A stretch of 64,000 bases of DNA from Haliotis rufescens (lineage: Eukaryota): contig NW_025963868.1 of the NCBI RefSeq assembly GCF_023055435.1, positions 10,602,001 through 10,666,000 on the forward strand. Reading direction: 5' to 3'. The notes under the pieces were generated by a model. It searched no databases and was not told the origin of the DNA. It worked only from the letters and a program-made list of their open reading frames with translations. Made by a program: the position numbers and the translations under genes. Below are positions 1 through 64,000 of the stretch, piece after piece; the stretch's first letter is position 1, and the number at the start of each line of letters is the position of its first letter.

Positions 1-89
1 AACAATTATAGACTAGCTAACACGCAGAAGAACATAAAATTACCTCAATAAAATACCTTATAATGGCAACATAAAATGTCCTGATGAAG

Positions 90-330
90 GAGTGAGTGAG
101 TTTGGTTTCAACGTCGGTTTTAACAGTATTCCAGTTATAGCACGGCGTGTCAGCTTAATGTGGGAGGAAAGCCCGACGTGTTGCAGATCTCAGACGTTTA
201 CCTCTTCGGTGAAACCCACGAGCACGAGCGAACCGGGATTCGAACCCACAATCATGTTTCTGGCGTGCCCAAGGGACGCAACTCTGCCCAGCGAATCGCG
301 GCGCCTTAGACCACAAGGCCACTTGTGCCC
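90..330 (-). mobile_element. SINE family A (tRNA-derived)
   Basis: Matches the family A consensus: B-box GGTTCGAATCC and (CACT)n tail on the minus strand. Confidence 0.85.
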
Positions 331-878
331 AGTCCCCCACCCTCCTTATATGTATCTTTCTAAATATATTTCGGACAACATAATACAAGTCGAAATTTCC
401 TAAATACCCCATAATGGCTATATTAAAGGTCAGGACATCAGTGATGACGTATTACGAGTCTTTTATTATATCTTATAACGGCAAATTTCAGATTAAATAT
501 AAAAACATCTATAATATGTTATAATGGCCAATTTTAGATTAAATAGAAAGATCAACCAAACAACTCGGGTAATATGAATACACAGTCTGCAACCAGACAC
601 GAACAAACATTTTACAGAAGATGGCGGATTCCACGATTATGCCTGGTAAATAAACAGATTACCCTGACCAAATAAACTCTGGCTTATCCAATATGCGTTG
701 ATCAAGGGACAGATATTCGGAGATGGGCGATCAGAACTGCAGGGCCAGCTGTGGTCTTGATATAGATGAAACAGAAGCGATCGTAAAAGCTAATTTTACG
801 AAAGAGAAAACCTCTCTCAGTTCAAAGCCTGAATCATTGTATAACATTGCGAAACATCTTGAATGTGTCCAGATATTG

Positions 879-1105
879 GTGAGTGAGTTGGGTTTAACGC
901 CGCTTTTAACAGTATTCCAGTCATATGACGGCGTGGCAGCATAATGTGGGAGGAAAGCCCCAAGTGATGCAGCCCCACGAACCTAGAAACATAATCGGGG
1001 CGAACCGAGATTCGAACCCACAATCTTAGGTTTCTGGCATGCCCATGGGACGCAACTGTGCACAGCGAATTGCGGCGCCTTAGATGACTGGGCCACCCGT
1101 GCCCC
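879..1105 (-). mobile_element. SINE family A (internally deleted)
   Basis: Family A head and tail; imperfect TSD ccagatatt/ccaaatatt. Confidence 0.85.
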
Positions 1106-1639
1106 CTCCAAATATTAACTTCGCTAAAGTCGCTCGTTAATTAAACAGTAGACAAAACGCATGTAATAAAGACGTTACGTTGAATATGTTCATCAATCAA
1201 AAATAAAATACCCATTTTGGAAGCCATTGCCTGAAGCATAGGAACATAGGCTTGCTTGTTTTATGCAGTACTCAGAGGCATTCCAGCCTGTAAATAATTG
1301 AATCTGGACCAGTCAATCCTGTGATCAATATTGTGAGCTTCGATTCACGCCGTCGAGATATGCGGACACGTTATCAACCAGATCACCGAGTCTGACCTCC
1401 AGATCCATTTGGTCACCCCCTACGACTAGCAGCGGGATGTTGCATATGGAATAAAATATATACAAGACAGCAACAGTGAGTTTCATTCAACATTTCCATA
1501 CAGGACGTCTCTTGAAGAAATTAGTCTTTTGAACAGCAGGTATTATGAATAGACAACCAGTTTCAAAGAGGCAAAGCGACTCTCCATTCTACTGGTGTAC
1601 GGGTCTTGATCTTTAGTTCAGAAAAAAAGGAATATTGAT

Positions 1640-1935
1640 GCGGGAAAGATCCCGTAATTGGTTGATTCGTGTTGCCAGGGAAAAATCCTGTGATTGGTTG
1701 AAACATGTTGCCTGCGAAAGACCCCGATATTTTGTCAGGGACGTATCACGTGTTTGAAACATGTTGCCAGGGAAAGATCCCGTAATATGATGAGTGATTT
1801 TTCCAGGGACGTATCACGTTATTGGTTGAATCATTCTGCCAGGGAAGGGTCACGTTATTGGTTGAATCATATCAGGAAAAGATCCCGTCAGCGATTGAAT
1901 CCGGTCGCCAGAGACAAATCTCGTGATTGGTTGAT
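1640..1935. repeat. ~37-bp degenerate minisatellite, ~8 copies
   Basis: Recurring gttgccagggaaagatcccgtaattggttgaa.cat units. Confidence 0.8.
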
Positions 1936-4327
1936 GGGCTAATGTTGAAATCTTGTCAGTCATTTCATTGGTCGGTCAAAGTTTGCGAAATGTCGTTCTG
2001 ACGTGACCTGTAATATGATTTCCTCAGATCTTTGTTTAGCGGTAGCGGAGATTGTGTGGAGACAAGATGTTTGTTTGTTTGTTTGTTCTTTAACGCGGTG
2101 ATCAGAAATATTCTAGCTATATTTTAAAAAATAATAACTTACGATATTGTGAGTAAACGATCCAAGCCATCAGTGTATAATGACACACGATGACAAATCA
2201 GCGATCATTTGGACGCCTCATACGACCCGGATAAGTGTATCCGGGAGTGTTGTCTCGAAGGACATTTCAACTAAGAGATGCAGGAGTGTAGTGTCCCAAT
2301 ACGATGCTTACTTCAGAGACGTTCTCTGCAACCACCTAATAAAAGGATATTGTGAATTATTACATACCAATACGTTCAAGGCTTGGGGACAGGGCTTCTC
2401 AACATAACTCAATGGATGGTTGCTTGTGACATCATATCAGTGACTAACTCGGTCACAGACGCGATAATTTACAGACCGCCGTCATGAAATTGGAATATTG
2501 CGGGGTTAAACAACAAAAACAGAACGACAGACTGTACAGAACTTTCAGTTTCGTCTAAAGTCTCTTGTACCTTTGAGCACCTCTCCATTGGCTTTATGTA
2601 TTATTGGTTCTCCAGAACAACACGAGGAGATAAAACGTCAGTGCTATCTTAGACAAAACAAGATACATTTTGACCTTCCTCAATCGTTGGACTATATCGC
2701 CTGAATGGGTCAAGACGAACATTGTAGTTGGATTTTGTGCCTGACTGTGGAAATCCAGTGTTGTACAATTTATTTAAAATGGTTTCAATACTTGTTATGA
2801 GCGTTATCTTCTCTCTCATGGGTGGATATTCAAACCTCAGGCAGGTCTTCCTTTACAGGCGGGTGTATTAACTCTGTAGGTGCTAATCACTGGACAAAAT
2901 ATCATCCATTCCAAAAAATCCAAAACTTGGAAATACCACCATTCCAATTGGAAATATGACCATTCCAAAATTTGGCAAGGTCATATTTACAAGCTTGGAA
3001 ATGTTTGGAAATGTTTGGATTTGTTTGGATTTGTTTGGATATGTTTGGATACATAGGTGATTTTATGTCTGCTTCTTACTTTTGTTCACCGATGTGGTTA
3101 AGCTGTTCAGATCGTTTCCAAAGTGGATTTGCTCTTATTTCACCTGCAATATTTTATCCTAATGCTTTAGTTAAATACATACTACTGTTGATAAATGTAT
3201 TTGACGTTGCAACACATCAAGGTTTTACTGCCGCTTCTTCAACTTGAGTGCACTTGAGATTATTATTTACATCGGTAATGCATTCTTGCAAGTGTATCTT
3301 TGGCTTAATGCTTCAAACTAATGCTTTCATAAAATACCCCATTAGATACTTTTCAAATGTTAGGATGTGTTGGATAGGGCAACACATCATGGTTTTACTG
3401 CCGCTTCTTTCAGTTCGTAGGCTTGTATAACGGAACATGGTGGACCTATATGTCTACATATTTGATTTTATGTCACCAAGCTCATTTGTCGACGAAAACA
3501 TTTCATCTGTAATACGTTGCATAAGTGTATCATACTTATGGCCATCATATATTTTGGAAATATTTAGATATCGCAACACATCATGATTTTATTTCAAAGA
3601 TGAAAGATAAAGGTCACTGACGGTAGATTTTTTTATAAAGCATAAATCTATAAAGCTCATGTATTTAATATATATGATTTAATTTGTATATAGCGTAGTA
3701 TAGTGAATTTCTCTTGGTTGTTTAACAAGCTCACATAAAAGATGTAAGCCTCAATAAATTAAGAATTATGTTTCTACTGGTGCTTCTTCTGGTTCTCGGT
3801 TTGTTGTTGCGCTTTGTTCAAATATTTTGTGATATGAACTTAAATGATTTGAATTTTATCACAGCATGTACACCACCAGGAGAGAGGCATCGTGGTTTTA
3901 CTAGTGCTATTTTACAAATCGAATATACCTTTACCAGACATGGCGATGCGATTGAACATCCATATGTAATGGTACCCTGTTATATATGGCTGTTTCTCTC
4001 TCTGTTTCTCAGAAGTAATCCATAAATTGATAGCATTATAACTAAACTGCTGTCGAGATGTTCATTCCAAATCTTACATTTCACCAAGCCATGCAGAAAT
4101 AACAAAAATACAAAACACAGGATGAACGTGAATTTATATACAGGATATCATGTCATAGTTCAAGATATATTTACAATAAATAACACTTGGGCACATCAGT
4201 GGGTAATGATCATACATATATACAATTATATCTACAATAATACACAAATATAGAATGTACAATTAAAATTTCTTTTTAAAGCAAAACTATACAACAACAA
4301 TATAAAAAGAAACAATAAACCAATAAA

Positions 4328-7008
4328 TTACACACACACAAATCTGTCCCTTGGTGACACAAATTTTACAGTCCTGGTACCTATTTGTCCCTCAATCTTG
4401 ACGAATTTGCCCTTAATTCGTTGAATCGGCATAAACGAAGATGGACCAGAGTCAACATACATCGAAGAGTGCCAGGCTTCCACTGGTCGACCACAATGGT
4501 TTTTTAGTTTTTCTTCAAGTTCCCGATACCATTGAACTTCTGCAAGGATGTGTCTCTTCTCCATGCCGTCAACCGTATCTCAATACCTTTCCAGGTCTCG
4601 GAGAAACCCCCCAACCAATTTTCCCGTCCCCGTCTGTCCAGTAGGCAGTGATGTAAGAAGATCTCACACTTTGAGACTTGGCAGATCCAAAGACTTCTGA
4701 TCCAAGATACAGAGTTTTTATTTCCCTAACGGCCGGCAAAGTCTCGACTGTTTCGCCATAGAGGGGTCTGTACATTTCTTGAAGGCAGTGTTCATCATTT
4801 TCAGTGAGGCCACGGACTTTGTATTTTGAATAAATGAACCTGTCAGTGTCAGTCCACTGAAGGTTTTCAATGTGATGAAGTCGGGATGACATCTGTCGGA
4901 GCTGCAAGCATTCACTTGAATTAATCTTGCCAAGAGTACCCACTTTAATGTTAGCTGTAACAGTGGCGATGATCGGCTCAAGGGTGTCTCCAAAGTGAAA
5001 CTCGTCATCTAAGACCAATCCAAGGAGATGTGAATGGCTTACGAAACGTCTCATCAGCTGCAGTTCTACGCTTTTCTTGTTAGTTGTATAGTCGCCCAGC
5101 ATACCATTAAACCGTTCAAAACTGAACAGCCAAAACGAGTAAATGGGTCCAAAGTCCTGAACACACTCAATGAGATGACCATGCAAGTGCATGTTAGGGG
5201 TAACTCTGTCACGGCCATATAATCGCTCAAAATTCTCACAGAAGCGCATCAGTAATAAATCTGCCATTTTTATGTCATTTTCAGTTAATACTCGGCAACA
5301 CAAATATCTACAGGCCAATACAAAATTTCGCCAACATTCTAAATGATCATCAGAAATAACATCCTTCAGTGCATACACAGAAAACAGTAACGTCCAGTTT
5401 TTAAACTGGTCTGCACTAAACCCTGCAAAACCGGAGGAAATCTTAAGTGGGATGCGACCAATGTCACTTGGACAGTTAACTGCATCCACCTTTGCTTGGA
5501 TAGCGTCTAAGTCCTTGTCAGTTAGTACACCAGTGTCTCTCCATACATGCAACATATGTTTTGATGTCCCCAATAACAAATTGTGCATAGGGTCCACAAC
5601 AGACATTTTGATCAGATCAAGGTACGGCAGCTCAGACAAGACGGAGTATCTTGTTCCATACGAACTCGCAAGTGCTTCTCTATCTGTCTTGGTTCTGGCA
5701 CTTGTGATGTGTCTGATTTCTCGTATATGCTGTTCATGGGTGCGGGGTATCCACTGAGTTCTGTCAAAACCGCTGTAGTCTCTTTTGCCGAGCTCACCAG
5801 GAAAAGACTTCTTGCACCGAGAACACCCTTTGACGGCTGCATGTCCAAGAAAGCCACATAACTTTCGGCAAGCAGGGATATCACATCCAATGCACATTAA
5901 GGCCAAGCGAAATATCTTAGAGTTGAATGAAAAACCTACTGTCCATGCTTCAAGAAGCTCATCAACTAAAGGTTTTACAAAACTGTTTGTAGGGGGTTCT
6001 TTCTTCATGTGCGGTATAGTACCAACAATGATGACAGTCTCACGTTTGTAACGTTCTTCTCGAGGTAGATTGAGGATGACTTAATACATTACACCTACAG
6101 AGTATTTGACGTGTTTGAATGGCTGAAACCAGTCTAAATTAAGCATAAGGCCATAGTTTCTCTTCTCCTTCAAATATGTCTCACTGAAGCTCTTCCAGAT
6201 ACGACCATCATACACGTCATGCAAAGTACCATCACTAACGACCCTGACACGCCATTGTTCACATTTCTCCTCAAAACCGGGTCTTTCGTAAAAAGTTAAA
6301 AAGTGAATTTTTCAGAGATTTAAAATAATAGTACTTATGTGGTACAAGCTTCTTCTTGCCAGAGGAAAGGGTCATACTTTGTAACAGTTGTGCACCACAA
6401 GGCTGGCGATAATGTCTCATTGTGTGATTAGGATGTGAGACGTTAGGACAAGTCATACTGACTTCTTCTCCTTCGAAAACAGAAACACAGTCAGAATATC
6501 TATATATGCTATAGCATGCTGGGCATACAACATAGTGGGAAAAGTTATTGTCGTCAATTCTGAGTAATTTCTTGAGCAGGAAAATAGTACTTGGGAACAT
6601 CGGTACTACAACAGCAAGGAACTTGTAATGCTGAGCGGCAACGGCGAGAAGGGCATGAAGGTATTGCAGAAGGACTGCGATGGCATTTGAGGAAATATAA
6701 GATACAGACTGCCAAATGCAGAGGAAGAAACATGTCCATAAGATGAGTGCCTTAAAAAATGGTTTCACTTCCGGTGAGGCAGGTTGAGAGGATTCAGCTT
6801 GCTGAGGTTTTCTCGGTTGAAAACTCTGAAGCAGATCGTCGATCTCATCTTCATCAAAGTATACCTCTTCATCATCGTCAGAGCTGTCTTGAGATGGAGG
6901 TTCAGGTTCTGTACTCGGACAAGTGCCTTTGTGTCGCTTGTAATTCGAAGAAGAGTAAAAAGAGTTTCCACAGTCTTCACAGCGTTTTCTCTTCATAAAG
7001 GAGGCCAT
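4328..7008 (-). pseudogene. EnSpm/CACTA (Tnp2-type) transposase with 3 lesions
   Basis: N-terminal zinc-finger-like CEDC...H...C, then VVCPACYSIY, DVYDGRIW, LMLNLDWFQPF, CIGCDIPACRKLCGFLGH, VVDPMHNLLLG, TPNMHLHGHL, GPIYSFWLFSFERFNG. Frameshift ~6280, in-frame TAA at 6081-6083, frameshift ~4570. Confidence 0.9.
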
Positions 7009-7194
7009 TATTCAAAGAAAAGATAGTTCCAAATTAGTAGTTTGTACATAAGATAGGCAATACATCTAAACCTGTTACATTAATAAACATACACATTATC
7101 CGTCGTGTGAAGTACCTATAAGCCTACAGCATAAAGAGGTCAATGAACAGATAAATGTTTATTGATAACTATTTCTAAAGTGACAGAATATCCG

Positions 7195-7655
7195 TTTTGT
7201 TAAATATACTGGTAGGCTGGCTCTGTCTTAAATATACAGGTTAAAATTTAGTAAGCGCTATTTCTATAGCGGAAGGCTGTCTCTGTCTTAAATATACAGG
7301 TTAAAATTTAGTAAGCGCTATTTCTATAGCGGAAGGCTGGCTCTGTCTTAAATATACAGGTTAACATTCAGTAAGCGCTATTTCTATAGCGGTAGGCTGT
7401 CGCTGTCTTAAATATACAGGTTAAAAATTAGTAAGCACTATTTCTATAGCGGAAGGCTGCCGCTGTCTTAAATATAAAGGTTAAACATTAGTAAGCGCTT
7501 TTTCTAAAGCGGAAGGCTGCCGCTGTCTTAAATATACAGGTTAAAAATTAGTAAGCGCTATTTCTATAGCTGAAGGATGCCGCTGACTTAAATATACAGG
7601 TTAAACATTAGTAAGCGCTATTTCTATAGCGGAAGGCTGCCGCTGACTTAAATAT
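7195..7655. repeat. 60-bp tandem repeat, ~7.5 copies, each with hairpin CGCTAT-TTCT-ATAGCG
   Basis: Successive 60-nt lines are nearly identical (tttctatagcggaaggctg.c.ctgtcttaaatatacaggttaaaa.ttagtaagcgcta). Confidence 0.95.
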
Positions 7656-7668
7656 GGTTGTGCTGATG

Positions 7669-8145
7669 TTTAGCTCAACTGACTGAAAGTCAAGTGAGGT
7701 TATGTTGTGCCCAGGCTGTCCGTCGTCCGTCGTAAACATCTCCACAGATAAATTTCACGATATCTTATATTTTGATATAGATTTGACCATTATACTTAAA
7801 CAATGCTCCTCAGTTCCCTGAAAATGTACTTCCTTGCTCTATAAAGCACTGGATCATTGAAGCTGAAACTTAATATATTTAATTCTTTCAAATGCATATT
7901 TGCTCGATAAACTTTTCGTCTGAAACTGACAGACTAAGGAAGTTGAACTGTGGCATGGTTCTTGCTCATGATGACATCATATTCTGTTCAAAATCATTAG
8001 ATTTTAGGGTCAGATTTTTGTCCTGAGAAATTATACTAAAATATTTGAATATCAATGTTGACAGCAATGTATGATAAGTGTCGTCTTTGTTGACATTTCA
8101 CACTACCTATTTCAGGTGAGCTACAGTGCCCGTGACACTTCTTTT
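7669..8145 (+). mobile_element. HINE/pearl-like non-autonomous element (Helentron-associated type)
   Basis: 5' TTTAGCTCAACTGA...AGTGAGGTT, then (GTCCGTC)n, and a 3' inverted TCAGGTGAGCT followed by a short palindrome and a T-run. Confidence 0.6.
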
Positions 8146-8654
8146 TCATTGTTAACTCACCTGACTGAAAGCTAAAGATGCACTGATGACGATGGGACCT
8201 GGCATGCACGTTTCAATCAGTGATGACAGTGATACGACTTTCAGCCCTATCGAAACCTCATGAATAAGTTGGCATTGTTTTTTTAAGTTTAATGCAACTA
8301 TATATATTTCGTTTTAGGGCACAGCATGCATATTCCGTCTGGAATATTTTGTCCTTGATTTTTACCTTTGAACTCCGACTGGTAAATTCTCTCATGATGT
8401 GTTCTAGGATCACACCAAACACCGCACCGGACATCATGGGACCAATGAAGTCGAAACTTCGCATGAGTGTGTCCTACAAGATGGGACTTATATGTGTTCA
8501 TGAGGTCCTATATAGCCGAAACAGCAATACTCAAAACAACTATTGATGGCCGTAACGTGTTGCAATTTCCAGCTCACGTCTGATCTGATTCATTATTATC
8601 ATGGTTTGTGATAATACCAAAATCGTATACGTTTCAATATAGATTTTAGTGTTG

Positions 8655-8819
8655 GAGTGAGTGAGTGAGTTTGGTTTTACGCCGCTTTCAGCTATATTCC
8701 GGGAATATCGCGGCGGATGACACCAGAAATGGGCGTCACATGGTACCCATGTGGGGAATCGAACCCGGGTCTTCGGCGTGACGAGCGAACGATTTAACCA
8801 CCAGGTTTCGCCACCGCCC
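8655..8819 (-). mobile_element. SINE family D (short, tRNA-derived)
   Basis: A/B boxes (TGGTGGTTAA; GGTTCGATTCCC) and the shared 3' tail. Partial copies at 19446-19558(+), 30432-30541(+, TSD TCATAGTAA) and ~44310-44392(-). Confidence 0.8.
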
Positions 8820-9050
8820 TATTAGGGTTGGAACAGTTTGGTTCCTCGTCAACAAAACAATACGAAAATGTCTAGTCGTTATCAACAGCCAATTCCCACC
8901 ATGTGAGCAGAGTGCAAATGGATTAATTCGAAGCATGACCGAGTTAAGCTTTTTTTCTATATGCGTGCGTGTTCACTGTCGTCTTTTGACGTCATAGAGG
9001 AAAATCGATTTTTTTTTCATTTGTTCAAGCTTTTGATCGTATCGAATGTA

Positions 9051-9786
9051 TATACTACCGACACAAAATATGTGAACTAATGACTTAAGCTATCGTTTAG
9101 GTGTATATTTACAATCACGTGGCGTTGCATCTGAACGTAACATCTTATCACAATGAAATTGCACCTAATGCATGAACAGCACTTGATGATGCTCGTGCAC
9201 ACAGGAGACAACGTGCGTGCGCAAAAGAAGAACTCGCAATCATTAATGCACTGAAGCAAATCGCACGCCCTTTTAAATGCCTCCGAGACAGTATCTCAAG
9301 GAAAACACAAAATGGCAAATTGTGGCTACGACAAGGATGGGGCGTCAATATCCTAAGTTGCCCGATTGTTTGACACCAACACAAGACCATCTCATTACAT
9401 TCATTACGTACGCAATAGATACACTTCTGCAGCTGCTATCAATAGAGAATCCATACAATGACAGGAAGGCGAATGTCACCATCTTCCGTTGCGAATTGCC
9501 TCTCTGCAGCCCGCTTGAAACCAAGGCGTCCTGTGGAGGGTGTGTTCTTATGCTGAGGGCAAACGCTACAGACTCAGCTCTTCGGGCGGAATGGCGGACC
9601 AGCCCAAGCGCAACCATGCACAACGTAATCAACAGTATGCGGTCAAGGTGTCGTGCATGTATCGCCCAACATGGTGCACACATCAGATATTCATCTTCAC
9701 GCCTGAAATTAATTTTATAGACATTAACCGTCATTACACCTTCACGATCATTTCATCAGTTCCCTATTTTTTTGTGGGTAGTATAT
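9051..9786 (+). mobile_element. Internally deleted Tc1-like element
   Basis: TA-flanked TIRs (tatactaccgacacaaaatatgtgaactaatga / tcatcagttccctattttttttgtgggtagtata); transposase C-terminus NVINSMRSRCRACIAQHGAHIRY. Confidence 0.8.
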
Positions 9787-10248
9787 ACATGTATAGCGTT
9801 TAAACATATGCATACCTATATCCTTAACTTAGCTTTACCAACTATATTGCGACGCCTTTTGTTCACCTGACATGTTTTGCACAGCTCACAATTGTTCCTT
9901 TCAAATCCTATAATATTGGCTTCCTGTCTGACAATGATGAGCCAAGAGTTACAGAGATGTTTGTGTTTATTGATCTACTAGTTTGTGACGTACTTGGTCT
10001 GCATTACAGAACAAAATATCTATACCTAGCAATGAGGCGTGGGCAGGCAAGTGAAAGACAACAGGGTGCATATTAGATATTATCATATTACAGCCGGACC
10101 TATCAATCTCGACATGCACTCGAGCTAACAGAACTATTGAAACAAACACGTCAACGCCAGAGAATAACCACTCTCGATTGTCCGACGAGACAGATTCTAT
10201 TTGGCGTAAAAGGCAAAAATAGTGAAATTTATATGAATGGATCACTAC

Positions 10249-10594
10249 AAATAAGTGATGACACCAGGTGTTCGCGAAAAGGGAAATCTGATCCCAACTT
10301 GATTACTCAGAGGCCACTTGAATACAGTTGCAATATTGCTGGCAGCGGCGTTAAACAGTACACAAAAGTGCTATAAGACCTCAAGTGCTGATTTTATAGA
10401 CGGAGATCTCCCAGTCCCCACCGAAATAAGTGATGACACCAGGTGTTCGCGAAAAGGGAAACCTGATCCCAACTTGATTACTTAGAGGCCGCTTGAATAC
10501 AGTTGCAATATTGCTGGCAGCGACGTTAAACAGTACACAAAAGTGCTATAAGACCTCAAGTGCTGATTTTATAGACGGAGATCTCCCAGTCCCC
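10249..10594. repeat. Tandem duplication, period 175 bp
   Basis: 10249-10419 is nearly identical to 10424-10594. Confidence 0.92.
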
Positions 10595-13500
10595 GCCACA
10601 CAGGGTGTCACGGTCACCACAACATTGCATATCACAACGACAGTTCCACACTTGTTTCTTGTGCCAATTCTTGATTTCATCTCCACAGTAGCAGGATTTT
10701 CCAGACTGCAAATTAAAGAAGACGCTTTAAATAGATATTGTCTCCTTGTGCAACATTGGATATACAGTACTCTGAATCTAAATCCTAACGATCGTTTTGT
10801 GACACTGAACAATCGTTTATGTGAATTCAATCAAAATCATACTCTTTTAAAATTTGAGGAAAAATGGCTTATGCAAATACTGAATACTGCCAGTTAACGT
10901 GTGCTCTGGCTAATATAATACCTTGTCCATATGTCAAGAAACATGACTATTGTGCTGTACAATATATCACATGCATTCTGTCAGACTGCATCTCATACCT
11001 AGTACTCATCTTGAAGATGAACGTGAAAACAATTATGCTTGAACAAGTGGAAATGTAACATCCTGGAAATGTTTTGTGCTTGCACTACCAAATTGGGATC
11101 AAACTATTACCAGTCCATAACTAATGTGTACAATGTGAATGGACCCGTGAAGATCCGGGGTAGAATAGGTCTCCAGCCAACCATACTTGCCGTAAAAGTC
11201 GACTATGCTTGTCGTAACAGGCAACTAACGGGATCGGGTGGTCAGGCTCGCTGACTTGGTTGATGCATGTCATCGATCTCAATTGCTTGGATCGATGCTC
11301 ATGATATCAATCATTGGATTGTCTGGTCCGGACTCGATTATTTACAGACCGCCTTCATATAGCTGGAATATTGCTGAGTGCGGCGTTAAACAACAAACCA
11401 ACAAACAATCTGATTCATTACCTCTGTCCCAAAATACAAACACGGAAGTCTATGGCAGCCAAGCATGCACTTCACATTTGTCATTCGTGGACGTTTGTAA
11501 ATATGTGGAAGAACTCTGTCAAAGGTTGAATCATTATAACAGCCAATGAATGTGCCACGTACTGCAAGACAAAATACAATATCACATGAAGAGGGTTAAT
11601 GACTGTAGTCCCTGTGTGATACCATTTACATTATACGGTAATTATTATTCCAGTCTTGAGTATTTCCACAGCAACCTGTAAGTGAGTGAGTTGGGCTCAA
11701 CGCCGTTTTTAACAGTATTCCAGTTATATCGCGGCGTGTCAGCTTCATGAAGGAAGAAAGCCCGAAGTGATGCAGGTCTCAGGCGTTTACCACTTCGGTG
11801 AAACCCACGAGCACGGGTATGGTGCTGAGAAACCTAGAAACATAATCGGGGCGAACCCCCAATCATAGGTTTCTGGCGCACCCAAGGGACGCAACTCGAA
11901 TCGCGACGATATAGACGACTGGGCCACCCGTGTCCCCCGCTTGTTATGAAAAGCGACGGTGTGGATTGGGTGGACAAGCCTGGTTAGTTGGTGTCATCGT
12001 AACCTATCGAATTTGCTCATTGCATCGACCGAGATGGAGATTCATGTATGAATTCTTGTGTGATACCATGTAGTTTCCACTCAGTACCACTATGGGAGCT
12101 CCAGAATACGTACCCAATCAACTACAATTATACACCTCTGGTAAGAGTCGACGAAATGAGCAGACTTGGTGACTCGGTTGATTGGGTAATTTCTTTCGGT
12201 TTGTACTGCCCAGACTGCCAAGAAATTATAGGCCGCCGTCCAACAACTTGGATATTAAGACGGAATTGAGCGTATCTAACCAGGATTTCGGGGACTCATT
12301 ATTCCCTTGAATTATCATGGGTTAATATAAAGCACATGAATATAAAAGTAACAAGTAAACAGCGTTATCACTATCCCCGCCATTAGGTACATTAGAATTT
12401 TATTTGTTCACATAGTAGTGAATAAAAACTCTAAAAATAGTTCTATTAAGTCTTAAGAAGAGATAGGCACTTGGGCCGCGGTATGTTATGAGAAAAATGA
12501 ATAAGAGTGAAATTAATACACACAAAAAGCCCCTTCCCTGAAAAAGATAACTCAGTCTTGATAAGTTTCTCTCAGATAAACTAACTTCAGTAGTTTCTGA
12601 GGAAACCTGTCCCCAATGCAGACACCAGCTATGCATCAAGTAAAAAACATGGATCAAGGGCCGTAACTCTGTAAACAAATAAATGACAGGACAAATTTTC
12701 GAACTAAGTCATGACAAGTATCTCTAAGATAAGCATGCAAACTGTCGTGCATGGAACTTCAGTAGTTTCTGAAACAACGTGTCCCACTGCAGGCACTATG
12801 CATGGTAAGTAAAATACCATGGATCGAGGGCCGTAAATAGTTACGGTACCAATTTTCGAACTCAGTCTTTACACGTATCTCTTAGGTAAGCATGCACATT
12901 TTCATTCATTAAACAGAAGTAGTTTCTGAGGAAACCTGTCCCCATTGCACACACATTTCATTTCTCAGACTTGCATAGTTTTTTAGAAAAATTGTCTACA
13001 TTGAGAAGCGTGGAGGAGATATTTATAACCGGTGACTCATAGCTGAAATTGTCAGGCTTGCCTGATAGCGGCTTACATCGATGGCGTGACACTGCAAACA
13101 CGTAAACGTCGTTTTTTCCGTATATGGGCATTGGACGGAAAAACGACGTTTTTTGGACGCTTTCTAGCTATCGTTTTTCTGTCGAGAATCTGTCGTTATT
13201 TGACATCGAGAATTTGCTGGTGTCAATATCTGGATTATTTGGTCTATACCCGCTTATTTAGAGGTTGTCGCTATATAGCTGAAATATTGCAGAGTGCAGC
13301 CTTAAACAACGTGAAAAACAACTTTCTGACTGTATATTTGAATAAAAAATACTTAAAGTTCACACTTGAAACATTGCGTCCCTCCACGTCACACAGTTCA
13401 GATAAACCATGGAATTAAAATTCGCGAAACATGACTATGAAAGCAAACTAGCATGTTGCAAATACCGCCGCGAGCCACAAATGAAGGACGAGCTCCACAT

Positions 13501-16500
13501 AGACGTCCTCTTGAGTTCATTGCAGCTGAAGAACTTGTTGGGATCTGCCCAGCGCCAGCTCCTGCCAAAAGAACCAAAAACATCAATTCACCATGTCACC
13601 ATGAACAACGTTTCACGCCCTCAGGGGACGCACGCTATCACCCAAGTCACTGAACCAGACCACCCGATCAATTTGGTTGCCTCTTTCGACCAACACAGGA
13701 TGCTGAGGACCTATTCTTGCCTGGAATCCCCATTGGGTGACAGCTATTTGAACATATGTAGAGAAATTTGCAATAACAATAACATTCCATCATATCCACA
13801 GCATCAATATAGCTAAGGCCGTTTGATTCGTGTCTGTCTGTTATAATGTGAGTGCGTGAGTGTTTTCAGGCTTTCCCATATCCCCCGACGGGCGGACGCT
13901 CTACCTGTATCGAAATACAGACAAATAGCGGACAAAGTGATCTTATATTTTTCCAAGAAAGGAAAAAAGCATTCTCGCCGAGACACATACACATAATTGA
14001 TATGTTTTCACTAACCTTTGCGAAAGTAATACTATCTCACAAACATCCAATATTCACTTAGGAGGTTGAAATATTGCCTCAGTAATGTACATATGGCCTG
14101 TATAAATCAAACGCATCTGACATCACTTGCATTAGATGAACATATTGTCCATGCTTTACCTTCAATATGACATTTCTGGCAGATCCTATTTTGCTGAGGA
14201 TATTCATATTTCATGTCAAAGTAGTCAACCAGAATCGTCGAGAGACGGTATGTCTTAATATGTCTTATGTGCTTATGGAAGGACCCAGGGTAGAATAGGT
14301 CTTCAGCAACCCCTGCTTGCAGTAAAAGGCGACTATTCTTGTCGTAAGAGGTGATTAACAGGATCGGGTGGTCAGGCTCGCTGACTTGGTTTGAAGAATG
14401 TCATCGATCCCAATTTCGTTGATCGATGTTCATGATGTCGATCAATGTATTGTCTGGTCAAGACTCGATTATTTACAGACCGCCCTCACATAACTGGAAT
14501 ATTGTTGGGTGCGGCGTAAAACAACAAACCAACCAACCAAGCTTATGGAAGACAGGCACTTATAAAGTGAATCGTTTAGATTCCACTTAACATGGTGGAA
14601 AAGTAGAATAAACTGCATGCCGCTTTTAACAGTATTCCAGTTATATCACGACGAAGTGATGCAGTTTTCAGACGTTTACTACTTTGGTGAAACCCTAGAA
14701 CACGGGTAGACGGGTACCTAGAAACGTAATCGGGGCGACCCGGGATTCGAACCCACAAGCATAGGTTTTAGGCGTGCCCAATGGGCTCAACTCTGCACAG
14801 CGATATGGGACATCCGTGCCCACTGCAGGTGTATAACTACAGGTTACATCCGACTGCGCCACCTACGTGAAAAGATTCTCCATAGCCACCTAAACCACAT
14901 CCCAAATACCCGGACTGCGCAGAATCTCCGACCAGACCCTACGAAACCGTTAAATAGCAGCAGGTCTACGAGCAAGACGTCCTGTTCGACGCGTCATATT
15001 GTGTCGACAACAACGACTGCAATGGTGTCGTCAACACAGGGCATGGCCGCAACTGTGATGGAGAGATGTCTGATTCAGCGACGAATCAAGATTTTTCCTC
15101 CGTCGAGGGGATTGAAGAGCACGGGTCTACAGACGTCGGGGAGAACGTAACGCCGGAAACTGCGTACAGGATGTGGACAGGTTTGGTGGGGGTAGCGTTA
15201 TGATGTGGGCGGATATCTCTTACCATGGCAGGACAGGTTTGGTCCATATCAAGGGCAATCTTACGGCTCACGATACATCAACGAAATTCTCCTACCACAG
15301 GTCCTCCCAGCAGGCCAACACTCGACCTCATACAGCACGGATCACAAGAGCCTGTCTACACAACAACAACGTTGATGTTCTCCCCTGGCCCTCCAGACCC
15401 CAGGATTTGAACCCGATTGAGCACCTGTGGGATGAATTGGATAGATGGCTACAACCCCAGACGTTGCAGCAGTTGGTTTTTGCGATGCAGGCAGAGTGGG
15501 CTACCATTCCCCAGGATGTGATTCGCGTACTCGTCTGTTCCAATGGCGGGATATGTCAGGCCGCTATCGATTCCAACGGGGGACATACGCGTTATCAATG
15601 TTAGCTGACCTTCACCTTGGACTTTTCCTTTTTACCGATAACTGAGATGACAACAATCACCAAGTGTTCTCTACACAACATTTTGGCTCAATACCTTGTA
15701 TGGTTCCTCGTATAAATATATTTTCCTACCTCACACAAATCTGGCGTTGGGTTTCTTTTTTTGAAGAGTATATTTTCTGTGTATATTTTCTTTTGCCCGG
15801 AAGTATATTTTGAATATTCATTGATTACTTGTTTTGTCCATGCGTCTGTCCAAAAAGGATCTGGATACACTTCACTTGGACTATGTATGTATACTTGACC
15901 ATAACCTATTGAGAGTATTCATACAGAATTACAACGGTGGTCGCATGCAATTTGACCCGTTTTAACCATAAAGTGACAGCTGACCTTACTTATATATTTT
16001 TGTGTTCATCATAATTGTTAGGCCATACAAGCTTATCATATGCCTCCAGCTACCTTAAGACTAGTTGTAATTTTAAATACAGTTTTTTTATGACATCACT
16101 TCCAAAATAGTCACGCGGTACCTAAATCATAGTCTCACGCATGGAGCTACATTAATAAGAAAACAACGCGCGTTTTGGTTTAATACCTTCCGGTTAAGGA
16201 AACTAGATATCATATGAAGTTGGACCTCAAAACAGAAAGTCCGATGCCTCTGATTCCCTATATGCACTTAATGCACAAAAAATTGCTGTTCACTGCTTAC
16301 TGTATTAAAATTGTGTTTGTTTTTTTGCTTTTAACGCCGTATCCAGCAATAGTTCAGGTAAAATAGAGTCTAGAGTCTGGACCAGAAAACAACTACCCAA
16401 AACCAATGATTGATATTGTGACCACTGATCCGAGCAATGGGACGGTAGCGGGCCATCAAACGCGTAACCGTGCCTGACCACCCGATCAATTTGGTCGCCT

Positions 16501-16930
16501 CTAGCGACGACCAGCCTGGTTACCTTGGGACCAATTTTAACCCTGAATAGTGGGGGAAAACTATTATAATCCTTCATTGTTCCCCCGAAGTACAACCAAA
16601 GTTCTACTTACCATTCCGAATAAAGTAGGAAGCATCGGAAGCGTGGTTAACTCTTGCTTGTCTGCCGTCCCTCGTTCTGAATTGACGGTACATGTTGCAC
16701 TGCTTCTTGGCATGTTTGTACTCAAGTGCGAGGCACTCTGGTACCTGACTACACTCCACACAACACTGCAGAAGAGAAACATCTAGCACCCTGTTTAATA
16801 GAGTAACACGTTCATTTGATGCGTTTCTCGGAGTACTAAAAATTATGTCACGCAGGTTCGTAACCACCGATACAGCCAGTGACAAGATCGCACAGGAGAC
16901 AAGGAGAACAGGAGGCATTAGCGAGCACAT
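10556..16930 (-). CDS. Secreted PAN/apple-domain + WSC-domain protein, 3 coding exons (16930-16612, 11561-11422, 10705-10556), ~202 aa
   Basis: Exon 1 = signal-like MCSLMPPVLLVSCAILSLAVS plus PAN-type C-x3-C...C...C (LLQCCVECSQVPECLALEYKHAKKQCNMY), ending at a phase-1 GTAAGT donor. Exon 2 (TTGCAG acceptor, GTAATG donor) = VRGTFIGCYNDSTFDRVLPHIYKRPRMTNVKCMLGCHRLPCLYFGTE. Exon 3 = SGKSCYCGDE...CRCDMQCCGDRDTLCGGDWEISVYKIST*. Exons 2+3 form a canonical WSC domain and the phases match. An AG acceptor 1 nt before the ATG implies an upstream non-coding exon. Confidence 0.85.
11141..11406 (+). mobile_element. SINE-like family B (no tRNA head), full-length
   Basis: GACCCGTGAAGATCCGGGGTAGAATAGG... to ...GCTGAGTGCGGCGTTAAACAACAAACC; many copies in the window. 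Confidence 0.85.
11680..11938 (-). mobile_element. SINE family A
   Basis: Family A sequence. Confidence 0.85.
12350..12990. mobile_element. Dispersed element with internal ~170-bp tandem subunits (HINE-like); homolog at 39378-39986
   Basis: Shared start acaag.aaacagcgttatcacta..ccc; CATGGATC.AGGGCCGTAA at 12648 and 12818, and at 39590, 39803 and 39951. Confidence 0.65.
14281..14540 (+). mobile_element. SINE-like family B with 11-bp TSD
   Basis: GCTTATGGAAG flanks both ends. Confidence 0.9.
14618..14822 (-). mobile_element. SINE family A (partial)
   Basis: Family A sequence lacking the microsatellite tail. Confidence 0.75.
14823..15604 (+). mobile_element. Tc1 transposase relic
   Basis: FSDES, DRFGGGSVMMW, NTRPHTAR, VLPWPSRPQDLNPIEHLWDEL, NGGHTRY. 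Confidence 0.9.
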
Positions 16931-17429
16931 CCTGAATATATGTGACGATTTACGTGTGTTTTGGAAGGAGCGAGAGAGAGAGACATATAACCCTAGCTGC
17001 TAAGAAAATCAATAGATTAATAAAAATCGTGACATTTATGTACATTATCATCTACTGCAAGATAACATCATCTCATAAATTTGAAAATGATATATATTAC
17101 ACACTATTTTAACGTAAACTTAAAATGCGAAGTTTGCGGACTGTATAAAAATATCCTATAATATTTCAGCCATAAGATCCCTTATCACACAGTTGTTCGC
17201 ATCATGATATGTCATACAATTGATCGATATTTCAAAACGCCAATTATAATGGGTGATGTTTGAATGGTGAAAGCTTCCGAATATTTTATAAATGAGCTGA
17301 GTGTTTCTTCAGCAAACATGACTCATACATTAAGTAGAAAAAAGTGCAAACAACTGTTTCTTGGAAAAAGTACTAGTTTTTTGCATGACATACGCCCTCA
17401 GCCACCGCATATGCTGTAACTCTAACGTA

Positions 17430-17870
17430 AAGAAACTTTAATTTTCTTAAAGCCATTAGTCTTTACACGAATTTCAGCCTTCTGGGTGGTTTTGGTACGA
17501 GTAGGATGGTCAGCCTTTCGGCAAATTTGTCTTTTTATATTCGTCAGTGAAATGACATTCTTTTGATTTATTCTTTTGATCCATTCTATCTCGCAACAAA
17601 CACAAGAGGGTGTCCAAAATCTAGTGAATCCTGGTTAAAAGGCAAAAACAAACTTGGTGCAATAAGGCGAAACATGTCTTCCAAAGCCAATGTTTCATCC
17701 GACAAACGCATCAGTTATCACAGCGCTAGGAAAAAAATCAGTTTCCAGCAAGAGCGTTCTAGCCCACTAAATTATGCAAGTGTCTGGGCACAAAAATAAC
17801 AATTTAAACACATATTCACGAATCACTGAAGAACAACACCCTGGTATCTCCAACATTTTGCCAAATACCA
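17430..17870 (+). mobile_element. Crypton-type tyrosine-recombinase (DUF3504-like) relic
   Basis: PFYLA...WLKGKNKLGAIRRNMSSKANV...KRISYHSARK / IMQVSGHKN..LNTYSRITEEQH..ISNIL (H-x-x-R, GH and catalytic Y boxes). Confidence 0.65.
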
Positions 17871-19699
17871 GTGCACGCAGTTACCTCGCCAAACCACTTT
17901 CGGATGCCTCTAGGTGTATGTCAATCAATGGGAACCAACCCGTTGACATATCTTCCAATTCGCATGTTATTCCGGTATCCGCCTCGGTACAATTGTTCAT
18001 AATGTCGAAGAATTAATGCCGCTTAAACGAACTATTTCGCATTCGAGGAATCTTAATTTTGAGTGTAGACCATGTGTGATCAGTTAAAAATTCCATGTAT
18101 TCGATGCCGTTTCGAACGCGAATGAATAACATGAAATGCGACTTCGCCTCTATTATAAGACTACACATGAGATTTTTCGGTCTTTTTATCTTCTTATTTA
18201 AAAACTTGACGCTGTGTAATAAAAGCAATAAATCGTCAGATACTTCTCTGGTACAAGTTGCGATTTATTAGAAGAATATAGTTGCAAGAAAGACGAATAC
18301 GTTACTTAACATTCTGATATGACATTTAAGAATGCTTTATTTTGATTGGTTAAAAGGGGGTATCCTTTCATAAACTGAAACTTCTTTTAAATTCAACCAT
18401 TTTACACAATAACCGTGACGTAGCTGGAATATTGCTGTTTGCGGCGTTTAACAACACACCAACCAACCAACCAACTTTTTACACAATAACGTTGCGTATG
18501 AATATATCGACAGCATATATTTTCGATCCATAAACAAATGCTGCCGTTAACCCATCAGAACTCTACACCGTATTTCTTGTAAAACATGCCGAGTAAACGG
18601 CTCTCTCGAAATTGATAGATATCCTTGCACCTTATAGAGGAAATACGGTTGTCATCTAGCTTCATGTGAAATTGTCAGAGGCACAGAGATGTTGGTCAAA
18701 TCAGTCTCATCCCAGTTCAGGGTAGAGAAGAATTTATTTGAGGAATTTGAGAAATTTCTTTATTATTTTTTTTTATTTATTCATTTATTTATTTATTTTT
18801 ATTTATTTTTATTTTTTATTTTTTTTGGGGGGGGGGGGGGGGGGGGGGGGAGGGGCAATTGCTTACTAATTAATACATTTTACACATTTGAAATAAATAA
18901 CAGAATGTAAGTTAATAACGTTTGTTGAAGACATACATGTGTAAATGAGTTATTTCTACAACCTGTCATCCCTACAATGCGAGGTGCCAGTGTTTATTCC
19001 AAAGTGCAAATATACCACCGATTGCGATGTAATTAAAATATATATCCTTGGACTCAGTTTGGAGGGTTATGTGTCAACTTCCTTTTGAAACACTGTGTGT
19101 TTTGAAACCTTATTTTGGACTAGTCAAGACTAGTGTTTTTTAATCTTGAACTGAATATGTGTTCCATTTTTAACTACCTGTGACCACTTTTCGAATTGTT
19201 TACAGAACGCCGTAATATAGCTGGAATATTGCTGAGAACGGCGTTAAACAACAAACAAACAAACAAACCCGAAGAAAAAAATGAACCAAGTTACCACCAT
19301 TTCTAAATAGTATTACTCTTGTCTTATCTAAACTTATTTCAAACCCCCATTTGTTACAGTATGATTTCCAAAGCATCTACGTTTCTTTGGAGTTCAATTA
19401 CATAACCACCATCATTATGTACTTTGACTATGTCAATATTATTATTCCCGACATGGGTACAATGTGTGAAGCCCATTTCTGGTGTCTCCCACCGTGATAT
19501 TGCTGGAATATTGCTAAAAGCGGCGTAAAACCATACTCACTCACTCACTCACTCACTCAATATTATCAACATTATCAACATCAATACATGGATAGATGTT
19601 TTATTAGTTATTTAAGGAGACATGGTCCATTGTACAGTTGACATTTTCAGTTTGATTTGTTTAGTCACGTGATATACATAATGTATAAACAACAGAATG

Positions 19700-20360
19700 A
19701 CAGAGAATATATGTTTAAACAATATTGCTAATGAACGTATAACAGCAGAGTTGTTGATCATTAACATCTTGATTTTATGCCTATAGTTAAACATCGGAGT
19801 GTATTATTCTCTAAGATGTTCATACTTATCACGTACTAATAAAACATGAATGTCATCCCCAATCTCTTTACAGATACACATTTCAACTTCCCTATTTTCA
19901 CATTTACGTTTGAAATTTAGATTGAAATTTTGTAATGACACTCTGAATTTACGTAATGCCCTAACAAGCGATTTATCATCTTATATACTCATATAATTCT
20001 CTGGTTCTGTAGCAGACTTGATATCATTGTAATGGCTGAGGAAACGTGAAGAAGATATATTATCAAGCCAGTTGTGACTATACATGTCATGTAACCTTTA
20101 TTTGAAAGAGTATAAGAAGAAAGTTGTATCCCCTACATATTGGGAAGTCCACACAAAGGAATATCCACATGAAATTAACAAATATCTGACAGAATTGTAC
20201 ATCCCAAAATGTTACGTCCATTATCCCAGTATAAAACGTAGTGATTGTTTTATAAACTTCCACCAGTGGCCTCAAAGTATTTCTATACATAAACTCTCTG
20301 TCTTTCTGTCTGTCAGACATCATCCGCGAACAGTAATAACAAGATTTCATCAAAACTTTC
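19700..20360 (-). mobile_element. 3' fragment of a CR1/L2-type LINE ORF2
   Basis: ILLLLFADD and C-terminal RALRKFRVS...MCICKEIGDDIHVLL...YEHLRE. Confidence 0.6.
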
Positions 20361-20463
20361 CTTCACACATATACCTCTTAATTGAACGCTCTCCGTTTCA
20401 GGCCTGAAATAATGCCGAAGCAACGTTAACTGTTACCTCACTCACTTTGTTCATGTATGCATT

Positions 20464-20707
20464 GGGGGCACGGGTGGCCCAGTCGTCTAAGGCGCCGCGA
20501 TTCGCTGTGCAGAGTTGCGACCCTTTGGCCTGCCAGAAGCCTATGGTTGTGGTTGTGTCAGCACCATACCCGTGCTCGCGGGTTTCACCGAAGTGGTAAA
20601 CGTCTGAGACATGCATCACTTCAGGCTTTCCTCCAACATTAAGCTGACACGCCGTGATATAACTGGAATACTGTTAAAAGCGGCGTTAAACCCAACTCAC
20701 TCACTCA
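20464..20707 (+). mobile_element. SINE family A (B-box deleted)
   Basis: GGGGGCACGGGTGGCCCAGTCGTCTAAGGCGCC head and ...GCGGCGTTAAACCCAACTCACTCAC tail. Confidence 0.85.
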
Positions 20708-21215
20708 TGTATAAGTTCATCGATAAAGAGAGTGAAAAGAACTGGACTTAAGCTGAGGGGCAAAAGAAAACATATAGAGTTTGTATTTTATGTAATTGAA
20801 ATTTGAAATAACCCTTGTCAAATTGTATTATGTCTGTTTCACATTAATCACTTCTGTAACAGATTTTAAAAGCAATCTGTGGCAAGGTAATTTGTGTAAA
20901 ATGAAATTGGTTCAATGAAGACTGAGATAATAAATTTATTTGCAACCAAGTGACCCTACCGTGTAAACTTATGCCGTTAAAATGTACATTTATTGGTCTT
21001 GAAAGATAAGATTTCTAAGATACCCAACAGCAGTTGTGTATAATGCAAATACATTTTTAACGTTTTTTAGTGAAATTGTATTTTACAAAATTAAACCATG
21101 TAGAATTATTCTTTGAGTGCTGAGTAAGTGCCAGCACAGTTCGTGTTTTGGATTTAATATAGATACGACACATCAGGGTGACGTAACTCTCCAATAGTTA
21201 CCTTCCTTTCATGTC

Positions 21216-21535
21216 GGACCGCCTCCGTGGTCTAATGGTAGAGCGTCCGCCCGGAGAGCGGAAGGTCCGGGGTTCGATCCCCGACCGCTCCATACCAAAA
21301 GACGTTAAAAAGATGGTACTTGTTCTTACCCTGTCTGGCGCTCGGCATTAAGGGTCTAAAACAAGGACTGGTCGGCTCGGAGCATTGGTATCTCATTGAG
21401 CTGGCACTATAAATCGGTATCAGTCCGGACTAGTACAAGCAGCCACACACACACACACACACGTACATGTACGTCGCTATATAAGTGCAATAATCTTGGA
21501 CGCGACGTTAAATCCCATTTCACCTCACCTCACCT
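21216..21535 (+). mobile_element. SINE family C (tRNA head + V-domain-like core), full-length with 13-bp TSD
   Basis: A-box TGGTCTAATGG and B-box GGTTCGATCCC. Core CATACCAAAAGACGTTAAAAGATGGTACTTG...GGCGCTCGGCATTAAGGG resembles the V-SINE domain. TSD TCCTTTCATGTCG. Other copies at 22620-22790(+), 31938-32036(+), 36136-36450(-). Confidence 0.85.
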
Positions 21536-22130
21536 CCTTTCATGTCGAGCTATAGTCCAGCAGCTCTAGCCTTACATTTGGTGTCTACATTTCACAACAT
21601 TTAAGGTAAAATCGAGCAGGCTGTGTCTACGACGATTTCAAAGAGCGTCGTACGACTAGGTCTGAACAGGGTTACAACTTTCAAGCTCTAAGTAAAGCTT
21701 TCGAAAAGTGCTATGGCAGCCATTTCCAAATTTGACAAGTGACATAAATTATGTCCGATACTATTTTGACATGTACCATATGTTCCCGTGTTTTTATGGT
21801 CAATACTTGACTTGCCTTTGTATGTGTTTGTGACAGTAGCCACCCTTGGGCAGAATACGCTCACCTTTTCACGAACACCTGGTATGATCACTATTTGATA
21901 ACGATTCATAAACACATGCTCATGATACAGTCGGACTCGTACAAACGACTCTAGTTGCTTTGGAAAGGGATTTGTCGCTTTTATTCATATTTTCCTCTCT
22001 AACACATGCTTCGATATTTTCATTCTTATGTTTAAGTATGGGAAACGTTTTACCGTGAATACTTCTAAATACAGGGTTGCAAATGCAATAAAGATAGCTA
22101 CACAGATAAACGGAAATCAGAAGACACACA

Positions 22131-22304
22131 GAGTAAACTACGTTTATAACGAACGGTTATAACGAACTGACCTATATAATGAACTTATTTTTAGTCCCGG
22201 TCATTTGTTGTATGTATGCTGTATATATGCTTATAACAAACTACGGTTATATAGAAAATAATTAGTGGTCCCTTTGTGTTTTTTTATAACCGTAGTTCAC
22301 TGTA
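22131..22304. mobile_element. pogo/Tigger-like MITE; second copy inverted at 63801-63979
   Basis: TIR (c)agtaaactacg.ttataacgaa / ttataaccgtagttcactgta with internal GTTATAAC repeats. Confidence 0.75.
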
Positions 22305-22909
22305 TTAGATAAAAATACACACGAAATATTCCGTGAAAAGGTATATGTTATTCTGCATACATCATATTACTCTATATTTCATGAAGATGAAAGCAGAAAA
22401 GCCGAGTACAGAGCACAGTGACATTTCTAGCATGGTTGCATGGCAGTCATGTTAAAGGTTGTGTCAGAGGTTTTCGAAGATAATAGCGGTTCTGGGATCA
22501 TTCATAGACAACTTCAGCTTTATAAACCATATGATTTAAGAGGAGATTTTGACAATGATACGTGATGGCAGAATAATGGTCAGATGGATCTTATGAAGGA
22601 CAGACCATGCGTCACTTTGACGTGGTCTAGAGGTAGAGTGTCCGCCCGGAGAGCGGAAGGTCCGGGGTTCGATCCCCGGCCGCGTCATACCAAAAGGCGT
22701 TAAAAGATGGTACTTATTGTTACACTGTCTGGCGCTCGGCATGAAGGGGCTAAAACAAGGACTGGTCGGCTCAGAGTCAGTATACAGGTGAGCTAATGAT
22801 GGATTAATAAAGGGATATGACTTCCGATAATGTAACTGCCATATTATTCTCATCAGTAGTGCACAGGTATAGTAGTGTGAGTATAATAACGGAAGCAGCT
22901 GCAGATATG

Positions 22910-25390
22910 TTAGTTACAAAAGTAGCAGTCTCGTGTCTTCTTCTCAACACAGGATTTCGGAGAAGGTGGCCTCTCAGTGAAGGAGTGATCTCTCGTATCC
23001 AAGAACTGGGGCATGTCAAAAGTTGACGTTCTGTCAAAATAGTTCCAGGGTTTTAAGGTAAAGCTTGACTTCGCCCCAATAGTTATCGGGAAATCTTCAG
23101 CTGTCGGTATGTGCAGAAAGCCAACTACCAGCCACGTGACCAAATCCGTATTGTTGATTGGTTCGTTGTTAATGAAGTTCTCAATGGAGCCCATCGGGTC
23201 AGCCAATCGGTTAAGGTCATATGTTCCAGAGATGAATCGCTCTGTATCATTGTGTTTGGTGACAATGCAGTGGTACTTTGTGTAAGATGAAGCCTTCATA
23301 ACTGGATGTGTATCAGGTAGGACCTGTACTGCCATGGTTTCAGGAAGAATTCTGTACCCTCTTTTCACTCCCCACCTGTTTTTGTTCTCACTCGTGACCG
23401 TCCAAAATTCGGGATTAATCATATCGATTTTCAGACCAGATTCCGTTGCTAGGGTTTCCCATTCCACATACCTTGTTTCATTATACAGGAAATAAGGAGG
23501 CTTCTCACTGACATTGGCTTGTGTCTTCAAGGCCCCCAGTACATCCCCAGCTTTCCACTTAATAATGTCAAAGTTGTTGTTGGTACCAAGAATGTCCATA
23601 TCGACCTTGAAACCAAAAGTATGATCGTGGAGTGCACCGTGTGTATATGTTCCGATTTTATACCCAAATGCATCAGTCGATTTCGATTGTCCAGCACGTG
23701 CATCATCCTGATCCCAAAAGCTCGAATGAATATACCCAGACGCAGCTGCTTCTGTTTTAAGGGACCCATCTAAGAAAAATCGAAAATCAAAAGAATAGTC
23801 ATAGTTACCAATGGGATATGCAAACCTAACAACAAGATAATTGTTAGCCAACCCAGCAGCGAACATGCCCTTTCGTCTCCACAGAGCATCTTCGCCGACT
23901 GTTTCAAATATACATATGGCTTTAGCTGTAATGGGAGTCTGACTATAACCGGAAAACCATGATGCATCGACAAGGGTGGAATGGAAAGGACAATCAACTC
24001 CGAGTATGACATCCTGGACCTCTCCCAGGCCGAAAGTACCATCAAGATAGATTGTATTTGCTCCTGAAGTCACGTCTGATGCGTAGGTTAAGGTTGCTTC
24101 GTTGAGGGAATTCTCATAAACAATCCTTTCTCCCTTAAATTTAACATTATAGATACTTGGGCCACGGAACTGGCTGTTGCCAACAACAAATTCCCAGTCC
24201 ATCCATTTCACCGTGTGGTCATGGATTGTAAATCGTGGACCAGATGGAGGATATGACCTGGGTGGAGGTCTGTCAGAGTAGTCCCTCGGTTTATCATTGT
24301 TTTGTTTTGGATAAGAGGTTGAAAACAGTGATTGGCGGAAACCTCTTGGCAGGGCAAATTTTCTGAGTGTTCCGTTGTTGTAGGCAGACAGTAGAGCGTC
24401 GGCTGTTGGGAAAGGTCCTTGGTCTAAATAGTAAAAGCTGTGTGTGTACCAGGTGTTAGTATTCACTCCTGGATTGTGAACAGTTCCCGTGAGCGGTAAA
24501 AAGTTTAAATCTCGCCCGCGACCCAAGCCGTCTGTCGTCAAACCCAACACAAACCGTGTTTCCCTTTCATTTGGATCAAGACCTGGCGGAGCTTGTGCAT
24601 GGAAGTCAATTCCTCCGTTAGGGGTATATCCCCCGTCAAAGCTCTCCTGAAGTAAGGGGCGTAGTGTGGTCATTGCGAGAAAGACTTGTTCAGCGATTCC
24701 TTCAAATTCAATGCCATCTCTGGGTCGACTATTGTAAGGGAGTTCCCCATCTCTGTACATAGCCTGAGCTGTCATCGCACCACCAAGAGGTCCGACCCTG
24801 TATTCCATCAAGTCTGGAACAGCTATGTTGCCTCTGTGAACGTGGACATCTGCGTACCTGCCTGGATTGGGACCCCCTTTATCGAGGTGGTTGAGGGCCT
24901 CTGATTTATATGGAGCGTAGAGAGATATGCCATAGATGTAGCTATCCTTCAGAGTAGGTTTTCCATCTGTCACTGAAATAAGACCTTGAGTTTTCATGAA
25001 ATTTTTGATAATGTTCATTTCTTCTTTAGACAGCAGTTCAAATGGCCCCTTGTCTTCGGATCTACTGGATCTGGTCGGTGCGTTATCTGCAGGGCAGGTT
25101 GGAATGGATGTTTTGTTCGATGAAGGTTGAACAGGAGCTGTTACCATAACTTGAACTGGAGCCGGAGTGGTCATAACATTGCATTGGGAATCACCCATGG
25201 GCTTCACAGCATAGATTCCAATAATAATTCCAGTTACCAAACCAATGGCGAAAATAATGACACCTGATATCTGGTGGCACAGAGTGCTCTTGAATGTTGA
25301 TACTGACCCTGCCGAGCGTCGGTCACCGCGTGGTTCTTGGTTACCAGTATGATCACCTGTTTCAAGACTGTAGGTACCATTGGAGGCCAT
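22910..25390 (-). CDS. Copper-containing amine oxidase (AOC/DAO/VAP-1 family), type II membrane protein, 826 aa, intronless CDS
   Basis: N-terminal TM helix (ISGVIIFAIGLVTGIIIGIYAV), catalytic Asp motif IYLDGTFGLG, TPQ-precursor motif GNYDY, Cu ligands LHDH and FLHIP, C-terminal LKPWNYFD. Splice acceptor (TTTTCAG) at 25400-25401, 9 nt before the ATG. Confidence 0.95.
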   Translation of the reverse strand: MASNGTYSLETGDHTGNQEPRGDRRSAGSVSTFKSTLCHQISGVIIFAIGLVTGIIIGIYAVKPMGDSQCNVMTTPAPVQVMVTAPVQPSSNKTSIPTCPADNAPTRSSRSEDKGPFELLSKEEMNIIKNFMKTQGLISVTDGKPTLKDSYIYGISLYAPYKSEALNHLDKGGPNPGRYADVHVHRGNIAVPDLMEYRVGPLGGAMTAQAMYRDGELPYNSRPRDGIEFEGIAEQVFLAMTTLRPLLQESFDGGYTPNGGIDFHAQAPPGLDPNERETRFVLGLTTDGLGRGRDLNFLPLTGTVHNPGVNTNTWYTHSFYYLDQGPFPTADALLSAYNNGTLRKFALPRGFRQSLFSTSYPKQNNDKPRDYSDRPPPRSYPPSGPRFTIHDHTVKWMDWEFVVGNSQFRGPSIYNVKFKGERIVYENSLNEATLTYASDVTSGANTIYLDGTFGLGEVQDVILGVDCPFHSTLVDASWFSGYSQTPITAKAICIFETVGEDALWRRKGMFAAGLANNYLVVRFAYPIGNYDYSFDFRFFLDGSLKTEAAASGYIHSSFWDQDDARAGQSKSTDAFGYKIGTYTHGALHDHTFGFKVDMDILGTNNNFDIIKWKAGDVLGALKTQANVSEKPPYFLYNETRYVEWETLATESGLKIDMINPEFWTVTSENKNRWGVKRGYRILPETMAVQVLPDTHPVMKASSYTKYHCIVTKHNDTERFISGTYDLNRLADPMGSIENFINNEPINNTDLVTWLVVGFLHIPTAEDFPITIGAKSSFTLKPWNYFDRTSTFDMPQFLDTRDHSFTERPPSPKSCVEKKTRDCYFCN

Positions 25391-25488
25391 ACTGGATATC
25401 TGAAAATAAAAAAAAACATGCTAAAGGAATGCAGCAGCGTTAGCTTCTGTCTCAGTAAATATAAAATTGTTTGTTAGTGGTGTGAATT

Positions 25489-26811
25489 ATACTCTGCAGA
25501 AATATCTGAGAGATGCTGCCGATACCCATACAAAATTAACACCAAAAGTGAATTCGTCTTTTCTGCATGGATTGGGATTCATTTGTGTGGAAAGAATTAG
25601 GTACTGCAGAAATTTTGTGAAAAAATGGACCAATCTCAAAAAACATAACCACGTGAGTACCTGGCGCCGAAACACACCAACATAACATGCACGTGCAACA
25701 TCACTTATGGGGCTATAAAAACGTTTTATGTCTCGCCGTGCGGATGGTAGACGACGTGTTTAAAGACGTCATGGGGAACATTTTGAGCGAAATTGCATAA
25801 AGGAAGTTGACAGATTAGGCGATGGTAGTGTGCACATGTGGGCAGGCATCTCCTGGTAGAACAGACTTGGTGCATGTTACATAGATCAGATTCTTCGGTC
25901 ACTCGTCCTTCCCATTATTCAATTAGGCTGCATTTTCCAAGAAAACAATGCCCGACCTTACACGGCAAGCCTTTTTCAGGAATAACAACATCCAGGTCTT
26001 ATTCAACATTTAGTACTCCTTGAAGGAGGGGGTTTATGGTTGGCTTCCCATTATTCAATTAGGCTGCATTTTCCAAGAAAACAATGCCCGACCTTACACG
26101 GCAAGCCTTTTTCAGGAATAACAACATCCAGGTCTTGCCGGGGGATTCCTCAAAGTTAGGATATAACGACCAAACGTGAACGGTATATCGGTAGTGTAAC
26201 ACCACGCTGCTAAACACTATGTAATGCAAAGACATCAGTCATGCACAAGGAGTTGCCTTATATACCTTCTATATTTAGACCTTTCAACATTTAGTATTCC
26301 TTGAAGGAGGGGGTTTATGGTTGGCTTCCCATTATTCAATTAGGCTGCATTTTCCAAGAAAACAATGCCCGACCTTACACGGCAAGCCTTTTTCAGGAAT
26401 AACAACATCCAGGTCTTGCCATGGTTCGCCAGGTCTCCAGATTTAAACCCGATCGAACATTTATGGGACGCACTGGATCAACGACTGCGAGCACGTCAGC
26501 AACAACCACATAACCTACAACACTTGGCACAAGCAGTGCAGGAAGAGTGGGTTAACATTTCCCAGGCTGCTTCCATGGGCCGACGAAGTCAATCAGTTTT
26601 GGACTCTGATGGTGGCCATACAAGATATTAAGCACAGATGACCTTTACCTTGAAAAATCTACTGGTCCATGTGTGGCATATGGAACCTGGGTCAATGACA
26701 ATGACGTGTGTCAATTCTGAACAAACGATTACCATAATGTTAATTATGTATATGATATATAAGTTATACGTATAAAAAATCACTTTTGCGTTGTTGTTTT
26801 TGCAGAGTATA
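25489..26811 (+). mobile_element. Tc1 relic in the probable 5'UTR intron of the amine oxidase gene, with internal templated duplications
   Basis: TIR tactctgcagaaa / tttgcagagta; VLPWFARSPDLNPIEHLWDAL...GGHTRY. Confidence 0.8.
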
Positions 26812-27198
26812 TATGTGACGGCTAGTTTATTATGGTTTTGTTGGTAACTAACCTTTTCCAGAAGTCCAAACGTTTTAGCGCATAACTAATATGCATGAAT
26901 GTGTCGTACGTTAGCAAGCACTGACAGAAACATACCAATTATATCAATCCATAATTGCCATTGTCTCAGCCAATATTGTGCATTACTAAGTGATCTAAAT
27001 GTGCTAAAATTCCATTCATGCAAACCATGTCTTACAGAACACGAGAACAGTCTTATATATATAAAATGAGCAAGCTTGTATCGGGGGATTCCTCAAAGTT
27101 AGGATATAACGACCAAACGTGAACGGTATATCGGTAGTGTAACACCACGCTGCTAAACACTATGTAATGCAAAGACATCAGTCATGCACAAGGAGTTG

Positions 27199-27207
27199 CC
27201 TTATATA
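27199..27207 (-). promoter_or_regulatory. Candidate TATA box (TATATAAGG) for the amine oxidase gene
   Basis: Correct strand, 1.8 kb upstream of the 5'UTR acceptor; candidate donors at ~27035 and ~26933. Confidence 0.3.
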
Positions 27208-27421
27208 CCTTCTATATTTAGACCTTTCAACATTTAGTACTCCTTGAAGGAGGGGGTTTATGGTTGGCTACGTCAGGCGTGCCAGAAACCTGTGTTTGGT
27301 TTAAGCACTCCTCGGCTGTGGCTGAAAATGCAACTCGAGGTTTTACATTTTCAACCAAACTTAAGAAGGAGAGTGTTAACTTTTTAACCGTCCAAATGCA
27401 AGAAATAACAGAAAGAATAAA

Positions 27422-27686
27422 TGAGTGAGTGAGTTGGGTTTAACGCCGCTTAATCAGTATTCCAGTTATATCGCGGCGTGTCAGCTTAATGTGGGAGGAA
27501 AGCCAGAAGTGATGCAGGTCTCAGACGTTTACCACTTCGGTGAAACCCACGAGATTGGTATGTTGCTGACAAACCTAGAAGCATAATCGGGGCGAACCGG
27601 GATTCGAACCCACAATTATAGGTTTCTGGCGTGTCCAAGGGACGCAGCTGTGCACAGCGAATCGCGGCGCCTTAGACGACTGGTCC
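27422..27686 (-). mobile_element. SINE family A
   Basis: Family A sequence. Confidence 0.85.
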
Positions 27687-28381
27687 AATGACATCAAATG
27701 ACATCACTAATGGCTCTGCTACTGAAGCTGTTTGCCGTACCTTTTACACCGAAAACACTGAATATGTCTGTCCACAAACTGAAAAGGTTGGAAGATTGAT
27801 GTTGGATGATAAATAAAATCTCACCCTCGTGTCTTTTGATATCAAATATACCAACACACGTTGATAAAAGTTGAAAAACTCCTCGCCAAGCCTCAGAGTT
27901 TTTTCAATTTTATCAACTCGTGTTGATATATTTGATATCAAAAGAAACTCGGGTGAGATTCTATATTTATTCGAATGAGAGCCACTGGCCCATATACAGA
28001 TAAATTGCATACATACGTATAACACGTCTTTCATCATTTCAGTCGTTTTGTCCTCATCAAGCTAACATACCGTGATATAACTGGAAATACTGTTAACATC
28101 GGCGTTCAAACAGCTCATTCTCTAACTCAAACTTCTTTAAATAATGGCTTACCTTATATCCCGATCTCCCTCAACCCAATACAGCTGTGACAGTTAGGCG
28201 TGCCGTCATACACTAAACAGGTAGCCGACTTACATGTATAAAAGTGTAGCCGGATGAAACCGTTTTAAAAAACTGCGTTATCATTCCGCACACACAGGCG
28301 ACAAAGACATTTTTGTTCCCGCAGAATGCTCAGGTATGATTCACGCACCAGCCGAGCTTGTCTTGCCTACGGTCAGGTTCA

Positions 28382-29893
28382 TATACTGATCCGCAAAAGA
28401 AACGTCACCATGGATAGATATATGAGAAACCTTATTTGTCCAAACACTGTAAACATACTTTGAGACATATTAAAAAGATGAAACTTGGCAAAACTGATCA
28501 TCAAGGTTGAAATTAAAGTGTCCAATGTTCTTAAAGAGAAACACAACACTAGTCTTTGAGAAAATGACATCCCAAGTCAGTATCTCGTGTGTCCGTCATG
28601 TCTTTTGATGACTGCCGTGCAACGTCGATACATGGAATGGATGAGGCGGTTGATGAAGGGCATAGGCACTTGAGCCCACACGCTGAGGAACGCCTAACAC
28701 AGTTCAGCTGCAGTTGTCGGCCTCGGTCGGACGTCATTCAGCCGTCTTTGAATGCTCAATTGGATTTAAATCGGGACTGAGGGCAGGCCCCTGCATGGTT
28801 CTGATGCCATTCTCCTGGAAGAAGACTCTTTTTGTTCTCGCAGTGTGGGCACGGGCGTTATCATGCTGAAACTTGTGGTTGCGGCGACGTGCCAAATGAG
28901 GTATGGCGTGTGATCTTAAGACTTGATCAATGTAACGAGCTGCAGTGACACCATTGCCTCTCACTGGACCGATTTTCTTGAAGACCACAGGGCCGACCCT
29001 CTGTGCAAGACCAATTCTACCCAACACCATGATGCTCGGACCACCCCACGTGTCTCTCTCAACAACACAAGTATCCGAAGAACGTTTCCCACGGCATCGC
29101 CAGACTCTCTCTCTCTCTGCCATCTGCTATTGAGTTACAGTAACGGCTCTCGTCTGAGAAGAGGACTCTTCTCCACTGCTGGTGGCGCCAATGCTGGTGC
29201 TTTGTTGCCCACTGAAGACGGTCCCGGCGATGACGTAGTGTTAGAATGGGTCCTCGGTGTGGCCTGTGTGGTGGAGGTGTATGCTCGTCAATCGTCGACG
29301 CACGGTATCCGCACTAATGTGTCGTTGGTGTGTCCTCGTGGTCTTTCGAGCAGTTTCCGCAGCGGGAGCAAAGCGATCTTGAAGATCCTGACGTCGGGTG
29401 GTGACCCTTGGTCTTTCACTACGTGGTCGTTCATCTGTAGTGTTGGTGGTCTGGTACCGTTGCTGGAGCTTGTATATGGTCCTTACGTGGACTTGAAATG
29501 CATTGGCTACTTGCTGGGCGGTTTGTCCAGCTTGCAATCACCCAAGGGCTTGGTGTCGCTGATTTCTTGTCAATCTTGGCATGTGGTAGCAATTCAATAA
29601 CGAATGAATGTTATCCGATCTAGGTGGATTTTTGTAGGGCAAGAAATAGGGGAACGCATGTGCATTTTAGATTGCACGGAACTCACGTGCATCGGGTTAC
29701 CATGGCCATTGCCGTGATGCGTTTGGGCGATCGGTTTTATTGTCATCCCCTTTGTTTTTTTATCATCAAATTTCATTTTTCCGGACAAGGTAACGTTAAA
29801 TTTTAGAAACTTTGACAAAAACTACCCAGATATTTAAATGACAACATTTCATGCAATGTTACCTGGGGTGTAGTTTCTTTTGCGGTTCAGTTT
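28382..29893 (-). mobile_element. Near full-length degenerate Tc1 element
   Basis: TIRs tactgatccgcaaaaagaaac / gtttcttttgcggttcagt; HTH (QVANAFQVHVRTIYKL), GGPSIMV, FQHDNARAHTA, SPDLNPIEH. Confidence 0.9.
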
Positions 29894-32058
29894 ATCAGAT
29901 GGAATATTGCTAAACGGGGCGTGAAGCACCACAAACCCAAATATTCTTTTCTCAAATTGTTAACATTGTCATATCAACCACATGTTCTAGTAACGCACTG
30001 AAATAATGAACCACTTATTCACTTAATTCACAAACGACCCAGATTTTGGAGCGTAAGCTGGCCTAACAACTATGTGAAGATTATTAATAGATAGCTATAA
30101 TGTCTACATCCTTGAGTAGTGCAAAGAAATAGTGCATGACCGGTGACACACTTTATTCATCTTACATTCGGCAGCCACGTGGATGCCCTCTATCTCTGTG
30201 CATCAGAGAAAGCAAAAGACACATAATACACGCGCTAGCATTACTATCGCCCGGACGACTGCACACTTCACTGCACAATCTCAAGGTCATTAAGGTTTTT
30301 AGACTGTCGGATAGTTGTTCGCTTGTCGTTTAATGCCCAATTTCCGAAGACTACTTTATCCAGATACATATTAAACGTATGCCTCATATTAACCCAGCTG
30401 GAGAATGGACCATGTCCTTCATAGTAAACCTTCGATTCCCGACATGGGTACAATGTGTGAAGCCCATTTCTGGTGTCCCCCGCCGTGATATTGCTGGAAT
30501 ATTGCTAAAAGCGACGTAAAACCATACTCACTCACTCACTCATAGTAACCCAGGTACCCATGGAACACATCCATGATTGTAACTAAGATTCATTCGTCGT
30601 AATAACTCGGGGAAACGGCTTGTCTGAAGCCCCGAAATTCGTTGCACAGGGTTGCGTCGTGGTTGCGTTCTGGAAACCTATGATCGAGGGATCGAGTCTC
30701 AGATACGCCCACATTATTTTTCTAGTTTTGTCAAAACAATGACCGCGCTCGTCGTGGCTGACACGAGGTTATGCTTCTGACTCACTTTTAAAAGATCCGG
30801 TGAACCAAAGTCACCCACTCCGTCCATCGAATCAATGTCACCACCATAACAAATGGGTATTCGGAACATTACTTAATATTTTAGAAGTATATGCAGTCTT
30901 ATGTGGCAGTGTAATTTAATATATTTAACAATATTGTAATTGCATGACATTGTTTCTGTTAGATTCAGTAGGGGTTCCTAATCATTGTGTTTTAACAATA
31001 ATTAGTTGTCAAGAATGTATTCTGATATGTGCTGTTTGTTTCTCACCGAATTCTGTTGCGAGGAGATTTCTGGCTTAACATATTGATTCCATTTTGAAGT
31101 CGACACGTAATAAAATGCATTCCCGAAATTGCCGAAAACAGCTCATGCGTTGAGGTTGACAGCCTGTTTTCAATGTCTGTCCCCTGAAAGAGACCCTGCG
31201 GCACAGGCCATGGACTGCAAATAACGTGAAGCTAAAATACGAAGTTTTACAAAACGGACAAAGAGGCTACAACAACCCGCGAGCTTAACATGATTCGAAA
31301 ATGAATAGAGCACTCCATTATGTAAAAAACGCTTCACAAAATGCAATGTCACCAAACCTGGTTAAGTGTGAAATGAGCTCTCTGTAGATACAATGACACC
31401 TTGGTACACTCCAGTACCAGCAATACTCTTTATGACCGTCAAATAAAGGTACCATGGCGGTATTCGCGTTAGAATAAATCCTTTCTCACCTATACTTGTC
31501 GTAAGAGTCGAGAAAATGGATTTGACAATCGGGCTCGATGAATTTGTTGATTCAGGGTACACTGACGGCGTTGGACGTTTGTCATTATATTTTTTATTTG
31601 CACATTGCCGTGATATAGCTGGAGTGCTTTTAACTGACATTTTGAAGACAAACAAACCAATTAGAACTACAGTAGTCGTGTTTAGAACCGGCAAACGATC
31701 GGTTGATACAATGGGCAATGCCCCATGCAAACAACACATGACACCAAATCCAGTAAGTCGTCTTTTACGACAAGGATAAGTTACTCGGGATCCTTTCCCC
31801 GCGAAATGGTTCAATCAAGTACCAAGTTGGAAACCCGTGTATTCTGAACATGTGTGGATTCTGGGCACCTTAAAACTCATCAATTAATCTGGCAGTAAAA
31901 TGTGACTTTTTGTTGCACTTAATATTTCCTTCCTTTAGGACCGCCTTCGTGGTCTAGTGGATAGAGCGGAAGGTCGGGGTTCGATCCCTGGACGCGTCAT
32001 ACCAAAAGACGTTAAAAGAGTGCCTAGCGCTCGGCAATGAGAGGTTATCCAATGAGGG

Positions 32059-33876
32059 GTTATTCACAGTTATCCCGATACCGATGGAACACATTGTTTA
32101 GAGTTATCAAGGTACTGGTGAAACACATTCTTCACGGTTATCCCGATACCGATGGAACACATTGTTTAGAGTTATCCAGGTACTGGTGGAACACATTCTT
32201 CACGGTTATCCAGATACTGATGGAACACTTTCTTCACGGTCATCCAGATACTGATGGAACACATTCTTCACTGTTATTCAGATTACTGATGGAACACATT
32301 GTTCACAGTTATCCAGGTACTGATGGAACACATTCTTCACGGTTACCCAGGTACTGGTGGAACACATTCTTCGCAGTTATCCAGGTACTGATGGAACTCA
32401 TTCTTCACGGTTATTCAGATTACTGATGGAACACATCCTTCACAGTTATCCAGGTACTGATGGAACACATTCTTCGCGGTTATCCTGATACTGGTGGAAC
32501 ACATTCTTCACAGTTATCCAGGAACTGATGGAACACATTCTTCACGGTTATTCAGATTACTGATGGAACACATCCTTCACGGTTATCAAGGTACTGATGG
32601 AACACATCCTTCACGGTTATCAAGATACTGACGGAACACATCCTTCACGGTTATCCAGATACTGATGGAACACATCCTTCACGGTTATCCAGATACTGAT
32701 GGAGCACATTCTTCACAGTTATCCAGATACTGATGGAACACATTCTTCACGGTTATCCAGATACTGATGGAACACATCCTTCACGGTTATCCAGGTACTG
32801 ATGGAACACATCCTTCACGGTTATCCAGGTACTGATGGAACACATCCTTCACAGTTATCCAGCTACTGATGGAACACATCCTTCAAAGTTATCCAGGTAC
32901 TGATGGAACACATCCTTCACGGTTATCCAGATACTGATGGAACACATCCTTCACGGTTATCCAGATACTGATGGAACACATCCTTCACGGTTATCTACAT
33001 ACAGAAGGAACACATCCTTCACGGTTATCCAGATACTGATGGAACACATCCTTCACAGTTATCCAGCTACTGATGGAACACATCCTTCAAAGTTATCCAG
33101 GTACTGATGGAACACATCCTTCACGGTTATCAAGATACTGATGGAACACATCCTTCACGGTTATCTAGATACTGATGGAACACATTCTTCACGGTTATCT
33201 AGATACTGATGGAACACATTCTTCACAGTTATCCAGATACTGATGGAACACATTCTTCACAGTTATCCAGATACTGATGGAACACATTCTTCACGGTTAT
33301 CCAGATACTGATGGAACACATTCTTCACAGTTATCTAGATACTGATGGAACACATTCTTCACAGTTATCCAGATACTGATGGAACACATTCTTCACAGTT
33401 ATCCAGATATTGATGGAACACATCCTTCACGGTTATCTAGATACTGATGGAACACATTCTTCACGGTTATCTAGATACTGATGGAACACATTCTTCACAG
33501 TTATCCAGGTACTGATGGAACACATCCTTCACGGTTATCAAGATACTGATGGAACACATTCTTCACAGTTATCCAGGTACTGATGGAACACATTCTTCAC
33601 AGTTATCCGGATACTGATGGAACACATCCTTCAAAGTTATCCAGGTACTGATGGAACACATTCTTCACAGTTATCCAGGTACTGATGGAACACATCCTTC
33701 ACGGTTATCAAGATACTGATGGAACACATTCTTCACAGTTATCCAGGTACTGATGGAACACATTCTTCACAGTTATCCAGGTACTGATGGAACACATCCT
33801 TCACGGTTATCAATATACTGATGGAACACATTCTTCACAGTTATCCAGGTACTGATGGAACACATCCTTCACAGTA
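32059..33876. repeat. 34-bp minisatellite, ~53 copies
   Basis: Unit GGTTATCCAGATACTGATGGAACACATYCTTCAC, head-to-tail with no spacers. Confidence 0.97.
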
Positions 33877-33956
33877 ACACATCTGTCGAAGTAACGCGGG
33901 GCACGACTTGTCTAAGGCGCCGATATTTGTTATGACTTCAGTTACCTTTCGAATGT

Positions 33957-35403
33957 TCTGAACAACAAACGTTCCTGTGACATTGAATAAGATTTAATGC
34001 AAAGTTATGTTTTTTACCAAATCTGAAACAATTTCTATTGTAACAGATAAAAGACTCCTGTAGGTGTTCAAATGGTTTAATTTACCATACTGACTTCAGA
34101 AAATGCGTGATTTCATAAAACAAAACATGAACATGCCAAAATGTCAATTTACAAATCAATAGCGAATGTGTCCACCTCTGGTTGCGATGCAAGCAACACA
34201 TCTTCGTCTCATGGAATGGACCAGGCGTCGCACAAAGTCCTGTGGGTTATCTGTCCATATCTTCTGGAGCATGTTTCGAAGTTCCTAGAGTGTCTGTGGA
34301 ACACGTGGTTGACGTCGAAGGCGCCAATCCATCTCATCCCACATGTGCTCGATTTGTTAGAGATCAGGGGAGCGAGCCGGCCAGGAGATAACATTCACGT
34401 TGTTTTGTTGAAGAGAATCCTTAACAAGTCGAGCAATATGAGGCCGGGAGTTGTCATGTTGAAAGGTTATGCCTGGGCCATGACGACGCAAAAACGGTAG
34501 CACAACAGGGCCGACGATCTCGTAGCGGTAGCGCTGTCCATTGAGATTTCCATCTACCACTATCAAACGGGTCCTCTGTCTTGCTGTAATCCCACCCCAT
34601 ACCATAACGCTGCCGCCCCCGAACCGATCTTCTTCCATGGCACAATTATTGACGTTACGTTCACCTCAACGTCGGTACACTCGAATCCGTCCATCGCTGT
34701 GGCTGAGGTGAAAACGAGACGTCCAGCGTAGACGTTGTCTGCACCACGGTAGACGTGCTTGACGGTGGTTTCCTGTCAAAATGGGACGTCTGGCGGGTCT
34801 TCTGGCTACAATCCCTGCACATCTAAGGCGGCGACGTACGGTTTGTGAAGATATTCGTCGAAGGCTAGGGATGTTTCTTGCAGTCACTGTTGCTGGCTGG
34901 AATCGATTTCGTAGGTGTGTTGTTCGAATCCAGTTGTCTTGTCGATTATTGGTTACGCGTGGCCTGCCACTCCGAGTATGGCCTCTGACTGCATTCGTCT
35001 GTGGCCGACGTTGCAATAAACACTAAATGGTGTTTCTGTGGACGTTAAATTGTCTTGCAACATCACGTTGACTCGATCCTGCTTCAAGCATACCAATTTT
35101 CGGACAGGCGTGGCATTTCGTAATGTTGAATAATTGCGTCATTTTGTTGTTTTGCTGAGTGGTTGTTGTCAGCACGATGCTAAACAATGCATATGGAATA
35201 CCGCTCGCAACCAGAGGTGGACACACACGGTATTGATTTGTAAATAATATTATTGACAATTTGGCATATTGGCGAATTAAACCATTTGATTACTTACAGG
35301 AGTCATCTATCTATTGCAAACCGAAATTGTTTTAGAATTGGTAAAAAACATAACTTTGCATTAAATCTTATTCAATGTCACAGGAACTTATGTTGTTCAG
35401 TAT
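33957..35403 (-). mobile_element. Tc1 element with long (~130 bp) TIRs
   Basis: 33957-34090 is the inverted copy of 35265-35403; frameshifted transposase (RDVARQFNVHRNTI, RSGRPRVT, FGGGSVMVWGG, FQHDNSRPH, WPARSPDL). Confidence 0.9.
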
Positions 35404-37599
35404 AGTTCAGAAGGCACAAAACTTGCTTGAAGTTTAAAACAAATTCCCAACCTCTATGGTGAGATGCTCTAGTTATTGCGATAAGGAGAACCCAGTAACA
35501 ATCCAAGTGAACAGTATTCAATCAAAACGATATAAGCTGAACCGATGTTATGCAAAGTAATCATATAATACGACTAAACTGATAGTTGTTAATATTCAGG
35601 CCGTTGCAACATAATGACGATATCAGTTGGCATACTCGTGGTATTTGAAGTATTTGAAGTGATATGTTCATACTTCACAATGAAGTGTTATTTTGCAGAT
35701 TATATTTTACTGAAGTTGTGGAAGGGACAGGACGTCGTTCTGAAGCCTTGTTATTAAACAGAAGCTGATAACCCTCGAGCTTACTCAGCTCTGTTGTAAA
35801 GGAGATGCGGGGTACGCTACAAAACATTCAAAAGGAACCCTGTCAGCGTCATACCGACGCGACAGGGAACAAACCATGCATGTCAGTTTCTGAGCAGTGT
35901 TACCTATTCACCACGACTGCTGTCATTGTGTATGGGTGAGCAGTGTTTTTTGCTTGTAATTGTAAGATTTTTTAACAGGTTGCCAAGTACAAAGACTCTG
36001 TCAGACACTGTACATATAGAGGTCAATTATATTGTTTATTTGGATCTTTCTTATGTATGTCAGTGAATCTCCTGTACGTACTCATAGGCTATTTGGGAGA
36101 CGTCCGTTCGTGGGAACACCACTCAAAATGAAGGATGTGAGGTGATATGGGGTTAAACGTCGCGTCAAAGATTATTGAACTGATATAGTGATGTGCAAGT
36201 ACGTGTGTGTGTGTGTGTGTGTGTGTCTGCTTGTACTAGTCCGGAATAATACCGATTTATAGTGCTCGCCCACTGCGATACCATGCTGCAGTTTAACATG
36301 AATACCCCACTGAATCCGAGCTGACCAGTCCGTATTTCAGCGCCAGACAGGGTAACAAGTACAATCTTTCAACGTCTTTTGGTACAACGCGGCCGGGCAT
36401 CGAACTCCGAACCTTCCGCTCTCCGTGTGAACGCTCTACCACAGAGGAGGTCTCCAAATGAACGAAAGACTTCCGCCCGTATCCCCCCTTCAAAAGTTAA
36501 ATATCTTTACATACAGCGTGTAGGGGATCGGGCGGAGGTCTTACCCAAATGAATACTACGCACAATAATACGAGACATCGCTGGCGTTAGTTTCAGAGGT
36601 ACTTATTGTTTTCTAATATCGCAATTTACAAAAACGTTGAACCTTACTACCTCTTGGGATAGTAAAATAGTGAACCTTTTGAGCCATTACAATTGTGCTC
36701 ACTGGATATTAGATAGGGGTGTTAAACGATGTGTTGTGTATATATTTAAAACGTTTACTTCAGGATGACGCAGTTAATTGGCACACTCTGCTTTGAAATG
36801 ATAAGGGTAATGTACATGTAAATAAGTTACTTACAGAAAATAAAACTGTTCATCGCTGTAAATTTCTATGTCAAACAATGTTAAGTATAGAAACCATCGC
36901 CACACTGTATCCATGTTTACCTTTGTTTGTTGAGACAGATAGATATTTATAACCTTCTATACCACTATCGGAGAGGTTATGTGAATATTGTGATTGCGGT
37001 CTTCTGGAAGATGAACGTCACTTTCTACTCTTTTCAATGGTCTTCTTTTTCTGAAATAACTTAAAATAACATATTGCTTGTTCATCCGCAGCTGTAGTAC
37101 AGAACTAAGGCATATTGCTTATTGACTATACTATGACATGTTATATTTGGTCATTGCATATAATAAATACCTTCAATTCTCTTTTATTCTTCTGTATCTT
37201 ATTTTACAGGTGCAAGTCAACCATGTTTCTGAAGATGTCAGCTGATTACCCCTCCAATCACTGGTGCATAACTTTGTTTTGATGCGAAACAAACTGTACC
37301 ATAACTTTATTGTTGAATCCGGCCGAATTAGTTTAAATGCTTAAATATTTGACTGTCAATGAAAGGTATCATTGATTAGACTTCTAATATATATTATGTT
37401 CATTTCAATAAAATGCATAAATGTTGATAAGCGACCATATTTGTGTACTACTGCGGCTTGTTTGCCAATTTTCAGATTTATTTTCGAAAGAAATTTGTAT
37501 AAAACAAACTATTGTGATATAAGTGGAAATACGTCTCGGGTGAGTGAGCCCTGGTTGCTTTATTTACTTATAATACAGGCGAGGCAAAGGCAAAGCATT

Positions 37600-38370
37600 G
37601 AAGACACCAGCTGACTTGAATGCCAAGATGTTATTCAAAATGTCAACAAAAGTTTGGTCCAACTGAGCTAGCGTTGCCGACTGCCGTACAGCAATGTTAT
37701 GCTGCCTCAAAAGTCAATTACAAGACGTACAATACTAGTATGTGTGCGGGCATTATCCTACTGCAACGTGAGTTTACGCCCCTGTTTACCCCTGCATTTG
37801 AACAAAGTGTAGAACATGATCTCGAACGATGTCGTCCCGGTTGCGTACCCCATTCAAATTGTCACCAACAAGGATGAGTTGTGTTCTCCCATGAGTTGCG
37901 AGGGAGTGAGTTTGGTTTAACGCCGCTTTTAACAGTTTTCCAGTTATATCACGGCGTGTCAGCTTAATGTGGGAGGAAAGACCGAAGTGATGCAGGTCTC
38001 AGACGTTTACCTCTTCGGTGAAACCAACGAGCACGGGTATGGTGATGACAAACCTAGAAACATAATTGGGGCGAACCGGGATTCGAACCCATAATCATAG
38101 GTTTCTGGCGTGCCCAAGGGACGTAACTCTGCACAGCGAATCGCGGCGCCCTAGGCGACCGTGCCCCCCGACACACACACACACACATGAGTTCTGATGT
38201 CACCCCATACCATTACCCTTCCACCCCCAAACTGACACCGTTGAATTACGCGAGCGTCGCGAAAACCTCCTTAACGCCTGTAGACCCTTGCACGACCACC
38301 AGCATACCCAAACACGTTCAAATTGTGAATCGCACCCATGAAGTTGAGGAGATGTCTTCATGAATATGTA
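37600..38370 (-). mobile_element. Tc1 transposase fragment split by a SINE A
   Basis: QFGGGRVMVWG (~38200-38250) and LQ*DNARTHT (~37730-37770). Confidence 0.65.
37903..38169 (-). mobile_element. SINE family A inserted in a Tc1 relic
   Basis: Family A sequence with Tc1 coding remnants on both sides. Confidence 0.85.
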
Positions 38371-38479
38371 TTGAAAGGTGCATTTCAGATGATTTATTTT
38401 TATTGAACTTCTAATGCAACACAGTTACTGTTTCCCATTAATATATATTCCAGCCTCCAAGAAAGAACATTAAATGGTC

Positions 38480-38720
38480 GTTGATAAGTCGCAGAACCTC
38501 TTACATTTTCTGAATGCCAGGTTTTAAATGGGATTCTAAAGTGCACATGGTCCATTGTGGTTCTCTCTCCCAGGAACTCCAGTTGACAGTCCTCGGTCGG
38601 GTATTCGTCAACTTCATCTCTGAATACGACAAAGGCATACGTCTCACGCGGATCTTGAATTTCCTTACTTGACCACAAAAATGGTGAATTTTGTGAATGT
38701 TGTCCAAAGCTTCCCTGGAA
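38480..38720 (-). pseudogene. Orphan/degenerate S2-domain exon of a paralogous ionotropic receptor
   Basis: RETYAFVVFRDEVDEYPTEDCQLEFLGERTTMDHVHFRIP aligns with REKYAILEYRSSLHNLMADDCQLELLGERLMFTQLAFGLP of exon 44241-43982. Confidence 0.65.
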
Positions 38721-38989
38721 TACGTGAATGAAAGCTTCTCTGTTAAAGAGACAATTAATTCGTTGAAAATAATGGTTCCAAAGGTCATTCAACTGAAACA
38801 ATGATTGCATAATTCAAAAGAGGTAAATCAAGTACATATAAAATATGTTTTTACATAGATAACGCACTGATACTGACGTTTGTTTTATTAAAGATTATAT
38901 TTTTGTTCATGCAAACACGTACCACTACAACACATCCATGAGACCAGATTGTTCACATGTTACACTTACATTAGGAACTGACCGCTGGA

Positions 38990-39157
38990 TGTGGCGTGGC
39001 GTGGCGTGGCGTGGCGTGGCGAGGCGTGGCGTGGCGTGGCGTGGCGTGGCGTGCGGTGCGGTGCGGTGCGTGGCGTGGAGTGGCGTGGCGTGGCGTGGCG
39101 TGGCGTGGCGTGGCGTGCGTTGCGGTGCGGTGCGGTGCGGTGCGGTGCGGTGCGGTG
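38990..39157. repeat. Compound (GTGGC)n/(GTGCG)n pentanucleotide microsatellite
   Basis: Directly visible. Confidence 0.95.
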
Positions 39158-39986
39158 TATGATTGGATGTGTGGGTTTTCCTCCTACATTAAGATGACAG
39201 GCGGCGATATAAGTTGAATACTGTTAAAAGCGCCCTCCAACCAAACTCACTCGCTCAGTTCAGTTAACATATCGTCTGGTTGGTCAAAAGGTCTTTAGCC
39301 ACAGAATTCACATCTTATTCTCTCTAAATGGTTTTGAGGATGTTTAATGATTAAATGTGGCAACATGTTCGTGACGACTGCTCATATGTACAAGAAAACA
39401 GCGTTATCACTACGCCCGTCATGGGGTACATTGGAAATTCGTTTTACAATATATATTCATATAGTAGTGAATAACATGGTAGTTAATGTTAACTATAAAA
39501 ACCGAATCCTATGTATCCTTAGGAAGAGATTGGCACTTTGGTGGCTTTATGTCATGAAGAGATGTGATGTTACTTTCCCCTGTGCAGACATGGATCAAGG
39601 GCCGTAACTGTGCATGCACAAAATCTAAAAACATGTAGCAGGGGATGTAACTCTGGATAAATAAAATAATTTCTGGCACCAATTTTCAAACTCAGTATTA
39701 ACAGTATTTCTCCGAAAAGCATGCAAACTTTTATTCATGTAACTTTAGTGGTTTCTGAGAAAAACTGTCCCAATTCCACGCAGTATGCATTCAGTTGAAA
39801 AGCATGGAGTCACGGACAAAACTCTGCAAATAAATAATTTTCGGTACGAATTTTCGAAATCAGCCTTGACTAGTATCTCTTATATAAGCATGCAAACTTT
39901 CATTCATGTGGCTTTAGTAGTTTCACACAGTATGTACTAACTTGCACAAGCACGGAGCAAGGGCCATAGTTCTGTAAGAAATGAAT

Positions 39987-40571
39987 TTATAACACCAATA
40001 CGATCGAGAAAATGTCAGTTTCCTTTAGATCAGAATTAAGAAACTTTGGTACCCAACGAGCAGATATCTTATTCATGTGTACATGTTCATAAATAATAGT
40101 TTCAAAGGATCCATGACTTAGACCTGTGTCGTCCTGAAATTCTGCAATGGTAATACGTCTGACAATCTGATAGTATAAAATTTCCTGTCTCATTGAAAGA
40201 ATCTTCGCTGATGGAAGTTAAAGGACGTCAAGACCTGGGGGTCGCCATCAAGGCTTCTTCTCCCAGCCTTAAAACGCAGCTGCCCAACGTTTAACACTGG
40301 GCATTTATCCCTATACACTTGTGACTTGCAGTCATGAATTTCTTTGGGAGTACTTTTCGCTAAAGCCCAAAACTTGATGACTGCTCGGTACTCGTTCTTT
40401 TCCATTTCTTTGACCATTTGGGTCCCCGCCACGTTCAACTGGCTGTCACTAATATACACACGGGCTTAACAGACCACATACACTTGCAATGAACTATTCA
40501 AACAATGTACCACATTGACTAGTTCACTTTGTTATGGCCCACAGTTAGAACCGTTGGACCAGTCCTCGTAT
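39987..40571 (-). mobile_element. mariner element, 5' half
   Basis: TIR tacgaggactggtccaac; MEKNEYRAVIKF...PKEIH...RFKAGRRSLDGDP; KISARWVPKFL. Confidence 0.8.
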
Positions 40572-41067
40572 ATTAGTTGTTCTAAAAGTTGTAAGCTATA
40601 AAATGATGCGTTAATGAATGAAGCATGTTGAAAAGGTTAAAAAGGAAATCGTCATACATCGGACACCACATGAAAGCCTCGACTGCCACAGCACTGTTCT
40701 TGCACAGTGGATATGTGCACTGATCAAGAGGCAGACTCTCTCATTACCCGGTTTCTAACCGAATGGGGGCAACATCGCATCGAGCTTTTTCTAAGGCGCT
40801 TTAAATCTCCCGGGCATTAGAACTGATACATAATTTTCAATGCCATATCTGCGTTTAAACTAGCTGTTAGGTTTTCCGACCACGAACCTGTTCATCAGCC
40901 AACGCTGATAAAGCATTATTAACAAACAAACACAAATATATTTTACATAGATTACATATTGTGTTATGCTGGACACAAAACTGGCGTACCTTACAGTTCC
41001 AGTTTTTAGATTTAGCTGACTGCTGACCTCCCGCCCAGAAGAATACAAGCTTATTCAATCTGGAGTT

Positions 41068-41160
41068 CATATTTACCCGTCTTCCCCACTGACCAAGCAC
41101 TCCATTGAGCAATGTTCAGTGGCTTCCAGTCGACATCTCAAATTGTTGCCTCATTTGGAG
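41068..41160 (-). pseudogene. Degenerate S1 exon remnant of a paralogous ionotropic receptor
   Basis: aatggagtgcttggtcagtggggaagacgg|gtaaat (NGVLGQWGRR) matches aatggaattgtggggcagctgaacagaacg|gtaaat (NGIVGQLNRT) of exon 53270-53183, including the donor site. Confidence 0.45.
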
Positions 41161-42422
41161 TATATTTCCCAACATAACGCGTACACCCGTTACTTTACTC
41201 TTTGCAATCAAGAGGCTAAATGCCCTGCTGACAGACTGAGCTTCCGCTTCATCAATAATACCGCAACCTAGAGGCCGAAGTAAGTATACTAAATGTCTTT
41301 TCAACAGTACTTTAAAACCAAATTACCAAAACTTAATGTCAACAGGAACGAGCAGCTGGTGGAAAACGTAAGTGCATAATCGTAGATTTATCAGCAGTTA
41401 CTAACATGTTGTAATCTACACAACATCAAATCATCACAGGGAAGCAAGAAAGATTTGAAAATCAGACTCTGTATCAGCTAAAAGAACTACATCCTCAGCA
41501 TATAATAAAATGCAAACAAAATCATCATTTACACGTACCCAATTCCTAAAGCTTTAATATGAAGTCCTGTCCAAGATTATTGACAAAAATATTTGATTGC
41601 TGTGGCGAAAAAACACCCCCCTTTTTGACACCACAATTCATTGAGAATCAGTCTGTTGTAAAGCCATTAAATTGTGCCTTGCAGCGTGGACCGTTGCTCC
41701 GTCACTGAATTGTCCGGTCCAGATTCGATTATTTACAGGCCGCCGTCATAGAGCTGGAATTTTGCTGAGTGTGGCATTAAACAACAAACTGTACAACCTT
41801 TATACCGTAATCGTAGGTTTTAGATGACTGCATAGATTACTTGCTTGGCAGGAATCTGCAATCAACCCTTTGCTACACTAGGGAAAGTGTTGCTGTCGTC
41901 TTGGTCGTCAGTCTGAGTGAGTGAGTGATTTAACGTTATATTTCGGCGTGTCAACTTGTGAGTGAGTGAGTATCATTTTACGCAGCTTTCAGCAATAGTG
42001 GCATGCAAACCTTTCGAAATGAAAGTACTTAACAAAAGCTCGAAATTTATATTTGGAACTTTTTTAAATGTTATAATTCAGTGAAGGTCTTACCCACAAC
42101 CACCCAGTGTGGCAGTGTGATCGTTTCCTTGTACCATTTCTGACAAACGGCAAGTTGAACATACATATACTCATGCCATCTCTCCTTTTGTGGAACTCTC
42201 TTATTCCACGATGCAGATGGTTGTTATATGGCTGTTAGTATGAACATGACGTCACACATACCACTTTAAATAAAATTGTGTATAGATCTAGTGCTACATT
42301 CTTCGAGGTAAAAAAAAAAGTGTTGTACAAAATATCAGAATTGACTTTCACTTTGTGTGAGTTCATTGGAGAATACCTTCATCGAGTGAGGGCAAAACAT
42401 TGTATGAACATAGTCGCAGTTT

Positions 42423-42672
42423 GGAGATCCGGGGTAGAGTAGGTCCTCAGCAACCAATGTTTGCTGTAAAAGGCGACTATGCTTGTCGTAAGAGCAGACA
42501 AACGGGATTGGGTGGTCAGACTCGCTGACTTGGTTGATGCATGTCATCGTATCCAAATTGTGTGGATCGATCCTCATGATGTTATTCACTGGATTGTCTT
42601 TTCCAGACTCGATTATTTACAGACCGCCGTCATATAGCTGGAATATTGCTGAGTGCGGCGTTAAACAAAAAA
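42423..42672 (+). mobile_element. SINE-like family B
   Basis: Family B sequence. Confidence 0.85.
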
Positions 42673-42819
42673 AACTACATTTAATGGTTGGTGTGATGAG
42701 ATGGTAGCTCACTTTGTCGCTAAAGAGAACGGGGGTCAAATTCGAAATTTTCATTTTGCAGCCAGCGTCACTTATAGAGGGTAAAACCACCTCGGTTCGG
42801 CCAGACATGCACGAATCCT

Positions 42820-43235
42820 TCGAGGCATGCTTCTGATTGGTCGACCAATGTCATCTTGATTCATGTTGTTCCACTCATCAGTGGAGTTCATTTGGAGTGG
42901 TGGGTGGATTTTGTCGTTGATGTACACATCTGCCTGTCACGTCCTAGACGTGTTAAGTGGGCTGACTGCTTACCATGGCCTGATATGAATGTTTTTCTGT
43001 TTCGACGAATTGGATCACAATCCAGGCACGACGAGCACGTGCATCATCATCCTTAATGATGAAACGTTGCCCAACACGTTGTGCAAATGGCACCACGAGT
43101 GGTACAATGATGTTGTCCTGATAGTATTGACCTGTGACTCTGTCATGGACAATATTCAGCGCAGTTCGGATGGTCATTGTGATACCATCCCATAACATTA
43201 TGGACCCAGCCCCTAAACTCCTCATGCCGTACGTC
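42820..43235 (-). mobile_element. Tc1 transposase fragment
   Basis: LGAGSIMLWDGIT...KDDDARARRA. Confidence 0.7.
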
Positions 43236-43468
43236 CATAAAATACAACCGTTGCGAATGCAAAAAAACGAAACACCATTTGAATAGTATTGTGTTTTTAT
43301 TGACGCCCACATGTACAGAGAATAATGAATTTTAAACATGGAGAAAACGTAAATGTACTCAATATTACTTCAAAGCTCTTTTATGTTTTAAACCATTGTA
43401 TCTATGAAACATAATATTTAATAAGGTTCTTTTCTTGCCTTTATCTTGATACTTATTCATAAGAAAAA

Positions 43469-46400
43469 TCACCTTTTTATGAAGTGTGCTAGTTTTTCCA
43501 GACACAGCACAATGATACTGAGCGCAGTCCCCGCACATGCGATAATAAAGCCACCTCCAATCTGGTTTACTGTAATTGACTTCAATATCCTGTTTTGTGG
43601 ACAATGTGTCTGGTTTCTCGTGACGCTCCATTTTTCCCACAATCGTTCCAGAAGGCCAGCCGCACTGATCTGAGACATTCTGTCAGGGGACAAAAAAGAT
43701 CTATAGAGTTTTGCCAAATTATAGATTTGCAATCCCCATATCATTCAAATGTACATGTAGGACTTATTTTTCTCTGTACACAATATCTTTTAATCGTCTT
43801 CCCCGAAATACATACAATACAGATACAGCACAAATATGTGTTTTCAGACACTTCAGATTAGCATTATATTGATTTGAAGTTTGTCGATAGTAATTTTCTC
43901 ATGCTAAAAATCATCTTGTATGTTTGTTTATAATGTTTTCTAACTTTGAAAAGGTTTCGGGAAGGTTCTATTATGACTTACATCCTTTCTAGGTCTGCTT
44001 TGAGGGGGGACCCTTTGGGCAATCCAAATGCTAGTTGTGTAAACATTAGTCTCTCTCCCAATAGCTCCAGTTGGCAGTCATCAGCCATGAGGTTGTGAAG
44101 CGATGATCTGTACTCCAAAATGGCATACTTCTCACGTCTCACTCGTTTCAGATGTATTTCCAACTCGTGTTCCAAGAACACTGGATCGTTGACATCTATC
44201 TTTGACCATAGCCTTCCGTACACACTTGATGTGTCATTTGTCTGAGATAAAATATAACGTAAAATACCAGTCCTAGGTAAAGATATTGAATAGTTGATTC
44301 TGTCTAATCTTGACAGAAATGGGAATCACACAGTGTTACAACAAGGGGAATCGAACCAGGGTATATGACGTGACAAGCGAACACTATTACCACTAGAATT
44401 CTAGATTGGTTTTGAAAAAATAATTATTTGTTTTAATGAAAACACGAACACAAACATATGTTCTCCTGACTTGTTGGATGTTATGAAAACAAAATGTGTT
44501 CTGAAAGGCATGTGTTTGCTTGGTTTGTTGATTAACGCCGCACTCAGCAATATTCCAGCTATATGACGGCGGTCTGTAAATAATCGAGTCTGGACCAGAC
44601 AATCCAGTGATTGATATCATGAGCATTGATCCACGCAATTGGGATCGATGACATGCATCAACGAAGTCAGCGAGCCTGACCACCCGATCCCGTTAGTCGC
44701 CTTTTATGACAAGCATAGTAGCCTTTTACGGCAAGCATGGGTTGCTGAAGACTTGGTGATCATGATTTTGTATGATGTGTTTCGTCCTACCCACGCGACG
44801 TTCATCATTCAGTGATTACTGTTGTGAGCTAATACACTGACACGCAATCAACAGGTCCAGCGACTGTCCAATCCAATAAGTAGCCTCGTTCGACCAACAT
44901 GGGTTGCAGGGGACCAATTATATCCCTGAATCCATATGGGGCCAAACGATTAATCTTAGTTAATTAGGAACAGTTAAGACGCCACTGTACAAATTTATAA
45001 AACAGATGCCTGGCATTTAGCACGTAAAATACCTTCAGAATAAGCCTGGTGATACCGAACGGTCTCAAGCCAAAAGAATAGTCACTATCCACGAACCCAT
45101 CTAGGTCAGCGAATGGTTTATCATCAGTCTGTGCAGACAGAGCGGCGACCAGGTTGGCACAGTAGAGTGTCGTCACTACCATCATCAACATCCACCACGA
45201 CGTCACCAATACTTTCCCAGGTAAAGCTACAGGATTCTTACTAAAACCTGCAAAATACAACAGTTACCGAAATAATGAATATTGTTTTAGGTTGTTTGAT
45301 CTTATTTGTTGACTGGCGGTATTATCCACCAAAACATGAAATGATATCGTATGTCTCAGTTTACTTCTGTCAAAACATTTTATTTTTCAACTCAGTACAT
45401 CACGATACCACAGGTCAAAGACATCCATAAGGCACTTGTTAGTAAACGTGGTGATCATTGATCTAATTACATATCCATCTTTAGAGATTCATGACATCAG
45501 GTTAAAAATGAAAATTTACTGAGAAAAATTTAAGTGAGTGAGTGAGTGAGTTGGGTTTAACGCCGCTTTTAACAGTATTCCAGTTATATCGCGGCGTGTC
45601 AGCTTAATGTGGGAGGAAAGCCCGAAGTGATGCAGGTCTTAGACGTTTACCACTTTGGTGAAACCCACGAGCACGGGTATGGTGCTGACAAACCTAGAAA
45701 CATAATCGGGGCGAACCGGGATTCGAACCCACAATCATAGGTTTCTGGCGTGTCAAGGGGACGCAACTCTGCACAGCGAATCGCGGCGCCTTGGACGACT
45801 GGGCCACCCGTGCCCCCGAAAATTTTAAGAGTTGGTGGTAGGCATACAGTAGTCATCCGCATGGGCACCAATTGTTCACCCGGTTTTGTTATCCTGTTTC
45901 TTTACGCACATGAATCGGAATTTCTGCACCGATTGGCAAAGTCATCACAAGGCAATTTGACCGAGAAGTTTAAAGTTTAAAACTTTGCGATGATCTGATA
46001 TCTTTAAATAATAATTAAAAAGCCGTTCCCTTCCACTGATTGACCTATCTGAACTAGACATGGAGGAGCAGTAAGACCGCTTCTTCTGTTTCAAATTTAG
46101 ATCTTGTGAAAAAGACGTTCCACAAGACTGTATGTTAAGAAGAATGAAGAATTTCCCTTTATATTCTACACATTAGGAAGAGAATGTATGGATGTCCACT
46201 GGAAGGTATGAATTCTCGTACTTAATTTGGTACGTTCTAAGGTTGATGTGTTTAAAAGCAATCCAGCATAAGTTACATTTCTTTTTAGGGATGTACTTTT
46301 GTACAAATGTAAACATGTTGACAGACAGATTTGCGAATATTCCCAGACAGTAGAAATGCACTTTTACTGGCATTCTATTTATTATTTATATCATATGTGT

Positions 46401-49400
46401 ATATATCATTAAGTAGACATTGCAGTCCGTCGGGTGAGCTGCTTAACCAAGTAGTAGAGTCTGCTAATAGGACACAAGCCACTCCCTGAATCAGCAAGTG
46501 AATACAACAAGTCTTTCATTATTTCAACAGTCCCTAGACACCGTAGGCCGGTAGACCAGCCAAGCCGTAGTCATGTTAAAATAGTATATAATATTATAAA
46601 CCTAACTGTCATATCATTGACTTATTAAATCTATGACATTTCTGAATGTCTGAAATATGTATTCCATTTCAATTTATGATTTTTTATCGATAAATTAAAA
46701 AAACTATTCACTATTTCCCGCCATGTTATTGAAACGAAAATTCATGGACACACACTTCGACAACGGGTCCACATCAAACATGTCAAAGAGCCAAATAATG
46801 ACGTTTCAAGCAAATCTTTAAATATATATTATACAAAGTAATAAATACAATCAACAAAAATATATCTGAAAGTTGTCAAACTAACATCTAAGTTATTATT
46901 ACTATCTTATCGTGCGATCGCGTGTAAAGTAAGTCAAATTACATCTCGGCTTTCGCCGCCTCGATTTCCCTTCTGATGTTTAATACTAAAACAAAGGCAT
47001 GAAATATCTTTATCACAGCTCGTAACCAAGCACAATACATCCACGAAATTCCATATTTTTAATTTTGATCGCCATTTCCTGCTTCAAACGTTCAAAATTA
47101 ACACGATTTAACAAAAATATTTCGTCAAATTCTGAAATTCATCATACACGAGGACTGTACCATAGCTGTAAATTGATTGGCTGCCTTAAGTCACGTGTTA
47201 AAATTTGACCAATCACGAACTTTGAAGCAGATTTCGGCAAGAAAGCGTCATTAGAAACCAACTTTATTCAATTAAATCGAATGTTACATTTTCGCGATGC
47301 CTCCAGGCCATGTTCCGAACGTGTAGATGAAAAACCAAGCTTTCTAGTGATGTGCCATATGGCAGTCTTCGATGAACGTGTTATTCATACGAAGCCTCGT
47401 CACGATATGGCTGAAATATTGGCGATGTGACGTAAAGCATTACCCACTCACTCACTCATGCGAAGCTTCGAAAACAGAGGTATTTATTTATGTTACTGAG
47501 AGGACAGCCGCTGTTATCGGGAAATAGGTGACGACAGATAATATTTATAAATTGTTAATTAAGTTGTAAATGCATTAATTATATAATGTGATAAACATAA
47601 CTTTCATATTTATCGACAATAGGATTACACCTTTCAAATGGTGTGTAACATGTGGTAGCAAAGATGTTTTACAAGCAGATATTTTCTTGGATAAATGTTG
47701 GCTTCATCTGCCACACAAGAGCCTCTGGGAACTCGGTGTCACAGCAGTAAACGATTCTGGTTGACTGGTGTTGAAAGAGTTAATATACAGTGTGAAAAAA
47801 CATGCCGAAAAAAACCGACCTTGACCAACACCTTGCTTAACATGAAACACATTTGAGGTAAAACATCCAATGCTTACACATGACTGCATTGAGATATATA
47901 TTGTGCATAAAAGTCGCCATTATTTTCCATTCATGTAAAAATTATACAATTTGCAAAATAGACCATTGAGCCAAAATCTTTCAAAAGCTTTCTCGTTGTC
48001 GAGGAAGGTCTTTCGTTATAATAAGCTAAGCTTTCCATTAATGTAAACAGGGCAGTTTCTGTCCCAGCCCCTCTCCTAAATACCAATTGAAAGGGATGGG
48101 GAAGCCTTCAGATTTGATTGCCCACACTTCAATTCTGTGCAGCAGGAGTCTTTCTGGCAGTTAACTTAAACAGGATTGAGGTAATGCCTCTGTAGCTGGA
48201 TGGGTCATGTTAACATTTACCATGGACGTTATGGTTATGTAAAATCTTTCCAACATTAAACAGTTTTGGTACATACTTATGAGAAACAATTTGGTTATAG
48301 AATGTAACAAGGTAATGAATAACAGATCTACCATATGTCTTTGATATGTTTATTAACTATGCCATCGTGACCAGGCGACTTTACGCTTTTTAGATGTTTA
48401 ATGGTTGTCAATAGCGTATCAGATGTGAAAGAGCATAGCAACATGGAACTAACGTCACTATTCCCTTGGTCATTACACGAATCATTCTCAATCTGTTCCA
48501 TGTGAATATAAACATACTTTTAATCAGTAAGATCTGAATCAAAATTGATATCATGATTTGGCACAAATCCTTGAAATATTTGGAAGACAGATTACAAATT
48601 CCTGCCTGAGTATTACAGGACTCTTCATTATACACAAGCGTCTGGCTTTGTTTCTTCTTTCTTTTATATTTCTTGGTAACTCTAAAATACTCTGTTATAT
48701 CAACCACAGCTGCTTCACATATTTCCTGAAACTGTTGGTCTTTAAGCTTTTATTTGGAATGACAATGTTGCTTTCTAAAGATTCATTTTGCTCTTTTATA
48801 CTCAATGTAATTTGAATCGTCTTTATCATGGGATTTATCATTGGATTCCTTACGACGTTGCCGCATTGTACGATGCAACTTATTTAATTATATTTTTTCC
48901 AATATGGTTTAAAATTACACTGGAATTTTGAAGGCGGTATGCTTAATTCAGCTGCAGCATGTAACTATTATAGGACAAAGTTGTGATAATTTGCAAAGTA
49001 TTCATGAGGAGATGCGTCAAACCCGGGAAGATCTGGGGTAGAATATGTCTTCAGCAACTTATGCTTGCAGTAAAAAGCGACTATGCTTGTCATAAGAGAC
49101 GACTAACGGGATCGGGTGGTCAGGATCGCTGTCTTGGTTGATACTTATCATTGTATCCCAATTGCGTGGAACGATGCTCATGATGGCAATTACTGGATTG
49201 TCTGGTCCAGTCTCGATTATTTACGGACCGCCGCCATATAGCTGGAATATTGCTGAGTGCGGCGTTAAACAACAAACAACATCATCGTCATCACTGAGCA
49301 TATCTAAAATAGTTTTCAGTTTCATATCGGTATAACATAAAGTCTACGTCATTAGCTTTAATATATTCACCGCCATAGTGATGTGGCTAGAAATCAGAAC

Positions 49401-52400
49401 TCAGAACATAGGAATATTGGACAATGGTCAGATACTGAGTTTTGAACTTCAGTATCTAATGTATAACCAACAACGTTACTAACATGTTGGAAATTAATGA
49501 ACACATAATAAATCATACGCGTTATAGTTTTACATTTGCTTGCTAAAAATAGCATTTTCATCAAGGTGTATATGTCACAAGTCCACAATTGTTCATCTTC
49601 ATTATTAATGTTCAACCTTATCAGCCTGGTACCACATTATTCGGTCGCCATTCACGCCAATTAACATTTTCAGGCCAGAAGCAGTCATCATCCAAGATGA
49701 TATCTGCACATTGCCGTGGAAGATTTATTCTAATGGTGTAGGTAGGATTGGGTCGCCCCTCCCAGTGTGTCATGAGTCCAACATTTGTGATAGTTACATC
49801 ATGATTCTTAGTCAGAGTCACGTATCGCATTTTTAACAAAGTCAAACGGTTCTTCAGCTCTAACACAGATTAAGAGGAATCTTTTGTTTCTATTTCTATA
49901 GACACCTGCAAAAGACTTTCCCACTGATTGTTAAATGTAATATTTCTTGACTTTACATTGCTTGCAGGTTCAGTTTCATCTTGTCTTTCAACGTCGATGT
50001 CATCATGCGTGACAATGAGCAGCTCGGGGGAAGCGTCGTCAGAGCTTGAGTCTTTCTGCCTGCATTGTCAGGAGTCTGAGGTCTGGGTTGGAGGCTTGGG
50101 AATAGACAAGAATCTGTACTCATGTCATCTACCCTATGAATGGATGGGGAGATTTGGGCTCCCTTCGTAACAGTCTCCGAATATATAAAAGTTTGTTTCT
50201 CGTGTTCATGCAATCTATTTTGCCATCAACAACGCGCACATTCTTGTCAATAGACAGCATTGTTCCTTTCACATTTCCTCAAAACTCAAGTAACTCAGTG
50301 TCTTTCTGTTTGAGTCGATTACGTAACTGAATCAGATCCGTCTTCATTGACTGTTCATTTGAACGAAGTGTCTGAATCACAACTGTACACCTTTTCACTT
50401 CATCGCTCTTTTCATCAAATGCGCTGATTAGCTGAAACAAATCTCTGTCAAATTTGTCTTGAAATTGATCCAATTGTCTGCGCACACTGGCAAACTTCTT
50501 GTTCACATTTTCATGCAAAAACATTAGTTTCGCTAATACACTTGACAATATGTCTTTGTCCTTTCTTATAGCTACCTCAGTAATATATGCCATACAAGCT
50601 TGCTGTCAGTCCGAATCACATGAGATGGAATAGCACCTTTAACAAACTTGTAAAGCAGATACACATCAGATGCATATTTCTTTGCTACACTTTTAGTTTG
50701 ACCACTTCTGTTGACTCTCTTTATCAAAATGCCCTCTGGAGAGTCTCCACATACTGATTTAGCTACATCATGGACAGATTCTCTGATATAGATGAGCTCA
50801 CAGTATCATCATTATCATGGGCCTCAACCAATTTCTGCTCACGAGTCATTTTCGCCAATAATCTCTTCAAATTGCTTCAATAAATTGTAGTCTTTGTTTT
50901 GAGTATGCTTGAGTAGAAGTACTTTGTCACATAGTCAGTATATAGGTGATAAGGCGAATTGTTTTACCTAATACTGAGATGTCCTATAGTCAATCATAAA
51001 TAGTCAAAATATCTGAGGGCAATACGTCACGAATCTCCTGGAATGATCACACAACCGGCTCGAGGAACTACAAAAATACGATCGTCCAGCACCATGTCCA
51101 AGCTGAACCTTATCTTGTCTCTGTGTGATTTTGTGATGGTTGCCACCGGTGCAACAGTACACGCTAGCCTTTCCGAGAACACCTGGTATCATCGCTATTT
51201 GATAGTGTTTGAAACATGCATATGATACAGTCGGACCACTTACATTTCTCTATATCTTTGATACTTAATTTGACTTTTCCTTCAGGTGATGGATATCGGA
51301 TTCGAACCACTTCAACAAACTTAGATGTCATCATTTGTCTTTGAAGTGTCAGCTTCACTGGTCCAGGAGTTTCAAATGAGATGGTATTTACAGTGCGAGG
51401 AAATGCATTTTGGTAGAACACAATAGTGCAAAGCTCTAATAAGATCCACGTTTAGCATCTCTCAAAACGGTACGTATGTGTTGAGCACTACCCTAACCAT
51501 ACATTTACCAGGTTTCATTTTGTTTTGAAGGAAAATAGCTGAGTTTTTACCATAAGACGCGTGAAGATTCCGGGTAGAATAGGTCTTCAGCAACACATGC
51601 TTGCTGTAAAAAAATGACTATGCTTGTCGTAGAAGGCGACTAACGGGACAGGGGGGTCATGCTCGCTGACTTGGTTTATGCATGTCATCGATCCCAATGG
51701 TATGGATCGATGCTCATGATATGAATCACTGGATTGTCTGGTCCAGACTCAATAATTTACAGACCGCCGTCGTATAGCTGTAATATTGCTGAGTGCGGCG
51801 TTAAACAACAAACCAACCAACCAACTATCAATAAGAGAAATATTCAGCTCTCAATATGGTTGAAGTGTGAAGGTTATCTTGCGTAACTTTACATTGCCTT
51901 TCAGTCCAGGTGAGCTAAAATGGGATTAACCTCATTATTTATGAATATATATTTGATTACTTGATCTTTGTTGTTACTGGTAAATAACACCTATAATCAA
52001 AGATATGTTCTGGCTGCTTTTGTTAAGAAACATAACATCACCATCACTGGGGATTTGATCTCTCATAAGCAAAAAAACATATTCAGCTTCTAAAAAGGAT
52101 ACATTCAAGCTAATACAATTACGCATTTTTCCTTTTAAAAGATAAAGTAAGATTCACGTTGTATTTTATTTAAACATAAAGAAAGCATATTTATCATTAA
52201 GGCCAAAGGTCATTTTGTACATACCCTGCCTGAACAAGGATCCAGTGACGTCCCAGCAAGCACGAAACAGATTCTTTTTCACTTTCATCAAATGACAAAG
52301 ACTCTCATCTTCAGGCTCTGCTTGTGTTTTGTGCAAGAAGATATCCACACTTTCGAACAGAGCCAGCAGCATTGGGCATAGTCCTGTCATCAGAAACAGA

Positions 52401-55400
52401 ATGAGGAACACGCGGGGTCTGAGTGGGAGTGCCAGAAGATACAGAGAGGTACTACGCTGTTTGTCATGGTTCTTGTACAATACATCAAAGTACTCCGTGC
52501 TGATTGGCGGATATATGTAGTCTATGAATTTCGCGCGGTCTTCAGTTATTGTCAGGTCACAGGCGGCAAGGTCCACTTCCTACAGAGGTACAAATAGTAT
52601 TATTGTTCTTTGTTTGTTTGTAGTCCAGCTATATTATTTTTTTTCTGTAAATAATCGAGTCTGGACAAGACAGTCCAGTACTTGACATCATGAGCATCGA
52701 TCCACGCAATTGGGATACTATGACATGCATCAACCAGGTCAGTGAGCCTGACCACCCATTCCCGTTAGTCGCCTCTTACAACAAGCATAACAAATATTAA
52801 AATTACACGATTACATTTGTATCAACATGTCAAAAGTGATGCTGCCTGAGCATTAACAATGCACCGTCCCTTTTGAGATATGCCTACAGATTGTGTTAAG
52901 CAAAATAGCAGAGAGTGAGTGGGTGTTTTGTAACGCCACATTCCACCTTTATCTTGATGGTTTCTTAATAATCGAATTTTACCAAGTAAACCAGTGAGTA
53001 ACACACCTAACTCCATCAGAGCACAATGACAGGTGATCACGTGTCTTACCATCCAAGTCACGATACATGTTTTGCCTTTTTCAAATAACGACGAGGAGAC
53101 TTGGCCTATTCAAATCTGGTTCTGACTTATTTACGAAATAGCAAGCCCTAAAAGAGGCATATTAAATATTTATTAAATTTACCGTTCTGTTCAGCTGCCC
53201 CACAATTCCATTATAGGTTTCGTTGACAGGAAGTCCCCACGACTTGTCCTGTGGTTCAGTGATGCTGTAACTGGAAGAAGATGAAATGTTTTAAACGGGT
53301 ACGACAATATATGGGCACTACCAAAATACAATCATCCCTTCGATGCAGTGAAGGAACTACACACAAAAACTATTGACAGAGTGTAAGGTAAGTGAAGGTT
53401 ACTCACCTAAAGTTTAGAACGTTGGCGATTGTATCCAAGATATCTATTGCATACCCCTTATAATGTGTTGTTCCATTGTTGATAGACTTCATAATGTAGA
53501 ACGTCGACTGTAGCAGAGTTACAGCAGTGCAGTCAAAAGTGGGTACATATTGTATAAGGTAAACGTGTATTCTTGTAAACAAGATTTTATGTATTAACAT
53601 TCAAACGAATCACAACGTTAACCATTTTTCCATTCAAATAACCAGTTTTAAAACCATTATTATGATCCACAATCATCAAATTGTAATGAATGTCAAAAGA
53701 CGTGACAATCGTTTGTCTCTACGTGACTGTAAACATGAATGCAAAGTTAAGTACAGGATTTGGTCATTAATGAAAGTGTCAGATTGTCTAGAAAAATAGG
53801 ATTTAGCCATATTGTTACCTCGTCAAGAACGGCCACCAATAGATGTCGGTTGTTGTAACTGTAGGCAACATTAGGAAAATAGCAAGACATGGTGGTTCTT
53901 GAAGTACAATCAGCCACTGGTATCAACTCGGTTCTAGTAGATTGATGTCTTAAGGTGAAAACGTTGTGTATCCAACACTAGGAATAGATATTGTGTAAAA
54001 CACATGGTAAGTAATAGCATAGTGAAAGTATACAGAGAACCGCTTTGTCAGTACACTCTTCAAAAAAAAAGAAACGCACAGGTAGATTTTTAGTAAATGT
54101 ATTGCACTTTAATATCATAGGTACAAAAATAGAAAAAAGTTTTGGAGCTCAATAGTCACACGTTGTCGTTGTACAAAGGCATTGAAAACTGTTCATTGTC
54201 ATGTCACATAAGGCCACAAGGTTGTGATGAACTCAGTAACTAGTGTGACCGACCCAGGCAGCAGTCACGGCTGTGCATCACCTCGGCACTGACTGGATAA
54301 GAGTTTGATTTCTTTTCAACGGAATTCTGCGCCATTCTGCTTGTAACGCGTTGTGGGAGTGTCTGCGACCTGTTCTGACGTTGACGTACACGCCGATCGA
54401 GTTCATCACAGAGGTGTTCGATCTGGAGATCTCAACGACCAGGTCAAGACGTTGATGTTAGCATCATGCAGGTAGACCACCATGACACAAGCTGTGTGCG
54501 GTGGAGTGTTGAGTAGTATGGTCAATGGTGATTCCAGCTCACTTCCACTGGTGCCAGATTTACCCCCCTGTACTGATACTACCGAGGTAATTTTTTATGC
54601 AAAAACCACGATGCGATTCAATGATCATCATGAGACTAAACTAAATGGTAATGAAAATAGTCTCTGTTATTTTTACTCATACACATACCATTATTTTGAA
54701 CAAAGAGATATTCAACATTTTTACTCAGGAGACCAACTGTATACTCTTCTTCGAAATTGGAAAGAAACAAATAATTACCATATCTGGTTGGTTTGACATC
54801 ACTAATTAAATGTATACCTTGTGGTAATTCACGCCATTTGATAGCTTTTGTCATTATTTTAGACTTATGTAGACGTCTAAATGAATGTGCAATCCAACGA
54901 TGTATCCAGGAAACAATCTTTTCTTAACGTCCAAACAGTTCTTTGGTTTTGGCATGGAATAATTGACGCGCTTGTTTCCCCTCTTCTTTGATTTTGTTTC
55001 TCCTCTTCACTAATGCTGCTGGTCTTACGAGAATTTGATCGAATATCGTGCTTCATAGCGTTGTATTTGGTGAGTCCTGACAGCACTTAAAAAAACTCCT
55101 CCTCGAATATCTTGCAATGAGCCACTGCTGTTAAAATATGATCCTCAATACTATTTAACTTTGATTCAGCGAGTACATGAATACTTTCTTTTGCAACTTA
55201 CGAGAAATACATTTCAGAGCTATTCCTGCCAGTCCAGATACTCCGGCTGCTACTTCCATGCCCTGTACGATAGGTGCGGCAATTATAGTTGGTAATAAAC
55301 CAACACCGGCTACACCAAGTCCCATGCTAGCCATTACAAGTGCAGTGTCAACTTCATCGAGAGCATTCACAGCTCTGGGATACTTTTTATATTATCCAAG

Positions 55401-58400
55401 TCTAGAATCACACTCCTTCTCTATGTGTTGTTTTATGTCCCTTATTTGGTGTAATCGAAATCCATCAACAGTATCCATCTTCTCAGACGCTTAATCGAGC
55501 TCCGGGTATAAACCCATAATGTATATTATTATATTATATGAGTGTTTAATTGGTCTTTTAGAGTGTTTAATTGGCCTTTTAGATGTATATTATGTGGCAT
55601 TATTATCTTTGGAAGCCAAATAATGCGCCCCCCCCCCCCCCCCCCCATTAACTTGGACCCCCTCAAGGTTTGTTGCGAGCCCTATTCCTGACTGAAAAAA
55701 TCTACAACGTTGACGTTCGTGTTTCTTAAGCCATTTAATTGATAGACCCGGTAGTTTCTGGAAGGTATGTTCTGGAGCTTCCCCCAACAAGAATTCCATA
55801 ATAATTGTAGCACCTTCGGGTATATCCTTCAAGTTATTTAATGTATCATTGAATTCCGTAACCAAATTTAAGCTAACATCTTTTAATGACGGACGACTCA
55901 ATAACATATAGCCTTTGTCATCTGGCAGGGGAGCGACTAACACACTCTTTCATATTGAGGGGATATAAGCCCCGAGTACGATCCCACTATTGATTATCTT
56001 TGTTAAATTATGACCCCTACCCGTCCTCACATATGTTGGGTAATGGCGATATTCAGGAGCCATTCAATATTTGTTTCGAGCATAGCCCATTTATTTTTAT
56101 AATCGCGAAAAAGATTGTAAAAAGTGTTTTTATGCAGTCTACTTACATAGACATTATTTAAATCTCGTAAATTAGGTGCTGGTCCTGTATATATAACTTC
56201 TTTCCACTTATATACATTATCTTGTAAGTGTAAAGCATATAACTTGCCCTCGATACCTGGTTTATCAAATCCTTCTGTGTCTCTAAGATTGGAAAGCACA
56301 ATTGTATTACATGCCTTGGGTTATGCATTCCAGGGCCTGAAAAATCAATCATTATTTATAATATGAAATGTCACACTCAAATATCCTATATGTTTTACAT
56401 CTAATACAGAAATATTGAGATCTGTAATACTACCCCACTTTAACTTCTCATACTGCAATAATGAGAATGATTCTGTTCTACCACTAATGTATTTTTCCAT
56501 CTTTGACTGGAATAGCTCTCAGCAGAGTTGAAGGACTTTCGAGTTGAATATTATCCGTTGTACTGATCTGTTCAAGATGGATGCACAACTCTTTATAGGG
56601 AACTATATCGGGTAATTTAGGCCCAACCACGTATGTGACGATTGGCACTTCTTCAACTAGAAACCCAAGTGTATTTGCTTAGCCTCTGCCAAGCGCAAAA
56701 GAATGTGTCCCACTGAATAAAATCAGCAACCCATTCGACTCATTTTGTTTGAGACTACTTTGAAAAGGCTTAAAAAATCTATTATTGAGCATGCATACGC
56801 TGCAATACCCATCAGATATAGTGTTAAGGGTATTATCTTTATAAAACTTATAATTACCTCTTGCCGCACTTATATTTGCCCATCGTGGGTAATACGTTAT
56901 ATTGCAGAGAGAAACATGAAGTTGGCTAGCCGAGTTGTAGATAGTGTGAAGCAGACTGAATAGACTGACCATTTTGATATTATCGGAGTGTAACATACAA
57001 AACAAAAGAGTCATCCGAAGATGACGTATCCCCCCAACGTGGCATGTTGGTAAACTGTGTGTAAATGTATTTAGAATGGCAAGGAAATCTTTTTCCTTGA
57101 TGCCAAAACCAGAAATATAATGAAGGTTATTAAATATTGGTTCATGTAGCTCACTTTCTGATGATCTCATGACATTGTAATAACTTCGCAGATTCGCATA
57201 TGAATAGCTCTGTAGTAGCCTCATGACACAAAGGCATAAAGAGAATGTACTATGTTATGTAACTCATATCATATATAGTATATGATATCGGTAAATAGTA
57301 CACCTTAGAATTATATGTCAGGGGCTACAAATTAAAAAGATTAAAATCTATAAATAAGAAACTGCACTTCAAGTTAACATGATTGATATGTGCATAATGT
57401 TTGGTGACTCTCTGTCGCATGGTTTAGAAGATATTCTCCAGTCGAGGACATTACCCTAAGTTCATCAATTTTCAATTGAAATTGAAAAAAAAAAATGAAA
57501 AAAAATCTGTTAATAGCAAAGCCCTAAAACATAACCTGCTTGATAGGTGTAAACAGTTTTGAGAAGCTAAATTGTATGGTTAGGGAGATATAGTCCGGAT
57601 AAGAGCACTACCCTCAAATTTCCTAAGTTCATCATATCTCCATGGAAACGACAAAAATATAAAATTCTTATAATCTCTTAATAGCAAAAGGCACTTCTAC
57701 TGAGCCTGATTGATAAGTGTACCAAGTTTTGTGAAGCTAGGTTGTACGGTTTAGTAAATATGGTCCGGACAAACAATGATTACAGACAGACGGACAGACG
57801 GACATACTGATGGCTATTTCCCCCGTCATTATATGTCGGGGGGATAATAAAAATACAAAGATATTACATTAAAACTTTAATATGGGAGGTGTTAATACCG
57901 AGAGTAGTATCGAAGCAACTTACATTACGAACCAGTCGATTTTAGTAAGAGTCTCTGGTTCCAGTTTTTTGTTCATTTACCCAATATCTTTGGAAAATAC
58001 AGGTTCGCGGCAACTGGCACCAAAATTGTGCATGATTGGTTCCACAAACCAACTAAATAAGTCTGTTTTATCATTTCATTTGTAGTCTCAGATTAGACAT
58101 ATACTTAAAGAAATTAGTAACCCATTACCACAGGATCAAGCATGGAATGGATCAAATAATCTGTACAATTGGTGGGCATATGAACGTATTTGTAAGGACA
58201 TTTATGTTTCTACGAGTAAAGATTGGCGTCTGTATGGAGTTAACCATGGTCTAGGTATATCGTACGCTTGTGCAAACTCTGTTAAAGAAGTCAGCGTTAT
58301 TGAAAAGAGGTCAGCTTCTTCCAAGCTTTGCTCTCTCGAGTAACGAGTGCAGAGACGATCGTATGAACTTTAAGGGTGGTGTTGCTTTCACCGTCCAAAA

Positions 58401-61400
58401 AGTTGAGCAAACACAAGATGTCGAAAATGCTTGAAATCAATTTCTTTATGATAAAACAGACATTAATTTTACTAACCCAGGAGTTGTAAGAGTTAATGAA
58501 TCAATAAGATCTTATGTTTCACCATTACCTATACTACTTGTTGAAACAGCTCCCTCTGGCGGCAAACCATTAGAAGAAGGGGAGGTTGATGAATTTGATT
58601 CATGTAGTGATTTGCTGTCAAATTTCCCTGAACCACAACCAAGTCAGATCTCGTGGTGTAGGATATGGCCCCCTAACACCATGATGCTACCGCCACTGAA
58701 ACTGTCGAATTCATGTACACAATGTGGGGCAAAACGCTCATTTCAACGACGCTGGTGAAGAAGAAATCGTGATTCATTGCTAAACCACACTCGTCATATT
58801 TCACGTCAGTTTCTCAAATTCAAAGGCGGAAAGGTGTGGCAGTAACGCTAGCGTTGCTGTCGATGGATGTGTCGCAATACAGGCACGATAACTGGTCATC
58901 TGGGTCGGATTCCAGCTTCGCGAAGCTGGTTCCTGCTCTGGTCTGTTATCCTCCGCGTACAAGGGATGCGTCCTGCAATCTCTGTAGCTGTGGAATTGCG
59001 ATGGCTAGGTGGAACAGTCAACTGTAGAGATCCTGTGCAGCGGTCATCCGGTTCTTGGACGGCCAGCAGTGGAATTGAACTGTGTGTATCAGTCTCAAAG
59101 GGTACAAATGGTACTGTGGTGGACGTTGAAGTTATGTGCAACAGAAGACTGCGCTCCCCTCTTTAGATACGTCCTTTGACCATGTTCTGTTCGGCAGCGC
59201 TGAGTCGAATAATTTCGAACTTGGAATATGTTGACAATTTAATGACAAATTATTGGCTTACGCTTGCCTTTTTATAGCCACTACCACGAGTTACGAATGC
59301 CATAACTTGCAAGTGCATTTTACTTTATTGTTCTCCTCCAAGCCATTTTTGAACAAGTGTGAAAACAATGTCTTTTAAGACATTGCAAATCGACAATGGC
59401 TGTGTTTTGACGCATATCGAATATCAGGCAACCAACATTTTCCAATAACATATATCCAACTTATATACCGGATTTTTTTATTTGTCAGGTTCAATGAACC
59501 ACATACTACCTGTGCGTTTTCTGTTTTTTGAAGAGTGTAACTAAGTATAACGTTTATAAATAATAAATGGAACTGTTATACTGTGTGGTGGGACAGGTTG
59601 CTGAAAAGTAGTACACCCATAACAGCTTGCGTTTTTAAGTGTATTAAGTACAATACTTTCAATGCCTTCAAGTTGCATACCAAGCCATCATCAAGTATCC
59701 AGACTGAAGGGCTAACTCCCATTTGGTGTCAACTTTGGGGCAATATCCTCCTTCATTTGCCACTGTTAAGAGGTGAGCAGCTTAGCTCCAGGGACAAGAG
59801 AGCCTAGAAGATGAATCAAGACCAGAAAGATCTTCACCCGCCACCACTAAGGTGTGAGTGAGTGAGTGAGTTCGGTTTAACGCCGCTTTTAACAGTATTC
59901 CAGTCATATCACGGCGTGTCAGCTTAATGTGGGAGGAAAGCCCGAAGTGATCCAGGTCTCAGACGTTTACAAATTCGGTGAAACCCACGAGCACGGGTAT
60001 GGTGCTGACAAACCTATAAACATAATCGTGGCGAACCGGGATTCGAACAACAATCATAGGTTTCTGGCGTGCCTAAGGGACGCAACTCTGCACAGCAAAT
60101 CGCGGCGCCTTAGATGACTGGACCACGCGTGCCCCCCACCACTAAGGAAAATGTTGATAAAATACATGAAAATATTACAGATGATCGACGACTCATCACG
60201 CGTCACCAAGCAAATACAGTAGGCCTCTCTCGTGAGAAAGTAGAGAACATTCTGAGCAGTTAACCTGAAATCACCAAGGTTTCAAAACGCTAGGTTCCAA
60301 GCCTTCCGACTCATGATCAGAAATGCTCCAAGCGACCCAGGTGATTTTGCTCAGTGATTTGTAAGCATTGGTAAGTCTTGGGTTCACCACTTCCACCCAG
60401 AAACAAAACAACAGTCAAAGCAGTGGCAACATTTTGTGTCTCCTTCAACGAAGAAGGCAAAGTCTGTTTCATCATCTGGCAAGGCGATGGCGTCTTCTTC
60501 TTGGATCCTATGGGAATCCAACTGGGGGAATACCTTGCGAAATGTGAGATCATTAATGGCCAATCTAATCCCTTGAAACAACTGCTAAAGAAGACTAAAA
60601 CTAAAGAATATTAAGGCTAAATGTCGTGGAAAACTCACTAAAGCTGTGTTATTTGTCAGGGCAATGCAACTGCCATGCTTGCTTCATCCACCAGATTTGG
60701 CACCGTCAGATGTCCACCTCTTATCACGTTTGAGCCCCGAACATCATCCCCCGCATCCCCTAACAACCTCCATTACAATATGCTGAATATATAACTTGGA
60801 CAAGGATCGGTAATTGTCATTACGTTTAAAAATGTTAGGAGTCCAAAGTGTAGGATGACGCATTACTATTGCAATAATGTCACAATAGTAAACGGAACCA
60901 GCTTATACTTTTGCAAAAGTCAAGGTTCCTCGAAAGTTACAATAGACAAGTAAATTGGGCATACAACCAAGCTACAATATTCCCAAATGTAATCATTATT
61001 GTTCATCGAGGTACACACCTTATGGTGACGAAGCACAACCACATTTTCCAAGGACATGAAGTGTAGTTCAATGCGATTCGTTTCTTCGGGAAGAAGTAGC
61101 CACTTTGAATGATGTCGGAAATCAGTCATTCCCCTTGTCATAATATCAAAGGAATCCACCTAAAAGACAGAGACATTTCTATTTGTAAGTTTACACGAAT
61201 GGGGTTCATACGTAGTCTTGATCAACAGAATGCAATGTGTTACATGAGTCTGTCTTGAAGAGAAAGGGTAAATACTTACAGTCTTCAATAACTCGGTCAT
61301 ATGTCTTTGACTCATAGAAGCAACCACGTGAATTTCTGGGAAGAGAGCTTCGTGGATTGTCTGTAAGGTATTATTTGCGTCCACGACACTGAGGTCATAC

Positions 61401-62185
61401 ACAAGAAACTGGGGACTGTTTGTCCATGACTCGGCATGAGCAGGTACTAAACAGTCATTCTCTGCAAATAACCAAAGCATACACTGTATATCTCTACAGT
61501 ATATCTGCTCACATTCCATGGTGTTGCAACTGTAATAACTGTATTATGGTTCTTACTCCTCAATACTTCAAGATATCTTTATTATCTTAAACTTAGTGGT
61601 CTAAGATGAAAATGAAAACCCTTTGAGATTTCAGTGTTATGCAGGCTTCGTGCAGCGTGTATATGTATTTGTAAATAGACAGAAGATTATTCTTAACATT
61701 CATCAATCAAAGGCTGTACATGTAGTGTGTTCAGATAAGACTCGATGTGGAATACCACATCATCACAACATGAGTCCATTACCGGTTTTCCCATGTAGTA
61801 AGATAGTAGTAGTGCTGAATAGGCCATTCACTGTAATCGAAAAGCGTGAATATCGCCCAAACACTAGCACTTTTGATATTTAATAGAGGAACCTTTCTAG
61901 AGAGAGTATATATAATTTCAATTCTTTTCAGTTTCAAAACAATGTGTATACATATATTTAATACATATATATTTCGAACTGTAATGTTAGACTAGACACG
62001 TATCACATCACATGAAGAAACAAACTGAAAAGCTTATGGTAAAAGGACAGATCATTACCATTGCTCCCATGTAGTAAAATAGCAACTCTTCTCCACTGAA
62101 GTCTTTGCATTAAATGATGAAAGGGTTCACCGTTCTCTGAAGCGATGACTGTGGTTAAACCTGAGAAAACGAGTGAATTCAGCAT
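43469..62185 (-). CDS. Ionotropic receptor (iGluR/IR superfamily), 10 coding exons: 62185-62059, 61461-61280, 61159-61019, 53977-53819, 53507-53407, 53270-53183, 52579-52225, 45247-45033, 44241-43982, 43679-43469; ~612 aa
   Basis: All introns are GT-AG with consistent phases and one open frame. S1: YKGYAIDILDTIA, YNGIVGQL, EVDLAACDLTITEDR. Pore: WDVTGSLFRQG. M3: WWMLMMVVTTLYCANLVAAL. S2: KYAILEY...DDCQL...LAFGLPKGSPLK...AAGLLERLWEKW. M4: IGGGFIIACAGTALSIIVL. The three 5' exons are less certain, and an acceptor at 62161-62162 could mean a further upstream exon. Confidence 0.85.
44515..44751 (-). mobile_element. SINE-like family B
   Basis: Reverse complement of family B. Confidence 0.85.
45533..45817 (-). 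mobile_element. SINE family A, full-length
   Basis: A-box TGGCCCAGTCG, B-box GGTTCGAATCC, (CACT)n tail; near-TSD gaaaaatttaag/gaaaattttaag. Confidence 0.9.
47700..50850 (-). mobile_element. Degenerate CR1/L2-group LINE (ORF1 + 5' part of ORF2) in a receptor intron
   Basis: Coiled-coil ORF1 ending DCFWPENVNWREW; endonuclease end SDHCPI; RT motifs PSSYRGIT, HPFQ, FLDNEKAF, VKQGVGQG. Confidence 0.75.
49021..49280 (+). mobile_element. SINE-like family B inserted in a LINE relic
   Basis: Family B sequence. Confidence 0.85.
51556..51824 (+). mobile_element. SINE-like family B
   Basis: Family B sequence. Further degraded copies at ~1250-1435(-), ~2410-2520(+), ~16315-16548(-), ~41700-41789(+), ~52620-52788(-). 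Confidence 0.85.
54636..54854 (-). CDS. Small hypothetical protein of the Polinton-like insert (72 aa)
   Basis: ATG-to-stop ORF MTKAIKWRELPQG...TRYG...YFHYHLV, co-oriented and adjacent to the other cargo genes. Confidence 0.4.
   Translation of the reverse strand: MTKAIKWRELPQGIHLISDVKPTRYGNYLFLSNFEEEYTVGLLSKNVEYLFVQNNGMCMSKNNRDYFHYHLV
54877..55517 (-). pseudogene. Polinton/adintovirus-type small two-helix membrane protein, decayed
   Basis: MGLYPELD*...GFRLHQIRDIKQHIEKECDSRLG*YKKYPRAVNALDEVDTALVMASMGLGVAGVGLLPTIIAAPIVQGMEVAAGVSGLAGIALKCISRKLQKK / VLAESKLNSIEDHILTAVAHCKIFEEEFF*VLSGLTKYNAMKHDIR. Confidence 0.6.
55590..56352 (-). pseudogene. Uncharacterised viral-type ORF, frameshifted; its ATG overlaps the end of the penton-like gene
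   Basis: ORF pieces 56352-56158, 56299-56027 and 55943-55590 chain together; ATGATTGA start/stop overlap. Confidence 0.4.
56346..56996 (-). pseudogene. Polinton minor-capsid (penton)-like gene, 1 stop plus frameshifts
   Basis: LHTIYNSASQLHVSLCNITYYPRWANIS...ISDGYCSVCMLN...LGRG*ANTLGF...PYKELCIHLEQISTTDNIQLESPSTLLRAIPV / TESFSLLQYEKLKWGSITDLNISVLD...LSVTFHII*. The motif order matches the single jelly-roll mCP pattern as recalled. Confidence 0.65.
57320..57852 (-). mobile_element. HINE-like MITE nested in the Polinton-like insert
   Basis: Two ~165-bp internal repeats, an (ACAG/ACGG)n microsatellite, the CCCCCG...CGGGGG palindrome, then ATAATAAAAA. Confidence 0.55.
57880..58520 (+). pseudogene. 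Polinton-associated conserved hypothetical gene, truncated by the right terminus
   Basis: FHL*SQIRHILKEISNPLPQDQAWNGSNNLYNWWAYERICKDIYVSTSKDWRLYGVNHGLG...NFTNPGVVRVNESIRSYV. Confidence 0.5.
59853..60135 (-). mobile_element. SINE family A, full-length with 12-bp TSD
   Basis: CCACCACTAAGG at 59841-59852 and 60136-60147. Confidence 0.9.
60150..60725 (+). mobile_element. mariner transposase relic
   Basis: DDRRL, KVSKR*VPSL, WVHHFHPETKQQSKQW, SAGK-like and SPDLAPSD remnants. Confidence 0.7.
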
Positions 62186-62474
62186 TTAATGGATGTATGC
62201 TAATATTCGCAAAATGACGAAATTGCCATCAACAAAAACGAAACCGATGCTCATAAGCGTCAGTGTCAGTCAACAGCAATCTATGGGTTTACCGTATCAG
62301 CCTATTGATCAATTATGACTCATACTTGTAATCACCGCAGGTTCCATTTTGAGATCTAGTACTTGGTGTACATGTATTACGACGTCACTGAGACAGAATT
62401 ACTGAGGAAGTTCTTACCAGGCCTTTCTCATCTAATGACAAAAGTACGATACAGCTGGTTGTTGTATAGCCCAA

Positions 62475-63795
62475 AACTCAAAACTTATCATCCCCAAGTT
62501 TATGAAGTTTAATCACGCAATATTTGTAATTCCCAAGTGTACGAATTTTTATGACGCAAAACTTACCATCCGCAAATGTGCCAAGTTTTAATTTTACAAA
62601 ACTTATCTTCCTCAAGTGTACAAAGTTTTATTCTGCCAAACGTACCATTTTCAAGTGTCCTAAGTATTAATATGCAAAACTTACCATCCCCAATTATATG
62701 GAGGTTTATTTCGCAAACTTACAATTCCCAAGTATGCGAAGTTTTATTACGCAAAACTTAACGTCTTCAAATGTACTAAGTTTTGTTACACACAACTTAC
62801 CATTTTCAAGTGTATTAAGTTTTATTACCCAAAACTTTCCATCCCCAAGTGTATGAAGTTTTATTGCGAAAAACTTACCATTTTTAAGTGTACGAAAATT
62901 TGTTATGCAAAACTTACCATCCCCAATTGTATGAATCTTTTTACGCAAACTTACAATTCCCACGTGTACGAAGTTTTATGACGCAAAACTGACCACCCCC
63001 AAATGTACTGAGTTTTATCATTCAATATTTATAATCCCTAAGTGTACTAAGGTTTATTACGCAAAACTTACCATGCCCAAGTGAAATAACTTTTATTTAT
63101 GACACAAAACTTACAATCATCAAGTGTACACAGTTTTATAACACAAAACTTATAATCCCCAAGTGTACAAAGTTTTATTTCACAAAACTGACCATCCCCA
63201 AGTGTACGAAGTTTGAACACGCAATATTTATCATCCCAAAGTGTACAAAGTTTTATGACGCAAAAGTTACCATCCCCAAGTGTACAAAGTTTTATTTTGC
63301 AAAATTTACCATTTTCAATTGTATGAAGGTTTATTATGCAAACTTACAATTCCCAAGTGTACGAAGTTTTTAATGCCAAACTTACCATCCGCAAGTGAAC
63401 GAAGTTTTATTACGCAAAACTTACCATCCCCAATTGTACGAAGTTATAATGCGCGAAACTTGCCACACCAAAATTCACGAATTTCAAATGGCGGCAGTTT
63501 GTGTCACGAATAACCACCCATACCGAATTGTTGGCAGTTTTTATTGTCAGAATAGCATCCGAGAATTATGGCAGATTCACGGAAATCTTAAAATCACAAA
63601 CAGCGTTCATCATGAACTTAACATCCCTAAGTGTTGTCGACGTTTTATAATGGAACGCTAAATATATCCAAATGTTCGCAGAATTGATGACGAAAACTTA
63701 CAGTCTTCAAATATGGTAAGTTTTTGTCATGAAAACATACCATTCTAAATTGTTTGCAGTTTTTTTTATAGCAAACAAATTACAATCCCCAAATG
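62475..63795. repeat. 39-bp minisatellite (~26 good copies to ~63490, degenerate beyond)
   Basis: Unit TTTTATTACGCAAAACTTACCATCCCCAAGTGTACGAAG; 13-aa periodicity in overlapping ORFs. Confidence 0.92.
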
Positions 63796-63800
63796 CTGGT

Positions 63801-63979
63801 AGAGTAAAGTACTGTTATAACGAACTCAAAGGGACTACTAATTTTAGTTCGTTATAACCGTAGTTCGTTATAAGCATATATACAGCATAACTACAGCAAA
63901 TAGTCGGGACCAAAAAAGTAAGTTCGTTATATCCGTCAGTTCGTTATAAGCGTGTTCGTTATAACCGTAGTTTATTGTA
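63801..63979. mobile_element. pogo/Tigger-like MITE
   Basis: Reverse-complement homolog of 22131-22304. Confidence 0.75.
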
Positions 63980-64000
63980 GTTTGTATTTTGAAATGAAAG

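Follow-up and report, generated by a model that had tools for sequence, protein, structure and literature searches.

Non-autonomous families of Polintons are catalogued in Repbase. As a class, Polinton/Maverick elements are 13-25 kb long, with TIRs of 100-1500 bp and TSDs of 5-8 bp (10.1101/2023.08.22.554363; PMC4028283), and a protease is reported in 74% of Polintons (PMC4028283). A divergent polymerase class, pPolB2 or 'Beta adintovirus', is described as carrying the catalytic motifs while matching no Pfam polymerase, and its degraded endogenous copies are described as common in animals (PMC8502044). Polintons lacking PolB are reported to be still amplified in butterflies (10.1101/2025.02.07.637071), and the account given for the anole records no non-autonomous Polintons there (PMC3014272).

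The window, that is, the whole 64-kb stretch of Haliotis rufescens DNA that was analysed, contains an insert of 4,027 bp (54512-58538) which starts with AGTAGTATGGTCAATGGTGA, ends with TCACCATTACCTATACTACT and has both tips exact. A sequence-only reading had described it as a terminally intact 'mini-Polinton', a non-autonomous or defective-interfering element with TIRs of only about 20 bp, inserted in a Tc1 transposase. The claimed ends, the TGTTG flanks and the Tc1 target were all re-read as stated, and the Polinton/Maverick origin is supported by colinearity with full-length copies of the same genome. The insert represents the left end of a ~14.7-kb Polinton, in a decayed state, followed by the last 20 bases of the right end. 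In contrast to Polinton/Maverick elements as described, it thus retains no Polinton DNA beyond the left arm and 20 bp at the right tip. It resembles PolB-less and non-autonomous Polintons in that replication genes are lost, both ends are kept and a transposon is nested inside; however, those of butterflies and of Repbase are multi-copy with full TIRs, whereas the window copy is single and one of its TIRs measures 20 bp.

Structure and gene content of the insert

The window copy matches, in colinear order, bases 1-4102 of a 14,728-bp full copy at 75-79% identity; the homology comprises 2.4 kb at 73-77%, a downstream part and both tips. In BLAST searches of the 1.33-Gb genome, many loci matched the leftmost 2.5 kb of the insert, and many its rightmost 0.7 kb (40 scored of 2,162 and of 1,100 candidates, respectively). 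The insert had been taken as virus-like over its whole ~4 kb, but ~845 bp belong to a nested repeat whose best relatives are 94% identical to it, and hold no Polinton DNA, so that only ~3.2 kb of Polinton DNA are left once this repeat is subtracted. A homology search gave 3,226 candidates, and most of the matches listed cover the nested repeat alone; by its look, the repeat may be a Helitron-type non-autonomous element. The features of the locus are collected in Table 1.

Table 1. Features of the insert and its host transposon (positions of the window)
Feature	Position	Strand	Basis and remarks
Host Tc1, part left of the insert	54052..54511	-	34-bp TIR at 54052-54085; 89-90% to three other Tc1 copies
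TGTTG, left copy of possible 5-bp TSD	54507..54511	+	Ambiguous, the Tc1 target sequence being repetitive
Whole left TIR, at least 135 bp	54512..54646	+	134-135 bp alignment to right TIR of full copies
Polinton gene relic, ~200-218 aa, unnamed	54930..55556	-	ORF mapping; frameshift and stops; no Pfam family above cut-off
Polinton gene relic, ~270 aa, unnamed	55535..56350	-	ORF mapping; two frameshifts and a stop; 6 unnamed homologues
Penton (minor capsid protein) gene relic	56351..57000	-	ORF mapping; frameshift and stop; predicted fold of unbroken counterpart
Nested ~0.85-kb high-copy non-coding repeat, unrelated to Polinton	57006..~57850	.	Most listed matches confined to it
Conserved Polinton gene, unnamed, 5' part, broken, cut by the deletion	57851..58517	+	ORF mapping; 399 homologues
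Deletion junction, ~10.6 kb of parent gone	58517..58519	.	Comparison with full copies, pattern searches
Outer 20 bp of right TIR	58519..58538	+	Alignment
TGTTG, right copy of possible TSD	58539..58543	+	Read at right tip
Host Tc1, part right of the insert	58539..59539	-	34-bp TIR at 59506-59539

Genes were mapped by comparing 97 natural ORFs from six full copies with the 64-kb window. Matches were obtained for 36 of the 97, every one from the left arm, and they represent four genes, each with stops or frameshifts; the five to six ORF relics counted previously are therefore reduced to four, the last of which possibly corresponds to two ORFs in some copies. Integrase, polymerase, ATPase and major capsid genes have no counterpart in the window, in agreement with the earlier statement that replication genes are missing. 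A structural gene had also been expected, and one is kept as the penton relic. The unbroken natural counterpart of this third relic is predicted to fold as a single jelly roll (pLDDT 96.7), which best matches the mavirus penton (E 1.8e-07), followed by Sputnik and adenovirus capsid entries; by its modelled fold, the relic is identified as a minor capsid protein (penton) gene. In the Atlas, the penton falls in unnamed clusters, with DUF5901 at 12% of members, and a literature search for DUF5901 gave no match among the 5 entries listed.

Structure prediction of the ORFs was fruitful in part, since it named the penton and left the conserved gene family, modelled on homologue P0022 with a good predicted fold (pLDDT 86), without a fold match in the PDB. 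The second relic (~270 aa) has no family in the Atlas, and the two left-arm genes could be linked neither with GasderminX or Cupiennin nor with another accessory gene that bears a name. Scanning both alignments against Pfam yielded no useful name, and neither PDB sequence searches nor a phage search found anything.

The parent Polinton family

The larger relatives proposed as helpers were found in the same genome, with a natural full length of ~14.7 kb and TIRs of 113-188 bp; 5-bp TSDs are present in 11 of the 14 end pairs read. Full copies encode a retroviral-like integrase (rve, E 2.1e-08, above the Pfam cut-off), a packaging ATPase (Pox_A32, E 9.7e-09) and a capsid-like protein (Capsid_N, E 4e-04 to 2e-03, below the Pfam cut-off). 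One of them, copy I, has a long polymerase with the pPolB motifs A, B and C and ExoII, as judged with motif patterns. The parent polymerase matches no Pfam polymerase and no PDB sequence, and resembles the pPolB2 class in combining three catalytic motifs with no Pfam match, a likeness by motifs. A crude motif pattern search found no adenovirus-like protease in six parent copies, in which respect they may differ from most Polintons. By size, TIRs, 5-bp TSDs, integrase, ATPase, both capsid proteins and pPolB motifs, the parent family is Polinton/Maverick.

Exact matches to a degenerate 24-base pattern of the element end number 1,522 in the genome, against 0 for the control. This exceeds the number of elements because a left-end fragment is carried in another repeat, as found at 20/20 loci fetched from near-identical matches. 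The first 100 ends listed of the 1,522 include 37 facing pairs less than 25 kb apart, with a median of 14,801 bp; 31 of these pairs measure 12-20 kb, three are below 6.5 kb and none falls at 2.8-4.5 kb. The sizes of end pairs grade continuously from 0.5 to 21 kb. Two long pairs, of 18.0 and 17.3 kb, lack a TSD, perhaps through wrong pairing or recombination.

Other parent copies show many internal deletions and insertions. Copy L058 has a different deletion of its own, which leaves 80 bp of the right TIR, and is flanked by a 5-bp TSD. Both ends and a 5-bp TSD are also kept by a 482-bp short form and by a 1,808-bp one with two junctions, the latter of which looks young given its identical 121-bp TIRs; each is single among 40 scored candidates apiece. 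A 5.9-kb copy, L101, was considered as a mini-element and rejected, being an inverted duplication in which the flanks are mirrored too.

Among 34 copies placed in a tree, the window copy sits on the longest tip branch, with the nearest copy, which also has integrase and pPolB DNA, 11% away; the youngest parent copies are 2% apart. The private changes of the window copy in three genes comprise 27 non-silent and 18 silent ones (omega 0.5, p 0.025 vs neutral), which suggests that the length of this branch may in part reflect the history of a lineage under selection and not decay alone, and is therefore no clean date for the insertion.

Target site, terminal repeats and deletion junction

An uninterrupted relative of the host element matches the Pfam family HTH_Tnp_Tc3_2 (Tc1/Tc3 transposase HTH). 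The empty site reads GTTG-TCC-TGTTG, with TCC between GTTG units, in 11/11 uninterrupted Tc1 copies read. The insertion inside Tc1 is confirmed, although it is not the clean interruption previously described, as TCC is absent in comparison with the empty sites; the only other difference is one C-to-T change at a CpG, seen in several Tc1 copies. The caveat raised on TGTTG, namely a 3-bp deletion instead of a true TSD, still stands, the empty-site alignment fitting both a loss of 3 bp with no TSD and a 5-bp TSD accompanied by an 8-bp loss. A true 5-bp TSD is modestly favoured, given the 5-bp TSDs of the family and the deletions that the window Tc1 copy carries of its own (8, 11 and 21-24 bp in the left part, 1-13 bp in the right part). 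The 8-bp unit is missing from 0 of the 100 Tc1 pattern matches listed (of 253).

The left 135 bp of the window copy match the right TIR in 3/3 full-length copies tested, so the short repeat is a deletion stump. TIRs of ~20 bp by design are thus not what is found: the left TIR is whole (at least 135 bp) and the right one is cut to 20 bp, and an alignment of the two ends of the insert pairs 20 of its 21 columns and contains two gaps of one base. The right TIR, which all full copies have, is 85% missing, and such asymmetry is expected of an internal deletion running into it. The deletion ends 20 bases short of the right tip with microhomology of ≤2 bp, and it has taken away the capsid, ATPase, pPolB and integrase genes together with most of the right TIR.

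The deletion junction is spanned by the self match alone among the 40 BLAST candidates scored of 913. Two gap patterns, one with degenerate bases, have one match each genome-wide, at this same single locus, and the upstream motif continues into the gene at all 33 motif-holding loci of the 40 examined. In the 1.33-Gb genome no second copy of the junction was found by these three routes, within which BLAST covers 40 scored candidates and the pattern searches require exact flanks. The left 20-mer of the window copy is unique in the genome at one mismatch, and none of the 37 facing end pairs is of similar size (2.8-4.5 kb). Of the element class proposed by the sequence-only reading, the derivation from a Polinton holds, and a mini-element that is mobile, non-autonomous or defective-interfering and has TIRs of 20 bp is not supported, the junction being single and the left TIR whole; relatives of the insert are full-length or bear other, unrelated deletions, and that reading had itself associated full-length relatives with a post-insertion deletion product.

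The left junction is crossed by contigs of near single-copy depth in X1, X3 and X5, runs that come from three studies, one of which possibly supplied the assembly itself. In run X15, which bears another organism label and comes from another study, a contig of single-copy depth runs across the deletion junction and the right end. Such contigs in several runs indicate that the structure does not stem from faulty assembly and has existed long enough for samples to share it. Other joints in sequencing-run contigs pass over the entire insert and keep TCC in between; they are most likely paralogous Tc1 copies. A contig of X9 begins exactly at 58519, at the right stump, with 20 letters on that side only, which weakly suggests that the junction has two alleles. 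Positions 58523-58533 are uncovered by contigs of X3, X5 and X10, and a hole of this kind proves nothing.

Origin of the insert

It is likely that a full-length Polinton inserted in Tc1 and that ~10.6 kb were lost by deletion after insertion. The ~14.7-kb element would have entered Tc1 via the retroviral-like integrase of the parent; the middle ~10.6 kb would then have been removed in a single deletion by end-joining, with ≤2 bp of microhomology, and the 0.85-kb repeat would have landed inside the remnant, the genes decaying. We infer this order of deletion and insertion, as a full-length allele at the site has not been seen. Against this view, the outer 20 bp are exactly spared, as they would also be if an intact end were under selection, and a TSD requires an 8-bp loss seen in none of the 100 Tc1 copies listed, although several deletions of 3-24 bp occur in the window Tc1 copy.

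The exact tips, together with flanks readable as the 5-bp TSD of the family, would also suit a defective genome made during Polinton replication with both tips kept, integrated once by a helper and never multiplied. The short forms of 482 bp and 1,808 bp, each of them single and possessing both ends and a 5-bp TSD, are in keeping with such an origin, as is the amplification reported for PolB-less Polintons of butterflies (10.1101/2025.02.07.637071). It is nonetheless unlikely, since every short form tested is single-copy, the size continuum is that expected of in-place decay, many internal deletions and insertions occur in other copies, and the window copy has lost most of a right TIR that all full copies possess. 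Capture of linear Polinton DNA, whole or already short, by break repair, with 3 bp of target lost and TGTTG as a repeat of Tc1 itself, would account for the slight difference from the empty site (TCC absent and one CpG C-to-T); it is very improbable in view of the two exact element tips, the prevalence of 5-bp TSDs among family end pairs and the existence of another 8-bp deletion in the window Tc1 copy. Even with such a capture, the insert would still be a lone relic.

Potential helpers are abundant, some of them young, and both tips of the insert are intact, as would be needed if full-length elements moved, in trans, a family of mini-Polintons whose TIRs measure 20 bp; with one copy found, a left TIR of full length, all genes broken and no sibling nearer than 11%, this is the least credible origin, an exceedingly improbable one that the assembly analysed largely refutes. 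Mobilisation in trans is plausible in general, and the window copy gives no sign of it.

The insert, best read as the remnant of a Polinton deleted in place, is likely ordinary genome debris, an old single deleted copy and no new mobile mini-element, and it is predicted to have no present activity. As read, the locus matters little, being one decayed copy out of hundreds. There is a small chance that the Polinton family sheds tip-intact defective genomes (4.0, 1.8 and 0.48 kb) which are integrated by helpers one at a time; if so, 20 terminal bases on one side would suffice for replication and integration. To our knowledge, no experimental data exist on the end sequence needed by a Polinton, and short forms that predate integration would be fossil defective genomes which bound it. 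Polinton replication and decay are better studied in the parent family, which offers hundreds of near-full-length copies differing widely in age.

Gene content of the truncated and full-length copies

The conserved gene that the deletion cuts short, so that only its 5' part remains in the window, has 399 homologues, all of them without a name. A confident structure model was obtained for its family, and a fold search of the PDB returned no match to this model, which may represent an undescribed fold. Several full copies of the parent Polinton family (L091-L096 and L105-L106) carry the penton gene as a tandem duplicate, and the copy in the window has one penton gene only. A crude pattern search for a protease motif found none in six Polinton copies.

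Positions of the truncated gene and of two short forms
Feature	Position	Natural counterpart
Conserved gene, deletion-truncated	window 57851-58517	L091:3807-4784
1,808-bp short form	L102:195-2002	
482-bp form	L087:6192-6673	

Short, mirrored and embedded derivatives

Two other short forms retain both ends and a 5-bp TSD. The longer has two identical 121-bp TIRs and contains two deletion junctions, while the other is hardly more than its two ends; with 40 candidates scored for each, neither form had a second copy among them. Another locus, L101, is a 5.9-kb palindromic structure with two left arms, whose mirroring extends into the flanks; either the sequence was duplicated in inverted orientation or the structure is an artefact of assembly. 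At L134-L153, a Polinton left-end fragment of up to 0.9 kb lies within a different repeat, which measures at least some 4 kb (e.g. L136:1-4100); these loci share 96-99% identity, and all 20 have the same upstream flank. In sequencing run X9, a 120-base contig begins exactly at the right-TIR stump (window 58519), an edge that could mark two alleles at the deletion junction.

Genomic clustering of the parent family

Of the first 100 matches listed to Polinton ends, 91 fall between 39.5 and 45.9 Mb of C1 in the same genome (G000), and among these matches they form a dense cluster of elements of about 15 kb; its far edge is where the listed matches end, and its extent is at least 6.4 Mb. Two-ended copies of the family probably number several hundred.
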